In this document: positions 1 through 64,000 of the stretch, piece by piece
Layout: every line of letters begins with the position of its first letter
Position numbering within the stretch: the stretch's first letter is position 1
Assembly: GCA_963808625.1 (NCBI GenBank)
Contig: CAWEHK010000036.1
Location: forward strand, 32,001 to 96,000
Origin: an uncultured delta proteobacterium
Lineage (GTDB): Bacteria > Desulfobacterota > Syntrophobacteria > Syntrophobacterales > Syntrophobacteraceae
Direction of reading: 5' to 3'
DNA length: 64,000 nt
Notes under the pieces: generated by a model
Databases searched by the model: none
Told to the model about the DNA's origin: nothing
What the model saw: the letters and a program-made list of their open reading frames with translations, nothing else
Position numbers and translations under genes: made by a program

Positions 1-1463
1 GACTTGGGGCAATGGATTGTGGAACATCAGTGTGATTTCCAATCGCGCAGCGAGGAAGAGCAGAGCTAGCTTCGTTCATTGGGTGCCTTGTGCGGAGGCA
101 CTCTCGCAATCTTTCAGTAACCACGACGCTTCGAGCGTGGCGTCCGGTAGCTTGGGCGACGGATCATTCCCGTGGACGGTCCCCAAGAACCTGGTATCAT
201 ACGGCAGCGACTACCGGATCAGAGTGACGAGCAATGAGAATCCCTCTTACACCGACATCAGCGACAAGGCGTTTACCATCAGCGGGCCGACGCTGGACGT
301 CACCGCTCCGGACGGTGGGGAGACCTGGGCAAGGGGGACCCAGCAGACCATCACCTGGACCTACACTGAAAATCCTAGAGGAAACGTCAAGATCCAGCTA
401 TTGAAGGCCGGTGTGTGGCGAGAACCATCACCACAGGCGCTCCAATCGGCACGGGAGGACAGGGTTCTTATCTTTGGACCATCCCGAGCGATCTCGGCGT
501 CCGATCGGACTACCAGATCAAGATTACCCATAACTCCATTAAGGGTTGCGCCGCCACAAGCGCCGGTAATTTCAGCATCACCAAGGCAGCGCTTATGGCT
601 TCGGCCGGACCCGATCAGAAGGTGGAAGAGGCAGCGAAGGTAAGGCTCAGCGGCGCCAATTCGACGGGATTTGCAAAGGGGACGGCCACTTTCCTCTGGC
701 AGCAGTTGGATGGGCCGCAAACCAGACTCTCCAACCCGGCAGCGGTTGCGCCGGTGTTCACAGCGCCCGAGGCCGGTGTGGATGGCGCGTCCTTGACGTT
801 CCAGTTGACCGTAACCGGGGAAGATGGGGTGCAAGCGGACGATTCCTGTATCGTCAACGTAACGCCGGCGAATATGCCGCCAACCGCTGAGGCGGGTCCC
901 ACCCAAACGGTGGCCGGCGAGGAATTGGTGATGCTCGATGGGTCGGGTTCCTTCGACCCTGACGATGGTCTCGCCATGTACTCCTGGAAGCAGATTGGCG
1001 GGCCGCCGGTGACCCTCTCCGATCCGGGCGCCATCCGGCCCGCCTTCACCGCTCCCGAGGTTGGGGTGGACGGAGAATCACTCACCTTCCAACTCACCGT
1101 CACGGATCAAGGGGGACTGCGCGCCAGGGATGCCTGTATCGTCAACGTGACGTGGGTGAACCATCCGCCCAAGGCCGACGCGGGACCGGATATGGTGATC
1201 CAGCCGGGAGCTGTAGTGGTGTTGGATGGCTCACAATCCTCGACGCCGATGGGAATATCGTTTCGTACCGCTGGTCGCAGTTGGCCGGGCAACCAGTGAA
1301 CCTCTCCGACCCGACTGCCGCTCAAACGAGCTTCATGGCGCCTTCATCCAGCGGTGAGGCTGAGGAACTGGTATTCCAGTTGCTGGTGACCGACTCGGGA
1401 GGCTTGCAGGATAAACAGAAAGTTGTGGTCACCATCACCGGGGGCTCCACGGACGGAGCTTGA
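1..1463 (+). CDS. C-terminal part of a surface protein with Ser/Thr-rich Ig-like (Kre9/KNH-like) domains and three PKD/REJ-like repeats; 5' truncated by the window; two frameshifts (~415, ~1240)
   Basis: ORFs 17-643, 415-1299 and 1152-1463 join across frames. They show repeated DY(R/Q)I(R/K)(V/I)T and VTAPDGGETW motifs, then repeated A(D/E/S)AGPDQ..V.LDGS.S.D.DG...Y.W.Q..G..V.LS modules. Confidence 0.75.
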
Positions 1464-1540
1464 ATAGGGTTTATCCGGAAAGCCACTGTTCGAATGAGAC
1501 GAGCGTAGGGGCGGGCTTTATGTCCGCCCGCAATGGGCAG

Positions 1541-1732
1541 GCCGATTAGCGCTATTGTTCAGCTAGGCGAAGCCAAGGCTGGTTTTTCCGAAGCAAAACC
1601 CCTCAACCTTTCATTCCCGCAGGGTTTTTGAGGGGAATCCAGCTTTCAAAGGCTCAAAACCTGGATTCCCGACAAAAGCTTTCGGGAATGACGGTTGATT
1701 ACATCCATGGCTGAAGCTCGACACCAATCGGG
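1541..1732 (+). mobile_element. MITE family A, copy 1 (bipartite ~25-bp TIRs, 8-bp target-site duplication, internal REP-like hairpins)
   Basis: Ends are GCCGATTAGCG and CACCAATCGGG. Flanks are ATGGGCAG (1533-1540) and ATGGGCAA (1733-1740). A highly similar copy lies at 44706-44909. Confidence 0.8.
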
Positions 1733-1775
1733 ATGGGCAATGACTTCGGCGCATTTCGGGAGGGGATAAACGCCA

Positions 1776-2084
1776 TATGCATCAAGCTTAGGTTTACCCG
1801 AGGTGTAGTCATGCCTGCGACTGGTTGCCAGTCGGATGATGAATGCCCTGAAAGGGCTTTATAAATTAGCCCAGGGTCAGCAACAGCGTCACCCTGGGAT
1901 GGGAAGTCCAATCCCCTTTTCCCTTACCCTGAAAGGGTTAGATAAATCGTCGTGTCGGTATGTTTTATGTAACCCCTTCAGGGTAGATATTCGTGTTGTA
2001 CTTGGCTCCCCAGGGTGGCGCTATCGCTTACCCTGGGCTAATTTATGGAGCCCCTTCAGGGCAGAAAAGTTAGCTTGATGCATA
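1776..2084. mobile_element. MITE-like element enclosing a CCCTGAAAGGG/CCCTTCAGGG palindromic repeat cluster
   Basis: Perfect 13-bp inverted ends TATGCATCAAGCT (1776-1788) and AGCTTGATGCATA (2072-2084). The internal long inverted repeat runs GCCCTGAAAGGGCT..CCCAGGG / CCCTGGG..AGCCCCTTCAGGGC. Confidence 0.65.
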
Positions 2085-2193
2085 GGGGATAAACCCCTCC
2101 CCTACGGTCTGAATTCAGATCTGTGGAGTTCCCAGATGGAATTTGGATAGTGCCCGAACGATTCAGAGCGATCAATGGGGTTTTCATTCCGGC

Positions 2194-2299
2194 ATCCGAT
2201 ACCCGATACCCGACATCCGATATCCGAAATCCGACATCCAACATCCGATATCCGATACCCGAAATCAACTTGATTAATATCGAATATCGAATATCGAAC
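2194..2299. repeat. Heptamer tandem arrays (A(T/C)CCGAN x10; AATATCG x3)
   Basis: Read directly from the sequence. Confidence 0.9.
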
Positions 2300-2527
2300 A
2301 AGGAACCGCAGTCATTCATGTCCCTTCGGGACACCCGAAGACGCATGAAAAGCTGTACGGTGGCGACCAGACCGACTCGGTTTTCCAAAACCGAGTCGGT
2401 CTTTGAAGGTACGGCCTGCCCACCATGGCTTTTCGGAGCAGAATGTCGAGGAAGGGGTCGGGATCTTGAGACTCCTATGCGACTTGCGGTACATTTATAT
2501 CGCTCCACTGATTGCCCTATATTTTCA

Positions 2528-5013
2528 TCACTGGCCTGCGGGACCATCTGCTTCGAGACGGAACGACACCGAGACAGAGCGCTCTCGATCGCCGGTGGAT
2601 GCCGGGAAGCGCCATGTCTGAATGAGAGTTCTGAGGCACAATTCCAGTCCGTTCAGGGTGAGCTGGCGGGAGCTGATTTTGACCTCTTTGACGTTGCCAG
2701 CGGCATCAACGACCCATTCGGCAACGAGCTCTCCCGTATTTTCTGTTGCGAGGAAGGCAAGGCAGCGGTCCCTCAGTGTTTTGAGGTGCTGCTGCACGAC
2801 TTCCCGTACTGACTGCTCGGTCAATCCTCCGGTGACGGTGATCTTCCCAAGGGTCAGTCTGTGGTTGGAGTCGCCTTCCTCAGGGCTTTCCTTCAACTTT
2901 TCGCCTTGGGTCACCTCCGTTTTCCCGTCAGTTTTGTCTAGGGCGGATTGTTCTTTGGATTCCCTGCTTTTCATCGATTCCGCAACGGGCGGAGCCGGGG
3001 CAGAGAGCATTCTTGGGACGGCCATGCGCAGCATTCCCGACGGCATAATCGGAAACCCCTTCGGGCAAGGGGAGGGGTTGCATGACCGTCGACACTTCGC
3101 CGTCGGTTCGGCGGACCTCGGTGTCGACGGCGACAAAAGAGGTGTAAGCCGTGAGCAGGTTGTATTGCAAGGCCAGCTCCGTAATCTCGGAAATGCGGTG
3201 GTCATCGCTCTGCAGGCGGTTATCGTCACCGAGTTGGGCGATGCGGGTCCGCGCCCAGAGGTAGCGGAGGGCCGCATTGTCGACAATCGGCTCGGCGTCT
3301 GCCACATCAATCGTTGCGGCATAGCTGCGATCCCCGGCAATGCCCTGGAGCGTGATCTTTCCGGTTGGCTTGCCGCGCCACTTGCCGAAAACGGTCACCG
3401 GGCGTTCGGCAAAAACATCCGGTACTCCCGCCGGTTCAACGTCGTAGACCTCGAAGGCGCCGAAATCGATTGTGATCCGAGTCAGGAGAGGGGATTGGAT
3501 GTACTCCCGGAACCGCTCCGCCATGACCTGAGCCTGGTCGGGTTTGGTAATGACGAATGGTTCGCCGGAACCCGCCCGGGCCATGCCTTCGATGAGGAAG
3601 CGGTTGACGCTTGAGCCGATCCCGAAGGCGAAGAAATTGGCCTTCCCGAGCTCTTTGCGAATGAGGGCAAAGGCTTCCGGTTCGACCGTCACGTAACCAT
3701 CCGTGGCGATCACTACCGTACGCGCCGCCCTTTCCGTGCGCGGCAAAGCCAGGGCCCGCTTGAGCGCCGGCAGGAGTTCCGTTCCTCCGCCGCCTTGCTG
3801 ACGGTCGATGACTTCCATGGCATGGCGGAGGTTTTCAGGGGTTGCCGGGAGCGACTGCGGGGCCAGCAGGGCTGAACCGCCTGAAAACAGCAGCACGTTG
3901 AAGGTGTCGCTCGGCCGCAGATTCGTGAGCAGTTCACGCATCAACCGTTTGCTTATGTCGAGCGGGAAGCCATGCATGGAACCGGAGACATCCACAATGA
4001 AAAGGTATTCCCGCGGCGGGATTTGACTCTGGCTGATACGCTTGGGAGGCTGCACGGAAAGCAGAAAGAAGTTTTCCTCCCGGCCCTGGTAGAGCAGCAA
4101 CCCGGACTCGATCACCTGGCCGGAGAGCCGGTATCTGAGGATAAAGTCACGATTGCCTCCTGATTTTTCGGCTGGCTCGAGCGTTGCCGTTGCCCGCGAA
4201 CGATCCTCGTAGCGAATAGCCACTTTATGGGAAGGGCAGGTCATCTCCTGAATCGGTACGCCCGGGGTCAGGCGAATAGTAATATCGAAAGCATAGGGGG
4301 GTGGTTCACCCTGGTGCAGATAGGGATTTCTTGACCATTTTTCCGCAGGCGGTGCAGTGTTCATCGGCTGGTTGGAATAGCGGGGACCCACCACCGTCGG
4401 ATACACGAATTCATATACCCCAGCGGTCGGCGTAATCAATTCCGTGTATTGCAGTTCGGTCTTGATTGTATCGCCGGGGAGGATGTTGGCCACATTCATC
4501 TGGAAGACGTTCGGCCGCTGCTGTTCGAGCAGCGAGGCGCTTCGTCCCTCCTGTTTCGCCTGATCGTAGGCAGCACGCGCCTCTTCCCGCTTCTTAATGA
4601 CGGCGGTGATCGTCCTTTCACCGATGGTCATTTTCATTCCGTATACGGCGGCTTTTGTGGATGCGGGGAAAATATAGATCGCTTCCAGAGGGGTTCGCCC
4701 TTCATTCCGGTAAACCTGAGTAACCTTGACATCGGCAATGACCCCGGCAATGTTCGCCGTCACGGATGTGGTTTTGAGCGGGAGCTGATCGACGGACAGG
4801 TCGTCACTCTTGACGAAGAAATAGGGCGACAGCGTCTTGTCGCCGTCTTCCGATACCTGGGCGCCATTGCCGGCTCCCGGGGAAACAGGGGGCAGGGTTT
4901 GGCCGTAAGCGGTGCCGCCCGCTGCCCTGAAAAGGATGGTCCAGACAGTGACGGCCAGCACGATGACGGTGAGCCGTCCTGACAGGTTTGCTGACGATTC
5001 TCTGGATTTCCAT
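2528..5013 (-). CDS. Exported VIT + vWA domain protein with a C-terminal TonB/AgmX-like domain; frameshifts near 4980 and ~3000
   Basis: RBS AAAGGAGG precedes the ATG at 5013. VIT motifs are present (LEAIYIFP, ASLLEQQRPNVFQMNVANI), with the MIDAS motif DVSGSM, GGGTEL and ATDG. The C-terminus (WVVDAAGNVKEV..CLRTLIQTWRFP) is in ORF 2528-3340. Confidence 0.8.
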
Positions 5014-5105
5014 GAGGTGCCTCCTTTGGGTTGAAGTGTCAAATTGCTTCCACTCCATTGGACAAAGAGGCAGAAGAAAAGTTCCCGGAATTTGAAAAAA
5101 GGGGA

Positions 5106-6122
5106 TTATTGGAGCTGGATAAGTTTGATCTGAATTTCGAATTCTTCGTGGTCTACTGCCGCTGCTGCCATCCTTTGCGCAGCTTCTTCACCAGATTCTT
5201 TGATGTGGCCCACCTGACGCAGCCTCTCCAGAAAGGGAGAATAACTGCGAGCGGGGATGCGGACAATGATCGTTGAGGGTTCCTTCGTTTCCGTTCGAGA
5301 TGAGGCAGCGATGACCGTTCCTCCCAGGGCTTTCGCCGCTGCTTGGATCAGTTCGCCGGCCTGGCGCGAATCCGAGGGGGGCAACGCCTCCTCCTTGCGG
5401 GGGGCATTGGTCGGTGCCTGAGAAATACCCTCCATGGGGGGCCGAGTTGCCCGGTGATGGGTGCTTGCGCCTTTCGCCGAACCGGTTCGGGCTTCCCTTC
5501 CCGCAAGGGCGCAACGGAAAGGGGCTGGCGTTCGGTCGCAGGTTCCGGTTTTTGGATCGGGTTCACAACCAGTGCGAGTTCGATCCGTTTCGGCGCCGAT
5601 GCTGGAGGGCTGGCCGCCGCTTTATCCTGGTTTGCCTCTTTTTCAGCGGCGGGCAGGATCGCTTGCCCGGTGCCGTTGGAGACGGCTGGAACGCTTTTGG
5701 CTTCCTTCTGGTGGGGCGCCTGGTAGGCAAAAACGAGCAGGAGGGTGGCCAGAGCGACTCCCGCCAGCTCCATGGGAAGCTTGACTCTCAGCGGGTAGAA
5801 CAGCCATTTCGCGAGTCTTCTCCATCCGGAAGGCTGCTCGATGCGTTCGTGAACGGGTTGGCTCTTGGCTCTTAGCTCTTGGCTTTTGGTCTTCAGTACG
5901 GAAGCCTGTTCGATGCGTTCGTGAACAGCGGCCAGGAAATCCGGGTGGCGCGTTGACCTTTTCGATACCGGCCATGGTTCTGAGGTAAGCCTGGAGGGAA
6001 TGCAGTTCCGCAGCGCAGCCCTCACATGACGCCAGGTGTTCTTCCACCAGCTTCTTCGTCGATGGAACCAGAAGATCGTCCACGTATTCGGACAGCAAAG
6101 GGGACACTTCAGAGCATTTCAC
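5106..6122 (-). CDS. Anti-sigma factor (zf-HC2 N-terminus, TM helix, DUF4349-like C-terminus); frameshifted
   Basis: MKC..LLSEYVD..VEEHLASCEGC gives the HxxxCxxC motif. TM segment LAGVALATLLLVFAY. C-terminal IVRIPARSY.PFLERLRQVG. Abuts the ECF sigma stop codon. Confidence 0.8.
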
Positions 6123-6728
6123 TCAAATCAATCCTTTCAGCTTCCGGCGGAGTTGCTCTCTTGCCCGGGCCAGCTTGGATTTCACCGTGCCCGGATTATA
6201 ACCCGTTATGCGCACGATTTCCTCGTAGGAAAGGCCTTCGATGTCCCGCAGAACGGTCACGATTTTGGCCTCGTGCGGCAATTCGTCAATGGCTTGCTGA
6301 AGCAGGCGATCCTGCTCCTTTTTCGTGAGCTGGGCGAGAGCATCCGGCGCCGGGTCCTCGATCTCGATGCCGCCTGAACCTTCCGTGTCCTCAGGGGATG
6401 AGTCAAGGCGCAGCATTTTTTGCCGGTATCTATGTTCCAGAGATTTGAGCCTATTTCTGCAAATGTTCACGGCGATCGCCAGAAGCCAGGTGGAAAGGCT
6501 CGCTTCAAAGCGGAAATCCTTCAACGCCCGGTAAGCCTGCACAAAGGTTTCCTGAGCGCAGTCACGGGCCTCTTCATATTCCCCCACCATCCGATAACAC
6601 AGGTTGAACACCTTGTTCTGGTAACGGCGCACCAGTTTATCGAAGGCGCTCCGGTCATTGTTCAAAAAGGCCCGGACCCAGGAAAACTCTTCCTCCCTTG
6701 GCGATGTGATCTCGTGCTCTTCGTTCAT
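6123..6728 (-). CDS. ECF RNA polymerase sigma factor (sigma-70 family)
   Basis: Region 2 (AFDKLVRRYQ..DCAQETF..STWL) and region 4 (LRDIEGLSYEEI..GTVKSKLARAR). Confidence 0.93.
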   Translation of the reverse strand: MNEEHEITSPREEEFSWVRAFLNNDRSAFDKLVRRYQNKVFNLCYRMVGEYEEARDCAQETFVQAYRALKDFRFEASLSTWLLAIAVNICRNRLKSLEHRYRQKMLRLDSSPEDTEGSGGIEIEDPAPDALAQLTKKEQDRLLQQAIDELPHEAKIVTVLRDIEGLSYEEIVRITGYNPGTVKSKLARAREQLRRKLKGLI

Positions 6729-6763
6729 ATAGACAACTTCGGAACGGATTGGTTCCAGTCAAG

Positions 6764-6826
6764 CAGTGGTCAGTGAACAGTGGCCAGTAATCAGTAATCA
6801 GTGGTCAGTGAAAAGTGATCAGTGGC
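6764..6826. repeat. Heptamer tandem array CAGTRRN x9; an inverted counterpart lies at ~7290-7362
   Basis: cagtggt cagtgaa cagtggc cagtaat cagtaat cagtggt cagtgaa aagtgat cagtggc. Confidence 0.9.
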
Positions 6827-6840
6827 TATTCAACAGTGTT

Positions 6841-7004
6841 TATACCCGTTAAGGATTGAGAGTTGTGTCTTTTATCTTTCTGGATGCCCGCCAGAAGCAC
6901 GCGGGCATGACAATAGGGTGGCTGCTGCCGGACCGTCAACCCGCAGGCTGTTGGCGGGAATCCAGAAACTGAGGCAAAACAGGATTTGGCCCTTAACGAG
7001 TATA
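6841..7004. mobile_element. MITE-like element with TA-terminated TIRs enclosing REP-like hairpins
   Basis: TATACCCGTTAAGG (6841-6854) versus CCTTAACGAGTATA (6991-7004), 13/14 complementary. Inside are CTGGATGCCCG..CGGGCATGAC and CCCGC..GCGGGAATCCAG. Confidence 0.65.
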
Positions 7005-7374
7005 GTATGCAGCAGCGGGGGCGCTCTTTCATGCTTTCAGGGTGCCTCCAGCGGGAAAGCCGCTTAAGGTTGACAGAAATTCTTTCTGGAGGCTATGGTT
7101 TTTCTCCTGCCTTGGTCCTTTTGACGACTTGTCGGCAAGGACTGGCAGGGTATAGTAGCTTGCTTCGAAAATTTGGCAGGAGTCGCTTTTGATGCTTTGA
7201 AGCGCCTCCGAAATTCATTCTGGAGGCAGCGGCGCAAACCGGTAAAATGATGGATGGAAGCTTGTGGCAAACCATTGTCCGGCCAATGATGACCAATCAC
7301 GGCCGACTGGCTACCAGCCACTAATCACTGATCACTGTTACTGACCACTGCCACTGACCACTACCAAGGTGCCC

Positions 7375-8263
7375 ATGAAACGTCGATGGATTCGTATTGA
7401 AGTGCCATGCAGCCCCGCCCTTGCTGATGACATGGCGGCAGAAATAGCGGAAGCGTTTGAAGTCGGGATCGAAATCCTCGATACGGGGGTTTGCTTCTAT
7501 TTGGAGGAAGAACATTTTCTTGCAGACGGGCAGGATAACCTGGTGCGGGTGCTCAGGAATTTTGGGGAAACGCAGCGCCTTGAAGGGCTGCCGGCATACT
7601 CGTTTTCCTCGATTCCCGACGAGGATTGGATGGAGCAATGGAAAGTCAATTTCAAGCCCCTGCGCGTAGGGAAGCATCTGGTCGTTGCGCCGACCTGGGA
7701 GGAGGTCGCGCGAATCCTGAGGATCGGATCATCCGGATTGACCCGGGAATGGCTTTTGGAACGGGCCATCATGAAACGACCAGGTTGTGCCTGGAGTGGC
7801 TTGAAGAGTGGGCTGGTCGTCAGCAGGAACGGTCGTCAGCATCATTGCTCGATGTCGGGACCGGTTCCGGAATCCTGGCCATTGCCGGCGCGTTGTTGGG
7901 ATTCGGACGAATCGTGGCGGTGGACAACGATCCGGAAGCGGTTGCGGTAGCCCGAGATAATCTCATCCTGAATGAGTGTGGCGGACAGGATTGTCCTGCA
8001 AGCGGGAACGGTTGCCGATATGCGCAACGGGTTTGATGTTGTGCTTGCCAACATCCAGGCTTTGCCGCTAATAGACATGGCAGCATTATTAGTGGAGCGA
8101 ATGAATCCTTCTGCCGCGCTGGTGCTGAGCGGAATATTGCTGGAGCAAAAAGACGCCGTTCAATCTTCCTTTGAACGACAGGGCCTGAGACTCTGCCGGG
8201 TCGAAATTCGCCGGCGAATGGTGTCTGCTGGAATTCGAGCAGTCGCAAGAGGGCCGGGAATGA
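7375..8263 (+). CDS. prmA: Ribosomal protein L11 methyltransferase; about 3 frameshifts
   Basis: [47 protein letters not shown] and LSGIL motifs occur across three frames. Confidence 0.9.
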
Positions 8264-8301
8264 TGCCGGTATCAGTTCTCAGAAAAATAGCTGGAAAATG
8301 C

Positions 8302-8359
8302 GTGGGGCAGGCTTTCCAGCCTGCCTGAGCGTTCCGGCAGGCTGGAAAGCCTGCCCCAC
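8302..8359. repeat. REP doublet GTGGGGCAGGCTTTCCAGCCTGCC in inverted pair; a further copy lies at ~18424-18447
   Basis: GTGGGGCAGGCTTTCCAGCCTGCC..GGCAGGCTGGAAAGCCTGCCCCAC. Confidence 0.8.
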
Positions 8360-8402
8360 ATGAGGAGTTTGTGTCCTTTATTTAGAGGAGTTTTGTGTCC
8401 TT

Positions 8403-8532
8403 GTACACCTCCGCATAAATAAGTGTCCGAAGTCGAGGCGAGTTTCTGGCGGGAATGCAGGTGAATCTGGATTCCCGAAGAGCATGCGGGAATGACGTTG
8501 GGTAATGGACACTCTATTATGTCGAGCTGTAC
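8403..8532. mobile_element. MITE-like element (26-bp imperfect TIRs) enclosing a REP-like hairpin; a related degenerate copy lies at ~14562-14700
   Basis: Left end GTACACCTCCGCATAAATAAGTGTCC versus right-end reverse complement GTACAGCTCGACATAATAGAGTGTCC. Internal CTGGATTCCCG..CGGGAATGAC. Confidence 0.6.
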
Positions 8533-8577
8533 TTAGTTTAGACGAAAATAGAGAGCGGGGAGCAAGGAGCAGGAACG

Positions 8578-9808
8578 ATGCAGCACGAGATAACAGGGAC
8601 CTGGATTGCCATTGGAAGAACGCGGGACGCTGGAGGTGCCATCCCATCCAAACATCGGATTCATCGAGGGGGACGGTGTGGGGCCGGACATCTGGGCAGC
8701 CGCACGAGGCGTCCTGGATGCGGCGGTGGCAAAGGCATACCCAGGCAAAAGAAAGATTTGCTGGGTGGAGCTCATGGCGGGTGAAAAAGCTTACCGCACC
8801 ACCGGAGAGTACCTTCCCGAGCGCACCCTGGAGATGCTTCGTCAATGTGTTGTGGCGATTAAGGGGCCCCTGACCACCCCCGTGGGCGGAGGGATCCGCA
8901 GCGTCAATGTCACCCTGCGGCAGGTGCTCGACCTTTATGCCTGCATTCGTCCGGTTCGCTACTATCCGGGCATCCCCGCGCCGGTGAAGCACCCGGAAAG
9001 AGTCAACGTGGTCATTTTCCGCGAGAACACCGAGGACCTCTATACCGGCATCGAATGGCCGGCAGGATCGCCGGAAGCAAAGAAGCTGCTGATGATTTTG
9101 CGGGACCAGTTTGGCATAACCCTTCCCGAAGAATCCGGGATCGGGGTCAAAGCCATGAGCCGTGCGGGCACCGAACGCCTGGTACGGCGCGCCATCCAGT
9201 ACGCTCTGGCAAAGGGATTGGCGTCCGTCACCCTGGTCCACAAGGGCAATATCATGAAATTCACCGAAGGAGCGTTCCGGGAATGGGGTTATGGGCTGGC
9301 ACGGGCGGAATTCCCGGAACAAACCCTGACCGAAGTCGAGCTTTTCGAGAAATTTCATGGCGCCGCCCCGACCGGGCGGGTGGTGATCAAAGACCGGATT
9401 GCCGACAGCATGTTCCAGCAAGCCCTGCTGCGTCCGGAAGAGTATCACGTTCTGGCCACGCCGAATTTGAATGGAGATTATTTGTCCGATGCGCTGGCAG
9501 CTCAAGTAGGAGGGATCGGCATGAGCCCGGGGGCCAATATCGGCGATACCTGCGCCGTCTTCGAGGCCACCCATGGTTCGGCGCCAAAGTATGCCGGGAT
9601 GGACAAGGTAAATCCCGGTTCCTTGATCCTCTCCGGGGTGATGATGCTCGAACATCTGGGCTGGACGGAAGCAGCCGAACGGATTCGCGGCGGCCTCGAG
9701 CGGACGATTGCGGAGAGGATTGTGACCTACGATCTGGCGCGCCAGATGGACGGAGCAAAGGAAGTCCGGTGCTCGGAGTTTGCTCGCGCGATTGTTGAGC
9801 TTATGTAG
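8578..9808 (+). CDS. icd: NADP-dependent isocitrate dehydrogenase (probable frameshift near the N-terminus)
   Basis: [52 protein letters not shown] and [13 protein letters not shown] motifs. Confidence 0.96.
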
Positions 9809-9944
9809 GGCGGCGGCCAGGAATAAGAAGCCTTTTTGCCACGAAGAACACGAAGAACACGAAGTGATTTCTTCGTGCTCTTCGTGTTCTTCGTGGTTCG
9901 AATAGGGGCTGAAATGAGTGCAAGTTGTTTTTGGACAGTTGCTA
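9808..9944. repeat. Dispersed MITE-like repeat with a nonamer hairpin (CACGAAGAA)n/(TTCTTCGTG)n; other copies at ~30637-30715, ~41879-42018 and ~45805-45929 (inverted)
   Basis: Shared hairpin plus the shared tail GAATA..GGCTGAAATG..TTGGACAGTT in the 9.8-kb and 41.9-kb copies. Confidence 0.75.
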
Positions 9945-10078
9945 TGCACTTGATATATAGAGGCAAGCTGCGATGCGCCATTGCTGCAGATAACGACGTA
10001 CATCAACGAACGCGTTGACTCACACATAAAAAGGTGTATAAAAATGCGTAAGTCATTGCGAACTTAAAAGGGGTAGAA

Positions 10079-10321
10079 ATGGACAAAGTGAGGCTCAACC
10101 TTGTCCTGCCACGGAGCCTTGTTCAAGAGATGGAGGCCATGGCTGGTTCCAGGAGGCGAAGCCAGTTCATTGTCGAGGCCATTAGAGACCGGATCGCTGC
10201 GTTGCAGAAGGAGAAACTTCAAAAACGCATGGCGGAGGGCTACCGAGCGACCTGGGAAGAGGACCGAAAACTGGCCGAGGAATTTACTGCTGTGGACGTG
10301 GAGAATTGGGATGAGTATTAG
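10079..10321 (+). CDS. Ribbon-helix-helix (CopG-like) antitoxin
   Basis: 80 aa with RLNLVLP..RSQFIVEAI and an acidic tail. Overlaps the toxin start. Confidence 0.8.
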   Translation: MDKVRLNLVLPRSLVQEMEAMAGSRRRSQFIVEAIRDRIAALQKEKLQKRMAEGYRATWEEDRKLAEEFTAVDVENWDEY

Positions 10322-10655
10322 ACGCGGGGAGGTTTATCTCGCTTCCCTTGATCCTGCGGTTGGCAGCGAAATATCTAAAACCAGGCCTGTTATTATTGTG
10401 TCAAACGACATCAACAATGAATATGCAGCAACGGTGACGGTCCTGCCCATCACCTCTAGCAGGCTCGACAAGGTTTATCCCTATGAAGTCCTTCTGCCAA
10501 AAGGCATGGCCAATCTCCCCAAGGCATCCAAAGCCAAGGCCAATCAAATCAGGACCCTTGATCGAAGCAGAATGGTCAAACTTATTGGAAAAATAGAAGT
10601 AGACGTGATTGCTGAGGTCGAGAAGGCCATCAGACTCCATCTGGATCTTATGTGA
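10311..10655 (+). CDS. mazF: PemK/MazF family endoribonuclease toxin
   Basis: IRRGEVYLASLDPAVGSEISKTRPVIIVSND..VLPITS..QIRTLDRSRM. Confidence 0.92.
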   Translation: MSIRRGEVYLASLDPAVGSEISKTRPVIIVSNDINNEYAATVTVLPITSSRLDKVYPYEVLLPKGMANLPKASKAKANQIRTLDRSRMVKLIGKIEVDVIAEVEKAIRLHLDLM

Positions 10656-10733
10656 GGTTCAGACCTCCGCTAAGCGTGATCGCTCCGACGGACGTGGAAA
10701 ACGCCAAGCGATCGTCGTTGCTTGTAAGTCCTT

Positions 10734-11531
10734 GTGGAACCTGCCCAGTGGACTCATGTGCTAAAAGAACGTTTAAGCAAAATTAGAGCTTCTCTTTTGG
10801 ATCTGTTCCTGCCGAGGCGATGTGCCGGATGCCAGAAAACCTGGCTCCACAGTCACCAGGGCTTCTGGTGCGATGGCTGCCGGGAGGCACTGCCCTGGAT
10901 TGAATCTCCGCTCTGCCCAAGGTGCGGGCGCCCCTTCCCCAAAAGCGCGTCATCTCCCGATCATTTGTGCGGCGATTGTCTGCAGTCCGTCTTCTTGTTT
11001 GACCGGGCGCGTTCTGCGACGCAGCATGCGGGGGTGGTTCGCAAGCGGGTCCATCAGTTGAAATTTGGGGGCCAGCTCCATTGGGCGCGGCCTCTTGCCG
11101 AATTGCTGGTACCGCTGTTCCGCCGTGAAACTCTGCCTGCCGTGGACATGGTCTTACCGGTCCCCCTCCATGTGAAACGTCTGCGACAAAGAGGCTTCAA
11201 CCAGGCTGGGTTGCTCGCGAAAGCTCTTGGCCGTCAGCTTGGCCTTCCTGTCCAGTTCGAGGTCCTCGTCCGAAAGTGCTGGACGGAACCGCAGACGCGT
11301 TTGAACCGGGAACAACGCCTGCAGAATGTCAAGGATGCCTTCCAGGTGCCGGTTCCCGGCAAGGTCAAAGGACGTCGCGTGCTCCTCATTGATGATGTCT
11401 TCACCACCGGGACGACCCTCAATGAATGCACCAAGACCCTGCGCGCAGCCGGCGTCCTGGAGGTTCACGCCTTCACCGTGTCCCGGGCACTACCGGACGG
11501 GAAGAGGGAAGATGAAGCGAGGATCGCGTGA
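10734..11531 (+). CDS. comF: ComF family protein (zinc ribbon + PRTase domain)
   Basis: N-terminal CxxC pairs, PVPLH..RLRQRGFNQA and LLIDDVFTTGTT. Confidence 0.92.
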   Translation: MEPAQWTHVLKERLSKIRASLLDLFLPRRCAGCQKTWLHSHQGFWCDGCREALPWIESPLCPRCGRPFPKSASSPDHLCGDCLQSVFLFDRARSATQHAGVVRKRVHQLKFGGQLHWARPLAELLVPLFRRETLPAVDMVLPVPLHVKRLRQRGFNQAGLLAKALGRQLGLPVQFEVLVRKCWTEPQTRLNREQRLQNVKDAFQVPVPGKVKGRRVLLIDDVFTTGTTLNECTKTLRAAGVLEVHAFTVSRALPDGKREDEARIA

Positions 11532-11536
11532 AGCGA

Positions 11537-12360
11537 TCACTTCATAGCGAGCTTCGAAGCGCGGTCAAGAATACCGGACTGCTTCAGCCAGGGGAGGCTC
11601 GAGGCGACGAGGAAGGGGCCATTGACCAAATTGGGTTTGTTGTAGATGAAAGGCTCGCCGTCTGGGGCCACCATGACCCCTCCGGCGGCGATCACAATCG
11701 CCTGACCCGCCGCCGTATCCCATTCCCAGGTGGGACCCAACCGAGGATACAGATCCGCTTCGCCGGCGGCGACGGCACAGAATTTTAAGGAGCTGCCCCG
11801 GGAAACGGATTCATGGGCTGGAAGGACCTCCAGAAGCGCCTCCAGGTCGGGGGACGGATGGGACCGGCTTTTCAGTACTCGTAATGCACCTGCCGGCTGA
11901 ACCGTTTTGACCTGGAGCCTGCGTCTCCCGGTTTCCGTGATTTCCCAACAACCGTGGCAAGTGTCGGCAAGATAGAGCCGCTCGCGGACGGGAAGATAAA
12001 TGACGCCCATCGTCGGCGTGCTTCCTTCGATTAAGGCTATGTTGACGGTGAATTCGCCATTCCTTTTGACAAACTCCTTGGTACCGTCCAGGGGATCCAC
12101 CAGCCAGAATCGATCCCAGGATTTCCGGGCGGCATAGGCAACTTCCTTACCCTCCTCGGAAAGCACCGGGATTTCCGGATACTCCGACTGCAATCCCGCG
12201 ACAATGACCTGGTGGGACCGCCGGTCTGCCAGGGTAAGAGGGGAAAAATCTTCCTTCCGCTCCACCTCGAAATCCGTCTCGTAAACCTCCAATATAGCCT
12301 TCCCGGCCTTTCTGGCCAGATCACCCAAAACCTCAAATCGATCACTTCCTTTGCCATCAT
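11537..12360 (-). CDS. cysQ: 3'(2'),5'-bisphosphate nucleotidase (probable frameshift near the start)
   Basis: SPLTLAD, LSEE, WLVDPLDGTKEF, GSSLKFC..A.GEADLYPR and WEWDTAAG. Confidence 0.93.
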
Positions 12361-12370
12361 CAAGAACTCC

Positions 12371-12464
12371 CCCTCAACCATCCCCCATCAACCCTCAACC
12401 CTCAACTATCAACCCTCAACCATCCCCCATCAACCCTCAACCATCAACCATCAACCATCAACCC
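12371..12464. repeat. Heptamer tandem array CC(A/C)TCAA, about 13 units
   Basis: Read directly; fills the gap between cysQ and the methyltransferase gene. Confidence 0.9.
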
Positions 12465-12465
12465 C

Positions 12466-13407
12466 CTAACGCACAGCCTTAATAAAACCGCTCCGAATCA
12501 ACTCGAAATGGCGGCGATGATTGCGGATTTTCCACCAGACTTCACCACGCCTCTCTATCGTCCATGCAAGACCTGGTTCGCCGGCCTCGCCTTCCAGAAT
12601 AGCCTGCACCTTGTCGAGCCCGAACCCGGCGTAGGCCCCGTAATCCTTTCCCCCCAACCAGTCTTCCTCTTCGGCACAGGCCGTTGACCAGGAAAAGGGG
12701 TCGGAAAAAAGGAGTTGGGTACCGGTGGTTAGCGCTGCCCGGCTGATTTCTTTCAGATGTAATAGCGGTTTTAACAGTTTGTCCACGAGATTGAGCGACG
12801 CCACACAGGAAAAGCGATGGCTTCGGAAAGGAAGGGCCTGGGCATCAGCGACGACAAAGTCGACCTTACTCCGATCCCAGGTTTTGGGAAGCTCGATTGA
12901 GCGGCTCTCGAAAAGGCGGCCTTCCTGCTTCAGGTCAAAATCCAAACGGCCTTCGAAAAGCAGCTTCCGGGCCAGGGCAATAAACCGCCGCGAGGAATCA
13001 AGCCCAATGGCAAAATCGCATTTTCGACTCAGCTCGAAGGCAAAGCGACCCACGGCACAACCGGTATCCAGGGCAAAACCCGCTCCTGCGTCGATCTGTG
13101 CGGCCCACTCGGGGTAGGCTCCGGTGACTTCCGGATCATCAAAAAGATCGGCGTAGTGGCTCCAGAGATACGATGAAATCACCTCGGGCCCTTCATATTT
13201 TGACTTCGTTTCCGGTGTCGGTTGTTGCGGCTGCGCATGAAGGTCGGCGATTCCTCCGGCGATCGCATAGTGTTTGCGGCATTGCGGGCATTTCAAGATC
13301 CCCCTGAGGATATCAATCCCTTCGCTTTCATGCGCATCCAAAACCAGTCCCATTTCCTCCGGGAGACACGAGGGACAGATGAGGAGATCGACAATATGAC
13401 GGTTCAT
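12466..13407 (-). CDS. Class I SAM-dependent methyltransferase with an N-terminal Trm112-like zinc ribbon
   Basis: LLICPSC..GILKCPQC..YAI, ALDTGCAVGR and VADAQALPF. Confidence 0.85.
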   Translation of the reverse strand: MNRHIVDLLICPSCLPEEMGLVLDAHESEGIDILRGILKCPQCRKHYAIAGGIADLHAQPQQPTPETKSKYEGPEVISSYLWSHYADLFDDPEVTGAYPEWAAQIDAGAGFALDTGCAVGRFAFELSRKCDFAIGLDSSRRFIALARKLLFEGRLDFDLKQEGRLFESRSIELPKTWDRSKVDFVVADAQALPFRSHRFSCVASLNLVDKLLKPLLHLKEISRAALTTGTQLLFSDPFSWSTACAEEEDWLGGKDYGAYAGFGLDKVQAILEGEAGEPGLAWTIERRGEVWWKIRNHRRHFELIRSGFIKAVR

Positions 13408-13414
13408 CAGAAGG

Positions 13415-14533
13415 TCATTCCTCCGCGCCCGAATTGTCTGCGGAAGCACGGATCCCCAACGGTTCGATCAGGCGAGACATGATCTCTGCTTTCGCCCATG
13501 CGACGGGATGATCGCGCCCGGCTTCGTGGATCGCCGCCAATTGCACGGCAGAAGCCCGCGCCTTGGCATGCCCATGTGACCGGGCCGCCTCGATGACCGA
13601 CCAGTCGCCGCTCGGTCTGAACGCGCGAAAGGCCTCGGCCATTTCCGGGAACACCGCCTGGGTGAAGGGCCTCATGAAAGAAACATAAAATCCCAGAGAG
13701 GATCGGATACGATGGCAAATGATGTGTCCCAGCAAACCCTCGGAATGCGTGTCCGCAAGGAGATCTTTGGTGACCCTCGCAAAGATTTCTATCGGACTAT
13801 TGCAGTAGGTTGAAACGATCTCATGCCACACTTGCCCGTCAAAGGCGTCCTCATGGACCTCCCCGACCTCGTGGTAAATCCACGTCTCGATCTCCTGCCC
13901 GGCCACGCGATGCAGTTCGGGTCCCAGCTCCGCCGGGCAGCGGCGCATGGCTTGAGCGTCAAGGCCATACTGATCCAGGGCATAGCTGAGGGCGTCCCTC
14001 GCTGAGGGGCGCATCTCCTGGACCTGGTCCCACAGGAAGAAAAGCATCGCCGACTGCCGCGCAAAAATCTGATTGCCTTGGCGCATGGCGGGCGTCATGT
14101 AAATATCTCTTGCCAGTTCGCGATCTACGATATCGACCAGCAGCGCTCCCCGGGTTCGCGATGCGGAAACTTCCCCGAGGAAGAATGACGGCTTCATCCC
14201 CAAGACGTAACCCGCGCCATAAACCAGCCCCAATGGTCTCAGCCTGCGGTTGATGGCGGCCATGTCGAAGGGTCCAAAACGCTCGCTGCCCAATGCGAGC
14301 GGCTCAAGGTCGTTGGCGCGGATTGCCTCCCAGCGTTGCTCGCGGTCGTCCACCCACTCCAGGAGGTCCCCCGGTTCCGGTTCTTGCCAGGGATGGAGAC
14401 CCTGTTCCCACTTAAAGAGGTCTCGCATGCGAAGCAGCAGGCCGCACAGGGAGTACAAACCGGCATAGTTGGCGTCAGAGACGTCGCAATTTGCCTGAAC
14501 CTGTTCCCGCAGTCGGAGAATGTCGATACCCAC
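13415..14533 (-). CDS. Conserved hypothetical protein resembling the Sfum_1244 family
   Basis: GTG start with AAGGAG RBS. QVQANCDVSDA..YSLCGLLLRMRDLFKWE resembles that family from memory; not searched. Confidence 0.65.
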   Translation of the reverse strand: MGIDILRLREQVQANCDVSDANYAGLYSLCGLLLRMRDLFKWEQGLHPWQEPEPGDLLEWVDDREQRWEAIRANDLEPLALGSERFGPFDMAAINRRLRPLGLVYGAGYVLGMKPSFFLGEVSASRTRGALLVDIVDRELARDIYMTPAMRQGNQIFARQSAMLFFLWDQVQEMRPSARDALSYALDQYGLDAQAMRRCPAELGPELHRVAGQEIETWIYHEVGEVHEDAFDGQVWHEIVSTYCNSPIEIFARVTKDLLADTHSEGLLGHIICHRIRSSLGFYVSFMRPFTQAVFPEMAEAFRAFRPSGDWSVIEAARSHGHAKARASAVQLAAIHEAGRDHPVAWAKAEIMSRLIEPLGIRASADNSGAEE

Positions 14534-14923
14534 AGAGTGCTCCTTGGCAGAGACTTCCTGTGTAAAGGCTCGCACAGTCAAATGGCCCTCATCCGGACGC
14601 GTCATTCCGGTGAAGACCGGAATCCAGATAAATTACCTGGAAACCGGCTTACGCCGGTATGACGCTCTGACCTCGGACAGTCATTTGTGCCGGGCTGTGC
14701 TAAGACGTCCAGACTGGAGATCGATGCAGAAGGATTATATCATTCTTGAAGAATGTGTTGCTGAGGATTCGTTTAGTTCGTTGACAATCAGAGGAAAATA
14801 TCGTTTATATACCCTTCAATTTGATTGGGGCGACCGCTTCCGCAGTGATCGCGCCGCGGTGGTTCGACTCAGAAGCTGATCTCGGATTGCCTGGCTTCAA
14901 TATCGCATTGGATGGAGGACATT

Positions 14924-15259
14924 ATGGATTGGGTGGGAATTGCTTATGCTATGGGGACTGCAGGCGAGGGCGGCGGCTCGGCCGGCAATCAGTTTGCTGC
15001 CTTTGTGCCGCTGATATTGATGGTGGGCATCTTCTACTTTCTCTTGATCCGGCCCCAACAGAAGAAACAGAAGGAACATCGAACGATGCTTTCCAACCTG
15101 CAGAGAGGGGATGTGGTGATCACGCAGGGGGGATTGCACGGGAAGATTACGGGTATCACCGAATCCGTGGTGACCCTGGAGATTGCCGAGAAGGTTCGGG
15201 TGAAGATAGGGCGCGGCTATATCGCCGCTTTGGTTTCAAAGGGTGAGGTCACGGAATAA
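14924..15259 (+). CDS. yajC: Preprotein translocase subunit YajC
   Basis: IFYFLLIRPQQKKQKEH..L.RGD.VIT.GGLHGKI, with a GGAGG RBS. Confidence 0.96.
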   Translation: MDWVGIAYAMGTAGEGGGSAGNQFAAFVPLILMVGIFYFLLIRPQQKKQKEHRTMLSNLQRGDVVITQGGLHGKITGITESVVTLEIAEKVRVKIGRGYIAALVSKGEVTE

Positions 15260-15395
15260 TCGCCTTGATCCCTCACCGGTCTGGATGGGATTTCCATCGT
15301 GCCGGACCTGGCGTTCTTGCGATACGAAGGATTTCTCTTTGTCCGAATGATCTGCCTCTCGGACAAGGATCTCCGAAACCTTAGGAGGATTTAAC

Positions 15396-16994
15396 TTGAA
15401 AGATTTGAAATGGCGCGGAATTTTGGTGGTGGTGATCTTCCTTGTGGGAATGGTCTACCTGACGCCTACGCTGAGTCCGTCTTTGCCTCCCTGGTGGCAA
15501 AACTTTTTGCCGAAGGAAAAAATCCACCTTGGTCTCGATCTTCAGGGAGGCATGCACCTCGTCCTCGAAGTGGAGGTGGACAAAGCCGTGGAAAACACCG
15601 CTGAGCGTCTTGCCGACGACCTCAAGGAAACCCTGCGCGCGGAACGGGTGCCATTTCTCAAGGTCGAGAAAGCCAAAGGATGGAACATTGACGTTCAGCT
15701 TGCCGGTCCTGAGGCTCAGGCCGAGCTGGCGAAAGTCGTTGAGAAAAATTTTCCGGTCCTGAAAATTGCCGGCGCCGAAACCATTCCAGATGGTGTTGCC
15801 GTGATGCTCACTTTTCAGGATGCGGAAGTTCAGCGTCTTCGCACATTGGCGGAAAACCAGGCCCTTGAAACCATTCGCAACCGCATCGATCAATTTGGTG
15901 TCAGCGAACCCGACATCCGCCAGGAGAGTGGCAATCGCATTCTGATTCAGCTCCCGGGTATTCAGGACCCGCAGCGGGCCATTGCCTTGATCGGCAAGAC
16001 GGCGCTCCTCGAGTTCAAGTTGGTGGCTGAAGATGTTAGCCCCCAGACTGCGAAAGAAGGGAAACTGCCTCCCGGCGTAAAGCTCTATCCGATGCACCAG
16101 GCCACTTCGGGGAAAACGCGGACGGGAGACAACCAGATCGCCCTCCAGGATCGGACCCTGCTTACCGGGGCGACCATCACCAATGCTGAGGTTCGCCTCG
16201 ATACGCAGTACAATACGCCCTATGTGGCAATGGATTTTGACGCGCAGGGAGCCAAGGTCTTTGAGCGGATAACCGGTGAAAACGTCAAAAAGCGTCTGGC
16301 CATTGTCTTGGATGGCGTCGTCTTTTCCGCCCCCGTCATTCAGGACAAGATTGGCGGTGGTAAAGCTACGATCACCGGCAACTTCACCGATCAGGAAGCC
16401 AAGGACCTGGCCGTCGTCCTGCGCGCCGGAGCCCTGCCGGCCCCGGTGAAGATCCTGGAACAACGGACCGTGGGGCCATCGCTCGGTAGGGAGTCCATTC
16501 AAAAGGGCATGCTCGCTTCCTTGGTGGGGGGCATTGCAATAATCATTTTCATGATTGTTTACTACCGATTTTCCGGGTTGATTGCCGACGTTGCCCTGAT
16601 TTTGAACATCATCCTGCTCCTGGCGGGGCTAGCCGCCTTCGGAGCAACCCTCACCCTGCCCGGCATCGCCGGTATCGCCCTGACCACCGCCATTGCAGTA
16701 GACGCGAATGTGCTTATCTATGAACGAATACGGGAAGAGCTGCGCCTCGGGAAGACCCCGAGGGCGGCGGTCGAGGCCGGCTACAGCAGGGCCACCATTA
16801 CGATTTTGGACTCAAACACGACAAGCCTGATCGCGGCGGCCGTGCTCTTTCAGTTCGGAACGGGACCGGTGAAGGGCTTTGCGGTCACCCTCGTGATCGG
16901 ACTCATTGCCAATCTATTCACAGCCATTGTGGTAACACGGGTGATCTTTGACTATCTCCTGGTACAGCGGCGCGTTCGCGAGTTGAGTATTTGA
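15396..16994 (+). CDS. secD: Protein translocase subunit SecD
   Basis: LGLDLQGG, IRNRIDQFGVSEP, VGPSLG and VDANVLIYERIREE. Confidence 0.97.
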   Translation: MKDLKWRGILVVVIFLVGMVYLTPTLSPSLPPWWQNFLPKEKIHLGLDLQGGMHLVLEVEVDKAVENTAERLADDLKETLRAERVPFLKVEKAKGWNIDVQLAGPEAQAELAKVVEKNFPVLKIAGAETIPDGVAVMLTFQDAEVQRLRTLAENQALETIRNRIDQFGVSEPDIRQESGNRILIQLPGIQDPQRAIALIGKTALLEFKLVAEDVSPQTAKEGKLPPGVKLYPMHQATSGKTRTGDNQIALQDRTLLTGATITNAEVRLDTQYNTPYVAMDFDAQGAKVFERITGENVKKRLAIVLDGVVFSAPVIQDKIGGGKATITGNFTDQEAKDLAVVLRAGALPAPVKILEQRTVGPSLGRESIQKGMLASLVGGIAIIIFMIVYYRFSGLIADVALILNIILLLAGLAAFGATLTLPGIAGIALTTAIAVDANVLIYERIREELRLGKTPRAAVEAGYSRATITILDSNTTSLIAAAVLFQFGTGPVKGFAVTLVIGLIANLFTAIVVTRVIFDYLLVQRRVRELSI

Positions 16995-17170
16995 TCAGGA
17001 TAGAGTGCTAGTGACTGGTAGCTTGTGGGTTGTGTAGTGATTGGTGGGTGGTTGGTAGCGGTAAGGGTGCGAGATAGAAACGAGCCAAGAGCCAACAGCA
17101 AAGAGCCAAGAGCCAAGACAAGAGCCAACACCCAAAAGCTAACTTAACGGAAGCGTGAAGGATAATCGGT

Positions 17171-18235
17171 ATGGAATTGATCAGGCCTGATGTCAATATC
17201 AACTTTGTTGGGTTTCGTTATAAGGCCTTCCTTATTTCCGGCATCATCATTCTCCTTGGGGTGGTTGCGATGATCTTGAGGGGTGGGCTGAACATGGGGG
17301 TCGATTTTGCCGGCGGAACGTTGATCCAAATTAAGTTCAACAAACCCACCACTCCTGATGATATCAGGGCTGCACTGCAGGATATTGTCAGCCAGAGCAC
17401 GATCCAGCAGGTGGGTTCTGCTGATGCGAACGAGTACCTGATCCGCACCGAATTGATAACCACTGAGATGGAAAGCCTTTTGGGACGGGTCCAGGAGCAG
17501 GTGGCGAAGGTTTATGGGGAAGGTCAGGCTACGGTGCGGCGCGTGGAAATGGTCGGCCCCAAGGTCGGTGCCGATCTCCGCCAAAAAGCACTGAAAGCGA
17601 TTTACTACGCCTTGCTCTTCATTGCCATCTATATTTCCGGGCGTTTCGAATTCAAGTGGGCGATGGGCGGAATAATGGGCGGACTCATGCTGGTGGGGGT
17701 CTATCTGCTCGAAGCGATGGGTGTGAATGTCGTTTATCTGATTTATGCCGCCTTGATCACGATGCTTCTGCTCTGCTGGTTCATGAAACTGCCCTATGCC
17801 CTCGGGGCGGTGCTTTCCCTGATGCACGATATCCTGATTACCCTGGGCTTCTTTGCTCTGACGAACAAAGAATTCACCCTGGAAGTCTTTGCTGCCTGTT
17901 TGACCCTTGCGGGTTTCTCCCTGAACGACACGATCGTGGTCTTCGACCGCATCCGGGAGAATCGGAACAAAGACCGCAAACAGCCCTTTCCTGAGATGAT
18001 CAACGGTGCCATCAATCAAACCCTCGGCCGTACCATCCTGACCAACGGCTCCGTCCTGTTTGTGTTGGCTTGCCTCTTCTTCTTTGGCGGAACGGTCATC
18101 CACGATTTCAGTTTTGCCCTGTTGATCGGAATGGTTGCCGGAACGTATTCATCCATCTTTGTGGCCAGTCCGATCCTCATTATCTATGAGGACTTGACCA
18201 AAAAGAAGCGCGTGCTGAAAAGGGCAACCGCGTAG
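17171..18235 (+). CDS. secF: Protein translocase subunit SecF
   Basis: GVDFAGG, VGPKVG and SLNDTIVVFDRIREN. Confidence 0.97.
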   Translation: MELIRPDVNINFVGFRYKAFLISGIIILLGVVAMILRGGLNMGVDFAGGTLIQIKFNKPTTPDDIRAALQDIVSQSTIQQVGSADANEYLIRTELITTEMESLLGRVQEQVAKVYGEGQATVRRVEMVGPKVGADLRQKALKAIYYALLFIAIYISGRFEFKWAMGGIMGGLMLVGVYLLEAMGVNVVYLIYAALITMLLLCWFMKLPYALGAVLSLMHDILITLGFFALTNKEFTLEVFAACLTLAGFSLNDTIVVFDRIRENRNKDRKQPFPEMINGAINQTLGRTILTNGSVLFVLACLFFFGGTVIHDFSFALLIGMVAGTYSSIFVASPILIIYEDLTKKKRVLKRATA

Positions 18236-18811
18236 TTAACCAGAGGTGAAGTTCAAAACCCTCGTCCCTGAGGGCATGATGGTGTTGCCTCAAGAGTCCA
18301 TTCTTGCGGGTAACAGACCGCCGGTCTTGGGTTCTTCTCCTTCGATCCTGGAGACACCGTCACCGCCGCCTTTCTTGCACCGTTTCAATGCTGCCACGGT
18401 GCTTTGATGAGGGTCCAAGCCATGTGGGGCAGGCTTTCCAGCCTGCCTTTCGGCCGGTTCGGCATGGCGTGGAGTCTCACCGGCGCCGACAGTTGCCGAA
18501 CGATGGCAAGCTCATCAGAGCGTTGCGGCATTCGTTGCACTTGAAGCGAGGGGAATCTTGTGCCGCCCCAGTGCCTTGGGTGATACGGCTCTCCCATTCT
18601 CCTCTTATGCCATTGTGAATCACACCCTGCGACATCTCAGCATATCCATTCCATTCCCGTACTGCTACTCCCCATGAGTAGAGGGCATGATGTTGGCAAG
18701 TTATGCTTTGGGTGCTGTTGTCCACTCATGATTTGTCTTGTCGCTCTGACGGGACATCGCACAACTCTTTCCGACGATCATAAGAAATGTGTCGGATGAG
18801 ATATCTTCTGA

Positions 18812-18840
18812 TTGACGCCAATCTGGCACAATCGTATTCT
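18812..18840 (+). promoter_or_regulatory. Putative sigma70 promoter facing the cassette array (Pc-like)
   Basis: TTGACG-17 nt-TATTCT. Confidence 0.5.
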
Positions 18841-18884
18841 GCTATCGGTTCCGGATTAAGGTTGGAAGATTATTATGCCGATCC

Positions 18885-18981
18885 GCAAAAGACACCGCGA
18901 TAAGCCGCGAGGCAGAGTGCAACCAGCTAAAAACAAAGGGCTTAGCGCGCTATTGGCTACCGGTTCGATGGTATGTTATGC
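18885..18981 (+). other. Degenerate attC-like site 1
   Basis: CCGCAAAAG (about CCGCATAAC) pairs with GTTATGCGG. The R' box GTTATGC is at 18975-18981. Inner pairing is weak. Confidence 0.4.
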
Positions 18982-19035
18982 GGGCAGAAATGCGAAAATT
19001 CGCATCTTATGAGGATCAGCCTAATCTCTCTTTAT

Positions 19036-19100
19036 ACTTAACGAGCGGCCAGAAAGGGGCCCCGCAAAAATTGCGGCACCCTTCAGCCGTATCGTGAGAG
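19036..19100 (+). other. attC-like site 2
   Basis: R'' ACTTAAC; stem CGGCCAGAAAGGG/CCCTTCAGCCG; inner CCGCAA/TTGCGG. GTGAGAGCTTCC matches the reverse complement of the next cassette end (GGAAGCCCTAAC) at 10/12. Confidence 0.6.
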
Positions 19101-19119
19101 CTTCCCAAAGGCTAGCTCC

Positions 19120-19611
19120 ATGGCTTTGCAGCATCCCGTTCCCAATGACCACCTCCAGCACATTGGCGATATCACGGTTTCCTTTGCAGCACTTGAAAGC
19201 GTGCTGCAAGGATTTGCCCAGTCTTTGCTTGGTGCTAGTGGGCGTTTAGGGCAGATCGTCACAGCCGAACTTTCGTTTAAGAGGCTTCGGGCGTTAACTG
19301 CGAGCTTGTACCTTGAACGACAGGGTGAAGACGAGGACTACGATGCGTTTCGCGAACTCCTCAGGAGGGCAGCCGACGTCGAACAGGTGAGAAATCAGAT
19401 TACGCATTCTACCTGGGCCGTCGGAGACGATTCGACAAGCATTACTCGCATCAAGACCACTGCGAAGGAGAGACACGGAATCCGCTTTCAGTTTGAAAAC
19501 GTTACGAGTGATCAACTCGCGGAGTTTGCGCTTAGCATCAGGGTCCTTGCTGAAGATATTTTGCGGTTCTTGATTTCGCTCCTTGGACCTGGAAAGGCAA
19601 GTAATGGTTAG
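19120..19611 (+). CDS. Hypothetical cassette protein (helical, with an RNxxxH motif resembling HEPN-like proteins)
   Basis: 163-aa ORF bounded by attC-like sites. It contains RNQITHS. Confidence 0.6.
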   Translation: MALQHPVPNDHLQHIGDITVSFAALESVLQGFAQSLLGASGRLGQIVTAELSFKRLRALTASLYLERQGEDEDYDAFRELLRRAADVEQVRNQITHSTWAVGDDSTSITRIKTTAKERHGIRFQFENVTSDQLAEFALSIRVLAEDILRFLISLLGPGKASNG

Positions 19612-19622
19612 CGTATTGGAAG

Positions 19623-20051
19623 CCCTAACCCTTCCAACGAACGGTCAGCCCACGACAAACAGTGGTATGCCGCTCATGTTACACATGTGTGCCGGGCATG
19701 GCACAGAACTAGCGAGGTGGAAGTCCTCGTGCCAGGTTTACGCTGAGCCGAAGGCTAGGAGAAGGGCAAGGGCGTCATCGAGAACTGGAGTCTGAAGGAA
19801 GTCCAATCCAACAGCACGCGGCGACTAACAGAACCCGAATATGAGGTGTGGTACGTTCGGGACCGCCGGGCACGTGACTGCGAAGTCCTGCCTTGGCGAT
19901 TGCCCTGCCCGGCAAGTGTTTTGTGTCTATAGGTCTACCGCAACTGTTTGAGAAACCGACTTCATCTGCTGAACCCCCTTGGTACGTGATCTGTATGCCG
20001 GGTGGTGTGGGAGGAGGGAAGACGTGAGGCGGCTCCCTATCCCGATTAGGC
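19623..20051 (+). other. attC site 3, split by a group IIC intron remnant
   Basis: CCCTAAC CCTTCCAACGAACGG..CCGCTCATGTTACAC AT|TAGGC once the intron is removed. Confidence 0.7.
19687..20046 (+). mobile_element. Internally deleted group IIC intron (5' part of DI, RT C-terminal stub, DV, DVI)
   Basis: 5' end GTGTGCCGGGCATGGC..GAGGTGGAAGTCCTC; RT stub SPALAIALPGKCFVSIGLPQL; DV-like GAACCCCCTTGGTACGTGATCTGTATGCCGGGTGGTGT; 3' end CCCTATCCCGAT. Confidence 0.8.
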
Positions 20052-20083
20052 TGGAACCAATCGACAAAGAAGGAGGAAGCATC

Positions 20084-21007
20084 ATGAACCAATCAGCGCC
20101 CACACGCGACCATGAGTGGATGGATTACTATAAGCATTTTCGCTATCTCTCATCGGAGGCTGTTCGGGATGGTTGTTATCCAAGAATCATGGAACATGAG
20201 GAACCAGCGAAGAAGTCGATCGTGCTGGTGCACGGTCTTACCGATTCGCCATATTTCATGACTGCAATCGGGGACTATTTTTTTGAAACCCTAGGATATG
20301 ATGTCTATTTGCCTTTACTCCAATGTCATGGGCTAAAGGAACCGAGGGGCATGGAAGGGGTAAGTCTGGATGAGTGGAAGGCCAACGTGAGCTTTGCGGT
20401 AGAGACAGCCAAGTCAAAAGGCAAGCAGGTCGCTATTGGTGGATTGTCCACCGGTGGAACACTGAGCTTCTTCACTGCAGTGAAGAGCCCAGACATCACT
20501 GGCACCCTGTATCTATTCTCCGCGGCACTCGATCTCGCAGGTGGCATTGGTGGCATTGTGGGTGACCTGGAGGAACGCTTACTGCGCACCTTTCTGGTCG
20601 ATATCTTGGACTTATTGGGCAACGACAAGCCCCTAATCGGCAACAATCCCTACCGCTACGTCCGCATGGACATGGACGGTGCGCGGGAATTGTCCAAGCT
20701 GATCCAAGAAACTGACGCTCTCATCAAAGGGTTCAATGCGAAAGAACCCCTTTCAATACGTATCTTTGCTGCGCATTCCGAGAGTGATTCGACTGCAAAC
20801 ATTGCGGGCATCGAAGAACTAGAGAAGGTATCGGCCCCCGGCCGGTTCACGTTTTTTCGTATCCCCCAAAAGGCAACGGTGTCTCACGCAAGCGTGGTTC
20901 TTAGGGGTCATATCTATGCTACCGATGCTTCCGATGTTGATTTCCCTCTGGAATACGCCAACCCACTGTTTCTAAATATGATGAAGGCTATTGCTGCCAT
21001 TGAGTAG
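20084..21007 (+). CDS. Alpha/beta hydrolase (esterase/lipase-like) cassette gene
   Basis: AGGAGG RBS, VLVHGLTDSP, nucleophile motif GLSTG and C-terminal VSH. Confidence 0.85.
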   Translation: MNQSAPTRDHEWMDYYKHFRYLSSEAVRDGCYPRIMEHEEPAKKSIVLVHGLTDSPYFMTAIGDYFFETLGYDVYLPLLQCHGLKEPRGMEGVSLDEWKANVSFAVETAKSKGKQVAIGGLSTGGTLSFFTAVKSPDITGTLYLFSAALDLAGGIGGIVGDLEERLLRTFLVDILDLLGNDKPLIGNNPYRYVRMDMDGARELSKLIQETDALIKGFNAKEPLSIRIFAAHSESDSTANIAGIEELEKVSAPGRFTFFRIPQKATVSHASVVLRGHIYATDASDVDFPLEYANPLFLNMMKAIAAIE

Positions 21008-21109
21008 GTTCGCATGACAGTAATTTGTCAACCCACGGGTCACCGCAGAAAAGGGACCGCAGAGCATGCTAAGTAGAGCGCCACAAAAAAGAATGTCCAT
21101 TATGCCGCC

Positions 21110-21232
21110 TCCTTGAGGGGGTCGGGTAAGCCATGATTTTGGCTACGGACTTGCTGGTCCATTTGAGCGGATACGCGTTTTGGTTCCACGGCTCGATATA
21201 CTCGTAGAGCTTGGTACGCAAATGATCAATTG
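21110..21232 (-). pseudogene. C-terminal remnant of an IS630-like transposase
   Basis: DHLRTKLYEYIEPWNQNAYPLKWTSKSV resembles the IS630 ..YI..WN..A.PF.WT tail. Confidence 0.55.
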
Positions 21233-21331
21233 CTATGATGCTATAGGCGCTGACATTCAACATTTGAAGATTATATGGAAAACGTTAAGGAATTTAAGGT
21301 ATTGGCAAGCTATGGTGAAAATGCTACTCCT

Positions 21332-21418
21332 ATGCATCTGTTTGAGGTAGGTTAAGATTTGAGAACGGTCCACGCACTGCTAGGCGATAGCGACGTCAAG
21401 ATAACGATGATTCATTAG
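21332..21418 (+). pseudogene. Relic of a tyrosine recombinase (integron integrase-like) box II
   Basis: Manual translation MHLFEVG*DLRTVHALLGDSDVKITMIH* versus IntI-type THLLE.GYDIRTVQELLGH.DV.TTMIYTH. Confidence 0.7.
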
Positions 21419-21430
21419 AAAAGAAAAATC

Positions 21431-22147
21431 ATGAAAAAAGCAATCATCATTGGCGCCAGTTCCGGGATAGGACGCGAATTGGCCAGAATTTTATCAAGGA
21501 ATCAGTACGTTGTTGGAGTCATGGCACGGCGAGTTCAGCTATTGGATGAAATGTGTGATGAAGTAGAAGGATCATTATTTGTTCAAGAAATCGATGTAGC
21601 GAACGTTGAATCGGCAATGGACACTCTGGCAAAATTCATAAAAGAAATGGGTGGTGTAGATCTTATCGTGATCAGTGCCGGCACAGGGGACATCAATAAT
21701 AACCTCAGTTGGGACTTGGAAAACAAGGCCATCAAGACCAATGTTAGTGGGTTTGCCGCTCTTGTTAATGTTGCCATGCACCATTTCACGGAAAAGGGTT
21801 CCGGGCACCTTGTAGGTATCTCGTCAATCGCAGCGTTGCGTGGCGGCAGAGAATCTCCCGCCTATAACGCATCAAAGGCTTTTGAATCCAATTATCTGGA
21901 AGGGCTTCGCCAGAAGGTTAGGAAATCTGGATTGCCAATCACAATCACTGACATAAAACCAGGGTTTGTTAATACGGCAATGGCCAAAGGAGATGGCATC
22001 TTCTGGGCTGCCGAGCCTGGAAAAGCCGCAAGGCAGATATACCATGTCATCAAACGAAGAAAGTCCAGTGCCTATATTACACGGCGATGGGTACTGATAG
22101 CGTGGCTAATAAAGTTGCTGCCTGGATTCATTTATGAAAGGCTATAA
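21431..22147 (+). CDS. SDR family oxidoreductase cassette gene
   Basis: IIGASSGIG, ISAG, SS and YNASK motifs. AT-richer than the flanks. An attC site starts 3 nt after the stop. Confidence 0.92.
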   Translation: MKKAIIIGASSGIGRELARILSRNQYVVGVMARRVQLLDEMCDEVEGSLFVQEIDVANVESAMDTLAKFIKEMGGVDLIVISAGTGDINNNLSWDLENKAIKTNVSGFAALVNVAMHHFTEKGSGHLVGISSIAALRGGRESPAYNASKAFESNYLEGLRQKVRKSGLPITITDIKPGFVNTAMAKGDGIFWAAEPGKAARQIYHVIKRRKSSAYITRRWVLIAWLIKLLPGFIYERL

Positions 22148-22150
22148 TTC

Positions 22151-22212
22151 TTATAACCATGGCATGCAGTCGATCGCTGAAAAAGCCGGCTCCCGCTGAT
22201 GCCTTCGTTGGG
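22151..22212 (+). other. attC site 4 (R' box GTTGGG|T interrupted by the group II intron)
   Basis: TTATAAC CAT GGCATGCAG..CTGATGCC TTC GTTGGG. L'' carries one extra base relative to L'. Confidence 0.8.
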
Positions 22213-24476
22213 TTGCGACACGATGTCGCATAGTTGAGTGTACTCAGGTACTTACCTGGAGTACCCGGCATGTTCCTGCCGGACCCTACGCAGGCGTGCT
22301 ACCGTCGCGCTGATGACGGGGTGCGAAGCCCTGCGGACAATGTACCGAAACGGGTTCGAATGGTGACAGGAGAACCCCTCCGGGAATCCTCCCCGGTTAA
22401 GGGCTAGGGTCGGATGATACGGTGAAATTAATTGAATGTCTGCAAGCGTCGTCAAAGAGCGACAGACCTACGAGGATTAACAAGAAGCATTACCAGGTCG
22501 AAGGCCGCTTCCCAGTGTTTGCGGCAAGGGTCAGGATGCAGGTCTCCTAACTGCCTGTACGGAACCAAAGCACCCTCGGCGTAGAGGACGCACCTAAGTC
22601 ATCCATTGGATCAACTGTGAGGAACGTGGTAACCCCGCCCTTCGCCTGGAGCAAGTCCAGGCAAGCGAACCGCAAGGCACGCCGATGGAGAGGCGGGAGG
22701 GAGAGGTTGGAAGAAGCGAATGCTTTCGGGAAAGCCGGAAGATAGGGCCTGAAACATGGCTCAACGCCAAAACCGGTGAGCTTCAGCCCCGGTGAATGAG
22801 CGTGCAGACGTCCAACTGGTGTCTCGTTGCGAGAGAACTGGTAGAACCTTTGAAGATGAGAAAGCAAATGACGGCCGACAAGGCTGGTGCACTCAGAGAT
22901 GACGCTGACAAGTGGAATTCCATTGACTGGAAGAAAGCCCAGCGGGAAGTCAGAAGGCTGCAAGTGCGTATCGCAAAGGCTGTGAAGGAAAACAGATGGA
23001 ACAAGGTCAAGTCACTGCAATATCTGTTAACCCATTCGTTCTACGCCAAGCTACTGGCTGTGAAACGAGTGACCTCCAACAAGGGGCGTAAAACCCCCGG
23101 CGTTGACGGCGTCCTGTGGCGAGGCGTCCGAGCCAAATGGCGGGCTGCTTGCAGCCTGCGCAGACGTGGCTATCATCCTCAGCCCTTGAGGAGGATCTAT
23201 ATCGAAAAGAAGAATGGCAAATTAAGGCCCCTATCGATTCCCGCCATGTATGACAGAGCCCAACAGGCGCTTTATAAGCTGGGACTGGCGCCCGTAGCCG
23301 AAACGACAGCCGACAAGAATTCCTACGGTTTTCGTGAAGGCAGATCGTGTGCTGATGCCGTAGCCTGTGCCTTCAATGCTCTCTCGAAGCCCAATTCGGC
23401 TCCATGGATACTCGAAGGGGACATAAAGGGCTGTTTCGACAACATCTCGTTCCAATGGATGTTGGAGAACATCCCCATGGATAAAGTCGTTCTTCAAAAG
23501 TGGTTAAGGGCAGGGTATGTGGAAAACGGCATCCACTACCCTACACGCAAGGGAGTTCCTCAAGGTGGGATCATTAGCCCCACCATCTCGAATATGGTGC
23601 TTGACGGATTGGAGGAAGCCGTCCGCTGTGCAGTCCCCCGCAGGTGCCGTATCAACTTCGACCGCTACGCTGATGACTTCATCTGCACAGGTAAATCAAA
23701 AGGTATCCTGGAAGATGCCATCCAGCCAGTGGTTGAAGGCTTCCTTGCCGAGCGTGGTCTTGAGCTCTCACCCGAGAAAACCCTGATCACGCACATAAAA
23801 GACGGATTCACGTTCCTCGGGCAAACCTTTCGAAAGCATGGCCGGGTGCTGCACATCACGCCATCCACTGAGGGAGTTCTCGCCCTCATGCAGAAAGTGG
23901 GAACCATAATCCGCGAACACGTCAGCGCGCCGATGCCGGTCTTGATCAAGAAGCTTAATGCAATACTTCGGGGTTGGGCCAATTACCACCGCCACGTGGT
24001 GGCGTCGGAAGCCTTCAGTCGTATCGACACCTATGTCTTTGAACAACTCTGGCGCATGGTGCGCCGACGGCACTCCGCCAAATCCGCGCAATGGCTGATC
24101 AAGAACTACTGGTCAGCTGCGGGACGCAATGTATTTGCCGTTCTGGCCAAGACCGCTAAGACCGCGAAGAAACTCTACAAGGTCATGCGAGTAAGCGCCA
24201 TGGGGATTCGGAGATATGTGAAGATCAAAGCGGATGCTAATCCTTACCTGCCTGAGTACGCCGGCTATTATTGGCGACGTCGGAACAGGAAGGATAGCAA
24301 ACTGCTGCCGGCCATGTCGGCCCGGGAATTTCGGGCCATGGCCTCGGCTTAGGAGGCAACACAGCCGGGCAGCCCAACAGGGGCTGCCTCTTGAGATGCT
24401 TGAGCGGTGTGACGCGAAAGTGTCATGCACCGTTCTTAGGGGGGAATGGGGCCGAGAGGCCCCTGACCTACCCGGT
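22213..24476 (+). mobile_element. Group II intron (IIB / CL-type), apparently complete
   Basis: 5' TTGCG; RT ORF; DV GAGCGGTGTGACGCGAAAGTGTCATGCACCGTTC with an AGC triad; DVI ending CTACCCGGT. Boundaries are +/-1 nt. Confidence 0.88.
22856..24352 (+). CDS. ltrA: Group II intron reverse transcriptase/maturase (RVT_N + RT + X), no HNH endonuclease domain
   Basis: WNSIDW..VRRLQVRIAKA, TPGVDG, RPLSIP..DRAQQ, EGDIKGCFDNI, GVPQGGIISP, RYADDF and LRGWANY. Confidence 0.95.
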   Translation: MRKQMTADKAGALRDDADKWNSIDWKKAQREVRRLQVRIAKAVKENRWNKVKSLQYLLTHSFYAKLLAVKRVTSNKGRKTPGVDGVLWRGVRAKWRAACSLRRRGYHPQPLRRIYIEKKNGKLRPLSIPAMYDRAQQALYKLGLAPVAETTADKNSYGFREGRSCADAVACAFNALSKPNSAPWILEGDIKGCFDNISFQWMLENIPMDKVVLQKWLRAGYVENGIHYPTRKGVPQGGIISPTISNMVLDGLEEAVRCAVPRRCRINFDRYADDFICTGKSKGILEDAIQPVVEGFLAERGLELSPEKTLITHIKDGFTFLGQTFRKHGRVLHITPSTEGVLALMQKVGTIIREHVSAPMPVLIKKLNAILRGWANYHRHVVASEAFSRIDTYVFEQLWRMVRRRHSAKSAQWLIKNYWSAAGRNVFAVLAKTAKTAKKLYKVMRVSAMGIRRYVKIKADANPYLPEYAGYYWRRRNRKDSKLLPAMSAREFRAMASA

Positions 24477-24548
24477 TTGCAGCGGTCGGAAGGAGACGAG
24501 GTGCAAAGGTTCCGGATATTCGTTCCCCGAACATAAGGAGAAGAGGAA

Positions 24549-26060
24549 ATGATGGCGTTTAGCAAACTACGGATGTGGATGGCTGTGACAGCCCTTGTCA
24601 CGAGCGTTGTCACGACGGCTTCGGCCCAGACCTTCAGCATGACGACGCCGATCGCGCCGGGCGTGGCCACGCCCAACCGGCTCGATACCTCGATTGGCAC
24701 GCTGAACCTGTCCGACGGCTTCCCGGCGCCGGACACCATCGAGAAGATCTACGACAACCTGGACCGCTCGCGTGCGCTGCAGGCCTATCTGCTGGCCATC
24801 CCGATCGTCAACCAGGCAGGCATGCGCGATTCGCTTCGCAAGTTCGGGCCCGACAACCAGACCAACGTGATCTGGGAGAACCTGGTCGATTCGAAGACCG
24901 TGGAGCTGACGGCCAACGACAACACGATCTACAGCTTCATCTGGATCGATACGAAGAAGGGGCCGTTGGTCGTCGATGTCCCCCCCATGGTCCTGGGAGC
25001 CATCGATGACTTCTGGTATCGCTGGGTGGCCGACATCGGCATCACGGGTGCCGACAGGGGCAAGGGCGGCAAGTACCTGATTCTTCCGCCGGGGTACCAG
25101 GGCGCGATCCCGGAAGGCTATTTCGTCGTACGACCGAAGACCTACGGCAACTGGATGCCCTTCCGGTCCTTCCTCGTTGACGGTTCAACCAAGCCAGGGG
25201 TGGAGTCGGTCAAGAAGCACCTGAAGATCTACCAACTGGCCGATGCGGCCAACCCGCCGCCGATCAAGTTTGCCAATGCCTCGGGCGTACCAGCGAACTT
25301 CGTCGCCCCGGGTGACTATTCGTTCTGGACCTTGCTGAACCAGGTGATTCAGGAAGAACCGCCGGAAGGCTCCGACCCCACCACGCTTGGGCTGTTCGCT
25401 TCGATCGGCATCGTCAAGGGCAAGCCCTTCAATCCCGACGAGCGCATGAAGAAGATCCTGACCGACGCCGCCAACATCGGTGCGGTGACGGCGCGAACGC
25501 TCGCCTTCAAGATTCGCGAGCCGGAAGCCTTCTTCTACCCGAACAGCTCATGGCGCCTGCCGTTCTTCGGTGGCTACAAGTTCGAAGTCGCCCCCGGCGT
25601 TGCAAACCTGGATGGAGCTGCCTTCTTCTACTATTTCGCCACCGGCGTGACGCCGGCGATGGAAGAGAAAATGGTCGGCCAGGGCTCACAGTACCCGTGG
25701 GCCTCCCTGGACTCGAAGGGCAACCCCTTCGACGGCGGCAAGACGTACAAGCTGCGCCTGCCGCCGAACATCCCGGTGAAGGACTTCTGGTCGGTGATCG
25801 TCTACGACAACCAGACGCGCTCGATGCTGCAGACCGACCAGCAGGCGCCCAGCGTGAGCAGCCAGGACAAGGGCTTCAAAACCAATGCCGACGGCTCGGT
25901 GGACGTCTGGTTCGGCCCCAAGGCCCCGCCCGGCATGGAGAAGAACTGGGTGCAGACGATTCCGGGCAAGGGCTGGTTCATGATCCTGCGCCTCTACGGT
26001 CCGTTGGAGCCTTGGTTCAACAAGACCTGGCGGCCCGGAGAGATCGAACTCCAGCCGTGA
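24549..26060 (+). CDS. Exported DUF1254/DUF1214 domain protein (cassette gene)
   Basis: Signal peptide, LTANDNTIY, DRGKGGKYL, FWSVIVYD and LRLYGP. Confidence 0.9.
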   Translation: MMAFSKLRMWMAVTALVTSVVTTASAQTFSMTTPIAPGVATPNRLDTSIGTLNLSDGFPAPDTIEKIYDNLDRSRALQAYLLAIPIVNQAGMRDSLRKFGPDNQTNVIWENLVDSKTVELTANDNTIYSFIWIDTKKGPLVVDVPPMVLGAIDDFWYRWVADIGITGADRGKGGKYLILPPGYQGAIPEGYFVVRPKTYGNWMPFRSFLVDGSTKPGVESVKKHLKIYQLADAANPPPIKFANASGVPANFVAPGDYSFWTLLNQVIQEEPPEGSDPTTLGLFASIGIVKGKPFNPDERMKKILTDAANIGAVTARTLAFKIREPEAFFYPNSSWRLPFFGGYKFEVAPGVANLDGAAFFYYFATGVTPAMEEKMVGQGSQYPWASLDSKGNPFDGGKTYKLRLPPNIPVKDFWSVIVYDNQTRSMLQTDQQAPSVSSQDKGFKTNADGSVDVWFGPKAPPGMEKNWVQTIPGKGWFMILRLYGPLEPWFNKTWRPGEIELQP

Positions 26061-26101
26061 TTTGTCGGTACTGCTCGTTTGGTCGCACCGCCGAGTGAGC
26101 G

Positions 26102-26162
26102 GCCCAACAACCGGTTTCAGCGGACGGCGCTGACTCGCCGCCGCTGAAACGGGGCGTTATTC
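26102..26162 (+). other. attC site 5
   Basis: GCCCAAC AACCG GTTTCAGCGG..CCGCTGAAAC GGGGC GTTATTC. Its R'' (CCCAAC) is complementary to the GTTGGG that opens this cassette. Confidence 0.85.
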
Positions 26163-26537
26163 ACTTAGCATTCCGGAGCCGCTTTTCGTTGTCCTTCATA
26201 AGGTCCATAAGAGTGCTGGGGATTCCTTTCTGCATCTCTCCTATATGGTTACCTGGCAATCCTGATCGTTTCCTCAACAGTTGCTTATCATTTGTACACC
26301 AACCAAAGCCAGGCTTGGAAAATCTGCGTGAGGTGACAGCCTTCTCCTGCAAAAACTCATCCGATTTCGGCGATTGGATTTTTCCTTCCCCAAGGCAGAG
26401 ATCTTTACAGCACCGCCAAGCATGTCTTCTCCCCGGTAATCGATGAATTTCCTGATTTCCATGGAATATCCTATCGGTGGTGGGCACATGCAAGTCACTC
26501 CCTAACCTTTGTTGCTATCAACCATGAAGGTCTAGGG

Positions 26538-26936
26538 TCATATCCAGTCGATTTCGACCTTGTGCTCGATCTTTTTGAACTCTGGATCGCCAGTGACGAT
26601 CACGGCGTTGTATTTGAGTGCGGTTGCCATCGCAAAGCAATCGGCGTAGGAAACGGCATCGTCAGCTTTTATTTGGGAGGCCGATTCAATGATTTCCCAA
26701 GAGGCCGGAACGCGTTCGATGGCCAACGTCGTGAACTGTTCCAGGAAGCGCCTGGCCGATTCAACGCCCAGTCTTCTGATGGTGATGTAATACAGCTCCC
26801 CCAAATTGATCTCGTTGATGAAGGTACGAATTCTTCCGTCTTCCGACGCCTTGAGAAGCTCTTCGACCTTGTCGGCCCCCGCTTCGTCCTGGGCAAACCT
26901 CAGGATCGCGTGGGAATCAAATACGACGCTTTTCAT
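26538..26936 (-). CDS. vapC: PIN-domain (VapC family) toxin
   Basis: VFDSHAIL, NLGELYY, SYADCFA and IVTGDPEF. Confidence 0.9.
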   Translation of the reverse strand: MKSVVFDSHAILRFAQDEAGADKVEELLKASEDGRIRTFINEINLGELYYITIRRLGVESARRFLEQFTTLAIERVPASWEIIESASQIKADDAVSYADCFAMATALKYNAVIVTGDPEFKKIEHKVEIDWI

Positions 26937-27165
26937 CGATGGCGTCATCCTTCTTTCTCTCCTCCAGGAGTTCTGCGGCAAGCGACGTGTCAGCCCGGAG
27001 CATCCCTCGCAACGCCTTGACCGGTTCCTCAGGGATCGGCACGATTTCCGCGTGCTGGTCTACGACCCTCAACAAAACTTTTCGCCCCGGGTTAATTCCC
27101 AGCTTGTCGCGGATCTCTTTAGGGATCACAATCTGTCCCTTGGACGATATTTTTACCACCGGCAT
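26917..27165 (-). CDS. AbrB/MazE/SpoVT family antitoxin
   Basis: VKISSKGQIVIPKEIRDKLGI.PG. Overlaps the toxin start. Confidence 0.9.
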   Translation of the reverse strand: MPVVKISSKGQIVIPKEIRDKLGINPGRKVLLRVVDQHAEIVPIPEEPVKALRGMLRADTSLAAELLEERKKDDAIDEKRRI

Positions 27166-27370
27166 AGTGTTTTACCTCGCTGCTAAAGTTTTACATTTCA
27201 CTGACGAGTATAACTTAATCCATCAGCGTTCGTAAATGCTTTTCGCTGCTGTCCAACTGCGGCAAGAACCAAGGAGAGAATCGAGAATCAACGAGTAAGA
27301 CAACCGCATTGCTCGTCACGCGGAGGGATAAACCGGGCTATCGCCTTTTCGTGCAGGATTGGAAGGCGGT

Positions 27371-28311
27371 CTACTGGTTGATCCAAACGGTCATATTCTT
27401 GAGGTCGGCGAGGATTTTTTTGGTGACCGAACCCTTGAAAAATCCCCTGATGCCCGAGGGAGGGGAATGGCCGAGGACAGCGATGCCGATGCCGGTCTCC
27501 CGGCAGTATGAAAGAATTTCCGAGGCAACCTTCCCCTGACTGGGAAGAAGGGTGATCTGGATGTTTTCGTCGGCCATTCCTTCCCGCTGCAGAAGGGCAT
27601 GCGCTTCGGTAAGGTAACGGCTTTATCTGCTCTGCCTTCGGGAGACATCAGCCACTTCTCCACCTCCGCCGTGATGAGCGACAACCGGGAGGTGGCGGGA
27701 CTTGAGATGGTCCGCGAGGCATGGAGCAGGGTGACCCGGACGTTCGTCCCGGCAAGCATGAAGCCAGCATGGTCCGCTGCTCGCAGCGAAGCCGCCTCGG
27801 CGGCGATGCAGATGGCCGCATGGGAGACATCGGTGGTTCCCTCCGTCACCCAGACGGGGTTTACCTGACAATGCTGGAGCAGGTCATGGGTGGGATCGCT
27901 GGCGATCAGACTTTCCAGGCTGACGGTGAAACGCTTCTGCACCAGAACGGCATCCACCTTTTTGCGGTCGGCGAGAAGGCACGCGTCCTTTGCCTTTGCT
28001 GCCTGGCGCTCCAGAAATTGCTCTTCAATCGCGCCTTCGGAAAAGCCTGCCCTGACAAGCACTCTCTTGGCCCGATCCAGGGCGAGACGATATTGCTCTT
28101 CCCGTGATTTGAGCAGCTCCTGTTTCTTCTTGAGCTGTTCAGGCGAGGTGAGTTTCTCCTGGTAAAGCGGCGGCAATGGTGGAACAAGGCAGCTGAGGAT
28201 GATGCTGATCTTGCTTCGATCCGGATAGAGCTTTCCCAGAAAGCTCGCACGCTGCAGCGGTTCTTCGGCGCCGTCAAGGGGCAGCAACAGGCATTTGGAC
28301 AAGGGGGTCAT
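27371..28311 (-). CDS. Tandem universal stress protein-like protein (frameshift ~27600)
   Basis: LLLPLDG N-terminus. C-terminal FFKGSVTKKIL..TVWI is in ORF 27371-27577. Confidence 0.75.
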
Positions 28312-28502
28312 GGTAATGGTATTCCTCTCCGATAAACTTCTGTGTTGAGTTTCCGGTGGGCTGGGAAGCCCAGCTCTCGTTGGTTGTCACTTTTTGGCGG
28401 ACTGGAAAGTCCGCCTTCCGTCAGGCGTCCGTATTCGGCGGGCTGGAACGCCTGTGCCGCTTTGATTCGAAGTCGCTGTGATATTCTTCCCTTCAGATCA
28501 AC

Positions 28503-29282
28503 TCATGGCCTTTCGATATTTCGTGTTGTTTTCCGACTTCGAGAATGACGCCGTCCCACTCGGGACCATTCAGACAATTCTCGAGAATGCTTGAGCACCA
28601 GTTGCGGCTGGTTGTTGACCTCGCTCAGATGGGCAAAGAGCACGATTTGCAGCGCATCATGGTGGATGCTTTGCAGCAGTTCGAAGGATTCCGCATTGGA
28701 AAGGTGGCCGTGGCGACTGCGGATGCGTTGTTTCAAGGGCAGCGGGTAGGGGCCGTTGAAGAGAAGATCGGGGTCATGGTTGGCTTCCAGAATCAAACCA
28801 TGACACCCTTGAAGCCGCGTCCTCACCAACTGGGTGGCAACCCCGAGGTCCGTGCAGACCCCGAGCCGGTGCCCATCGTCCTCGAGGACGAACCCGGCAG
28901 GGTCCTGGGCATCGTGGGAAATGGCAAAAGGCTTGATCCTCAAGTCGCCGATCACGAACGGATTACCGGGTTGGAACAACTTGACGTCGGACAACTGTCC
29001 AATCTCCGGGGGCAGCCGGTCGAGCGTTCCCTGGCTGAGATAGACGGGGAGGTCAAAGCGCCGGCTCAGGGTCCCCAGTCCGCGCACATGATCGGTGTGC
29101 TCATGACTGATGACGACGGCATCGAGGTGGTTGGCCCTGACGCCGGCTTGCTGCAGGCGGAGAACCAGCTCCTTGGCGCTGAGGCCGGAATCCAGGAGGA
29201 CCCGCGTCTTTTGACTGCAGACCAGGATGGCGTTTCCCTTGGACCCGCTGGCGAGGGTTTGAAAGAAGAGGGGCATGAGCAT
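28503..29282 (-). CDS. MBL-fold metallo-hydrolase (YycJ/WalJ-like); 3' end uncertain
   Basis: LASGSKGN, SHEHTDH, ISHDA, LEANHD, GHLSN and AHLSEVNN. Confidence 0.9.
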   Translation of the reverse strand: MLMPLFFQTLASGSKGNAILVCSQKTRVLLDSGLSAKELVLRLQQAGVRANHLDAVVISHEHTDHVRGLGTLSRRFDLPVYLSQGTLDRLPPEIGQLSDVKLFQPGNPFVIGDLRIKPFAISHDAQDPAGFVLEDDGHRLGVCTDLGVATQLVRTRLQGCHGLILEANHDPDLLFNGPYPLPLKQRIRSRHGHLSNAESFELLQSIHHDALQIVLFAHLSEVNNQPQLVLKHSRELSEWSRVGRRHSRSRKTTRNIERP

Positions 29283-30545
29283 TTATCCATCAAGAAGGGC
29301 GTCTGCCAACTTACCTGGGTCTTCTTCCACGGGGCCGAAAAGCATCAGGCCCACCTGCGACGCCTGGTAGACTTCCTCGAACCATTTCCGGACAGCACCT
29401 GAAGTGACCGCATCGATCCGCTGTTCGACTTCTTCGAAAGGGACGTAGCGGCCGAAGAGGAATTCGTTCTTGGCAAGCCGGTTCATTCTTGAATCGGTGC
29501 TTTCCGCATTCAGGTACATGCTGCCCTTGAGGTACTCCTTGGCGGCAGTGAGCTCGGCTTCGGGGATCGGCTCTTTCAACAGCAGGGAAAGCTGATCGTG
29601 GATGATGGCGAGCGTCTCCTGCACGTGCTCTGCCGCGATGCCCGCGTAGATGCCAAACATTCCGGTATCCTCGTGGCTGTTGACAAACGAGTAAACGGAA
29701 TAGGCCAGGCCTCGCTTCTCCCGAATTTCCTGGAACAACCGACTGCTCATGCTGCTGCCGAGAACGACGTTGAGCAGGTGGCAGAGAAAGCGGTTTTCAT
29801 CGGACTGGGAGGGGCCGTGCATTCCCATGCACAAATGGACCTGCTCAAGGTCCTTGGGGACCAATTGAATGCGGTGGTGATCGGCTGGCGCTTGACGCTT
29901 GAGCGGTTTTTCCGGGTGGTTCAGCGTTGCCATGGTTGGCGCCACCAGGTCCAGAAACCGCTGGTGTTCAAGGTTGCCGGCCGCAGCGATGACAATCCGC
30001 TCGGGCTGAAACATCCTGGAAACGTAACGGAGGATGCGCTCGCGATCGACGCCTTCCACGGCCTCCACCGTCCCATAAATGGGAAGCCCTAAGGGGTTGT
30101 CCGGCCAGAACATTTCCTGGAACAGGATATGAATGTACTCGTCCGGGGTGTCCTCAATCATCCGGATTTCCTGCACGATAACCTGCTGTTCCCGGGTAAT
30201 TTCGTCGGGAGCAAAGACCGAGTTGAGAAAAAGGTCGGTCAGAACATCCACCACCAGAGGGAGGTGGGGGTGCAGGACCTTGGCGTGGAAGCAGGCTTGT
30301 TCCTTCGAGGTGAAGGCATTGACAAAGCCCCCCACGGCGTCGAGCTCTCGGGCTATGTCTCGGGCGCTCCGCTTCGACGTACCCTTGAAGAGCATATGCT
30401 CGATGAAATGGGTAATGCCCCGTTCGTCACTCAATTCATCGCGCGACCCCACGTTCACCCAGATGCCCGTGGAGACGGAGTGAAAGTAGGGAATCCTTTC
30501 GGTTATAACGCGAATGCCATTGGGGAGGACCGTTTTCTGGTACAA
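29283..30545 (-). CDS. M16 (pitrilysin) family zinc peptidase
   Basis: HFIEHMLFKGT (HxxEH), NAFTSKE and SRLFQEIREKRGLAYSV. Confidence 0.93.
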   Translation of the reverse strand: MYQKTVLPNGIRVITERIPYFHSVSTGIWVNVGSRDELSDERGITHFIEHMLFKGTSKRSARDIARELDAVGGFVNAFTSKEQACFHAKVLHPHLPLVVDVLTDLFLNSVFAPDEITREQQVIVQEIRMIEDTPDEYIHILFQEMFWPDNPLGLPIYGTVEAVEGVDRERILRYVSRMFQPERIVIAAAGNLEHQRFLDLVAPTMATLNHPEKPLKRQAPADHHRIQLVPKDLEQVHLCMGMHGPSQSDENRFLCHLLNVVLGSSMSSRLFQEIREKRGLAYSVYSFVNSHEDTGMFGIYAGIAAEHVQETLAIIHDQLSLLLKEPIPEAELTAAKEYLKGSMYLNAESTDSRMNRLAKNEFLFGRYVPFEEVEQRIDAVTSGAVRKWFEEVYQASQVGLMLFGPVEEDPGKLADALLDG

Positions 30546-30792
30546 CCTCTTTCCTCTCTCTCTGGTTGGATAAGAATCTTCCGCAGAATCGGGGAGGCCG
30601 CAGCGCGGCCCTTGGGCACAACTCAAAAAAAGCTCAGCCACGAAGGACACGAAGAGCACGAAGGAGTTTTCATAAACGTTGTCAAAGTCCTTCGTGCCTT
30701 CCGTGTTTCGGCTTCTTTGGCCTCACCATGGACAAGAATAGAGAGGTCCCCTTACTCCTTCCTCCCTACTCCTTACTCCTACTCCCTACTTC

Positions 30793-32893
30793 CTACTCCC
30801 TACTGTCTTCCGGCTTTTCCATGGCGGCCTTGCGACTCAGCCGGATGCGCCCGTCCTTGTCGATTTCGATGACTTTGACGAGCACCTCATCGCCTTCATT
30901 GACGATGTCGGTGACTTTGCGCACCCGCTTGTGATCCAGTTGCGAAATATGAATCAGGCCGTCGATATTCGGCAGGATTTCCGCGAAGGCCCCGAAATCC
31001 GTGACGCGCACCACGCGGGCCATGTAAAGCTGGCCCACTTCGGGCTCTTGCGTCAGGCTTTTGATCTTGTTGATGGCCTTGTCACAAGCCTCCTGATCCG
31101 GGCTCATGACCACCACGCGACCCGTATCGTCGATATCGATCTTGGCGCCGGTTTCGGCTACGATGGCGCGAATCACCTTGCCCCCGGGTCCGATCACATC
31201 GCGGATTTTGTCCGGGTTGATCTGCAGGCTGATCACGCGCGGCGCGTAGGGTGAGAGCTCGGGTCGGGGTGACGCAAGAGCTTCCTGCATTTTCTCGAGA
31301 ATAAAGATACGGCCCTTTCGAGCCTGTTCGAGGGCCCGGCGCATGATTTCGCGGTCGATTCCGGAAATCTTGATATCCATTTGCAGGGCGGTAATCCCCT
31401 TGCCGCTGCCGGTAACCTTGAAATCCATATCGCCAAAGTGGTCTTCATCACCCAGGATGTCGGTAAGAACGACCACCTCGCTGCCTTCCTTGATCAAACC
31501 CATGGCCACGCCGGCCACGGTGTCGGTCAGGGGAACGCCCGCATCCATGAGCGCCAGGGTGGCCCCGCAGACGGTGGCCATGGAGCTGGAGCCATTGGAT
31601 TCCAGGACTTCCGAGACCACGCGAATCGTATAGGGGAACTCGCCGTCTTTGGGCAGGACGGTCTTCACCGAGCGTTCAGCCAGGGCCCCATGGCCGATGT
31701 CCCGACGCCCCGGCCCGCGCAGCGGTCGCACCTCGCCGACGGAGTAGGGAGGAAAATTGTAATGGAGCATGAAGGACTTGAAGGTTTCGCCTGCCAGCGC
31801 TTCGATCTTCTGTTCATCGGACGAAGACCCGAGGGTGACCACCGCGAGCACCTGCGTCTCGCCGCGACGGAACATCGCCGAACCGTGGGTCCTGGGGAGA
31901 ATGCCCACTTCAATGGTGATGGGGCGGATCTCATCGAAACGACGGCCATCGATGCGTCGACCTTCCTCGACCATCATGCGCCGCACGATCTCTTTTTCGA
32001 GATCTTCGAGAACGCCGTCGATCTCTTTCACCCGCTCCGGAAACTCGGCGGAAAGCTCTTCATGCACGCGCTGCTTCAAAGCTTTCTTCAGGTCGCGGCG
32101 AAGCAATTTCTCAGGAGTCGTGACCACCTGCCGCATGCCATCGGCAGCGGTCTTCTTCACCGCTTCGATCAGCAGCGTGTCGTTCAGGATCTCGGGAGGG
32201 GCCTCTTTGACTGCTCCGACCATCTTCCTGAGTTCATCCTGGGCGTCGAGAATGGGCAAAATGGCGCGATGAGCGGTATCGATGGCTTCGACGAGATCTT
32301 CTTCGGAGACGAACTTGGCGCCGCCTTCCACCATCACCACGGCCTCTCGGCTCCCCGCGACGACGACGTTCATGTCGCTCTCTTCCAACTGTTTCAGGCT
32401 GGGATTGATGATGAATTCGCCATCGAGGCGCCCGACGCGAACTGCTGCGATCGGTCCTTGAAAGGGGATGCGGGAGATATGCAGAGCGGCTGAAGCACCG
32501 GTCATGGCGACGACATCAGGCTCATTTTCCTGATCGACGGAGAGCACCGTGGCGATGACCTGGGTTTCCAGCGCGTATCCCTTTGGAAAGAGAGGGCGGA
32601 TGGGTCGGTCGATCAGGCGCGAAGTCAGGGTCTCCTTCTCGCTGGGGCGGCCGATTTCCCGCCGGAAAAAGCTGCCGGGGATGCGCCCTGCGGCATAGCT
32701 CATTTCTTGATAATCGACCATGAGGGGCAGAAAATCAATGCCTTCACGGGACCGGTCTTCTTTGGTTGCCGTGACCAGCACCACGGTATCACCATATCGC
32801 ATCATCACGGCACCGCTTGCCTGCTGTCGCAACATGGCCGCACTCGATGGTCAGCGGACGTCCACCCACCTCAATTTGTACTGTATGTTTCAT
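30793..32893 (-). CDS. pnp: Polyribonucleotide nucleotidyltransferase (frameshift ~32835)
   Basis: [38 protein letters not shown], and KH and S1 domains. Confidence 0.96.
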
Positions 32894-32969
32894 GGATGTT
32901 TCCATACACCTCCGGTTTGCGTTGCGGACCCCGGAATCGTGGTGGTCCGGTCGCAAAAGAAAAGAAAAA

Positions 32970-33240
32970 TTAGCGGCGCAGTCCGAGCCGTTCCACAACC
33001 GTATTGTACCGATCAACGCTCTTCCTTTTCAGGTAGTTCAGCAGTTGTCGGCGCTGCCCGACCAGCTTCAGAAGCCCGCGACGGGAGTGGTGGTCCTTGT
33101 GGTGCGTCTTGAAGTGTTCGGTCAAATAACTGATTCTCTCGCTCAGCAGCGCGATCTGCACCTCGGGAGATCCCGTGTCCGAGGGATGAGTACTTGAAGT
33201 TTTCGATAATGGCTTTCTTCTTCTCAGGGGTCATTACCAC
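32970..33240 (-). CDS. rpsO: 30S ribosomal protein S15 (frameshift ~33185)
   Basis: [35 protein letters not shown]. Confidence 0.95.
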
Positions 33241-33320
33241 GGTTTGTCCTCCTTCTTCCTATGATGATAGTGTGTTATCGATAATGTCAGGTTGCAGGCT
33301 GGAAAGCCGCTGTGCCTGAA

Positions 33321-34343
33321 TCATTTCTCTCTTCTGACGATGGCGTGTTCCGGGGAGCTGTCTGCTCCAAGGACCCGCAAACGACGCTGTTTCTGACCGT
33401 TTTCATGGGGCCACCATAAAGCGATCAGTTCGTTGTTGCCCGCTGCAACCAGGCGCACCGGGGCCGTCTGCTTCGGAAAGCGCCCCTCGAAGGTCATTTC
33501 CAAGGCAGGGTCCAAGTGTCCGTCCTGCAAACGTTTCAAAGTTTCTTCATCGGTGATGGAGACCGCAGGCAAATGCGCCAGGGCCTCATTCATCCCCATC
33601 AAATTCTCGTGCCAGCGGTTGCTCCGCGAGGCGTTCTCGAAGCTCGTCGAGCGATATCGCCCGCTCGAGAGCAAACCGGCCGCTGGCCAGGCGCCTCAGT
33701 TCGCTCACATAGGCGCCGCACTGCAGTTCGCTTCCCGATATCGGCCGCCAACTGACGGATGTAGGTGCCCTTGGAACAGTGGACCTCGATCTCCGCTTCC
33801 GGCCAGGTGAACGATACCAACCTGATGCTGTGCAGGCATACTGCCCGGCGCGGCAGGTCGATGGCGATTCCTTTCCTGCTCAAGGCATAAAGGCGCTGCC
33901 CCTGTACCTTCACCGCTGCGTATCGGGGCACCTGCTGCTCATGAGCACCCTGAAAACGGTCCAGGGATGTTCCGCAGCTCCGCCTCGGCAACGGGTGGAC
34001 CATGATAGACCGGGACGATTTGGCCGGTGCGATCGAGCGTGTCTGATTCGAACCCGAAACGAATCCCGCATCGATACACCTTGTCCTGTTCCAGGAGTTG
34101 ATCGGCGATGCGCGTGGCACGGTTCAGGCAGAGCAGGAACACCCCCGTGGCAATCGGGTCGAGCGTGCCGCAATGTCCGACTTTGTTGAGCCCCAGCAAT
34201 TTCTTGACCTCAGTGACGACACTGAACGACGTGCGTTCCTCGGGCTTATCCAGAACCAGTACGCCGCTCGCGCGAAAAACCGCGGGTGCGGCAGGAAGGG
34301 GAGGGGCCCCATGGGGAGATTGCGTCGTGGCGTGAAGCATCAC
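33321..34343 (-). CDS. truB: tRNA pseudouridine(55) synthase (several frameshifts)
   Basis: LDKP, KVGHCGTLDPIATG, YAAVKVQG.RLY and CSKGTYIRQLA. Confidence 0.92.
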
Positions 34344-35338
34344 CTCTTCCCCATCGTCTGCTCAAGGTAGGCCAGTGCTTCCGTGGTAAAGCGGGAGCGG
34401 ACCGCCGGCAACCGTCCCGGGACCTCAAAGGCTGCCGCATGCCGATGTCCCCCTCCGCCTTGCCTTTGCGCAAAACCCGCCACATCCACATCGCCCTTGG
34501 AGCGCATGCTGACGTGCACCTGGCCTTCCGTTCCTTCCCGAAACAGCATCGCCATCTCGACCGATTTTACCGAACGCAGAAAATTGATGAAGCCTTCGGC
34601 ATCGGCAGGGGACGCAGCGGTTTCGGCAAACATGTTCTGGCTCATTTCAGCGGTGGCCAGGCGGTCGCTGCCATGGAACGACAGCGTGGCAAGAACCATC
34701 GTCAGCAGTCGGAGGCTCTCCACCGAAGCGGAATCGTATACCTGTTCGGCGATGAAGGCCGGATCGGCGCCGGCCGCCACCAGCTTTGCCGCAATCTCGA
34801 GGACCCGTTGATTCGTATTGGAAAACCGGAAGGAGCCGGAATCGGCAAGCAGCCCGGTGTAGAGTGTTGTCGCCAGGTCGGCGTCAATGGTGACCGGAAG
34901 CCTGAGGCCCAGATCATAGAGCATCTCGCAGGCGCTGCTTGCCGAAGTCCGGTTCCAGTACAGGTTCCCAAAAGAAGCGTGGGCAACGTGATGATCGATG
35001 CTGATGAGAAACGGGACCTGCTCGATGGCGCCCGCGAGGGCCGGTCCCACGCGCAAAAAGTCTCCGCAATCGACAAGGATGGCCACGTCATAACGGGATG
35101 GTTGGAGAATTCTGTCGCGAATGGACGATGCTCCAGGCAGAAATCGATATGCCGTCGGTACCGGGTCCTGGCAATAGGGATCGGCCTTCTTTCCCAGGCG
35201 GTGGAGCAGGTGCGTCATGGAGAGGACGGAACCGATGGCATCGCCGTCCGGCCGCACATGGGTGGCAACGAGAAAACTTTGACTGAGCTGGATCGACGCT
35301 ACAATCTCCGGGATGATATCGTCTTTCGGCTTATTCAT
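34340..35338 (-). CDS. DHH/DHHA1 phosphoesterase (NrnA-like)
   Basis: HVRPDGDAIGS, IDHH, DSGSF and GGGGH..AA. Confidence 0.92.
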   Translation of the reverse strand: MNKPKDDIIPEIVASIQLSQSFLVATHVRPDGDAIGSVLSMTHLLHRLGKKADPYCQDPVPTAYRFLPGASSIRDRILQPSRYDVAILVDCGDFLRVGPALAGAIEQVPFLISIDHHVAHASFGNLYWNRTSASSACEMLYDLGLRLPVTIDADLATTLYTGLLADSGSFRFSNTNQRVLEIAAKLVAAGADPAFIAEQVYDSASVESLRLLTMVLATLSFHGSDRLATAEMSQNMFAETAASPADAEGFINFLRSVKSVEMAMLFREGTEGQVHVSMRSKGDVDVAGFAQRQGGGGHRHAAAFEVPGRLPAVRSRFTTEALAYLEQTMGKR

Positions 35339-35690
35339 CCTTGTGCAGCTCTTTCAGCAGGCGTTCGATCCGGTCGCCATAGTCAAACGAAGTATCGTAA
35401 ATAAATTCGAGCTGAGGAACATATCTCATATGAAGGCGTTTACCCAATTCCTGGCGCATGAATCCTTTTGCCTTTTCGAGGCCGCCGGCAACGGCTTCCT
35501 TTCCTTCATCCTTCGAGGAACCCATAACGCAATAGAACATTCGGGCGTGCTGCAAATCTCCTGAGACTTTAACACCCGTGATGGTCACGCCGTCAACCCG
35601 GGGGTCCTTCACCCGACGCAGCAGCAGGTCGGCAATTTCCCGCTGCAACAGATCCGCGATGCGATCACACCTCTTATATTCGGCGATCAT
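35331..35690 (-). CDS. rbfA: Ribosome-binding factor A
   Basis: VKDPRV..VTIT.V.VS.DL..A and RYVPQL.F.YD; operon position. Confidence 0.95.
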   Translation of the reverse strand: MIAEYKRCDRIADLLQREIADLLLRRVKDPRVDGVTITGVKVSGDLQHARMFYCVMGSSKDEGKEAVAGGLEKAKGFMRQELGKRLHMRYVPQLEFIYDTSFDYGDRIERLLKELHKDE

Positions 35691-35772
35691 TATCCCGTCC
35701 CTCGAAAGCAGTGGTCAGTGATCAGTGGCCAGTGATCGGAAGCGGTGCCGCAACAAGAGCTGCTGCCGTTTT

Positions 35773-36099
35773 TCATACCTGGCAAACGTCGCCGACATGG
35801 TCGGGGCCGCCGCCGAGGGGAATCAACTCGATTTCATGACCAATGAGATCAGCCAGATTGAGGGAATCCATGAAATCGACAATGCGGTCAAGCACCGAAT
35901 TGAGGAGACGTCCATCGTTCCCAATAACGGCGACCCCCAGAGTCGCTCGCTGGTGCACATCCTGGTCCTCAACTTCTGCCACCGCCGCGTTGAAACGATG
36001 GCGGCTCTTTTCGACCAGGCTCTTGACCACTTTGCGCTTGTCCTTAAGCGATTGGTTGCCGTGAAGTCTAAATTGTATTCGCGCAATCCCGACCGTCAT
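35773..36099 (-). CDS. DUF503 (YlxP) family protein
   Basis: SLKDKRKVVKS..RFN.AVAEV..QD; lies between infB and rbfA. Confidence 0.9.
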   Translation of the reverse strand: MTVGIARIQFRLHGNQSLKDKRKVVKSLVEKSRHRFNAAVAEVEDQDVHQRATLGVAVIGNDGRLLNSVLDRIVDFMDSLNLADLIGHEIELIPLGGGPDHVGDVCQV

Positions 36100-36100
36100 G

Positions 36101-36238
36101 CTTGGCTCTTAGCTCTTAGCTCTTGGCTCTTGGCTCTTGCTCTTAGCCTATCAGCACTCGATTCTTGCTACCCTCGACCTCTACCTCGCCATCCCATCAC
36201 TCATCACTCGTCACCCATCACTCAACATCACCATCAAC
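36101..36238. repeat. Heptamer arrays (TT(G/A)GCTC and CCATCAC types) between infB and ylxP
   Basis: Read directly. The TTGGCTC/GAGCCAA unit also occurs at ~17082-17135 and 5858-5886. Confidence 0.85.
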
Positions 36239-39149
36239 CTACTTACGCTCGCTATCGCTCTCAAGCACCGGCTTGACCTCTTTGAGTTCGTAGGCCTCGA
36301 GAATGTCGCCAACCTTGATATCGTTGAAATTCTCTATCCCGATACCACATTCGAAGCCCGCCTTGACTTCCTTCACATCGTCTTTGAAGCGGCGCAGAGA
36401 AATGATCTTCCCATCGTTGACAACGACTTGATCCCGCAAGACCCGGGCCCGCGCCCCCCGCTCGATACGGCCGTCGAGGACCTGGCAGCCGGCAATCATC
36501 CCGACCTTGGGGACATGAAAAGTCTGGCGCACCTCTGCCCGCCCAAGGACGCTCTCCTGGTAGACCGGTTCAAGCATCCCCACCATGGCGTCCTTGATGT
36601 CGTTCAGGAGCTGATAGATGATGTCATAGTAGCGCACATCCACGTGTTCTTGCTCGGCCAGTTCCTGCACCTTTGCGTCCGCGCGCACATTGAAGCCGAT
36701 AATGATGGCCTTGGATGCGGAAGCCAGCATGACGTCGGTCTCGGTAATCGCCCCTGTAGCATTGTGGATGAGATTGATCTTCACTTCCTGCGTGGACAGT
36801 TTCTGGAGGGAGTCGCTGATCGCTTCCTGAGACCCGTGCACATCGGTCTTGAGGATGATGGGGAGCTCTTTGATTTCCCCTTCTTTGATCTGGTCGTAGA
36901 GGTTTTCCAGGCTGACTTTGGTGGTGCGTGAGAGCTCTTTTTCACGGAGCTTTACGTGCCGGTGTTCGGCGACCATCTTGGCCTGTTTGTCGTCGGTTAT
37001 GACAACGAAGTCGTCGCCGGCGTTCGGCACACCCGAAAGCCCCAGGACCTCGACGGGCGTCGACGGTCCCGCCTCATCCAGTTTCTGTCCCACGTCGTTG
37101 AAAAGGTTTCGCACTCGGCCGGAGTGCACGCCGCAGACATAGATATCTCCCGTCTTGAGGGTCCCTTCCTGAACGAGAATGGTTGCCACCGGCCCGCGAC
37201 CTTTATCCAGTTTGGCTTCAATCACGCGGCCGCGAGCGGGCTTGTTGGAACTGGCCTTGAGTTCCATGATTTCCGCCTGGAGCAGGATGAGCTCCAAAAG
37301 TTCGTCAATCCCCACCCGCTCTTTCGCCGAGATGCCGACCATGGCCACGTCTCCGCCCCATTCCCCCGGGATCAGGCCCTGTTCCGCCAATTCCCGCTTG
37401 ACGCGGTCGATATTGGCATTGGGTTTGTCGATCTTGTTAATGGCCACAATAATGGGCACGTTGGCAGCTTTGGCATGGTTGATCGCCTCGATGGTCTGCT
37501 GCATCACGCCATCGTCGGCCGCGACTACCAGCACCACGATATCGGTGACCTTGGCGCCGCGGGCGCGCATCGAGGTAAAGGCTTCGTGACCCGGCGTATC
37601 GAGGAAGACCACGTCGCCGATGCTTGAGTCTAACGTAGTGAGCTCCGATATGCTGCGTAATGCCGCCCGCTTCTCCTTCGATCACTTTTGTGTGCCGGAT
37701 GGCATCAAGCAAGCGAAGTCTTGCCATGATCGACGTGGCCCATAACCGTCACCACCGGTGGTCGCGGAATGAGATCTTCAGGACGGTCTTCTTGAATCTG
37801 TAGAATTTCTTCCTCCTCAAAGCCAACTTTTTCCACTTCGAAATCAAATTCCGAAGCGAGCAGTGCGGCGGTATCAAAATCCATGGCCTGATTGATATTT
37901 GAGGGCAGTCCCAGAAGCAGCAGTTTTTTCAGCACTTCAGCCGCTTTGACTCCCATTTGGTGGGCCAGGTTGGCCACCGTGATCGCCTCATCAATCCTTA
38001 TGCGACGCTTGCCGATCTTGGGTACAGCCAGTTCCGGTCTCAACGACTCCCGCAGCAGGGGAAGTCTTTCTCGGTCTTTGAGGCGGCCGCGATCCGCCTG
38101 AGCGGCCAGTTCCTTCTTGGAATAAAGGTCTTCGCGTTCGAGGACTTCCTTGCTCCCCACCCATCGCCGTTTCTTGTCGGCTGCCTCACGTTCGAATTCT
38201 TCCGCCTTTCGGCTTTCTCTTGCGTGCGAGTTCTTTGATATCGGGTTCTTCGGCTTTTACCTGCAACCGCGCCGCAATGGGAGGAGGCTCCGGTTCCTCT
38301 TCTGCTTCTTCCTCGGTGATCAATATCAGGGAGACTGATGATGCGGGCGGGCTCTTCTTTGCGGACCTTTTTTCGCCGCCGCTTCTTCGCCTTCTTTGGT
38401 TTTTCCTTATCCGCTTCCTCCTCTTCTTCAACCCCTGCTGCGGGAACTGGCGGGGCTGCCTCCGGGGCGCCTTCAGGTCTCGAAGCGGAACGGACGGGAG
38501 CCTCCTGGGGGATGGGTGCGGGGTGAAATTCTGCTTCGGTTTTCAGTTCCTGTGCTGTGATCTTTTCTTCCTCCTGACGCTCTAGGGTGACCGGTGCGCT
38601 CGGGGCCTCCTCTTCTGCCGGAAGGCCGGGACTCTCAGGAGTAACTGATACCGGCTCAGGAGGCGGCGAAACGGCAGGAGGGGCTTCAATGCACGACCGC
38701 TTCGGGGGCAGGAGCGGCCTTGAGATCTTTTTCGGTTTGAGTTCCTCGACCCTCTCGGGCGGCAGTTCAGGCAGCGGCGAGGGGGGAACAGGCCCTGCTC
38801 CAGGTTCCGGTAAAGCAGGTTCCGTGACCGCTTCCGGCAGGGGTGGAACGGGTTCCACGGCGGCCGCCAGGGGGGCCTCCAGGCCTTCTTCGAGAGGAGC
38901 AGCCAGGGGCCCCACTTCTTCCTCTGCAACCCGCTTGCGCCGGCGAATGACGGCTCTGCCGATGCGCTTTTCCTCAATCGTCTCCGTCTTTGCCTCAGCG
39001 AACTGCTGCCGAACCTTCTGCACGGTCAGTTCCGTCAAGGTGCTCATGTGGTTCTTCACCTGAACCCCCAACTTAAGCAGGCGCTCAATCAGGTCTTTGT
39101 TGTTCATGTTCAACTCTTTTGCAAGTTCGTGCACCCTCATGCGCGACAT
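36239..39149 (-). CDS. infB: Translation initiation factor IF-2 (several frameshifts)
   Basis: [48 protein letters not shown] and ECGI. Confidence 0.96.
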
Positions 39150-39249
39150 GAAAACCTCTCCCTTATCCTTCTCCACCCTGTCGCCTCCGACTTACTCCTG
39201 CTGCTCCCCCTGGCAGCCCCCAGACACCACAGGTGGGAAGGGACCAGGT

Positions 39250-39498
39250 TCATCGATCAATACTTCCTGCCAGCCCCTTCGCTTCATTGCGAAACGCCTT
39301 TTGAACCCGCTTGGTATAGCGCAGCCGCGGCAAACAGTCTTGACACACATAGCCGCCACGTCCTTCCAGGCGTTGCCCGCGATCGGGGACGATGGTCCTT
39401 TCGACCGGGCTGAGGGCGATTCGCAGCAGCTCGGACTTGGCACTTTTTTTGCCGCAAACCAGGCACGTGCGTATGGGGACATGGGCTTTACGCACCAA
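39250..39498 (-). CDS. YlxR (DUF448) family protein
   Basis: [23 protein letters not shown]; lies between nusA and infB. Confidence 0.88.
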
Positions 39499-40856
39499 TT
39501 TCGTCTCCTGAGAGCTGTTTTTCCGGGGTCTCATCCTCAGGGTTCAACTGGTCGGGGAACTCACCCTGGTCCAGCGGGGCTTCCGCTGCGCTCTCTGCCT
39601 CACGGGCCGCCGCAGCCTCATCCCGCGCGAGCAATTGGCCGGCTTCTTCAACCATGGCTGCCAGGGTTGACTCCGAGACATGGATCACGTCTTCCAGTTC
39701 CGTCAGGCTTGCTTCAACGAACTCCTCGAGGGAAGTGACGCCGGCGTCGTAGAGCCGGTCAGCCATTTCTTCCGTCAGCCCCTGGAGGCGCAACAGGGAC
39801 TGATAGCCGGCCTGCTTTTGGCGGTTGTAGCGACTTTCGCTCTTCACGTCAATCCGCCAGTTCGTAAGTTTGGAGGCCAGGCGGACGTTCTGTCCCCGCT
39901 TTCCGATAGCCAGGGAGAGCTGATCGTCGGGCACGATGACTTCCATGTTGCGATTGGCCTGGTCGATGATAACTTTGGAAATAATGGCAGGGGCCAGAGC
40001 CATTCACCACAAACTTGGCCGGGTCCATGTTCCAGGGAACGATATCGATTTTTTCACCCCGCAGTTCCTGGACCACATTCTGCACGCGGGACCCTTTCAT
40101 GCCGACGCAGGCGCCCACCGGATCGACGTCCGGGTTCCTCGAAACGACCGCAATCTTTGCCCGCGAACCGGGTTCTCGTGCGGCATTGATAACGCTGACA
40201 ACGCCATCCCCGATTTCCGGCACCTCGAAGTGAAACAACTGGATCAGGAAGTGAGGGTGGGTTCGACTCAAAATGACTTGCGGTCCCTTGCTGATCTTCT
40301 TTACTTCCAGCACGAAAGCGCGAATCCGGTCTCCCTGCCGGAAGATTTCCCTGGGGATCTGTTCCTTGGCAGGGAGAATCGCTTCGGTCTGCCCCAGATT
40401 GACGACGACCCCGGATTTGTCCGCCCGCTGCACGATGCCGTGAACAATGTCTCCCTTTCGGCCTTTGAACTCTTCGTAGATAACTTCCCGCTCGGCGTCT
40501 TTCATTTTCTGGATGATGACCTGCTTGGCCGATTGTGCGGCAATACGGCCCAGGGTTTCCGTGTCCATGCGGACGCCGAGCTCGTCGCCAAGCTCACTTT
40601 CAGGGTCCATCTGGCGTGCATCCGTCAAAGAAATCTGCTTCTCCGGGTCCGTCACCAGCTCAACAACTTCCTTAAATAAGAAGGCCTCGATTTCGCCAAA
40701 TTCTTCATTAAAGGTCACGTCAAGTTCGTGCTTGCCGCCGTATTTCTTCTTGACTGCCGATTTGATGGCTTCTTCCAGGGTGTGAATCAACGTTTGCCGG
40801 TCGATACCTTTTTCCCGACTGACCTGATCGATCAAACGCTTGAGTTCACCATTCAT
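39488..40856 (-). CDS. nusA: Transcription termination factor NusA (frameshift ~40003)
   Basis: [29 protein letters not shown] and [13 protein letters not shown]. Confidence 0.96.
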
Positions 40857-40924
40857 GATTGTCGATCTCCTCGTCTGCTTACAGACAGACCTGGCGCATA
40901 AAAATAACCTGCTGGTGAAATATC

Positions 40925-41414
40925 CTAAAGCGTTCAGAGATTCAAAGTAACGCAGCCGAGCCCGTTCCAGAAGGTTGAACGGAATGTCGAAAAGGTGGCC
41001 CTCACAGTCAACCGTGATTCCTTCGGGTCCGGCATCGATCAGCTTTCCCTTGAATTTGCGCCGGTTATTAATGGACGTATGGGCTCTCACGTCGACGATG
41101 CTTCCTAAATATCTTTGAAAATGCTCCCACTTACGCAGCGGCCGATTCAACCCGGGAGAAGAAACCTCGAGGTGGTATTGATTGGCAATGAGATCGGCGA
41201 CGTCAAGGAGATCGCCCACAACCTGGCTTACCCGAGCACAATCATCCACCGTGATCCCATCCTCCTGGTCAATAAAGAGACGCAATACCCATCCATGAGG
41301 TTCGCAGCGATATTCGACCTCCAGCAGTTCCATTCTTTCCGCGCGAATGACCGGTTCGGCCAGTTGCCAGATCGCGGCGATAAGCTGCTTGGTCTTATTC
41401 CCGTCGTTCGCCAT
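40925..41414 (-). CDS. rimP: Ribosome maturation factor RimP (stop probably lost through an indel)
   Basis: LRLFID..GITVDDC..VS and YHLEVSSPGLNRPL. Confidence 0.93.
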
Positions 41415-41455
41415 GAGCGCCGTGCTCCGAACATCTAAGCAAAGCCCGTAGAAAC

Positions 41456-41482
41456 AAAAAAAGCGGGTAACGTACCCACTTC
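41456..41482 (-). promoter_or_regulatory. Terminator-like hairpin in the rimP-nusA leader
   Basis: The minus strand reads AAGTGGGTACGTTACCCGCTTTTTTT about 40 nt upstream of rimP, similar to known rimP leader hairpins. Confidence 0.6.
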
Positions 41483-41666
41483 TGTTAGTAGACGCGACAA
41501 TTATCTAGGCCCGATCTGAAACCGGGCTCTCTTGTAATAAGAGTCTATCTAATAGTCCTGCCATCCACTAATCGAAGTAAGCGCACGCTGATCCTCGACG
41601 ATCCGCCTGACCAGCAGCCACCTCAAAAAGGGAAGCCTTCTTTCCAGAAGGAGCATCTTCCTGAAC

Positions 41667-41742
41667 TGGAGCGGGCAACGGGATTCGAACCCGCGACCCC
41701 AAGCTTGGGAAGCTTGTGCTCTACCAACTGAGCTACACCCGC
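41667..41742 (-). tRNA. tRNA-Gly(CCC)
   Basis: GCGGGTGTAGCTCAGTTGGTAGAGCA CAAGC TTCCCAA GCTTG GGGTCGCGGGTTCGAATCCCGTTGCCCGCTCCA; 76 nt with encoded CCA. Confidence 0.97.
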
Positions 41743-42167
41743 TCGAAAACCTTTTAACGTATCGAACACTAAACGATTCCAGCGGGGGAAGTCAAGCCTA
41801 AATTGTGGCGAGGTGTGCGTTTGAACCACGTGTTAAAGGGTGAAAACGGCTGGTGACCTTTCCTCGACACAAATCCTTAGGGGCCGTCCAAAAATAAAAA
41901 GCATTCTTTTACCACGAAGAACACGAAGCAACACGAAGTGATTCCTTCGAGCTCTTCGTGTCCTTCGTGGTTTGAATAAAGGCTGAAATGGGAGCACGTA
42001 AGATTCTTGGACAGTTCCTTGCGCATGGCGCCTCATGCAAAAGTGCTTTGAAATCATTCCCCCAAAGGCTATTATCCTGCCGCTTTCGCGTATTATCACC
42101 CCCTATGGTTGTGCGGGGTTGACAATGTTTAAAGCTGTTAACCATTTAAAGAATTTAGGAACGAGAA

Positions 42168-43456
42168 ATGGCAGGAGGGTTCAAGGAGGTGAGCGCTAAC
42201 GGCGTGAGCCGGCCCGCACCTCATGGCAGCAAACATTCCAAGCTGTTAAGGGCCGTCAACACCCTGGGCAGGTGGTTCCCCGAGGATGGTTTTTCCCTCT
42301 TGACCCTGGATGAGAGCGATCTCCTCAAGAAGGCCTGCAAAAAAACCGGCCTCCACGATTTTGGCGATGATTCGCTCCGGCAGCGGCTTGGAATCCTGCT
42401 CCATTCCTTCAGGACGGATGCCCATCTGAATTTCATCGGGCGGGTCTGCGCGGTTAACGACATCCTGCGGCTGCTGTGCAATCGACTCCGTCTGCAGGAG
42501 GATCGCAAACGCCATCCGGAGATTGCCGCTCAGACGATCCGACGCCCCCTCTTCATCACGGGGCTGCCACGGACCGGCTCGACCCTGTTGCATTCCCTTC
42601 TGGCCCAGGACCCCGCCAGTCGCTCACCCAAAGTGTGGGAAGTGATGCATCCTTCGCCACCCCCGGAAACGGCCTCCTACGATTCTGATCCGCGCCTGGC
42701 GGAGACCGACAGGGAGTTGAAGTGGGTGGATATTCTGATGCCGGACTTCAAGACGGCCCATCTGCTCGATGCCCGCCTTCCCCAGGAGTGCATCGCCATT
42801 ACGGGTCTTTCCTTTATGAGTTATGTTTTCGAGTCCATGTACTTCGTCACTTCCTATCGCCTCTGGCATGAGGACCGGGACAAGCTCCCCGCCTATGAAT
42901 TTCACCGGGAATTCTTGCAGCATTTGCAGTGGCGTTGTCCCGGAAGCCATTGGGTGCTCAAGGCGCCCAGTCATCTTATTGGCCCTGGATGCGCTTTTTC
43001 AGGTCTATCCCGACGCTGGAATTATCATGACCCATCGTGATCCCGTGAAAGTCCTGGCCTCGTGCGCAAGCTTTACCGAAGTGTTGCGCGGGCCCTTCAC
43101 CGATTGCCTCGACCGGAATGAACTCGGCGACGAAGTGACGCGACGATGGGAAAAGGGGGCGAAACTTGGCATTCAGTTTCGCCGGGGCAACGCCGATTTG
43201 GAGGGACGCTTTCTTGATGTATGGTATGCCGATCTGGTGCGGGAGCCCATGGCCGTGATTCGGCAGATTTACGACCATTTCGAGATGGTGCTGACGGATG
43301 ATGCCGAGCGGGCGATGCGGCGGTTTTTGGCGGAAAACCCCCAAAACAAAAGCGGCGTGCACCGTTATTCTCTGGAAACATACGGTCTCGACCGCGAGAC
43401 GCGAGCGGCGCCGCTTTCAGTTCTACACGGATTATTACGGGATCGAGCCCGAATGA
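42168..43456 (+). CDS. PAPS-dependent sulfotransferase (frameshifts ~42978 and ~43400)
   Basis: FITGLPRTGSTLL, WVLKAPSH and THRDP..VLAS. Confidence 0.88.
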
Positions 43457-43488
43457 TGAGAAAGACTGGGCCATGTTTTCCGTCAGAA

Positions 43489-44496
43489 TTGCGTCGGGAT
43501 AGCTTTGCCGAGAGGGCCGTGGGCCTCTCTATCTGGCCGTTGCCACGGTCTTTCTTCTGGATGTTGAGTGAAATCGGCTGGGCCAACATCGGCCGCCAGT
43601 TCCTCCTCATCGGCTATTCCTGGCCCCTGCTCCTGGCCCCGTTCGGCTCTGGTGAATTATCTCGGGGCCGTTTCGTGGAGTTGTCTGCTGCTGACCAGCG
43701 AAAGCCGTCCGTCGCTGGCCCGTCTGTTTTTTCTCCGGCTCGCCGGGGATTCCCTCAACCAGCTTACCCCGACCGCCTCGATGGGGGGCGAAGCCTTCAA
43801 GGCCATCCGTTTGCAGGCTGAAGGGCGTGCCCTGGGAAGAGGCGGCGGCTTCGGTGGTGATTCAAAAGGGCATCCTGGTGATGAGCCTGGTGCTGTACAT
43901 CTTCCTGGGACTGGCCCTCACGCCGTTTCTACTGCCCGGCGCTGCCGCTCACCTGGGTTATCTCAGTGTCGGAGCGCTCCTCCTGGGAACGGGGGCCCTG
44001 GCCTTTGTGATGGTGCAGCGTCAGAACCCGTGCGCCACGGCAATCCGTATCTTGGAGAAATTCCACCTCTGTCCGGCCAGGCTCAAAGCGAAGGAGACCG
44101 AATGCGCCCGCCTGGATGCCTGGTTGGCGAAGTTCTACCGGGAACATCCGGGCCGGGGTCTGCTCGCCTTGCTGCTCTTCTTTCTGAGTTGGCTGGTGCA
44201 CGGGGTGGAGGTCTATCTCTTTTTCTGGCTCATCGGCCATCCCATCACCTGGTTTCTGGCCGTCGTCCCTGGATTCCCTGGCGGTGCTTTTCGCCGCCCT
44301 GGGCTTCATGATTCCGGTCGCAGCGGGGGTGCAGGACGGCGGGACGATTCTGCTCTCGCTCGGATTTAACCTCGGAGCAACGCTGGGCGCAGCGTTCACC
44401 ATCGTGCGCCGCCTCCGGGAAGCTTTCTGGCTCTCCCTGGGACTGCTGGTGGTGGCCCGGGAAAACTCGCGGACCGTCTGCCCGGAAGGGAGCTAG
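43489..44496 (+). CDS. Flippase-like / lysylphosphatidylglycerol synthase TM domain protein; frameshifted, start approximate
   Basis: RLAGDSLNQLTPTASMGGEAFK, IP...GVQDGG and RRLRE..W..LGL; multiple TM segments. Confidence 0.75.
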
Positions 44497-44560
44497 CGGT
44501 CTCTTTTCGAAATGGGACCCTCTAAATCATCCCCGGCACTAAAAGATCGTCCAAGATTGG

Positions 44561-44597
44561 CAGACCGACGCGGTTTCGAGAGACCGCGTCGGTCTGC
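44561..44597. repeat. Hairpin repeat AGACCGAC.CGGT..ACCG.GTCGGTCT; a second copy lies at ~2369-2402
   Basis: Near-identical perfect stems at the two loci. Confidence 0.75.
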
Positions 44598-44705
44598 TTG
44601 TCACGGACAAATATTTTTCGCCTACGGCCTGACTCCTCTTTCGCGACCCAGTCGCGGCGGGGTCGGTTTTGCTGCTTATCGAGCTGACCTGCCTCCAAGG
44701 CTTTT

Positions 44706-44909
44706 GCCGATTAGCGCTATTGTTCAGCCAAACGAAGCCAAGGCTGGTCTATGCCGAAACATGCCGAAGCAAAATTCTTCAACCTGTCATTCCCGCAGGG
44801 TTTTTGAGCGGGAATCCAGCTTTCAAAGGGTCAAAACCTGGATTCCCGACAGAAGCTTTCGGGAATGACGGGTGATTACATGCATGGCTGAAGTTCGACG
44901 CTAATCGGG
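44706..44909 (+). mobile_element. MITE family A, copy 2
   Basis: TIRs CCGATTAGCG-n6-TTCAGCCA at both ends; exact 8-bp duplication AGGCTTTT (44698-44705 and 44910-44917). Confidence 0.85.
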
Positions 44910-45012
44910 AGGCTTTTTGGTCCCCGGACCGAAATCGATCCGGCTCTCATCACGTCGTAGGATCGGGCACTGGTAGTGCGCTGAGGCCCCTTCAACGGAA
45001 GCATCAAATCCT

Positions 45013-45150
45013 TTACCCGCAAGGTATGCATTCCCCTTTATCCGTAAGGCATCCAAGGCAATAGGTTACATAGCACGTGCGACATTCACTGGTGGTTTTA
45101 TCCTGCTCGAAGTCGCAGGCTGAGCAATCGATCTTGTCATCAATATCCAT
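45013..45150 (-). CDS. 45-aa cysteine-rich microprotein with four CxxC motifs (putative double zinc finger)
   Basis: Manual translation MDIDDKIDCSACDFEQDKTTSECRTCYVTYCLGCLTDKGECIPCG*, with RBS AAAGGAG just upstream. Confidence 0.75.
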   Translation of the reverse strand: MDIDDKIDCSACDFEQDKTTSECRTCYVTYCLGCLTDKGECIPCG

Positions 45151-45243
45151 GGCTATTCTCCTTTTCATCAAAAGCGAAGACAGGGGCGGTATTACTGTCC
45201 CTCGTCAAAGATAACCACGGTCTCAAAGAATTGAAGGTCAAAG

Positions 45244-45500
45244 TCACCTCGCTATCCGCTGCCTTTCTCCCCCACGGAACTGGAAGCCAACGATTGCCCT
45301 ACCCACAAAGATGTGGTTACCGATCGTCTGGGGTATTGCCACGACTGAAATCTCTCTCAGGCTCGGGTTAGCCTGGCACATTTCTCTAGCCTTTGTCCAA
45401 ATTGCATGAGCCGCTTTCATGCTTCCGTCACCGCCAATAAGGTAAAGGATGTCAAGGGCGTTTGCGGCCAAATTATACTCGTTGAGGATGAAAAGTTTCG
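45244..45500 (-). pseudogene. Internal fragment of a 6-phosphofructokinase (PfkA family)
   Basis: LDILYLIGGDGSMKAAHAI..VVAIPQTIGNHI is a decayed form of IPKTxDND. No intact N- or C-terminus. Confidence 0.7.
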
Positions 45501-45981
45501 TTCCTGGGGATTTGCTTTTTGGGAGCGCGGCATCTGCCAGCGCTTGCCGCTGTTTAATGGCGTTGGGTCGTTCCTTCCAAACAGCCCTGCAAAGCCATCC
45601 CGAAAGCCCGAGACCTGTAAGTGATTCTTGCGGGGTTCACCTATATCATGCCTGACAGCTTCTGGTGGAGGATCTGCGCAAAGCGCGTGTCACTCCACAA
45701 TCCCGGAATTACTTGTAGATCAGTGAGATGGTGATATGCTCTACCTGTGATTTCGGATCAGGAACCTTACCCCACCAGAATGTCGCGGGCGGAGTCTATT
45801 GGAAAGGAGCCTCATTTTGATCTTATTTCGTACCACGAAGGACAGGAAGAGCGCGAAGCAATCGATGCGTCTCCGTTGTTTTCTTCGTGCTCTTCCTGAA
45901 AAAAAGAAGCCTATTCTTGGACAACTCCTTTGCGTTTCCTTGACCTCGATAGGAGAGGCTGGGTGGGGGTGTCGTTCAAGT

Positions 45982-46040
45982 AAAAAAGAAAACCCGGCGC
46001 GCGCCCCACTTCCAAGTTCTCTCTCGCCGGGTTCTCTTTT
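45982..46040 (-). terminator. Probable intrinsic terminator
   Basis: AAAGAAAACCCGGCG..CGCCGGGTTCTCTTT with A/T tails, 30 nt past the stop at 46071. Confidence 0.55.
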
Positions 46041-46070
46041 ATATTTGGTCCAGATGGCCAGCCTGTGCAG

Positions 46071-46990
46071 CTAGGCCCTTCGCCTCCTCGTTGCCCAATA
46101 AGTGCTTCCCGTGATGAGCACGAAAAACATCACCAGACCCGTATAGGAAAAGGCGGGCACCGCGAATCTTGACTCGCTCCCCAGCCATTGAAACACATTT
46201 TCTGTAAAAAGCTGATTATCGGCGGTGCTTCGGTAATTATCATCCATCAGGTTCACATCACCCAAAACAACCACCCTGCCACGATTCACTTCGGCAACCG
46301 TTACCGCCGCCAGGCCGCCACCAGTCCATGCTTCTTCCTGGGAAGGAGGGGCACCGGATATCTGACCGGCCGCTCGCATCATAATTGTGGAAATGCCCTG
46401 GAATATCGGATGACTTCCAAGATTAGTGATATATAAATCAGTTGGATTTAGAGAAGATAAACCGAGTTCTGTCCCGAATTCGTGGGAAATGGGATTGATA
46501 TTAGGGTTAGGGCAATCTGTATTCTCTCCCATAATCAGCAATCCCCCGCCGCTTTCAACAAACTGCTTGATTTTATTGACCTCATCAGCCGTGTACACAC
46601 TGTTCCAGGCGGAGCCGAGACATATAACGATGATTTGATAGTCATCAAGATTAACATTTAAGATACCAGCACTACTTTCATCAACAATAAAGCCAATGCC
46701 ATTTAAAAACTGTGCTAAATTCTGGAAAACACCTGATGGGCTATAGTCCACATAAATTCCATGAGAAGTATCCCAAAGTATCCGTTTTTCACCTGCCTGC
46801 AAAACTGGTCCCGCAGCAGCCGCTGTGCTGGAGGCCCCCTTTACCCCGTCTACCAGGGGCAGGTTGGTAGTGATATCAACTTCTGCATGAAGCGATGAGG
46901 CCGTGACCAGGATTCCAAGGGCCGCGGCGAAAAGTAAAAGCAATGTCATGAAAGAAAATGGCTTTTCGTTTGAATGTCTTCCGATCTGCA
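46071..46990 (-). CDS. Secreted protein with a GATase-like (DUF4350-type) domain and an IPTL-CTERM-like sorting tail
   Basis: Signal peptide, ILWDTSHG, IKQFVESGGGLLIMGE, GRVVVLGD, N.LF.ENVFQWL and the tail VPAFS-TM-RRRRA. Confidence 0.7.
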
Positions 46991-47895
46991 TCGGTTGTCC
47001 CCCTCCCGGCTGGTGTTTGTAATCATGTTCTGGAAAGCAGACCGCAACCTGCGGCACGCAACTTCAAAACTTCCCCAATGGTCTTGAGACATTGGAGAAA
47101 TTAACCTGGAAGAGCCCAAATCGGGGCCCTCCATTGCAGCGACTCACCCGAAAACATAAAAAGACGGCATGTTCCCTTATGAATACATGGCAGGAGGAGA
47201 ATGTCAAGAAGAAACACCGCCGCCTCGCTGCTGGATTCCCTTCCGGCCACTTTCCCTCGATGCGGCGCAAGGACGGGACCATCTTTCCCTATTTGAGAGG
47301 GTGTCCAAAAAAGGCTAAAAAAGCAGCGCTGAGGTGATTGGCGCGAATCACCAGGGCGCTGTGGGAAAATCCGAAATGGTCATTCCCGCATGCTTTATCG
47401 ATGACCCTTGACGCGTCTCGACGCAATGAGGTGGTTCTCGAGAAATGCGCATGTATCAAATGGAAAATAATGATCAGAACGGACTGAAGGTCCATTAAGC
47501 AGACCTCCCCAGCCTCTCGACAGCTCCCGTGACGGACTGCCGGGTGGCACATATCGTGCTCAGGTAATACCCGGCGTTCCCGGCTGCCTCCCGATCTCGC
47601 AATCATAGCCGGGAGCAATCGCCCGAAAATCGTGCGGTATTCCTCGGTATAGGCATGCGGGGGTGGCTCCGCCTCCTTTGGGGAAGGTCTCCTGGGGGTG
47701 ACGAACTTGGTCATCTCCCTGCCGGTTTTGGGCGATCGAAGGAAATCGTGCCTGTGATCGGGTGCCGAAGCCCTGACTCAACTCGGTCCTTCACAGGGAA
47801 CTCCGTGCCGTGTTCACGTTGGGAATCGCAGTGACCGTTGACTTGCTCTTCATTTTCGCCGTTCCATGGGGTTCGCAACCTGGGGGTCGGGGCTG

Positions 47896-49111
47896 ATGCC
47901 GAGAATTGTCTCCCTCTTCATCATCGCGTCAGCCTTCATTACTTTGGTCCTGGGCAGTGTCGGCATAGCAAAACAGATGAGCCGCGAGCGCCCTGACGCT
48001 TTCGACTTTGGGACCATTTCCAACGACGCCGAAAACCGGCGGACCTTCCTTATCCCCAATGCCCGCGACCAGAAACTGCACCTTCTCACGGCCGCATCCT
48101 CCTGCGCGTGTGTGCAGATTCTATCCTACCCTCAAGAGATCGCACCCCATCGGAAAGGGGAGGTCACCGTGCGATGGCTGCCCTCCGAGCCGGGTGAAAA
48201 GGCCTGCAAGATCGTTTTCGAAACCGACGATCCCGGCAATGGACCCCTCTCATTTGAAATAAGGGCGAGCATCAAACCATCTCCCGGAGCAGCGCCGGGA
48301 GAACTGTCGCATCCTGGAGAACGCCGGAGCGGCACCAAAATACCGTCTGAATGGCTCACGAGAAGACTGAAGCCGCGCGATCCCGCCCTTGTGGTTTCCG
48401 TGGAATCCATTTTGAAGGAGATGAAGGGAAAGCCGGAAGCGATCCTGGTTGATGTGCGCCCTCGGTCCGAGTTCGAGAAATCGAGGATTCCGGGCTCCAT
48501 CCAGGTCGATTTGTTTGCGGTTAAGACAAAAAATTTGCTGAAGGCAAAACCCCTGGTCCTGGTCAACGAGGGATACAGCTGCAGCCGGCTTGAAGAAGAG
48601 GTGAAAGGGCTCAGGGATGCAGGCTTCATGGCGTCGATTCTTGACGGTGGCCTCAGCGAGTGGCGCCGGAAGGGCGGTCCCCTCGAAGGCGATGCCTTTG
48701 CGCAAAAGGACCTGAACAAAATTCCTCCCCAGATCTTTTTCCAGGAAAGGGTCTATGACAACTGGGTGGTGATCGATGCGACAACGGCAAACAAACACAT
48801 GGCGGCATCCCTTTTGCCGGAAAATATTCCCATGGTTTCATCGAATGGTCCGGAACCGCCTGCGGCTCAGCTCAAAGCGATCATGGCCAGGCGTAAGGCC
48901 ATGCCATCTCTTTTCTTCCTGATCCTCGATGACGACGGCAAAGACCAGGAAAGGCTGGAGAAGCTCCTGACGGAGGCGGGCATCAGCAGGGTGTTCTTCC
49001 TCGATGGCGGCATCGCGGGGTATCGGTCCTTTCTCGAGCAGCAGGCAGAGCCTGCTGCAATCCCAAGAACATCCAGAAAAGGTGGTCGGACGATGCGCAC
49101 CCTGCCCTTAA
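47896..49111 (+). CDS. Exported DUF1573 (Ig-like) + tandem rhodanese-like domain protein with probable C-terminal CxxCP (frameshift ~49070)
   Basis: FDFGTI..SSCACV..IAP, LVDVR..EF..SRIPGS..LDGGL.EW and a second FLDGGIAGY. An alternative frame ends GRCAPCP*. Confidence 0.75.
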
Positions 49112-50017
49112 AAAGAGCCAGCCTGATTTGTGCCGGATTTCTGTGCAGTTTTTGCCCTCACAGCCTTCTTCACCGCAAAGCATCTCCCGCAGGTCATGGC
49201 AAAGGGCTCGCGCATGGCAGCCCCGGCGCCGGTCACGATGCGGCATCTCCAGTACCGCTTCAGCTTGCAGAACGGCGAGACTCAGCTCTTGGACAAGGCG
49301 GAGCTCTGGACCTATGCCCCGGTAAAGCTGACGGCGGCCCAAAGGTGTGTGAGGCTTGATGCCAACTATCCTTATGAACTGACCGTTGACGACCTGGGGA
49401 ACCAGGTCCTTCATTTTACGTTCCACGACCTGCCCCCGTTTTCGACCAAAGTGATCCGCATCGAGGCCGATGTCGAGTTGCTGAACTCCCCCCAGACGAT
49501 TCCGGCGGCGGACCGCAATGACTTCCTGCGAGCGGAAAATCACATCGAATCGAACAGCCCCGAGGTGCTTGGCCTGGCGAAAAAGCTCAAGGCCTGGAAT
49601 ACGCTCACCACCGCCCAAAATATCTTCCGCTGGGTTTCGGAAAACATCCGGTATGCCGGATTTCACGCTGCCGACCGTGGGGCCCTCTATGCTCTCAGGA
49701 AAAGAGAGGGGGACTGCACCGAGTTCATGTCGCTTTTCGTGGCTTTGTGCCGGGCCAACGGCATCCCGGCACGAGGGGTCGGCGGCTACGTCTGTTCCGG
49801 CGACACGATCGTGAAAGCCGGCGACTATCACAACTGGGCGGAATTCTATTGGGACGGGACCTGGCACCCGGTGGACCCCCAGAAGAGAGCCTTCAGAGAA
49901 CACCCGGAACAATACGTGGCCATGAGGATCATCAGCGGTCAGACGGCAACACCGATGGGAGACTCGAATCGCTTCCGCTTCGTTGGGGAAGGGCTCAAGG
50001 TGAGAATGGAATCATGA
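49093..50017 (+). CDS. Exported transglutaminase-like protein (frameshift in the signal region)
   Basis: Triad motifs GDCTEF..RANGIPAR, YHNWAEF and WHPVDP. Confidence 0.88.
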
Positions 50018-50099
50018 TTGAGAGTTCATCAATCTTCAGCATGCTGTTGTCAGGAGATATTCATCAGGACTTGCGGTGTTCAGCAGAGGGGAAAGCACC

Positions 50100-53000
50100 A
50101 TGAGGATTGCGAAATTATATGGCAGGCTGGCAGCTTTGCTGGTCATATTGCCATTCTTTATTGCGCCTGGGGCAATTCACGCCGCTACTACCTCGGGTAG
50201 TCTCATCGGGAATGAAGTCTGGTCAGGCACCGTCACCCTCACGGGAGACATCGTTGTCCCGTCGAGCGTAACGCTGACCATTAAACCTGGAACGAGAGTT
50301 GTCTTTCCGGCAGGGTCCGACGACACGTCTGGGGGAGAGGACCCTGCGCGCACGGAGCTCATCGTTCACGGCTCACTCGTTGCTGTGGGGACAGCAGAGA
50401 GCGGGATAACATTTACCTCGGGAACACTCACCTCTCCGCAGCGGGGGGATTGGGGTGGAATCCGGTTGGTGATGGATGAGGCCAATGGATCGGTAACCAT
50501 TTCCCATGCCACGATTGAATATGCGACTTACGGGATCGCCATCCGAGCAAGAACTTGCACCCAACGGTAGTCAATCAAGAACTGCATCGATCCAGGAGAC
50601 CTCAGGGGAGGGCAATCTATGTAAGTGGTGAGGCGTGGTTCGAAGGTCTCGGTGAAAATCAGTGGACAACCTTACTCCGGAATCACAATGGGAAGGGCCT
50701 TTACGGTTATGCAACAGACCTGGAACGGAGCTTTCCGGGGAGATTTCCGGAAAATCTGATTGAATACAACGGCTGGAAATGGGCTGGTTGTATCTGTATG
50801 CAACGGCAGCGGGAGCGATTTGGCGATAGATCGCAACACCGTTCACGACAACCAGGAATACGGGATCATCCTCGAATCGACGTGATAATTATACTGCTGA
50901 CTGCTCATGCTCTCTTCAAGAGTTCGCGACAACAAGGTTTATGCGACCGGTATGGGTATTTACTTCGAAGCGTACTCATTCCGGGATGGAGGTGGAGATT
51001 GTTGGCAACGAGGTTTATCAGGGGTTGGTCGGGATTTACTTGCCACAGTTCCGGAGGTCATGGCCAAACAGTGCATACGGTGATCATGGGCAATGATGTA
51101 CATGATAACAGCCAGCATGGGATTTCTTGTTTTTCCGATATCGGTGATCTCCGACTGAACCCGGAAATCATCGGAAACCGAATTTATCAGAATGGTTCCG
51201 ACGGCATTCACTGCACGCGAAGGAAATACATGGCCTCAAGTCACAATTGAGCCGCTGATTGCACTGAATACATGTTCGAAAATGGCGGTCTGGGGGATTA
51301 CCTGTGAGGCGACCAAGGCTGTTAAGGTGGTCTTCAACGATATTCACAACAACGTTGGGGATGGATTGGCTATGTTGAGGGGCCGAGAGAAGTCGATTGT
51401 CGCATATAACAACCTAATGGAGAATAGAGGAAGTTACGAACTGGTGAATGGAGCGGTGGCCGCCGACGCCCGCTTCAATTTCTGGGGAGAGGCGACGACC
51501 GCTGGAAATGGAAGCAGGCGAGAACCCGAAGAACATCAGCAGGATTTACGATTCACTTGACTACGATTACCCGAACCAATGGAGCCTGGTGGATTATTCT
51601 CCCTGGTTGACAGGCCCGGTGACTCTTCCTGATACGCCGACCTCCAGGATCATCTCACCTGTAAACGGCAGCACCCTGGAGGTATCGGTGCTGCGCATCG
51701 AAGGGATTGCAGCGTCAATTAATGGTGTGCTGCGCGTCGAAGTAAGCCCCGACAATGGTGCCACCTGGTATGAGGCGGAGGGGACCGATTTCTGGAGCTA
51801 CCACTGGCTGGTTCCGCGAGTTGGTACCTATACCTTTCTCTCGCGGATGACCGACCGCGCGGGTCATGTGGAAACTCCTGGTGAGGGCGTGCGGGTGACA
51901 CTGGATGAGAGCATCCCTACAACCTCGGGAGCTTTGCCCGATGATGAGTGCTGGTCGGGCGAAGTGGTAATTACCGGCGATGTGATCGTGCCTCGTGGAG
52001 TCACCCTGACCATCCAACCCGGGACCGTGATTCGATTCCCAGCACTGAATGATGATCAATATGGAGGAAACGACATCTCCCGGAGCGAAATGATCGTCAG
52101 GGGCTCCCTTATTGCGGTGGGGACGGAGGAGAACCCGATCGTATTCAGTTCGGCATCATCGAGCCCGGCTCCCGGCGACTGGGGTGGAATCCAGGTCGTG
52201 ACCGATGAAGCCGATGGAACGGTAAGGCTTTCTCACGCAACAATTGAATACGCCAGTGTTGGGCTGGCCGTTTCGGCGCGTTTTTATTACTCCTCGGTGA
52301 CGATTGATCACTGCAGCATCCAGTATAACCTGGGCGATGGGATCAACATCAGTGGCGCGTATTATTCGAAAGTCGCGCTCGCGCTTATCGGGAACCTTGT
52401 TCGGAGTAATGGTGGAAAGGGGATTTCCTGCTTCTGAATCGGATATGATGCCGTGTTGACCGGTGAAATCTCGGAAAACTTGATCGAGAACAACGGTGGG
52501 AGCGGTATTGAGATCCAGACATCTTATGGTGCCAGAAGTGATTTGACAATAGCGGGCAACACCATTCACGACAACCGGGATTATGGAATTCTTTTGTACT
52601 CAGAATATTTTGGTGACGCCGACGTTTCTTCCATAAGAGTGCGTGGTAACACGATTTATGCGAGCGGCAAGGGGATTTTCTGTTCCACCTATTGGACCGG
52701 GATGGATGTTGAGATCAGCGGAAATGAGCTCTATAATGGAACTACAGGCGTATCCTGTTACACTGCCGGAATTCGGAACCAATCGCTCCGCGCGACGATT
52801 ACCCGGAATAATATTCATGACAACTCTGACCGAGGAATTCACTGTTACGCCGACTGGGGGGACACGAATCTCTATCCGGAGATTATCGCCAATCATGTCC
52901 ACCGCAACAGCGGTGGTGGAATCCGCTGTGCGAGAGCTGAACTGGTGCTGCCCGCCGCCTGTAATCGAACCTGTGATCACATTGAATACGATCCATGATA

Positions 53001-56000
53001 ATGGAGGCCTGGGTATTTACTCTCAGTCCGCCAATACCGGGAAGGTCCTCTTTCAATAACCTCTACGCCAACGCCCCCTATGACCTCTACAACGATACCT
53101 CGTCACCCATCGACGGACGATACAATTACTGGGGTTTGACTACGATCAGTGAAATGAGCCTGGGTGGTGGGTATCGGAATATTGCGGCAATTTTTGACCT
53201 GTTTGACAACGGCTCCAAGGGAGTAGTCAATTATCTGCCATGGCGCAGCAGCCCGATGGATGCTTCATCCGGCCTGCTCTCCAGGATCACCGACCCGGCT
53301 TCGGGTGACACGCTCGGTGAAGGGGGCCTCACCATCCAGGGCATTGCCCGCGCTTCGGCGGGTCTGGAAAAAGTTCAAGTCAGCATCGACGGCGGGTTGA
53401 GTTGGAAGGACGCTGCCGCGGACCGAGGTATTTTGGCAAGACGCTTTGGAGCTATACGGTTGATGCGTTATACGAAGGAAGTTACACGATTCTTTCTCGA
53501 GCTGTTGACCGAAACGGCGAGGTCGAAGCCCCCGGAGACCGTATCGCCATTACCATTTCCCGAGGCCTGCTGACGACTTCGGGACGCTGGCCCATAACGA
53601 AACCTGGTCGGGAGTGGTGCAACTCGATGGCGATGTGATCGTCCCCGAGGGCATCACACTTACCGTCCTGCCCGGCACCATGCTTAGATTTCCTGCTCTC
53701 ACCGATGCGGCATTCGGTGGGGACAATCCGTACAAGTCCGAAATCATTGTGCGGGGCAGCCTGATTGCCCAAGGGACGGAAGAGCAGCCGATCGTTTTCA
53801 CTTCGGATGCCTTGCATCCGGCGAAGGGAGACTGGGGTGGGGTGCGTGGCGCTGGGACCCTGCGCCTCAGGTACATGCAGTGATGGAATATGCGACGACT
53901 GCTATTCGTTATCTTGCGGAAAGCGGCACCTATGAAGTTTTCATCGAGAACTCGACGATCCGGCACAACTCCGAAGACGGCATTAACCTGTTCTTCAGTG
54001 GTAATGCCAATATCTATGCCGTTATTGAGAATAATTTGATAACTGACAATGGCGCCATCGGCGTCTCGTGCCAGGCTAATAGCAACCGTACCGTAGCAAA
54101 CTTGCGCATTTGCGGGAATACGATCACCAACAACGGCGATTCCGGGGTTTTTTGCTTTGCCAATGCGGGCGCGAGCGGTCTTGTTTTTGATGCTGCTATT
54201 TGCAACAATACCATCCAGGCCCATCCCAAATATGGGATCTATTGCCACACTTACTATAGTCAATCCAAATTCTCTATTGATCATAACAACATCGACCGTT
54301 CTGGAACGGGGATCTTCGCTTATTATCGACGAAACTTATGGTTTAAGCAATTCTACGTTGAGCGTCAGCAACAACACCCTTTCTGCACAAAAGTACGGGA
54401 TAAATATTTATGCTGACAATTCCAGTATTTTGCCAACGATTCAAAACAATACCGTTCATGATCACACCTCAGATGGGATCGTCTGCAACTACTATCGTGA
54501 GTATTACCGGACTTCCTGCCAGTTGGTTCCCACTCTCTCCAACAACCAGGTCTTCAACAATGCCGGCAACGGGGTCTACCTCAACGCAACAAAGCCGGTT
54601 ACCGTATTGAACAATGGCTTATATGCCAACACCCTTTATGACCTGTATAACGGCTCCGGATCTGCCATAGACGCGAAGAGCAACTGGTGGGGAGTAGACA
54701 CTTCCAACGAAATGAATAGCGGTGGCAATCCCAAGAACATACAAAAGATCTTTGACACGTACGATAACAGCTTCAGTGGAACGGTGGATTATGCGAACTG
54801 GCTGAATCTCTATGATGTGCCCCATCCTCCTGTCGCTGAACACGGTAACTGCTTTTACCACTGCTTCCAGTCAGACGCTTTCCGGGACCAAGGAACCTGA
54901 CACCTCCGTCATTCTGAACGGAAACGAGGTGGTCCCGATTGATCCCGAGACGACCTGGTCGTATGAAAAACCCCTGACCGAAGGGATTAACCCCATCAGC
55001 CTCTATTCCCGAAACCTTGCCGGGATGGCAAGCGAAGTAGTGGTGACTCAGATAATCCGCGATACCACCGCGCCGCACATCCTGACTTCGGTGCCTGCCA
55101 ATGGCTCCTATGTCCTCCATCCGTGGAGAGCGATCGATCTTAAGCTGAAGGAGGAGACACGCAGATCGATGGAGCGCCACCACTCCGGGAAGCAACGGTG
55201 CGAGGATCCCCAGGGAGTGGAGGTTTCAGGTCAGTGGACGGCGGATGCCAACCACTTCGTGTTCACTCCCGAGATGCCGCTCTCCCTGGATGGGCTTTAC
55301 ACGGTGACCGTCCACCCGACGGATAAGCCGATCGGGAATACCCGCACCGAAACCCTTACCTTCACCGTGGACCTGACTGCTCCCGCAAGGCTGATTCTCG
55401 ATGAAGTGCCAAGCCCCACAAATATTACCCCGTTAACCCTTTCCGGCGCCAAGGAGGCCGGAGCGTCGGTATGGATGGATGGGCGCCAGGTTATCCCAGC
55501 CGATGGACTTACCAGCTGGTCTCTTCTCCTCGATCTGGCGGAAGGAGAAAACAGCCACCGGCTCTATGCCATGGACCTTGCCGGACACCGCAGTGAGGAG
55601 ACCGGAGTTCAGCATCATCCTTGATCGCGGCGCCACCGATACTCGACAAAACCGAGCCCGTAAACGACACCTTTGTCAAAGAAAGCCCACCACGGATTGC
55701 CTTCTTCTTTAGAGACCCAACCACCGGCCTTGCCGCTGCCACAACCCTGGCCAGCGCCACCGTCAGCAGTGGTGACGGCATGACCATCCCAGGGACCTGG
55801 GAGATCCAGGCAGTCAGGCACCGTCGTCTTTTACCCCGGCTCTTCCTTTTGCCGAGGGCGCTTACACGGCGAGAGTTCAGGCTAGCAGACCTTGCCGGAA
55901 ACATTACCCCGGCGACGATTAAGTTCACCTTCGATATTACTGCCCCTCAGGCGCCAACCCTTAACCCGGTAACCAACCCCACCATCGTGCCCTGCAAACG

Positions 56001-59000
56001 CTCTCCGGGACGAAGGAGGCAGGCAGCTCCATCTGGATCAACGGTTCCAGGTGATTCCTTTGAATCAGAAAACCTCGTGGTCCTATCCGCAAGGCCCTGG
56101 CCGAGGGGATGAACCACCTGGAAATCTATGCCAGGGACGCGGCGGGAAATCAGAGCCCGTCGGTTCTTGCCTCCATCCAATACGACAATACCGCGCCGCC
56201 TCCGGTCACCACGCTAAGGGCATCGGGAAGCGGGGCAGGAAATATGGTGTTTCTCGACTGGACGCGGCTACGATGAGGCAGGCGAAGAGGATGTGGCTTC
56301 CTACCGGGTTTATGTCTCTGACCAGCCCTTCACCATGGTGAGCGGGTATGACTCCGAACATAACCCTGCCTGCAGGGACCTTTACCCATAGTGTGCAAAA
56401 CCTCGTCAATGGCACTTGTTACTATTTTGCGGTGGTGGCCGTGGATACCATGGGGAATGCCCTCGAAACGGTCACTCCCGTTGCCGCCACCCCCTCCGAT
56501 ACCCAGCCGCCGGAAGATGGAACCAGTCTGCAAGTGCAGTGTTCACCCGGAAGTCTGCTGGTTAGCTGGCGCCCTTCTGCGAATAAGCGGGGAGACCTCG
56601 ACGGCTATCATGTCATGGTGGGAAACCCTCCCGAGCATTACACCATGCCGCCGAACCAAAACAGCTTCGAACTTTCCAGCCCCGGCCCGGGCTCAGCCTA
56701 CCCCATTACGGTCAAGGCCGTTGATACAAGTGGCAATGAGAGTCCCGGTATGGCAACCATTGCGGTGAGCTTTGCTGGATAATCCGCGAGGGGTCTCCGC
56801 CATCCCCTCCAGCGGTAAAGTGGGGCTTTCCTGGGCTCCCAGTCAGCCCGCCGAATATGTGAAATACTATTCCATCTACGTGGCGACGAGCGACTTCGCC
56901 AGTGTCGAGGGGATGACGCCGAGGCTGAACGTTGCGGGAACGAGCGCCACGGTTGCCGGTCTTACTAATGATGTCCCTTACTTCTTTGCGGTGACGGCGG
57001 TGAATCTTTCGGGGTGCGAGACGCCTGTGGTGACTGCGGTTGCCGCTACGCCGGTACCCGATCGGCTGGGGCCGGTGGTATCCGACCTGAAACTTGGCGG
57101 CTTGCCCCTGGCCAACGGTATGACGGTGAAGACTTCCGGAATCCTCACATTGAGTGCCACGGATGCATCAGGAATGAGCCGCGTTGAGTTCTCACTGGAT
57201 GGCGCCATCTTCGCCGTGGATACCAATGGCTCGACCCGTTATTCGGCCTTACTCAACATTCTTCCGCTTACTGATGGGAACCACGACCTCGTCATGGTCG
57301 CCTACGATACGCTTGGAAATCGCACCAGTGTGAGCTTTACGCTCAATATCGAACTTGCTCTGCCGTTGGCCCCAGCTATTACCAGCCCCACCTTCGGCGT
57401 CCTCGTGAATACCCCGACCATAACGGTTTCCGGACGTGCCGAAGCGAACTTCGAGGTGCTGCTCTACATTAACAGCATCCAAAAGGGTGCTTCGACGGTG
57501 GTGGACGGAAAGGGCAATTTCAGCATGGCTCTCACCCTGGTCGAGGGGGAAAACCGCATTCAGGCGGCAGCACGGAACCGTGCGGGAACCGGTCCAAAGA
57601 GTGCGGAAGTGCTGGTTACCCTGGATACCACCTTGCCTCAGAAGCCAACGGGCCTTTCCGCGCAATCCGGGGCGGGTGGTGCCATCAACCTTGCCTGGCG
57701 GTCCCCGGTCGAAAAATCCCTGAAAGGCTTTCATCTTTACCGGGCAGCGCAGCCCTTCAATGCTCCTGGGGAAGCGGTCAGGATCACCAGTTCGCCGGTC
57801 GCCGGCGCCGCTTTTCGGGACCTCCCCGCCGCTGACGGGACCTATATCTATCGGGTTTCCACGGTGGACCAGGCCGGCAACGAAAGCGGGCTCTCCGAAG
57901 CGGCTTCCGCCATTTCGGACCGCACCGCACCCTTTGCAACTGCCATCCAGTATGTCCCCTCGGGGCCCTATGATCCGGCAACGGGGAGAATGGCGCCTGG
58001 GACTGTTGCCGTGCATCTTACGGTGAGTGAGCCGCAGTCGTTTATCCCGTTTCTCAGTATCACCCCGCAGGGCGGCCTCCCGCTTGCGGTAGACCTCAGC
58101 CGGACTGCCGATATCGAGTATTCGGGCTGGTTTGCGATCAGCGAGACCACCCCTTCAGGGACCGCCTACGCCGTCTTCTCGGGCAGGGACCAGGTGGGGA
58201 ACCGGGGCACGGAGATCGCTCTCGGGGGCTCGCTTGAGATTGATACCGCCGGCCCTGCGATCACCCAGATCGTGGTCCAGCCCAAACAACCGATCAAGAA
58301 CGATCAGCAGAATCCGGTTCAGGTGAGTTTCATGATCGGCCTCAACGAAGCGGTGAAGCCCGGTACCGTGCCCGAAGTCTCGTATCTTCTCTCCGGCCAG
58401 GGGCGAAACCCGACGCGGGTCTCAACCCTCGCCCGCACCAGTGCGCAGCCGGGCCATGCCCAGACGTGGCTCGGCTCTTTGATGCTTCCCGCCGACGCCG
58501 GCCGGAAGGAAGTGGAAAATCTGCAATTCGTTTACCGGAGCATGGACGATCTCGGGAATATCGGCACCCGGGTTCTCTGCGACAACCGGTTCCAGGTCTA
58601 CCAGGGGGACCTGCCGCCTCTGGATGCGCCGCAGGGGCTCACCGGGAAGGCGCTTTCGGGAGGCAGGATCAAGCTCAACTGGAAGGCAGTCTCCGGCGCG
58701 GTGGGCTACCAGCTCTACCGCAAAGGCCCCGGCGAAGCGGAACTCTTGCCCCACCAAAGGTTTGGGGTGGTGCTGTCGTTCACCGATCAGGCAGCGGCTG
58801 ACGGGGTCTATGGTTACGCCATCGCGAGCATCCGGCGGGAAAACGACCAGGAAGCGGTGAGCGCCATGAGCGCTCCGATACAGGTGACTTCTGACTCGAT
58901 TGCCCCGTTGGCGCCGCAAAATCTCAAACTGCAGCTCATCGGTCAGGGCATCCTCGCCGGCTGGGAGGCGCCGCCCGGAGTCGATCCGGTTACTTACGCT

Positions 59001-62000
59001 CTCTACCGTGCCGATGCCAACGAGATCACCTCGGTTGCCGGCCTGTCCCCCATCATTAGGGGTATCCGTGGGGTCCAGGCACTGGATGCGAAGCCCTCGC
59101 TGACCGACCACTGCTATGTCGTGACGGCCGTCGATGAGGCCGGGAATGAATCGCCGCCGTCCAACTCCTTCTATCTCAATTTCACCCTGCTTCCCGTCTC
59201 GAGCCTCAAGGTGGTCCAGGACGGGACTGAATCCCCCGGTGATTTCCTGGACCCATCCGGGAGGGGACATTGCCGGGTACACCCTGAGTCTCGGCCCGGT
59301 GAAGCTCCATCAAGGACTGCTTACCGCGCTTTCCTTCACCGATACGGGCTACACCGGAGATGAGCGAAGCTACACCGTGACCGCCGTTGACAGCAACGGC
59401 ATCGAAAGCCCGGGGCGAAGCATCACCCTGCCGCTTCTCGAAGCGACCATAAAAGAGGGCGAGCAGCTCAAGCGCGGCCTCATGAATCGCCTTGAATACC
59501 TGGTCGAGAATCGCTCGGCAGCGAAGGTCGAGCACATTCGCCTGAAGAGTGTCATCGGCTCGCACCAGCACCTCTCGGAAGAGTTCAGCATGGATGCAGC
59601 AGGCTCACGGGTGGTGCCGGTATCCATCGGAGGCTATGCTGACCTTCCCGACTCTGCGAAGGTTACCACAACCATTTCTATCATTCCAAACGAAGGGGAA
59701 GAGGTGCGGGTCGTCCGCACCGCCGAAGTTGCGGTCCAGGATGGGAGGCTCGAGCTTGAAGTCCTCAATGAGGCGTTCACGCGGGGCGGTGTCGGGAAGG
59801 TCCAGTTTACCCTGAAGAACACCGGGGATGAAGAAATCGAGATCGTTACGGCAACGGCGTTCGGGATCTTCGCCCTCGAACGAAGTGACCTTCTCCCTCC
59901 TGGATGGCGACGGCAATGTGCTCTCCTATAGGCCTTTCAAACAAAACCTCGGGCAGAATGTGGTGGCCCTGGCAAATGGGAAGACGGTTGCCCGGATTCC
60001 CGCAGGAGCAGGGTTTACCTCGGACTTTATGGAAATTCCGGTGCCCCTTGGCGCTCCCGATCAGGCAATCGTGCAGCTTGCCGTGGCCAGAGATTTATTA
60101 CCATCAGGGGAAGCCCGAGCAGGTGGTGATGGACGGGATTGAGCACCAGGCGCCGGCTTTCGCTGGTAGATACGGCCTATTACGGGGAAGTCCTGAGCGT
60201 CACGCCCCAGGTCTCGAACGGCGATCAAAACATCGTGATCTCCGGCCGGGCTGTGGAACGGGCAACGGGGCAGCCCCTGGGAGCGGTGCCGCTGAAGCTG
60301 GTGATATCGGTAAGCGGTTTCGAGCGGACGTCAAGATCTACACCGATCCTGACGGGGCTTTTGCTTACCCTTTCACGCCGCTTCCCCTGGAATCGGGTGT
60401 CTACAAGGTCTGGGCGGTGCACCCGGAGGTCCAGGACAAACCGGTGCAGGGACAGTTTACGATAAACCGGGTGACCACTCAATCCGTGACCGTGAACCTG
60501 AACGTTCCGAAGAATTATGAACAGCAGGTCCGCATCCAGGTCAGTGCGGGAGACGGGACCGTCGTTCATAATGTGCGCCTCGCCTATGAGGCGGCCGACC
60601 AGCCGGGAGGCGTCCTCCCGACAGGGGTTCATGTGACGCTCGGGGCTCCCGTAGCAGTGCTTGGCTCGGGGGCGAGCGCTTCCCTCTCGCTCGGGGTGTG
60701 GGCGGATAACACTGCGGCCCAGACCGCGCGGCTTGGCGCTCAAGGTCAAGAGCGACGAAAAGAGCGCGGGCGCCTGGGGCTCGGTCGTGATCAACGCCCA
60801 GTTCTCGGATGCGCAGCCGGCCCTCTACTTTACTCCGGACCACCTGGAAACGGGAGTGGCGTTCGACGGCGTCGCCTCCGAGACGGTCACCCTGGAAAAC
60901 CGGGGCCTTGCCGATCTCAATAATGTCACGCTGACGCTCCTCTCCCAGGACGGGTCAGCAGCGCCTTCGTGGGCCCATTTGAATGCGGACTGTTCGCAGG
61001 GGGTGATCGCCATGGGCGAGAAACGACCGGTAAGTCTCTCCTTCAGTCCCACTTCGGTCACGGCCCAGGAAGGCTTTCACACCCTCTATCTTCGAGTTTC
61101 CAGTGCCAACTTCCGCACGATCAACATTCCGATCTATGTCTCCATCACCCAGTCCGGAATCGGAAATGCCATCTTTAAGGTGGCAGACATTTATACCGGT
61201 TCGCTCGATGCGAGCGGAAAGATCGTCCAGGGGCTTGCCGGGGCGAAAGTCACGGTCCAGAACGAACAGGTCCTGACCGTTGTGGCAACCCTCGGGACTG
61301 ATGGCCTGGGAGAGGCCTATTTCACGAATCTTCCGACCGGCCACTACCAGTACCGGATCACCGCCGGCAATCACCAGGAAGCGACCGGCCGGCTCTGGAT
61401 CAAGCCCGGGATCACTGCTACGGAGGAGGCCTTCCTGGCTTACAACCTGGTAACGGTTGTGTGGGAAGTGAAGGAGACGACCGTTCAGGACCAGTATGAA
61501 ATCGTCCTCAAGGCAACCTACGAAACCAACGTCCCGGCAGCTGTGGTGGTGATGGAGCCGGCTTCGGTGACATTGCCCGCGATGAGGACCGGCGATGTCC
61601 TGAACGGGGAATTTGCCCTGACCAACTACGGCCTCATTCGGGCGGAGCATCTGCAGTACCTCCTCCCGGCTGACAACCCCTATTTCAAATATGAGCTTCT
61701 GACGGCCATTCCCGCTTCCCTTGGCGCCAAGGAACGGATCTCGGTTCCCGTACCGCATCATCTGCCTCAAGTCCCCCAATCCGGCGCAGGATGGGGGGGC
61801 AACCGGCGGCGGATGTGAGCGGAGTGCGCAATTCGGCAAGGTGATTTACGACTATAAGTGCGCCAATGGCAGCAGTTTTTCAACCAGCTTTCCCTACTGT
61901 TATCTGTATGACAACGGGCAGTGTTCGGGTTCCTCCGGAAGTCCGGGTGGAGGCGGCGGAAGTGGCGGCACCGATTACTATGGGCCGCCTCCGGGCGGTG

Positions 62001-64000
62001 GGGGTGGCGGCAGCGGGGGCAGCGGGCCATCGCTCGAGCCGATCAAGGGCGTCAAGTGCTTGAAAATAGCGGAAAGAAGAGAGGACTTTCTTGATCTGAT
62101 CAAGACCGTAAAGAATGCCTGGAGCAAAGCCTGGCAGCGGATCAAGGACACTTTGCAGGACATCATGTTCTATGTCGGCTGCTCGGTTAATGCGGTGACG
62201 CGTGAGTACAACGATGAGGCCACCGACCTCGCGGTTAAGACGCCGGGGGAAGTCTCGGCGTGCAGCGACTCTTCTACGGAAATGAGTGGCATTGGGAATA
62301 CACACGCAACAACCTGCGTTTTGGATGGGATTCCCTGGGACAGTACATCGAATCCATCGAAAAGGGAGGGGTCCGCTATCAGCTTTCGGCAACGGGAACG
62401 ACCCCCGCCGTATTTATTCACGATACCTACCGAATTACCCAGCAGGAAAGCGGGTACCTGTGGGAGGACAAATTCAGGAACTGGATGGCATTCGGTCTCA
62501 CCGGAAGGATGATTTCCTTCGGTTCCCGCATCGGGGTCCTGGGGAAGCTCGTTTACGAAGAAGGTGAGAGCGGAAGGCTCATGGGAATTGCTGACCGAAA
62601 TGATCGGCAGGTCTTCTGGTTTGAATACATCTCGGATAATCGGATCGCAGCGGTCCGTGACGGCGTTGGCCGGCGCGTCGAATATGGCTACACCGGCTCT
62701 CACCTGACGAGCGTGAAGGATGTCCTTGGAAACCTGACCCTGTACGAGTACGACGCCACCGGGAGGCTGGTTAAGAGCACCGACTCCGGAGGACGTCCTA
62801 CCTTTATCAGCTACGATGCGTACGGCAATGTCTCCCAGGTGGTGGATCGCTTCGGTAAAGGGGACTTCTTCCAGTACGACTATGATGCGGGCAAAAACGA
62901 ATATTACGCTCAGATCAGGACCTCATCGGGGATGATCAAGGAAGTCTGGTATGACGGGGACGGTGAAACCAGGCGGGTAGATGTAAATGGGCGGACCATC
63001 AAGAAAATTGTGAAAGACAGCCGTGACCTGGTGGTTACCGATGAAAAGGGCAATACCACCAGGAAATACTACGACGAGTGGGACAATCTTACCAAGGTCA
63101 TCTACCCCGATGGATCTAGCGCGTCCTTCGAATACGAGCACACATTCAACAAGCTCACGCGCGCCAGGGACTTTCTTGGAAACGTCGACCGAGTTCACCT
63201 ACGACAGCAAGGGCAACCTGAGCCAGAAGGTCGAAGCCGTGGGCGCGAGTTGCGAACGGAAGACCACGTTTACGTATGACGAAGTGGGGCAGCTTCTTGG
63301 CGCATCCATTGCGGAGGATGCGGTGACGCAGAGCGCAGCGATAGCTCTCACCTACACCGCCGAGGGAAACCTCGCAACCCTGACCGATCCCGAAGGCAAT
63401 ACAAGTCACTTTCTCGAATACGACAACATGGGCAATCTCCTCAGGATGAAGCGATCCTCTCGGGCATCTCGGGACGCTCAGCTATGATCATCGCGGCCGG
63501 TTGACGGCAACCACCGACCCGCTTGGTCACACGACCGCCTTCGAATACGACGGCGCCAACAACCGGACAGCCCTCATCAATGCCGCCCTCAAGCGATTCG
63601 ATTTCGAGTACGACGATCATAACAACCTGGTGAGAGCGATTGATCCGCGCGGGAAAGTTGTGAGCGCCGAGTACAACACGGATGATCTGCCGACGAAAAC
63701 CGTCGATCAGGAGGGGAAGGGGTCGCGGTTTGAATATGACAGCGAGGGACGTCTTGTCAAGGCGATCGATGGTGCCGGAAATGAGACGGTTTACCACTAC
63801 GATGAAAGCCTGGAAACCGTGGCTTCCTCCTATAAGCCCGTGCAGATCGACTATCCGACCTATACCAGGAAGATCACTTACGACAGCCTGCAAAGGATCG
63901 TCCGGGAGACGGACATTCCGGATGGGAATACCACCCATTCCGCGAGTTACACGTACGACGCCGGAGGGAACATTGTTTCAAAACGGATGAAGAGGGGAAT
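50100..64000 (+). CDS. Giant secreted protein: 3 parallel beta-helix modules, Ig-like and FN3 domains, Cys/Gly-rich linker, RHS/YD repeats; many frameshifts; continues beyond the window
   Basis: Signal peptide at 50100; contiguous frame-switching ORFs with I.GN.I..N repeats, DxxP/GNxS Ig motifs, FN3 Y.FAVTAV motifs and YD repeats from ~62550 (YEYDATGRL, YDEWDNL, FEYDSEGRL). A single ORF is inferred. Confidence 0.75.

What the first reader, a model, noticed from the sequence alone, without database searches (positions are those of the whole stretch)
22151..24482. Intact CL/IIB-type group II intron inserted in the attC R' core box, on the top strand
Seen: the SDR cassette attC ends GTTGGG, and the intron (TTGCG..ACCCGGT) follows at once. 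Removing it restores GTTGGGT (GTTRRRY), complementary to the CCCAAC of the next cassette's attC. The RT has RVT_N and YADD and lacks an En domain. Known: characterised attC-targeting introns are class IIC and, as I recall, lie on the bottom strand at R''. Inference: this may be a separate attC-specialist lineage. A loop in domain I (stem GACCT/AGGTC) contains TTAAC at 22477-22481, which could act as an EBS1 reading any GTTRR through U-R wobble. Because it inserts just downstream of the G|TT crossover, the intron would travel inside the next cassette.
Basis: partly seen in the sequence, partly recalled or inferred. Interest (0 to 1): 0.85.

Follow-up and report, generated by a model that had tools for sequence, protein, structure and literature searches.

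The report
Sense-strand IIB intron homing into attC
A complete self-splicing mobile intron sits in the recombination core of an integron gene-cassette site, facing the same way as the genes, and most of its relatives carry an RNA copy of that core with which they find the same spot, a habit described almost only for another intron class on the other strand.

Summary
Confirmed: an intact, endonuclease-less group II intron (22213-24476, UUGCG...GU) lies on the top strand inside the R' core of an attC (22151-22212; 33 bits with a model of intron-free attCs). RT and RNA are CL1/IIB1-like, not IIC. EBS1 is CCUAAC (22546-22551) and EBS3 is G22584; together they read GTTRRR|Y, the whole attC core. 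Of 85 distinct homologous insertion sites, 71 have such an EBS1, and 42 of 62 testable ones abut an attC, against 0 of 12 for a nested clade with re-programmed EBS1. EBS2 pairing is relaxed. The L' box tends to sit at -16..-14 from the cut in both insertion registers (suggestive, host-confounded). All five copies of the family in this genome sit at attC-like sites. One published precedent (UHB.I2, PMC7923331) lacked this mechanism; this scan has noted the lineage on other DNA about ten times. A dead top-strand IIC intron occupies another attC of the same array. No splicing or mobility data.

The parts
19036..19100 (+). weak attC-like site at the head of the array
   Evidence: model R1 15.3 bits, E 0.1; doubtful
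19120..19611 (+). cassette ORF, 163 aa, no family
19622..19686 (+). degenerate attC interrupted in its R' box by the IIC remnant (completed by 20047-20051)
   Evidence: read by eye and from alignment with the attC-intron junctions of L167 and L168; no hit of model R1
19687..20046 (+). ORF-less group IIC intron remnant with degenerate domain V, top strand
   Evidence: 77-80% to IIC introns co-oriented with cassettes in class 1 integrons; ends fit the IIC consensus given in PMC4028801; Rfam D1D4-3 23.8 bits, below gathering
20084..21007 (+). alpha/beta hydrolase gene (probable start 20084)
   Evidence: Pfam Hydrolase_4; start read
21332..21415 (+). scrap of an integron integrase C-terminus with a stop codon
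   Evidence: TIGR02249 positions 270-297, E 2.3e-4
21431..22147 (+). SDR oxidoreductase cassette gene
   Evidence: Pfam adh_short
22151..22212 (+). attC of the SDR cassette, 5' exon: R'' 22151-22157, L' TGA 22197-22199 (-16..-14), IBS1 GTTGGG 22207-22212
   Evidence: model R1 33.4 bits
22213..24476 (+). intact group II intron, CL1/IIB1-like, 2264 nt, UUGCG...CCGGU
22385..22391 (+). beta loop
   Evidence: 62-72 of 72 distinct rows paired at each of 7 positions, compensatory CG/GC and TA/CG/AT
22454..22462 (+). EBS2 segment, not paired with this exon
   Evidence: best signal after EBS1 in re-programmed relatives; own helix 4.54 against 3.21 permuted; window 3, the random level
22538..22558 (+). 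d3 hairpin; EBS1 CCUAAC at 22546-22551
   Evidence: stem paired in 72 of 72 rows at 5 of 6 pairs; top hit of an unbiased intron-exon pairing scan
22584..22584 (+). EBS3 (G), pairs with T24477 by wobble
   Evidence: highest mutual information with exon +1; 10 of 10 paired in re-programmed relatives
22856..24352 (+). intron-encoded RT/maturase, 498 aa, En-minus (in-frame ATGs also at 22796 and 22868)
   Evidence: FDRYADD also in 22 of 97 close homologues
24402..24476 (+). domain V (AGC triad 24403-24405) and domain VI (bulged A 24470)
   Evidence: Rfam RF00029; fold
24477..24477 (+). IBS3, seventh base (Y) of the attC core GTTRRRY
24549..26060 (+). DUF1254/DUF1214 gene of the cassette that holds the intron at its 5' end
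   Evidence: Pfam
26102..26162 (+). attC of the DUF1254 cassette, intron-free
   Evidence: model R1 49.2 bits
26538..27165 (-). AbrB/MazE-PIN toxin-antitoxin pair after the array
   Evidence: Pfam MazE_antitoxin and PIN

Best explanation
A mobile, endonuclease-less CL1/IIB1 group II intron of a lineage specialised on integron attC sites. Shown by comparison: EBS1 (CCUAAC) and EBS3 (G) form an RNA mimic of the R'' box and pair with GTTRRR|Y on the top strand; EBS2-IBS2 pairing is much relaxed, so many different attCs are usable. Inferred: because six or seven relaxed base pairs cannot pick some twenty attCs out of thousands of matching words, the RNP gets extra specificity from the attC itself, most likely from the L' box held at -16..-14 and/or from the single-stranded or extruded state of attC. 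Inferred from En-minus introns such as RmInt1: reverse splicing into single-stranded DNA with priming at the replication fork. The intron is transcribed with the array, splices out to restore the cassette leader, leaves the attC hairpin intact (its first base U supplies the Y of GTTRRRY here), and rides at the 5' end of the downstream cassette when an integrase excises it. The window's RT, the only intact one of this family in the assembly, probably also serves the three ORF-less copies.
For: EBS1-IBS1 mean 5.32 of 6 pairs in 71 AAC-type sites (permuted 3.68; 0 of 5000 as high) and 5.79 in 14 re-programmed sites (permuted 2.76). Compensatory cases within attC targets: CTAACC/GGTTAT, GCGAAC/GTTCGC, CATAAC/GTTATG. 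Two registers: YYUAAC cuts after GTTRRR, YUAACG after CGTTRK, and EBS3 switches from G to C accordingly. 42 of 62 abut an attC hit of at least 20 bits, 40 with offset 0 or +1, against 0 of 12. Own genome: all 5 copies of the UUGCG family at attC-like sites (C36 33.4, C41 39.6, C24 30.1 bits; C53 15.3 bits; C44 no abutting model hit, arm score 7.0), against 1138 perfect GTTRGGY words, 224 of them outside long ORFs; four of the five sites are imperfect EBS1 matches. L' motif: register-5 introns 22 at -11 and 0 at -10 from the G; register-6 introns 25 at -10 and 11 at -11 (p 4e-8), which puts it at -16..-14 from the cut, where EcI5 and TeI4h have critical positions (PMC8643678 introduction; PMC2882425 passage). 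Class: phmmer 524 bits to PDB 6me0_C against 134 (LtrA) and 117 (GsI-IIC); 28% to the IIC RT of an IMP-4 integron.
Against: No splicing, mobility or intron-less allele was seen. 20 of 62 AAC-type sites have no abutting model hit, and some look like true off-target sites (L009, L010, L015, L051). The L' distance effect is confounded with the host's attC type: against free attCs of the same loci it is not significant (register 5, p 0.09; register 6, p 0.6), and in this genome it is 5 of 5 against about 9 of 18 free sites (my hand count, p about 0.06). A small EBS2 excess remains in register 6 (3.81 against 3.48; 19 of 5000). EBS3 is unpaired in 9 of 35 register-6 and 12 of 25 register-5 sites. 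The attC model was trained on sites chosen with my own score from the same loci. Only the best 80 of 93 and 80 of 297 relatives were returned. The ORF-less copies are only 86-90% like the window intron in the 5' part and differ in domain IV, so trans-mobilisation is a guess.
Confidence: 0.78

Rival explanations
1. Safe-harbour filter: the intron reads only GTTRRR|Y by base pairing and inserts widely; copies outside attCs are purged or never transcribed, while copies in attCs are harmless, are transcribed from the array promoter and spread with cassettes. No attC structure or L' box is recognised.
For: Some AAC-type copies lie outside recognisable attCs; En-minus introns depend on host transcription and replication (PMC5010178 passages); the L' distance is not significant once host attC type is controlled.
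Against: 224 perfect and 3520 relaxed words lie outside long ORFs in this genome, yet 5 of 5 copies sit at attC-like sites, four with imperfect EBS1 pairing; register-5 introns never use a -10 site (0 of 22) although about half of all free attCs have it (23 of 45).
Confidence: 0.2
2. An ordinary homing CL1 intron with one fixed homing site that happens to be an attC; no lineage-wide habit.
For: PMC7923331 found no conserved exons among the homologues of UHB.I2; six plasmid CL relatives at about 50% identity and a nested clade at 77-82% have non-attC exons.
Against: 85 distinct exons share only the attC core and L' motif; the habit spans RTs from 65 to 93% identity and records titled Thermodesulfobacteriota, Pseudomonadota and KSB1.
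Confidence: 0.02
3. A class IIC-attC intron in inverted or mis-assembled form.
For: In one tree with very long outgroup branches the two IIC rows attached inside the group that holds the window RT.
Against: 27-30% identity to IIC RTs against about 50% to CL RTs; those branches sum to over 8 changes per column; AGC triad, EBS2 loop, beta-beta' and a 6-bp EBS1 are not IIC features (PMC7923331 background); the R' tail matches the downstream R'', as expected of a correct assembly.
Confidence: 0.01

Closest known systems
UHB.I2 (Sonbol and Siam 2021, PMC7923331; read: parts 1-4 of 7 of the text, passages, and supplement 1 with sequences cut at about 400 letters)
   Same: IIB1 RNA, CL1 En-minus protein, UUGCG...GU ends, same direction as the cassettes, directly at an attC. 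By eye its d3-like loop in the supplement also holds AACG.
   Different: One metagenomic copy. The authors placed it 'just downstream' of the attC, found no exon conservation and no EBS3, and only speculated on a role of the hairpin. By eye its RT is about as far from this one as the roughly 50% CL relatives (not computed), so it may belong to a sister lineage.
Group IIC-attC introns (S.ma.I2 and relatives; PMC3001079, passages; PMC4424553, passages)
   Same: En-minus introns specialised on attC sites of many cassettes.
   Different: Class C protein, 3-4 bp EBS1, no EBS2, bottom strand, opposite to the cassettes, at R'' in TTGT/T; 28% RT identity to the IIC intron of pIMP-1495.
Top-strand IIC intron of an Enterobacter cloacae integron (Rodriguez-Martinez 2012; paper not held, known only through PMC7923331)
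   Same: Top strand, co-oriented, in an attC. The remnant at 19687-20046 and L167/L168 look like this kind.
   Different: Class C; cuts after GT of the core, four bases upstream of the window intron's cut.
T. elongatus TeI3/TeI4 and E. coli EcI5 IIB1 introns (PMC2882425 passages; PMC8643678 outline, introduction part 1, section 10)
   Same: IIB1 anatomy, families that diverge by EBS re-programming, ORF-less copies from one deletion served in trans, critical target positions at -14 to -18.
   Different: They have an En domain and a full EBS2-IBS2 pairing with a fixed homing site; no attC link. That PDB 6me0 is the T. elongatus protein is recalled, not shown.

Membership tests
Group II intron (mobile, ORF-bearing) | Domains V and VI with catalytic triad and bulged A; RT/maturase ORF with YADD | tested here: met
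Group II intron (mobile, ORF-bearing) | Splices and retrohomes | not testable with these tools
   no joined form in 4 runs of contigs; dispersed copies only imply past mobility
CL1 / IIB1 | RT groups with CL proteins | tested here: met
   524 bits to 6me0_C against at most 134 for ML and IIC structures; about 50% to CL plasmid RTs. No curated CL1/CL2 reference set was available, so the subclass rests on likeness
CL1 / IIB1 | 6-nt EBS1 in d3, EBS2 in an internal multibranch loop, EBS3 single base for exon +1 | tested here: met
   definitions from PMC8643678
CL1 / IIB1 | Canonical 5-6 bp EBS2-IBS2 pairing with own exon | tested here: not met
   window helix score 3, the random level; met only in re-programmed relatives. 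This is the variant trait
CL1 / IIB1 | EBS2a-IBS2a pair at -14 | tested here: inconclusive
   best column 7 of 14 in re-programmed relatives; 49 of 71 U-A in attC type, without covariation
Group IIC-attC | Class C RT and CGC triad | tested here: not met
   28% identity; triad AGC
Group IIC-attC | Bottom-strand insertion at R'', opposite to cassettes | tested here: not met
   top strand, R', co-oriented
attC site | R''/R' cores, L box with extrahelical bases on the bottom strand, gene ending just upstream | tested here: met
   alignment; SDR stop at 22147, R'' at 22151
attC site | Recombined by IntI | not testable with these tools
   no intact intI on this contig; two matches over the TIGR02249 cut-off on other contigs
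UHB.I2-like IIB-attC introns | Same clade as UHB.I2 | not tested
   UHB.I2 was not among the fetched loci; compared by eye only

The most novel reading that the evidence does not exclude
A second, widespread attC-specialist intron lineage from class CL1/IIB1 whose EBS1+EBS3 mimic the R'' box, which has largely given up EBS2 and instead measures the distance to the L' box (-16..-14), shifting its EBS1 register by one base to match attCs with a 5- or 6-base spacer; site-specific generalists later re-evolved from it.
Probability: 0.45. Interest if true: 0.75.

Novelty: new variant of a known kind. Interest (0 to 1): 0.58.

Why it matters
Reviews list attC targeting as a class C trait (PMC4424553 passage), with one IIB1 exception whose targeting was left unexplained. 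Here the habit is lineage-wide and its base-pairing code is mapped, with a natural control clade. It shows convergence of two intron classes on the same integron site, here even in one array. A co-oriented intron at the head of a cassette can hitch-hike on cassette excision and can make cassette expression depend on splicing. A IIB1 RNP that tolerates loss of EBS2 bears on how target specificity is shared between RNA and protein and on targetron design.

Tried and rejected
Reads: 4 of 20 listed runs laid, all contigs; no joint skips the intron; run X1 contigs stop at 22211 and at 24476/24479, which fits a repeated element but proves nothing; the RNA run X15 has pieces on the intron only and cannot show expression in this organism. 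Viral contigs: 6 pattern matches, none a relative. Phylum sample: 10 of 301 genomes match the 5' domain at E<=0.001, several weakly; not analysed further apart. GC skew for leading/lagging orientation: weak and mixed in sign; no conclusion. Promoter and terminator scan: at chance level. delta-delta' and EBS2a: no clear covariation. A first beta-beta' count by regular expression was mis-registered and was redone on alignment columns. Same 3' flank behind different 5' flanks: one pair only (L029/L032, short contigs of one assembly), which mis-joining across the repeat could give; not used. Tree with IIC outgroups under IQ-TREE (careful search unfinished, quick tree) put them inside the ingroup on very long branches; redone without them. 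Dropped rows: 29 loci with under 330 aligned residues and identical proteins; near-copies thinned to 65 and 44 rows; L045 left out of the domain I alignment; 8 starts unresolved; 8 of 28 candidate attCs left out of the training set as doubtful or badly aligned. Literature searches gave only PMC7923331 for IIB introns at attC; subscription papers, among them the Enterobacter and Leon/Quiroga papers, are not held, and figures and supplement 2 of PMC7923331 were not seen. PMC8632793 has no mention of attC or integron.

Full report
What is there. The window holds, downstream of secDF, a short cassette array without a neighbouring intact integrase. The SDR gene ends at 22147 and is followed by an attC whose R' core GTTGGG ends at 22212. 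A 2264-nt group II intron follows on the same strand (22213-24476), with Rfam hits to domain I and domains V-VI and a 498-aa RT/maturase with RVT_N, RVT_1 and GIIM but no endonuclease family. The unusual ends UUGCG...GU are genuine: among 67 homologues with both ends, 37 have G...AU and 26 U...GU. A covariance model built from 20 intron-free attC sites of the fetched loci scores the interrupted site at 33.4 bits and the next one (26102-26162) at 49.2 bits, both on the bottom strand.

Class. The RT scores 524 bits against PDB 6me0_C, 134 against LtrA and 117 against GsI-IIC; that 6me0 is the T. elongatus IIB1 protein is recalled. It is about 50% identical to CL-type plasmid RTs and 28% to the IIC RT behind blaIMP-4. 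In trees the relatives at 64% identity or more form one group apart from other CL RTs (support 0.88, 100). In one search the IIC rows attached inside that group on branches of over 8 changes per column; I treat this as long-branch attraction and rebuilt without them.

Homologues. Two scans returned the best 80 of 93 genome loci and 80 of 297 metagenome loci. With six copies from the own genome, 110 intron starts were located; 95 had a d3 hairpin and at least 16 nt of exon, giving 85 distinct exons. In 71 the d3 loop carries an AAC-type hexamer and the exon ends in GTT-core words; 14 have other hexamers and other exons. Of 62 AAC-type sites with at least 100 nt of exon, 42 abut an attC hit of 20 bits or more, and 50 have an attC abutting or elsewhere in the locus; of 12 others, none has either. 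Most re-programmed introns form a clade (support 97-98) nested among attC-type ones, and an attC-only clade is rejected (AU p=0.0003). Rooted on other CL RTs, attC targeting is the older state within this group. More distant CL introns (L038, 53%; L045, 47%) also have AAC-type loops, so the habit is either deeper or arose more than once.

Base-pairing code. An unbiased scan of all 5-mers of domain I against all exon registers put 22546-22551 first in both groups. EBS3 is position 22584: paired with exon +1 in 10 of 10 re-programmed introns, G in introns that cut after GTTRRR (26 of 35 paired) and C in those that cut after CGTTRK (13 of 25). EBS1 plus EBS3 thus read the attC core GTTRRRY and copy the R'' box. 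EBS2 maps to 22454-22462; it pairs with its own exon in re-programmed introns (4.54 against 3.21 permuted), weakly in attC types (3.81 against 3.48; 3.30 against 3.07) and not at all in the window. Kin are not independent, so these permutation figures overstate significance.

Where the rest of the specificity comes from. The genome has 1138 perfect GTTRGGY words, 224 outside long ORFs, and 14 distinct attC hits in a search that scored 150 of 1848 candidates. Yet all five copies of the UUGCG family (the window copy, three ORF-less copies 95-97% alike with one shared deletion, and one truncated copy) sit at attC-like sites, four with imperfect EBS1 pairing; the C53 and C44 sites are the weak ones. 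The L' motif lies 11 bases before the core G in 22 of 22 classifiable register-5 sites and 10 bases before it in 25 of 36 register-6 sites, hence at -16..-14 from the cut in both, the zone where EcI5 and TeI4h have critical positions. Against this: free attCs of the same loci lean the same way (8 of 10 and 21 of 34), so the effect is not significant with that control, and in this genome it is 5 of 5 against about 9 of 18 (hand count). I give recognition of L' or of attC structure slightly better than even odds; the alternative is a purely selective filter.

Consequences (inferred). The cut lies five bases after the G|TT crossover. Its first base keeps the Y of the core, so the attC hairpin should remain usable. 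Lacking an endonuclease, it probably inserts into single-stranded DNA at the fork, as RmInt1 does (PMC5010178 passages). None of this was observed: four read sets showed no joined form.

Same array. At 19687-20046 lies an ORF-less, domain-V-degenerate IIC intron in the top strand of another, degenerate attC, 77-80% like introns co-oriented with cassettes in class 1 integrons. Two intron classes have thus hit the R' box of two attCs 2.5 kb apart.

What is known. Eight literature searches gave one precedent, UHB.I2 (PMC7923331; parts 1-4 of 7 and supplement 1 read): IIB1/CL1, UUGCG...GU, co-oriented, next to an attC, but with no exon conservation or EBS3 recognised. IIC-attC introns are bottom-strand class C elements (PMC3001079 and PMC4424553, passages). 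Subscription journals are not searched. Earlier notes of this scan describe the same lineage on other DNA; they are not counted as support. Verdict: a real feature, a variant of a known kind, with a mapped code and one bold but unproven addition, the L' ruler.

Noticed in passing
window 19687-20046 (+): [quoted passage not shown]
   Followed up: partly
window 21332-21415 (+): Degenerate scrap of an integron integrase C-terminus just before the SDR cassette gene.
   Followed up: partly
window 21007-21330: No attC found between the hydrolase gene and the integrase scrap; the stretch looks rearranged and was not explained.
   Followed up: no
window 24477-24490: The 3' exon begins TTGCAGCGGTCGG, which repeats the intron's first four bases and resembles the left arm of attC sites in this genome; chance or relic not decided.
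   Followed up: no
window about 24150-24167: A 9-base tandem duplication in the RT gene (KTA KTA); a contig of run X1 lacks 9 bases here.
   Followed up: no
G000 C44:27122-27953, C53:54794-55625, C41:4717-5546, C24:about 2866-3099, C49:13672-about 14685: Three ORF-less copies with one shared deletion, one 5' fragment, and one broken GUGCG-type relative; three lie 2-4 kb from integrase remnants.
   Followed up: yes
L153:2571, L098:2480: The 3' exon is itself the start of another intron: introns stack at one attC.
   Followed up: no
L045:3361: A Bacteroidales CL intron with an AAC-type loop begins two bases after the 3' end of a IIC-like intron that itself follows an attC-like stretch.
   Followed up: partly
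L112:291: A re-programmed member is inserted inside the domain I/II junction of a related intron (twintron-like target).
   Followed up: no
L023:3350, L011: Integrase genes lie close upstream; the L023 site lacks an attC model hit and may be attI, which shares the GTT core.
   Followed up: no
window 26538-27165 (-): AbrB/MazE-PIN toxin-antitoxin pair at the end of the array.
   Followed up: no
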